In this document: in pieces, positions 1 through 11,950 of the stretch
How positions within the stretch are numbered: the first letter of the stretch is position 1
Layout: each line of letters begins with the position of its first letter
Assembly (NCBI GenBank): GCA_045105515.1
Contig: JBGCDR010000073.1
Coordinates: forward strand, 1-11,950
Reading direction: 5' to 3'
Source of the DNA: Oligoflexales bacterium
GTDB lineage: Bacteria; Bdellovibrionota_B; Oligoflexia; Oligoflexales; Bog-1112
DNA length: 11,950 nt
Position numbers and translations under genes: made by a program
Notes under the pieces: generated by a model
Databases searched by the model: none
Told to the model about the DNA's origin: nothing
Seen by the model: only the letters and a program-made list of their open reading frames with translations

Positions 1-194
1 CTTAAGATTTTTCTCTTATTAGCTCTTAAACACATCTTAGGAAGGGGAATTTTGATGAAAATATTTTTTTCAAGCACAAATTTGTTTTGAATTCTGGACG
101 GCAAGATTATTTTTGCATTTTCTTATTGAATTCAAGCTTCTTGTAAATCACCAGGATTTTTAAATATTTAATTTTTTCAATGAATAGAGCCTTG

Positions 195-340
195 AAGCCT
201 AATAATTCCTTACAACAAATTTCTAGCATTCAGATTAGTTTGACTGATTTAAACCAAGGCCAAAATTTATAAGTCTGTTTTTATTATCAATGGTTTTGAA
301 GTAAGGTTTCAAGATCTATGCTTACGGATAGAGAGTGGGT
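195..340. repeat. Decayed copy of the att-end sequence at 4736-4910
   Basis: Manual alignment: 208-253 vs 4751-4796 is 39/46 identical without gaps; 276-314 vs 4841-4878 is 36/39 identical with one gap. It ends in CGGATAGAGAGTGGGT (325-340), versus CGGAGAGTGAGGGGT in the intact core. Confidence 0.9.
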
Positions 341-385
341 GCAAAGTACTGATCATTCGATGCAAACAACAGCTAGTAACCAAGC

Positions 386-850
386 TCAATTTTTACCAAA
401 TTCGCACCAATTGACTTTCTTTTTTGTGCCACCATTGTAAAAATATCCAAGCTTGTTCTTCCGAATTTCTTCAGCAACCGACTTTCCATCAGCAATCACA
501 TCAGCAACAATTCTAAAATATTTTCCTCTTTTTATATTGAGGAGATCAATTCGCTCAGCTGATTCCATCATCCCTTTTACAAAAAGCCGCCCCTTAAATG
601 CCAGATCTTTCTCACATTGATCCTTCGTCCTAATCTCGGGGGTATCTATGCCTTTTACTCTAATAGAGATTCTTTCCCCAACCAAGGGATGAACATCTGG
701 GATATTAAAAGTGATCGTATCAGCATCATAATTTTTCAGATATTTAACACAACGAAAATTATGCGCATCATGTAAGCAATCTGGTGTTTGTGCAAATACA
801 GTGGATATAAAAGCAAAGAAAAAGGCAAAAATCTTGGAGGGAAGCCTCAC
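386..850 (-). CDS. Secreted thermonuclease (SNase/micrococcal nuclease family)
   Basis: N-terminal signal peptide (KIFAFFFAFISTVFA). SNase motifs YDADTI (cf. DGDT), IRVKGIDTPE and GKYFRIVADV (cf. DxYGRxLA). GTG start overlaps the upstream TGA stop. Confidence 0.9.
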   Translation of the reverse strand: MRLPSKIFAFFFAFISTVFAQTPDCLHDAHNFRCVKYLKNYDADTITFNIPDVHPLVGERISIRVKGIDTPEIRTKDQCEKDLAFKGRLFVKGMMESAERIDLLNIKRGKYFRIVADVIADGKSVAEEIRKNKLGYFYNGGTKKKVNWCEFGKN

Positions 851-1983
851 TGTTCAACCCATATTTCTTTATTATCTAAGATCCTTGAACCACCAACTTC
901 ATTAGAAGTTAGATTAAAAAATTTAATTCGAGGTATAGCTGCTTTATCAACACTTTGGTGGTACTTAATCCATGCACTACCAATATTCCTCGCCGTAGCA
1001 AGTCTAACCCTGTATGGCTCTAATTGCCAAAAATCAGAAACTACAACTTCCAGGACTTCATATTGACCTCCAATTAAACCTTTTCTCATATCTACAATGT
1101 ATTTATCAAATCCAGGCACGCTTGCAGTTTTTTCTTTAAAGCGCTGAAGTGCTAAATCAAAGCCCTCTGCCGGTGGTACAAACGAACCTGATTTTATCGA
1201 TTCGACCATAGATAAGAGTTTTTTATATTCTGCCTTATAGTACTTTATTTGGCGTGAAGCCTGATCCAAGTCTTTGAAACTCTCCCTTCTGATTTCTCTT
1301 GAGGGAAAGTATTTTGGATGCCAAAAATCAATTCCAATATTGTCAACATATGAAATAACTGACATCCATGTATCTTTTAAACTGCTATATTTTTTCGGTG
1401 GAGAGATTCCGCTTCCATAGCTTAAATCGTCAAACTCCTTTCTCCATATTTCAGTACTAATATAAATTTTTTTCAAAACATCCTTAGCTATTTTTCTATC
1501 GTCATACACCTCTAAGTTTTTTTGCATAAAGGAAATGTAATCTTGGCTTTCTTCCATTCGCTTAGAAAGGTACTCCAAATATACTGAGATAGACACCGAC
1601 TCAGCAGTATTTATGACTTTTATACTGATATCTCTTTCAGATTCTTTCTCAGTCATTATGCCAATAAGAATACCAAATAAAAAACAAGCTAAAGCACCAT
1701 AAAAAGTAAATCTCACAAATCTCACAAAATCTTTGCCTTTAGACTCGGACTCCTGTGCTCTATTTACTTGTTTCTTCTTGAACCTTGCAACGGAATTACC
1801 AAAACCTTTATCAATGTACTCTAAAAACACCCATTCATTTCCACTCATCTTTGAAATCATACTTTTGAGGTTTTTTTCTCTTGTCTTTTCGGTTACCCCT
1901 CCAATGAGCTGCTCCTTGGTTATCCAAGTTTCATGAAGGTCAGTGCCTTCCTCTATTGGTTCTAAATCTCTGGCTGATTCCAC
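847..1983 (-). CDS. Hypothetical single-pass membrane protein
   Basis: 378-aa ORF with GGAG RBS before GTG. One hydrophobic segment (FTFYGALACFLFGILIGIM) near residues 92-110. 4-bp overlap with the nuclease gene. Confidence 0.75.
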   Translation of the reverse strand: MESARDLEPIEEGTDLHETWITKEQLIGGVTEKTREKNLKSMISKMSGNEWVFLEYIDKGFGNSVARFKKKQVNRAQESESKGKDFVRFVRFTFYGALACFLFGILIGIMTEKESERDISIKVINTAESVSISVYLEYLSKRMEESQDYISFMQKNLEVYDDRKIAKDVLKKIYISTEIWRKEFDDLSYGSGISPPKKYSSLKDTWMSVISYVDNIGIDFWHPKYFPSREIRRESFKDLDQASRQIKYYKAEYKKLLSMVESIKSGSFVPPAEGFDLALQRFKEKTASVPGFDKYIVDMRKGLIGGQYEVLEVVVSDFWQLEPYRVRLATARNIGSAWIKYHQSVDKAAIPRIKFFNLTSNEVGGSRILDNKEIWVEQ

Positions 1984-2053
1984 TTTTATCTCCGTTCCAA
2001 AAAAAACCTTACTTCCAACATATCTCGGTACTTAAGGCAGAATATTAATTATT

Positions 2054-2073
2054 TTATAGGGGTACCCCTATAA
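2054..2073. promoter_or_regulatory. Perfect 20-bp palindrome, probable XRE operator
   Basis: TTATAGGGGTACCCCTATAA is its own reverse complement. It sits in the divergent intergenic region upstream of an XRE gene and is followed directly by the imperfect palindrome CTGTAGGAATCCACAG (2074-2089). Confidence 0.65.
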
Positions 2074-2130
2074 CTGTAGGAATCCACAGATCTTTTCCCC
2101 TGACATATATTTCTTTATTGGGGGTTATTA

Positions 2131-2442
2131 ATGGGATTGGATCGTCAAATATCAAAAAACCTTCGCGTAATCAGGCATGAAAAAGGTCTGTCACAGCGCG
2201 AACTGTCCGAAACAACTGGATTTGATGAAAAATTTATCTCTCAACTTGAAAATAAACCTCGTCACATCTCGACCAAAACACTCGAAAGACTTGCTAAAGG
2301 TTTAAATATATCACCAAGTGAGCTAATAAAATCTAAAGGAAGCGGGAAAGCTAACAATTCTCTACCGAAATCTTATGCTGTAGGCTTTGATGAAGCAATT
2401 AAAATCCTAAAAATGCATAGGATGAATATCAAAGAGAAATAG
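2131..2442 (+). CDS. XRE-family (HTH_3) transcriptional regulator
   Basis: NLRVIRHEKGLSQRELSETTGFDEKFISQLEN...STKTLERLAKGLNISPSEL is a canonical XRE HTH pattern. Confidence 0.92.
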   Translation: MGLDRQISKNLRVIRHEKGLSQRELSETTGFDEKFISQLENKPRHISTKTLERLAKGLNISPSELIKSKGSGKANNSLPKSYAVGFDEAIKILKMHRMNIKEK

Positions 2443-2778
2443 AGCCCAAACAAACAAACCCAGTACTAAAATCAAATGACATCAAAAGCATTTCGGATGT
2501 CCCCAGGGATGTGGTGTTTTTTGTCTCCAACAAAATAAATCCCTTGAGTTAGATTAACACTATCTTTTTAGGTTTGTAATGGAGATCCCATTGCACACAT
2601 TACCTTGGTTTTTCCATCTTTCGGAACTAATACAACCTTGTAGAGGAAGATTTGTAGTTTTTTTATCATGTATGGTTTTTCTTAAAGCTTTTATAAAACC
2701 GGAACAAAACTAGCTTGCATTAAAGATAATCTCGCTTTGAAGAATGGCAATGGAGATCGAAAGAGTTCATGGCAGAAG

Positions 2779-3201
2779 CTAAAAAGTAGGTTCAATTAAG
2801 ATCAAAGCTAGTTTCCGAACATTGTTGGATTGCCCACGAGTTAACTTGCTCGTAAAAATACAGTGACCATAATTCGGTTCTTGAGTTCTTCCGGAGAGAG
2901 AAGTTCTTTTCAGAGGGTCATGTCTAATTGTTACCTCACCTTTAGATGCTTCTTCAATCATTTTTGTAGAAAATTCAATTAGGCCCGAATTACTAGAAAA
3001 TTGGGGGTCAATGTAACCTCTCCTTGATTTTTCCGGACTACTAAATATTGCTAAATCGCATGATAAGCCATTTTTATCAACGAAAAAACTGGCAGTTACA
3101 TTCTTTTCTTCTGACTTATATTGTGCCATATCTGAAATTGAACGATATAATTTCTGTTCTAAGGAGATAGTACCTAAATCAATCCAAAAAATCTTCGCCA
3201 A
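2779..3201 (-). CDS. Putative ADP-ribosyltransferase-fold toxin (start revised from 3327 to TTG at 3201)
   Basis: Motifs EQKLYRSI, FFVDKNGLSCD and RHDP...NYGH resemble the R...S...H pattern of small ART-fold toxins. The in-frame TTG at 3201 lies just after the upstream stop at 3206 and avoids a 122-bp overlap. The function call is inference. Confidence 0.6.
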   Translation of the reverse strand: MAKIFWIDLGTISLEQKLYRSISDMAQYKSEEKNVTASFFVDKNGLSCDLAIFSSPEKSRRGYIDPQFSSNSGLIEFSTKMIEEASKGEVTIRHDPLKRTSLSGRTQEPNYGHCIFTSKLTRGQSNNVRKLALILIEPTF

Positions 3202-3205
3202 AAAT

Positions 3206-3754
3206 CTACTTAAATAACCAATCCAATTTTTCTTCCATATCTGCTTGCGGATTAAAGGGATGATCATCAATCTCAATTGCCCTAGCAGTGTCTTCTTGAT
3301 AGCAAACAGATCCATTATCCACATCAAAGGTTATAGCAAGTTTTTTGTTTTGATAAGTAACTTCCACGGCTATAGTTCCATCAGCTATTGGCTCAATAGC
3401 TAGGCATTTGCTTTGTGTTAGATTCAATTTTCCTAAAGAGCTAAAAACACTCAGTATGAAGGTCTCTGCGACACCTAAATTATTTTTTGTAACCGGTTGG
3501 CCTAAATGTCCATCCCAACCCAAATCAAACTCACTAATCCTCTTCAACTCACTTAAAGATAGTTCTAATTCATTCTCAGTACACCTTCGCTGCGAAGTTA
3601 CAGAACATTCGTCGTTTGATATTGTTTGAGTGGTTTTTCTTTTTTCTTCAAATCCTGCGGTTCTTGTAAAACGTCTATAATAGCTCGATGAGGATGATCC
3701 GATATCTGAAAATGTAGAAGCATCATTTATGTAAGGAGCAGTACTAGCTGTCAT
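3206..3754 (-). CDS. Hypothetical 'WDG'-motif protein, putative antitoxin
   Basis: LSELKRISEFDLGWDGHLGQPV...AIEPIADGTIAVEV matches a pattern (L..L..NWDGY.A.P...P..DG.I.LEW) I recognise from TIGR04255 neighbours. The N-terminal ~60 aa are S/T-rich. ATGA overlap with the upstream gene. Confidence 0.7.
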   Translation of the reverse strand: MTASTAPYINDASTFSDIGSSSSSYYRRFTRTAGFEEKRKTTQTISNDECSVTSQRRCTENELELSLSELKRISEFDLGWDGHLGQPVTKNNLGVAETFILSVFSSLGKLNLTQSKCLAIEPIADGTIAVEVTYQNKKLAITFDVDNGSVCYQEDTARAIEIDDHPFNPQADMEEKLDWLFK

Positions 3755-4473
3755 GAATGCAAACCTCCTAAAACCTCTTTCCGGTACTTCTCTGAAATTA
3801 CTTTTTCGAACCTTGATAAAGTCAAGTCATGCAAATCATTAAGAAGATCGGAATATTCTTGACCATTTATTAGCGGTTTCTTAAAAGACAAATCAAATTG
3901 GAGAGTTACAGTTTCACCGTTTTTACGTACAGCCACTCGAACCTGCTCATTGAAATTGTCGGCTTCCAAAATTCCTTCCCCAAGTGAAATATCACTTGGA
4001 AAACGGGAGTTCTGATACTTTTTAGGTATCAATTCACCATCACAAATCAAATAAGAACCCAGCATGAAATTCCCATCAGCTATGACGGCTTCATTCTTAG
4101 CTGTTAGCGAAATGGATGATATATCAACTTTCTTAACTTCATTAACTACTTTCAAGACCTTTTTCAGAAACTCATAAAAGGAAGCCCAACCTGGATAGTC
4201 TTTGACAAAATTTACAGTAATTTCTGAAGCGGAAATTTGAACTAGTCTTGTTTTGGACTCATTCCAACATCTAAACCCAGTTGAAGCTGCAGATAAAGTA
4301 TGCCCTCCAACACTTAAATCTATGCTAGAACTAATCTCTGGCAATCCCAAACCAATGCTCTGAAATTTGGGGAAAAGTCCAAACCATGAATCCACAGACA
4401 GTTTAGCTTTTGTCAACTTGACCCCAGCATACATCTCAAGTAATGAAGGCTTATTATATTTGTATTCGCTCAT
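3751..4473 (-). CDS. TIGR04255-family protein
   Basis: N-terminal YNKPSLLEM, central RLVQISASEITVNFVKDYPGWASF and C-terminal LNDLHDLTLSRFEKVISE match the family pattern as I recall it; 240 aa. Confidence 0.75.
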   Translation of the reverse strand: MSEYKYNKPSLLEMYAGVKLTKAKLSVDSWFGLFPKFQSIGLGLPEISSSIDLSVGGHTLSAASTGFRCWNESKTRLVQISASEITVNFVKDYPGWASFYEFLKKVLKVVNEVKKVDISSISLTAKNEAVIADGNFMLGSYLICDGELIPKKYQNSRFPSDISLGEGILEADNFNEQVRVAVRKNGETVTLQFDLSFKKPLINGQEYSDLLNDLHDLTLSRFEKVISEKYRKEVLGGLHS

Positions 4474-4723
4474 GGTCTTTTTTCATAATTTCTGTTCAAC
4501 TTCACCAAATTAGGCCATATCAAACACACTCAAATCTTTCAATACCTATTTTGCCATGTATTCTGTCATAGGGGTATGGATCGTTACTATCCGGTTATGC
4601 ATTACATTGACAATGGCGCAGTTGATTGCAGAGTCATCCCATCCAGATCTTATCGGAGCCTTATCAAACTCAACAACAATCAAGCGACTTATCTCTTTAT
4701 AATTATTATAATAATGGCGATTC

Positions 4724-4771
4724 TGTAGTAAACCTAAGCTTACTACAAGCCCTTACTACAAATTACTACAA
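4724..4771. repeat. Integrase arm-type-like repeats, TTACTACAA x3 plus one inverted copy
   Basis: TTACTACAA at 4740-4748, 4753-4761 and 4763-4771; inverted TGTAGTAA at 4724-4731. They lie ~120-170 bp from the att core. Confidence 0.75.
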
Positions 4772-4892
4772 CTCAGATTATTTTAACTGATTTAAAGTGA
4801 TATCGCCTCAAAGGCTGAGGAACCATACTCGATAAGCTTATGTTTTTATTATCAGTGGTTTTAAGTAGGGTTTCAAGAAGTGTGTTTAAGCG

Positions 4893-4910
4893 TGGCGGAG
4901 AGTGAGGGGT
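4893..4910 (-). other. att core: 3'-terminal fragment of a tRNA-Ser gene (not a full tRNA)
   Basis: The minus strand reads AC-CCCTC-ACTCTCC-G-CCA, i.e. end of T-loop, 3' T-stem, 3' acceptor strand, G discriminator and CCA. It is about 60 bp from the integrase stop, and the rest of the tRNA is absent. Confidence 0.85.
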
Positions 4911-4940
4911 GATGCTAACACCCCATTATCTCAAAACCTT

Positions 4941-4967
4941 TATCAACTCCTTGTGACTAATTGTGAC
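4941..4967. repeat. IHF-consensus site plus second arm-type-like repeat TTGTGAC x2
   Basis: TATCAACTCCTTG (4941-4953) fits WATCAANNNNTTR. TTGTGAC occurs at 4951 and 4961 (10-bp period), between the core and the integrase stop. Confidence 0.6.
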
Positions 4968-4969
4968 AT

Positions 4970-6064
4970 TTACGATTTTGACTCAAAGTTGATTACTTTC
5001 CCCAGGGATGCTTCGTGATCATGAAGATTAAGACAATCGGTGATTCCTTTTATAGCAATACCAGCCTTACGTATGTAGATCATCATGGTCTTCATATCCT
5101 TCCAACCACCCATCATCATGACTTTTGCTGGAGCCACATTTTTAGAAAGCATCAGTGTTGCCCATGTGGCCCTTAAATCATGAAACCGCACCTCAGGTAA
5201 GCGTATGCCAAATAGAAACTTTCGAAGCTCTCTAGCTTGCTCTCCTTGAGTCCATTCACGCATGTGCGGTAAAACGAAATGAGTATCTACCATGGAAAGC
5301 TTAAGTTCTTTTAGAAGTGGGACTAAAGGGGCAGCGATTTCAACGATACGATCATCACCAGACTTAGTATCTTTAAATCCGCCCTTTTTAACCCAGGCTC
5401 GATCGACAAGGATTTGCCGGTTTTCAAAGTTAACTTTGTCCCAAGTCAGAGCATAAAGCTCGCCATTACGCATTCCAGTGTATAGAGCCATCGCCACATG
5501 GGGATACCATGGCCAATTCAAGGTTTTTCCTTGTTGGAGCAAAATTTTTGCATGTTCTTCCGTTAAGACCTTTTTTATCTTATCCCCAGTTTTAAAAGCC
5601 ATTTTTGGCACTGGATCACGAGATATGTATCCATTTTCAAGGGCAAAAATAAAAACCGCACGAATGTACTTGAGCATCGCCTGTTTATGACTCGGAGCGT
5701 TATCCTTGAAGTTGATAAGGATCAAGTCTCGAATCTGCTGAGTTGTAATCTCATTAATTAGAGTTGATCCCCACTGTTCAAAGGTTGCAGCCTTGATGCA
5801 TTGTTCAGAGTTGTAGATCGTAATGGGAGCTAAACCTTTGGCGCGACACGATTCAATATACTCAAGAACACAAGTTTTCCAGTTGGGGAATTTAGTTTCA
5901 TAAATTTTCCTCTCAACCTGTGCAATGAGTTCTCGCTCTACAGCCTTGATTTTTGACTTTTGTTTAACGATTCTCCGGGCATTTACAGACTTACCTGTCA
6001 TTGGGTTTCGTTTGCTATATGTTACTATCCAGTATTTCTGATCCTCAATATACCTGACACTCAT
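4970..6064 (-). CDS. int: Tyrosine recombinase / site-specific integrase
   Basis: ALYTGMRNGEL (R), DTKSG (K), FHDLRATWAT (HxxR) and GGWKDMKTMMIY (W at the H/W position, catalytic Y). N-terminal arm-binding-like region. Confidence 0.97.
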   Translation of the reverse strand: MSVRYIEDQKYWIVTYSKRNPMTGKSVNARRIVKQKSKIKAVERELIAQVERKIYETKFPNWKTCVLEYIESCRAKGLAPITIYNSEQCIKAATFEQWGSTLINEITTQQIRDLILINFKDNAPSHKQAMLKYIRAVFIFALENGYISRDPVPKMAFKTGDKIKKVLTEEHAKILLQQGKTLNWPWYPHVAMALYTGMRNGELYALTWDKVNFENRQILVDRAWVKKGGFKDTKSGDDRIVEIAAPLVPLLKELKLSMVDTHFVLPHMREWTQGEQARELRKFLFGIRLPEVRFHDLRATWATLMLSKNVAPAKVMMMGGWKDMKTMMIYIRKAGIAIKGITDCLNLHDHEASLGKVINFESKS

Positions 6065-6327
6065 AAAAACCTCTTCTTGACGATAAGGTTTCTTAAATCT
6101 TCAACTTTGTAGCGATTGCTTCTACCAAGCTTGTAGTAGGGAAGATCGCCATTGCAGCATAAGTTTAAAAGCGAAGATTCGCTTATTTTTAAATATGCGG
6201 CAGCTTCAAAGGTCGTCATCCATTCATCTGAGTTTTCAAAGAGCCTGCCACAACTACTTGCGCCAGCATATAATTCATTATTCTCGGCTGATTTGGCAAC
6301 CGTAAAATTTGATGTTTTTTGGTTCAT
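6061..6327 (-). CDS. xis: Excisionase-like HTH_17 DNA-binding protein
   Basis: WMTTFEAAAYLKISESSLLNLCCNGDLPYYKLGRSNRYKVEDL is the excisionase/HTH_17 pattern. ATGA overlap with the integrase. Confidence 0.9.
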   Translation of the reverse strand: MNQKTSNFTVAKSAENNELYAGASSCGRLFENSDEWMTTFEAAAYLKISESSLLNLCCNGDLPYYKLGRSNRYKVEDLRNLIVKKRFL

Positions 6328-6824
6328 GCCTCACCCGTCCCTTTTTTAAAACCCTTTACCAAGATGTAATTAATCAAAAGAAATCCCTTGCCAAGTGCAA
6401 CACAACTCCTCCTTGGAAGAAAAGGCTGATCAGGAAACATTCGTTTTCCATTAGAGCGTTTTTCGGCTTCCAAAAGTATTTTTTTGGACTCAGACCGTTG
6501 CGTGTTTTTAGATCTATTAAAGCAATAGTAAGATTTCCATCCTTCTGTTGAAATAACTATAAAATCCACCTTGCTTCCAACAAGAAATGCGTGAAGCTGA
6601 CGAAATAAATATGAATTATCATTTTCAATTACAGTAATTCTCACCCTTTCTTTTTGGAGGAAACCTAAAATAAACTTCAGTTGGGGAGTTTCAAAATTCT
6701 TACGATTCATAGGCAAGCACACCTTACACCCTATATTCCCAAAATAATCACACTCAATTATTGCAAAATAGTTAGAGTGAAAAGCTAAGCCCAGAATTCT
6801 TCCAATTTCTAGGGAAGTATCCAT
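6324..6824 (-). CDS. Degenerate RuvC-like (RNase H fold) protein, probably inactive
   Basis: ILGLAFHSNYFAIIE (cf. ILGIDPG..GAIA), TVIEND, FIVISTEGWKSYY (cf. Y..V.P..WK), KRMFP and GFLLINY (cf. DALLIA.Y). Confidence 0.6.
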   Translation of the reverse strand: MDTSLEIGRILGLAFHSNYFAIIECDYFGNIGCKVCLPMNRKNFETPQLKFILGFLQKERVRITVIENDNSYLFRQLHAFLVGSKVDFIVISTEGWKSYYCFNRSKNTQRSESKKILLEAEKRSNGKRMFPDQPFLPRRSCVALGKGFLLINYILVKGFKKGTGEA

Positions 6825-6826
6825 TA

Positions 6827-7351
6827 CTAATTCCTTTCTTTAAGGAATTTGCGACGGAAATATTCGCAGGGAAGTAAAGCATGAACCAACCCCTCAAAGA
6901 TCCGGTGATTATTTTTGGCAGCTGAAGGATCTTGTGATGCCAGATCCAAAGGCCAAAGATTTTTAGCTATGTGGACCCTGTCACAACCTAGAAGGGATTC
7001 ATCGTCAGTAAATTCTTTCTTTAGATCATCAAAGCAAACCAGCTTTAAATCTAGTTCCATACTATCGCATACTGCTATTAAAAAATTATAGAGTGCAATT
7101 CCATCATTAGCCTCAATGATAAGAGCATTGTCTAAGGTTAAAACCTGTTTTTCCATACATAAAAACATGTTTTTATTGTTCATTGTGAGACTGGAGATTA
7201 TTGCTAACAGCAAATGTAGATCTGCTTTACGAATACCTTTCAATAATGGAATTCGTATATTTAGGCATATTTCTCCTTTCGAATTTAGACCAATGATAGA
7301 GCCATGAATACTTGGGTATACACTTATGAATAATGGTTTTTCTAATTTCAA
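6827..7351 (-). CDS. Degenerate phage-type RuvC-like resolvase, probably inactive
   Basis: FISVYPSIHGSIIGL (cf. IGIDPG..GAIA.L), IP..KG.RKAD, LCMEKQ, LKLVCFDDLKK, AKNLWP and FEGLVHALLPCEYFRR (cf. HDGRADALLIAEYGRR). AGAGGG RBS before TTG. Confidence 0.72.
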   Translation of the reverse strand: MKLEKPLFISVYPSIHGSIIGLNSKGEICLNIRIPLLKGIRKADLHLLLAIISSLTMNNKNMFLCMEKQVLTLDNALIIEANDGIALYNFLIAVCDSMELDLKLVCFDDLKKEFTDDESLLGCDRVHIAKNLWPLDLASQDPSAAKNNHRIFEGLVHALLPCEYFRRKFLKERN

Positions 7352-7392
7352 TTTACTTTACCCTCTATTAATTTAGGCCGAACGAAGTTATT

Positions 7393-7409
7393 GCTTTGAA
7401 TTTCAAAGC
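7393..7409. promoter_or_regulatory. Perfect inverted repeat upstream of the RuvC-like/xis/int genes
   Basis: GCTTTGAA-T-TTCAAAGC in the 112-bp gap between the ATPase and first RuvC-like gene. Confidence 0.4.
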
Positions 7410-7463
7410 CAGTTTCTAATAATTTTTTGAGGTTGAACTTAATTCATGTGATTAACGACACAA

Positions 7464-8684
7464 CTAGATCGAAAACCACATTTCCACCGGTCTTACCGCG
7501 GCTGACTCAACCAATTTTTTGCCAGCAACATTAAGTTCAATCAATTTAGCTAATGCATTATCAATTTCGTGCTTGCTTTTATTTCCTTTAAGTACATCCT
7601 GACTAATCTGAGTTCTTGATAAGCCGTCGGGATTTTTCCTTAAAGTCTCAAGTACCTTGTCCGCAACACGATCACCTGTGGCTTCCCCCCACAGCAATCG
7701 ACATCCATCTTCACAGTAGCGCCACAATTCCATTGCAACTCTCAAATGCAACTCTTCTATCAGTTCCGAGCAATCAAAAACTGCAAGCAGCATAGCTAAA
7801 CGCCTTACATAAGCTGCACCACGAGCTATAGATGCACCGAAAGGGTCACAGTAATCTTTATTCAATATCGAATAAGCTTCTTTCCAAAATTGATTTGCAC
7901 TTTGTGAAACGAATATTCTTCTCGGCGAGTAGCAAAATCTTAAGCCATGTTGCAGTTTAGACACGACATTTGATAAATGGCCTTCCGGAATATCGATGGA
8001 CTCATGCAACAATTTTGATCGTGTCGAATAAACCCAGAGAAAGCGATTAACAAAGCCATTTGTATTTTCTACCTGGTTTAAGAGCTTTTTTAATTCACTA
8101 AGGGTAATGTGGCCAACAATGGTAATGTGAGGACTGGTAGCTGCATAATCGAGAGTTTTAGTAACTATCCTCAAATCTTGACCATCCCAGGCAACCCTGA
8201 TCAGTTGAGATAGTGTGGAGGATTCTCTCCCCATTGCTTTTAAGGTCCTAGCAAACTCCTCCTCTAAAAGAAATTTTCGTTTATCACTAACGCCCGGATC
8301 AAATTTTTCTTTATTAGATCTAGGTGAATAGGGGTCACGCACTATGGAAATGAGTCCTTCTCCGCTACTTGATCCGCCATTGATATAGTTTTCTTTGATC
8401 CATTCAGGATTTACCTCCTTGCAGAGATTTTTGATTCTATAAAATGACGTTCCCTTGCGAGCTGTTGATGTTGCCCCAACTATGACAACATAGATCAAGC
8501 AAGGTTGCTTTCTACCATCAATTAGTTGATAAACTTTGTTGCCAATCATACAACCTAAAAGCGAAAACAGTTGATAAAGCATCGCTTCCTTACTTGCTTC
8601 CGTATATGGCGCTATCAATTGAATTGATTCGCCGATAGGGCCGTAATATGCCCACTCAGGTAGAGGCTTAGGCTTTAACATCAT
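7464..8684 (-). CDS. DUF3987/YfjI-type P-loop ATPase (putative replication helicase) with C-terminal winged helix
   Basis: Walker A variant IVGATSTARKGTS, SSGEGL, Walker B FLLEEEF, LIRVAWDG and NGFVNRFL. The C-terminus LRKNPDGLSRTQISQ...IDNALAKLIE is wHTH-like. Confidence 0.85.
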   Translation of the reverse strand: MMLKPKPLPEWAYYGPIGESIQLIAPYTEASKEAMLYQLFSLLGCMIGNKVYQLIDGRKQPCLIYVVIVGATSTARKGTSFYRIKNLCKEVNPEWIKENYINGGSSSGEGLISIVRDPYSPRSNKEKFDPGVSDKRKFLLEEEFARTLKAMGRESSTLSQLIRVAWDGQDLRIVTKTLDYAATSPHITIVGHITLSELKKLLNQVENTNGFVNRFLWVYSTRSKLLHESIDIPEGHLSNVVSKLQHGLRFCYSPRRIFVSQSANQFWKEAYSILNKDYCDPFGASIARGAAYVRRLAMLLAVFDCSELIEELHLRVAMELWRYCEDGCRLLWGEATGDRVADKVLETLRKNPDGLSRTQISQDVLKGNKSKHEIDNALAKLIELNVAGKKLVESAAVRPVEMWFSI

Positions 8685-8895
8685 TTGATTTACCTGTACT
8701 TGTTTGATTCAGATATTTGGCTAGTTTTTCAATACTTTCCTGATTCGGAGTCGACCCTTTAAACCAAGACAATGCTGTCGTGTAACGTACTCCTATGGCC
8801 TTACTCAATTTTTCTTTTGATCCGGCCCTTTTAAATGCTTCATTCACCCACATCTCTATTTTATTACCGTCAATACATTCATCTGGATTAAACAT
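8668..8895 (-). CDS. Small Cro/XRE-like HTH protein
   Basis: GSKEKLSKAIGVRYTTALSWFKGSTPNQESIEKLAKYL; strong AGGGAGG RBS; first gene of the leftward operon. Confidence 0.88.
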   Translation of the reverse strand: MFNPDECIDGNKIEMWVNEAFKRAGSKEKLSKAIGVRYTTALSWFKGSTPNQESIEKLAKYLNQTSTGKSNDVKA

Positions 8896-9035
8896 TTATC
8901 CTCCCTTTGAAGATGTAACTATTTAGTCATTCAGGTAATTAGAATACCTACTAGTTTTTTATAAAATCCTACTTATAGTATTTGTCAAAGGTGTTCTCAA
9001 AAGTCGGAAATATTGGTTTTAGAAAGGCACTTGAC

Positions 9036-9788
9036 ATGAATAAAGAAGACTCAATCGAAAACCTTTGCAGACGTTATGAGGATTTTTTAGTGAAAACAAA
9101 ATATAGAGAATTTTTTAAACCACCAGAGCATTTCAAAAGATTTGCTTCAAAAATGGCTGAAATTAGGCCAGAAACAGCAAAGTGCATCTATGAATCCCAA
9201 TTTAACATTTTTTGCTTACTGGAGAGTGCGGTAAAAAACTCAATACCCATAAAAGTCGATAACCAGCTAAAGGGCGACCTTCACGATCGGATATTGTTGG
9301 CCAAACATATCAAAAAAGATGTGGATCAACTGTTTGATTTAGAAATCAACCAACCCCATATACCTCTCTATTCTCTTGATACAGAGTTTAGGACGGTGGT
9401 TGCCCCCATACTTTTAGATTGGAAGAAACGTCTTGAGCGATACTACTCTGAACTTTTTCCAAAAGGGCATAGAGTTAATTGGGACTTTTTAAACAGTCTT
9501 GGTGCCACAGAAAATGCTTTTAAGCATCACCTTAAGGATATTCAAAAGAAGTTTTTTATCGAACCTTTATTTGATGAATTTTCACTATACAACTCCAGAA
9601 ACCCCATACAAGCTACGCCTATCAGATTAATCGTAAGTCTTTTAACTTGTATCGATACAGACAAATTAACGGGTAACATTAAGTTTAGAGAATCTACAAT
9701 CAAGACCAAATTAAGGTATTTTAAAGAAGATCCTTTCGATCGAGAAGTTGTATCTCTTAGGAGGAAAGGCTTCGAAATAACGTGCTAA
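9036..9788 (+). CDS. Hypothetical protein divergent from the Cro-like gene (probable start ATG 9036 rather than TTG 8982)
   Basis: Long ORF; AGAAAGG at 9021-9027 precedes ATG 9036; no recognisable family. Confidence 0.7.
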   Translation: MNKEDSIENLCRRYEDFLVKTKYREFFKPPEHFKRFASKMAEIRPETAKCIYESQFNIFCLLESAVKNSIPIKVDNQLKGDLHDRILLAKHIKKDVDQLFDLEINQPHIPLYSLDTEFRTVVAPILLDWKKRLERYYSELFPKGHRVNWDFLNSLGATENAFKHHLKDIQKKFFIEPLFDEFSLYNSRNPIQATPIRLIVSLLTCIDTDKLTGNIKFRESTIKTKLRYFKEDPFDREVVSLRRKGFEITC

Positions 9789-9978
9789 ACTTTTCGACGA
9801 ACGGTTTACTACCAGATGGCAAAGTTAGTAAATTCGTACCTGTAAGATACTGAATATTGGTTTAGGTAAAATCAAATAAACGTCTTAATTTTTCTCTTAG
9901 GAATACTAAATTACGAATTCACGATAAGCTACTTTGGTATACTTTCTCCATCAAAACACAATATCATATTAATATTAG

Positions 9979-10004
9979 GGCATTTTTATCGCGGCATTTT
10001 TATC
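9979..10004. repeat. 12-bp direct repeat GGCATTTTTATC x2
   Basis: Exact copies at 9979-9990 and 9993-10004, about 20 bp upstream of the long hairpin. Confidence 0.7.
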
Positions 10005-10026
10005 ATTTTTTACAGCAACAACTTCT

Positions 10027-10200
10027 ACTGTTTGCTCCCTGAGTCTATCGCCAAAGACAAAAGCTCGCAGGAAAAAAGAGGCTGGTAAGGTGGAGTTCTG
10101 GCCGAGGGACAGAAACACCTTCTAAGCCGATTTACCTGTGAGAAGTAGTTCTTTGTGATAGACCTGGGACAAATCAGTTGCTCCCTAGATCTGGAGCGTT
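10027..10200 (+). ncRNA. Candidate structured ncRNA: ~150-nt rod-like imperfect hairpin plus 3' terminator-like hairpin
   Basis: Five nested helices found by eye: ACTGTTTGCTCCC/GGGACAAATCAGT, GTCTATCGCCAAAGA/TCTTTGTGATAGAC, CTCGCAGG/CCTGTGAG, GGCTGGTAAGGTG/CACCTTCTAAGCC and TTCTGGCC/GGACAGAA. Several non-Watson-Crick positions are G-U on the + strand. Confidence 0.65.
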
Positions 10201-10203
10201 TGT
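10180..10203 (+). terminator. Possible weak intrinsic terminator
   Basis: GCTCC-CTAGATCT-GGAGC followed by GTTTGT; the U tract is short. Confidence 0.35.
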
Positions 10204-10361
10204 ATTACGAGTCTTAATCTACAAAGATCTAATCTCTCTTTAACGATCGACTCTATATCACCGTCTATCATTCCACATTGAAAATCAAATTTACTATTGA
10301 CTCAAATACACCTGAATATCATTGACCTACCTGATGACAAGCTGTAAAAATCGCCTTAACG

Positions 10362-10382
10362 AAATACGGTGTACTCGTATTT
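10362..10382. promoter_or_regulatory. Inverted repeat upstream of chorismate mutase
   Basis: AAATACG-N7-CGTATTT, ~40 bp before the ATG. Confidence 0.4.
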
Positions 10383-10420
10383 GATCCCCTGTTCAATAAA
10401 CAAGAACTCGAAGGACCTTT

Positions 10421-10984
10421 ATGAAATTTTCTACACTATTGACCTTATTTATCAGTCTAGCTCAACCGTTTACAGCCATTTATGGATCTAGTCACACCTC
10501 ACTTTCCAAATCCAATAAGACCGAACAAGTTGCAATTGAAATTCTTGATACTATGGCCGAGCGCCTAAGAATAATGCCCGAAGTCGCGAAGTGGAAAGCT
10601 ATTAATAACAAACCGATTGACGATTTCGAAAGAGAAAATCAACTGCTAAAAAAGCTCGAGAAACAAGGCGCTGACTTAGGCCTCGAAGCAGAATTTATCA
10701 GAACATTCTTTCAAGCCCAATTTGACGCAGCAAAAATCTATCAACGCCAATTTATAGAAGCGAACCGCACTAAATCTGATTTTGATTCGGTGCAAGATCT
10801 TAACAATGAAATTAGGCCCAAAGTCACTCAACTAACTAATAGGATACTAAACCTGCTTAGCGACTTGAAAAAGTCAGGTTTGTCACCAAAAGAAATAAAA
10901 GGACTCGTCGATCAAAATTCGGGACTACTCTATGGGTTTGATGATGAGGTTGTAAAAAAATCCCTTGAAGCATTCAATAGCTAG
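10421..10984 (+). CDS. aroQ: Secreted/periplasmic chorismate mutase, AroQ gamma subclass
   Basis: N-terminal signal peptide. ERLRIMPEVAKWKAINNKPIDDFERENQLL, FFQAQFDAAKIYQ and DLNNEIRPKV are characteristic *AroQ motifs. GAAGGA RBS. Confidence 0.92.
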   Translation: MKFSTLLTLFISLAQPFTAIYGSSHTSLSKSNKTEQVAIEILDTMAERLRIMPEVAKWKAINNKPIDDFERENQLLKKLEKQGADLGLEAEFIRTFFQAQFDAAKIYQRQFIEANRTKSDFDSVQDLNNEIRPKVTQLTNRILNLLSDLKKSGLSPKEIKGLVDQNSGLLYGFDDEVVKKSLEAFNS

Positions 10985-11012
10985 CGCTTCTGCGTTTAGA
11001 GAGTAATGCTAA

Positions 11013-11537
11013 TTATTTGATAACGTCGATCAATTCCTGCAAAGTCTCAACGACTTTTTCGTTAGCCTTGCTCTTCTTCGTGTTACCTACTCTTGAAAGA
11101 AAATTTAGAGCTTTTTCTAACTTTCCTAGTCCATTTTCATCAAAAAGTTTTAAGGCCAACACTTGATCTTCGATCGAAAGATCCTGAAATTTTTTATAGA
11201 TTTTATAAAATAAAGGGTCTTCATTGAGTGACTCATTACCCTCTATATAGCCAAAAAAATCGGTTCCAGTCATATCCATCATACTTGCATACTTCTGAAT
11301 ATCTACGATGCTATTTATAAGTGCATTTTCCCCACTGGTACGACTTTCTAGTCTTTCTACATGAGATTGTGATGCAGCCATTTCTTTTGCTAATTGTTTC
11401 TGTGTCCAACCCTTTTTAGCACGAAGAGTTTTAAGAAGATGAACAAGTCTCAACTGAAGTTTAAGCTTAAAAGGCTTCACAAACTTCCTTCCCATTGATA
11501 CAAAGAACTTGCAATAAACTGAGGGTGGCTTGGACAC
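11013..11537 (-). CDS. XRE-family HTH regulator (true start may be ATG at 11495)
   Basis: LKTLRAKKGWTQKQLAKEMAASQSHVERLES is an XRE HTH, followed by a helical C-terminal region. Confidence 0.85.
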   Translation of the reverse strand: MSKPPSVYCKFFVSMGRKFVKPFKLKLQLRLVHLLKTLRAKKGWTQKQLAKEMAASQSHVERLESRTSGENALINSIVDIQKYASMMDMTGTDFFGYIEGNESLNEDPLFYKIYKKFQDLSIEDQVLALKLFDENGLGKLEKALNFLSRVGNTKKSKANEKVVETLQELIDVIK

Positions 11538-11666
11538 CTCCCCATCAGTAGCCGATGGTGGGTGACTATAACAGCATCCTTAAATCGAAGCAATCGCGCT
11601 TTGATCAACCTTAATATAATTTATGCCTGTATTCATGAGTGGCCTAATACCTCTAGGAGTCGAAAA

Positions 11667-11849
11667 ATGAGTGTTGATACCTTGGTATTAAATGACAATA
11701 AGCTATGCTTGTCAGCATGGTTAGAGATTCTTGGCGACAGTGCTATTGGGTTTACTAGTCCAAGAGAAATCCTATTGCAGCTTATATCAGAACCAAACTT
11801 CCTAAAATCAATCAAATGCGGATCAATAGTTGAAAGCCTTGCTGCATAA
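11667..11849 (+). CDS. Small hypothetical protein (60 aa) ending in -LAA
   Basis: AGGAG 7 nt upstream of in-frame ATG 11667; TATAAT at 11615-11620; divergent from the XRE gene. Confidence 0.5.
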   Translation: MSVDTLVLNDNKLCLSAWLEILGDSAIGFTSPREILLQLISEPNFLKSIKCGSIVESLAA

Positions 11850-11950
11850 GGATTTTGACTGTCTTTGCAATCAGCGTTTACTTGCCAGGTTCATTCCACG
11901 ATTAAATAGTGTATATTTTTAGGGCTTTAATGTCTGAATAGCCTGGCCCT

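Follow-up and report, generated by a model that had tools for sequence, protein, structure and literature searches.

A tandem pair of orphan genes with a predicted RuvC-like fold, inserted upstream of the excisionase and integrase genes of a probable mobile element

The window, by which we mean the whole analysed stretch of 11,950 nucleotides from an Oligoflexales bacterium, carries a string of genes on its minus strand (Table 1). The first of them encodes an HTH_3 regulator and overlaps by 17 nt with the next gene, that of a DUF3987 protein. The string then runs through two orphan genes, here called ORF174 and ORF166, into an excisionase gene (xis) and an integrase gene (int). Both orphan frames are real and intact, and they lie exactly where an earlier, sequence-only reading of this DNA had placed them. 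ORF174 starts with TTG at 7351, with GAGGG ahead of it and an in-frame TAA three codons upstream. ORF166 starts with ATG at 6824, preceded by AAAGGAA, 2 nt past the stop of ORF174 and in a different frame. Its own stop overlaps the start of xis in ATGA, and xis in turn overlaps int by 4 nt. No terminator-like site was found on the minus strand from 9200 to 4700. The proposed tight coupling of the pair to xis and int thus holds, and because the two genes sit within the string leading into both, they are likely co-transcribed with them. Promoter-like sites occur at chance level (10 observed, 11.1 expected). Three DNA runs of one study carry an identical 11,733-base contig with no variants, joints or excised form; as these runs may be the source of the contig, they add nothing independent. 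Among the sequencing runs listed as carrying this DNA there is none of RNA.

Table 1. Features of the gene string and its surroundings
Feature	Coordinates	Strand	Basis or remark
HTH_3 (Cro/CI-type) regulator, 75 aa	8668..8895	-	Pfam HTH_3 E 2.2e-06; PHROG transcriptional regulators
DUF3987 protein, 406 aa, replicative helicase-type	7464..8684	-	Pfam PF13148 E 9.3e-12; PHROG helicase/primase families
Spacer upstream of ORF174, 112 nt	7352..7463	-	upstream junction of inserted cassette
ORF174 (orphan protein, 174 aa)	6827..7351	-	pI 6.5; predicted RuvC/RNase H-like fold
ORF166 (orphan basic protein, 166 aa)	6324..6824	-	pI 9.6; predicted RuvC/RNase H-like fold
Excisionase/AlpA-type HTH_17 protein (xis), 88 aa	6061..6327	-	Pfam HTH_17 E 6.8e-12
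Tyrosine integrase, 364 aa	4970..6064	-	Pfam Phage_integrase E 1.4e-18; phrog_1 E 9.4e-50
att-like repeat just past integrase gene	4751..4888	.	partner copy at 208-324; direct-repeat families D2, D3/D11, D5

A tyrosine integrase and an HTH_17 excisionase at one end, together with a DUF3987 helicase gene, are marks of integrative-replicative elements, and the pair sits in a small integrative, probably self-replicating element of this type. No PrimPol/PriCT gene was detected with Pfam among the 14 window ORFs scanned. Relatives of the integrase were found in 13 other genomes (130 in the phylum were examined), and the excisionase is 65% and 51% identical to those of related islands. Homologues of the DUF3987 protein, at 29-38% identity, occur in 4 of 100 relatives' genomes; a scan of genome contigs with the same protein returned no relative. 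The att-like repeat families are 80-95% identical between their copies and spaced by 4543-4565 nt. The segment between the two copies lies beyond the integrase gene, away from the operon, and neither a third copy nor a tRNA gene was found in the window.

Comparison with sister islands delimits what is peculiar to this locus. ORF174 and ORF166 are a 1.1-kb two-gene cassette inserted between the DUF3987 helicase gene and xis. In the closest sister island (integrase 67%, xis 65% identical) the DUF3987 gene is followed by 66 nt and then by xis, and DNA similarity between the window and this island restarts only within xis. None of the 12 related xis-int loci harbors a relative of either orphan gene. 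A 155-aa ORF beside a serine recombinase at another locus (L011) resembled ORF174 weakly when the two were aligned as a pair (E 0.038) but was rejected as a relative, being a Cys-rich, low-complexity protein. Two of the sister islands (L009 and L010) carry a PrimPol/PriCT gene directly upstream of DUF3987 (PF09250, E about 1e-31). The spacer ahead of ORF174 contains a 15-nt perfect palindrome at 7394-7408, and the region 7340-7475 folds no better than shuffled sequences (z 0.25).

From the order of short motifs, the sequence-only reading had taken both proteins for RuvC-like resolvases. Kinship with RuvC did not emerge from profile comparison. Neither ORF matched Pfam families PF02075, PF07066, PF04848 or PF03652 at E <= 1, nor anything in PHROGs, NCBIfam, PADLOC or the PDB sequences. 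Hhalign returned probabilities of 0.1% and 1.3% for the two ORFs against an alignment of canonical RuvC (29 proteins from relatives), and 0.2% for both against the Bacillus-prophage type RuvC family (30 proteins). Some of its non-significant local matches are in register: residues 5-27 of ORF166 with RuvC strands 1-2, and residues 90-125 of ORF174 with the helix-strand-VKK segment. Protein-homologue searches across billions of proteins (exhaustive HMMER for ORF174, word-based and six-frame searches for ORF166) retrieved each ORF itself, and for ORF174 also one 579-aa protein that aligns over six short segments with 21% identity, a match we regard as spurious. The genomes of 60 relatives hold no homologue of either ORF; a match of ORF166 there (16 bits, E 0.0088) has a stop inside and was dismissed as chance. 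ORF166 is likewise absent from 131 genomes of the phylum. Among phage records, tblastn gave nothing for ORF166 and a best E of only 4 for ORF174; viral contigs were blank for both ORFs and metagenome contigs for ORF166. The two proteins do not recognizably resemble each other either (BLASTP E 1.1), their alignment score being matched or beaten by 432 of 2000 local and 326 of 1000 semi-global shuffles. As there are no homologues in any collection searched, dN/dS is not computable and there is no sign of purifying selection. Single occurrence without relatives weakens the case for the pair, and conservation or selection cannot be demonstrated.

Structure prediction gives a different picture. In the models of the ESM Atlas, pTM is 0.78 for ORF174 and 0.80 for ORF166 (mean pLDDT 0.76 and 0.78), and the nearest structural neighbours of both are clusters of phage RuvC, DUF3882 and Pox_A22 with a viral bias. 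The listed neighbours of ORF174 reach TM 0.72-0.77 across 152-168 aligned residues, and one row, with PF02075 in 84% of cluster members, reaches the naming threshold. For ORF166 the values are TM 0.67-0.72 across 139-146 residues; here some rows bear the names PF02075 and PF04848, and PF07066 occurs in some clusters. The DEDD domain of IS110 follows at TM 0.57-0.60. Both neighbouring genes were thus separately assigned to one fold family. We treat what the Atlas gives by features and by structure as a single source, and the compared structures are predicted on both sides. The RuvC/RNase H-like fold proposed earlier finds some support for both proteins in the Atlas models and in none of the sequence methods. 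An actin-like (ASKHA) two-domain ATPase was considered for the pair and rejected, because each ORF has Atlas neighbours that consist of one domain and match it in size (TM by row 0.66-0.79), and the Asp of the first hairpin is missing in both ORFs.

The fold call might be an artefact of language-model structure prediction, in which case the ORFs would be ordinary orphan cargo (regulators, anti-defence or host-interaction factors) unrelated to resolvases. Every sequence and profile search being blank speaks for this, as does AlphaFold, which without an alignment produced models too poor for use (pLDDT 44.8 and 44.2, pTM 0.31 and 0.41) that yielded only noise in structure searches. Moreover, the Atlas names nearest clusters even where there is no relation, and 28 of 30 and 27 of 30 feature matches were unnamed clusters. 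We nevertheless regard the artefact as unlikely. Firstly, TM values of 0.67-0.77 were obtained near full length, normalised on both sides, with proteins of the same size and for both ORFs independently. Secondly, the order of elements in the low-confidence AlphaFold models (three strands, helix, strand, helix, strand, helices) fits the RNase H-like core. Finally, phage replication modules often carry a resolvase gene directly after the replication helicase, and this is the slot occupied by the cassette. As far as the predicted models can be trusted, ORF174 and ORF166 would be very divergent proteins of the RuvC/RNase H fold, probably of phage origin.

RuvC is a dimer which binds and symmetrically cleaves Holliday junctions. 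Its catalytic carboxylates are an Asp after strand 1, a Glu after strand 4, and Asp/His plus Asp on the C-terminal helix. The acid ending strand 1 holds metal ions in every RuvC-type nuclease and is regarded as indispensable in RNase H-like nucleases. The consensus of the 29 canonical proteins reads RILGIDPGS, CVIE and DATDALAIAL at the respective sites, with D11, E77, D150 and D153 invariant; in the prophage-type alignment D8, D144 and D147 are invariant and E68 nearly so. All motif strings that had been quoted from the two ORFs are present, namely SVYPS (10-14), MEK (66-68) and HALL (157-160) in ORF174 and GLAFH (12-16), IEN (66-68) and GFLL (147-150) in ORF166. Their equivalence to the RuvC motifs is a reading and not an alignment result, since addition of the ORFs to the two RuvC alignments by MAFFT placed the catalytic columns inconsistently. 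A census of Asp and Glu does not depend on how the proteins are aligned. ORF174 has none at residues 5-26; ORF166 has none at 7-23 and none at 133-164, the region of the C-terminal helix, and E67 is the sole acid among its positions that had been mapped to RuvC catalytic sites. With the register taken from secondary structure rather than from significant alignment, the set of four catalytic carboxylates is incomplete in both proteins. The supposed loss of catalytic acids accordingly stands for the hairpin of strand 1 in both and for the C-terminus of ORF166; the C-terminus of ORF174 is ambiguous (D136, D141, H149, E153, H157). ORF174 also keeps H16, E67 and E80, of which E80 rather than E67 may be the central Glu, and its retained acidic and His residues could still matter. 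Because the strand-1 acid is missing in both proteins and the C-terminal helix acids are missing in ORF166, the pair most likely does not cut junctions.

We suggest, tentatively, that the pair represents diverged, non-cleaving proteins of the RuvC fold that bind branched DNA. ORF174 and ORF166 would descend from the RuvC/RNase H fold, probably from a phage source, and would have been inserted between the helicase gene and xis-int. Having presumably lost the strand-1 acid, and ORF166 also the acid of the C-terminal helix, they may have retained the structure-specific DNA binding of the scaffold and would then act as non-cleaving binders of Holliday junctions or forks. They would be made together with the excisionase and the integrase during excision, replication or integration. 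The genes, their coupling and uniqueness, the residue census and the insertion as compared with sister islands are observed, and the fold comes from one kind of prediction; junction binding, any pairing of ORF174 with ORF166 and the biological role are pure inference. A complex prediction for the two proteins, run without controls, gave ipSAE 0.00 in two runs and counts neither way.

A competing possibility is that one member of the pair still cuts. ORF174 might have a non-canonical metal site (H16, E67/E80, the H149-E153-H157 face of one helix, D136/D141) with ORF166 as its non-catalytic DNA-binding partner, and such an asymmetric enzyme might nick, or cut once, for initiation of replication, compensating for the missing PrimPol gene. 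In the regions that correspond to the second to fourth catalytic positions of RuvC, ORF174 does keep many acidic and His residues. H149, E153 and H157 follow an i, i+4, i+8 spacing, ORF166 is basic, and the PrimPol gene present ahead of DUF3987 in L009 and L010 is missing from the element. Against this, no acid ends strand 1 in either plausible register (Y12 or N23), and with that residue regarded as indispensable we consider the asymmetric nuclease quite improbable.

It is about equally doubtful that the pair goes back to one or two phage resolvase genes, acquired when a phage replication module recombined with the element, and survives only as decaying relics without function. Such relics would explain the missing catalytic residues, the single occurrence across all collections searched, the sister islands which manage without the pair, and a G+C of 0.35-0.36, below the 0.41 of the flanking DUF3987 and integrase genes. 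However, the frames are open across 174 and 166 codons in DNA of 36% G+C, a composition in which stop codons readily appear. Both genes retain their start codons, ribosome-binding sites and overlaps, and the cassette lies within the string into xis and int. Divergence past sequence recognition with intact frames is also unlike fresh decay. That a single gene of about 340 aa, with two RNase H-like domains forming a single-chain pseudo-dimer, was split by a frameshift, whether through sequencing error, by mutation or as a programmed event, is very improbable: the 2-nt gap, the frame offset and the ORF166 frame being open for 5 codons ahead of its ATG would fit, but ORF166 comes with an ATG and a ribosome-binding site of its own, the junction has no slippery heptamer, the contigs of the three runs (possibly the source data) show no indel there, and exhaustive HMMER with ORF174, run without a length filter, found no longer relative.

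Returning to the reading of the pair as non-cleaving RuvC-fold proteins, several known systems offer partial parallels. Phage-type RuvC resolvases (PF02075, PF07066, PF04848; for example RuvC of phage bIL67, PMC3864405) share with the pair the size of about 160-180 aa, the predicted fold and a mid-protein Glu after a hydrophobic strand. They differ in being encoded by one gene and acting as homodimers, whereas here two unlike genes stand in tandem and match no profile; the pair also departs from them in the acids of strand 1 (both proteins) and of the C-terminal helix (ORF166). Catalytically dead RuvC (RuvCDef) is reported to bind junctions in vivo and to trap them (PMC5222578), so the concept of a RuvC scaffold which binds four-way junctions without cleavage and blocks their processing is shared. 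RuvCDef is, however, a laboratory point mutant of E. coli RuvC, whereas the loss in the pair would be natural and affect multiple positions, and junction binding is here presumed. A natural derivative is Mrs1, a cofactor of yeast mitochondrial splicing, which is reported to be a non-cutting RNA cofactor evolved from Cce1-type junction resolvases (PMC2813881). It acts through structure-specific binding of nucleic acid; unlike the pair it is eukaryotic, RNA-binding and encoded by a single gene, and it showed no relation to either of the window proteins. As for the backbone of the element, an integrase and a DUF3987 helicase are shared with the AgaPP-AgaPH PrimPol and DUF3987-helicase elements (PMC11724360); that study demonstrated 5'-3' helicase activity for a PriCT-DUF3987 protein. 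In contrast to those elements, the window element shows no PrimPol gene by Pfam, and its helicase gene is followed by the RuvC-like pair. The sequence-only reading knew of no described system with this arrangement; the tandem arrangement was indeed not found in the literature searched, but non-catalytic resolvase derivatives are known as a kind (Mrs1, engineered RuvCDef).

A bolder version of our reading would make the pair a natural trap for Holliday junctions, that is, a heteromeric, non-cutting clamp of the RuvC fold co-made with the excisionase and integrase. Two variants can be imagined. The clamp might shield recombination or replication junctions of the element from host RuvABC-type processing; alternatively, as a dominant-negative resolvase, it might block debranching of the DNA of a competing or helper phage before packaging. 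To this whole proposal we assign rather little probability. If true, a dominant-negative resolvase directed against phage would represent interference of a new kind. More broadly, if the reading holds, the pair would be the natural equivalent, within an excision-integration operon, of the "dead RuvC" trap made in the laboratory, and a test case for mobile elements which control or protect four-way DNA, or sabotage the resolvases of rivals, with non-cutting scaffolds. It would also illustrate how far the RuvC fold can drift on mobile elements, past the reach of profile methods.

A minor observation concerns the YqgF/RuvX family (PF03652), which was found in none of the 41 genomes of the order and is matched by neither ORF in Pfam. 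One feature row of the ESM Atlas for ORF166 carries the automatic name YqgF (0.92).

Two adjacent genes, ORF174 and ORF166 (named after their length in amino acids), belong to a string of six minus-strand genes running from 8895 to 4970 in the window, with families of the window genes assigned by Pfam and PHROGs (see table). The window is one complete contig of 11,950 bases, and the assembly containing it measures 6.29 Mb in 461 contigs and is 90.9% complete. ORF174 starts with TTG preceded by GAGGG, with an in-frame TAA three codons upstream; the ATG of ORF166, preceded by AAAGGAA, lies 2 nt past the ORF174 stop in a different frame. The ORF166 stop overlaps the xis start (ATGA), and xis and int overlap by 4 nt. 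On the minus strand no terminator-like site was found between 9200 and 4700, both detected sites being on the plus strand. Because of these starts, gap and overlaps and the lack of such a site, the coordinates, lengths and tight coupling to xis-int given by the sequence-only reading are correct. The 112-nt spacer between the DUF3987 gene and ORF174 contains a perfect 15-nt palindrome, CTTTGAAATTCAAAG, which could be an operator or origin element.

Features of the window, with position, strand and remarks
Feature	Position	Strand	Remark
HTH_3 regulator, 75 aa	8895..8668	minus	Pfam/PHROGs
DUF3987 protein, 406 aa	8684..7464	minus	Pfam/PHROGs
Palindrome, 15 nt	7394-7408		
ORF174	7351..6827	minus	
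ORF166	6824..6324	minus	
HTH_17 excisionase-type protein (xis), 88 aa	6327..6061	minus	Pfam/PHROGs
Tyrosine integrase (int), 364 aa	6064..4970	minus	Pfam/PHROGs
Direct repeat, left	208-324		
Direct repeat, right	4751-4888		
Secreted SNase-like nuclease	386-850		between repeats
Unknown protein, 378 aa			between repeats
XRE regulator			between repeats
Unknown protein, 182 aa			between repeats
TIGR04255-family protein	3751-4473		between repeats
Divergent ORF, 268 aa	8982-9788	plus	
AroQ chorismate mutase	10421-10984	plus	TIGR01806
HTH protein, 174 aa	11013-11537	opposite to AroQ	next after AroQ

By sequence, the two ORFs appear to be related to nothing. ORF166 has no match in Pfam and ORF174 only a sub-threshold one (RNA_binding, E 0.19). 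Neither matched PHROGs, PADLOC or NCBIfam meaningfully, nor PDB sequences, phage records or IMG/VR at all, and a search of 5.8 billion clusters returned each query alone. Exhaustive HMMER search with ORF174 against 1.84 billion representatives yielded itself and one 579-aa protein, regarded as spurious (six short stretches, 21% identity). Credible relatives of either ORF were absent from 60 related genomes, and those of ORF166 from the 131 genomes of the phylum and from metagenome contigs. There is no detectable similarity between the two ORFs themselves (BLASTP E 1.1; the observed local score was reached by 432 of 2000 shuffles). Three sequencing runs contain the window contig, all identically, and may be its source.

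Positive evidence for a RuvC reading is structural and has a single origin: the ESM Atlas includes exact copies of both sequences together with models of its own (ORF174, pTM 0.78, pLDDT 0.76; ORF166, pTM 0.80, pLDDT 0.78). The nearest model clusters of ORF174 are viral proteins of 156-199 aa (TM 0.72-0.77, 152-168 aligned residues); in one of them 84% of members carry PF02075, which "meets the bar for a name", and in the others a minority carry PF02075 or PF07066. Matches of ORF166 at TM 0.67-0.72 over 139-146 residues are named PF02075 and PF04848 or are clusters with PF07066, and the DEDD domain of IS110 transposases, which is RuvC-like, reaches 0.57-0.60. These models suggest that both proteins probably adopt a RuvC/RNase H-like fold. 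That the fold assignment is wrong we consider rather unlikely. When each ORF was compared by hhalign with alignments of canonical RuvC from relatives' genomes (A1, 29 proteins) and of a prophage-type RuvC family seeded by an IMG/VR contig (A2, 30 proteins), probabilities were 0.1-1.3%. The local matches, not significant, had a sensible register: ORF166 5-27 lay on RuvC strands 1-2, with RILGLAFHS facing the consensus RILGIDPGS, and ORF174 90-125 on the helix-strand-VKK segment, with LKKEFTD facing VKKIITG. AlphaFold2 without alignments gave poor models (pLDDT 44.8 for ORF174, 44.2 for ORF166), in which the order of secondary-structure elements alone is worth noting, being consistent with an RNase H-like core. 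Used as queries in structure searches, these models returned noise.

The acidic residues of RuvC are required for two-metal catalysis; A1 and A2 show no variation at the Asp that follows strand 1 or at the two C-terminal Asp, and little or none at the central Glu. Alignment-free counts find no Asp or Glu in ORF174 5-26 or ORF166 7-23, which cover strand 1 and the hairpin in any register, nor in the C-terminal helix region of ORF166 (133-164). This part of the earlier claim of a catalytically dead pair is solid. ORF174 is less clear, with E67, E80, D136 and D141 retained, as well as H149, E153 and H157 at four-residue spacing. Among ORF166 positions mapped to RuvC catalytic sites E67 (VIEN) is the sole acid, and since BLASTP aligns IIEAND of ORF174 with VIENDN of ORF166, the central Glu of ORF174 may be E80 and not E67, as first proposed. 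MAFFT places the ORFs inconsistently in A1 and A2, so residue-by-residue mapping is not to be trusted. An asymmetric nuclease in which ORF174 supplies an unusual site would draw on these retained residues; we regard it as improbable.

We tentatively suggest, giving it somewhat less than an even chance, that the pair are phage-derived RuvC-fold proteins that would have lost cleavage, kept structure-specific DNA binding and be produced together with xis and int. This reading has two precedents: engineered dead RuvC trapped junctions in vivo (PMC5222578), and Mrs1, a junction-resolvase descendant, is now a non-cutting cofactor (PMC2813881). Relics without function, missing acids on one side and tight coupling to xis-int on the other, are as improbable as the nuclease; a frameshifted single two-domain gene is hardly credible, ORF166 having its own start. 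Literature on inactive or pseudo-enzyme RuvC, RuvC-like proteins with satellites or DUF3987, phage RNase H-like proteins minus catalytic residues and resolvases in satellite interference yielded, supplements aside, no description of tandem degenerate RuvC-like genes in a xis-int operon. A non-catalytic resolvase derivative is a known kind; the tandem xis-int arrangement is new. As a singleton with one prediction method behind it, the pair is moderately interesting, not striking.

According to PMC11724360, DUF3987 proteins are helicases that make up, with PrimPol primases, the module replicating integrase-bearing mobile elements. Among 100 other genomes searched, 4 have a homologue of the window's DUF3987 protein, and two of the four loci read PrimPol/PriCT, DUF3987, zero or one small ORF, HTH_17 xis, integrase. 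In the closest locus, L010, from the same family, integrase and xis are 67% and 65% identical to the window's, DUF3987 lies 66 nt from xis (1.1 kb in the window), and DNA similarity restarts only within xis. The window's element lacks the PrimPol/PriCT gene directly preceding DUF3987 in the sister islands L009 and L010; the 75-aa HTH_3 gene occupies its place.

Integrase relatives were found in 13 of 130 other genomes of the phylum, and ten further xis-int loci were examined besides L009 and L010 (12 related loci). Upstream of xis, the ten carry other modules or ORFs without Pfam family. Modules upstream of related xis genes comprise a Toprim-D5 primase-helicase, a family A DNA polymerase, MobA/VirD2 relaxases (three loci) and DUF3987; elsewhere stands a 127-aa ORF without family, with an FtsK-like ATPase ~2 kb further upstream. 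In loci L065-L075, with integrases 33-59% identical, modules have clearly been shuffled around a single xis-int recombination cassette. Neither ORF174 nor ORF166 has a relative in any of the 12 loci, and the pair is a cassette private to the window's element. Its G+C is 0.35-0.36, versus 0.41 in the flanking DUF3987 and integrase genes.

RuvC (PF02075) has no match in the window's own assembly and is present in 39 of 40 relatives; the host gene probably sits in the unassembled part of the genome. If really absent, this would bear on the role of the RuvC-like pair. A search for YqgF/RuvX (PF03652) detected it in 0 of the order's 41 genomes and in 10 of 14 control genomes; it is unusual for an entire order to lack RuvX.

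Beside the element, direct repeats that total ~120-140 nt and are 80-95% identical occur at a spacing of 4.5 kb, the right-hand one just past the integrase gene. The arrangement looks like either tandem islands with a common att site or an element that has no integrase and is mobilised in trans. On the other side, the divergent 268-aa ORF has no Pfam family and a sole, weak match to the PADLOC CARF_HEPN model (E 0.0029, 14.8 bits), and a gamma-subclass AroQ chorismate mutase with signal peptide (E 5.9e-26) adjoins the element.
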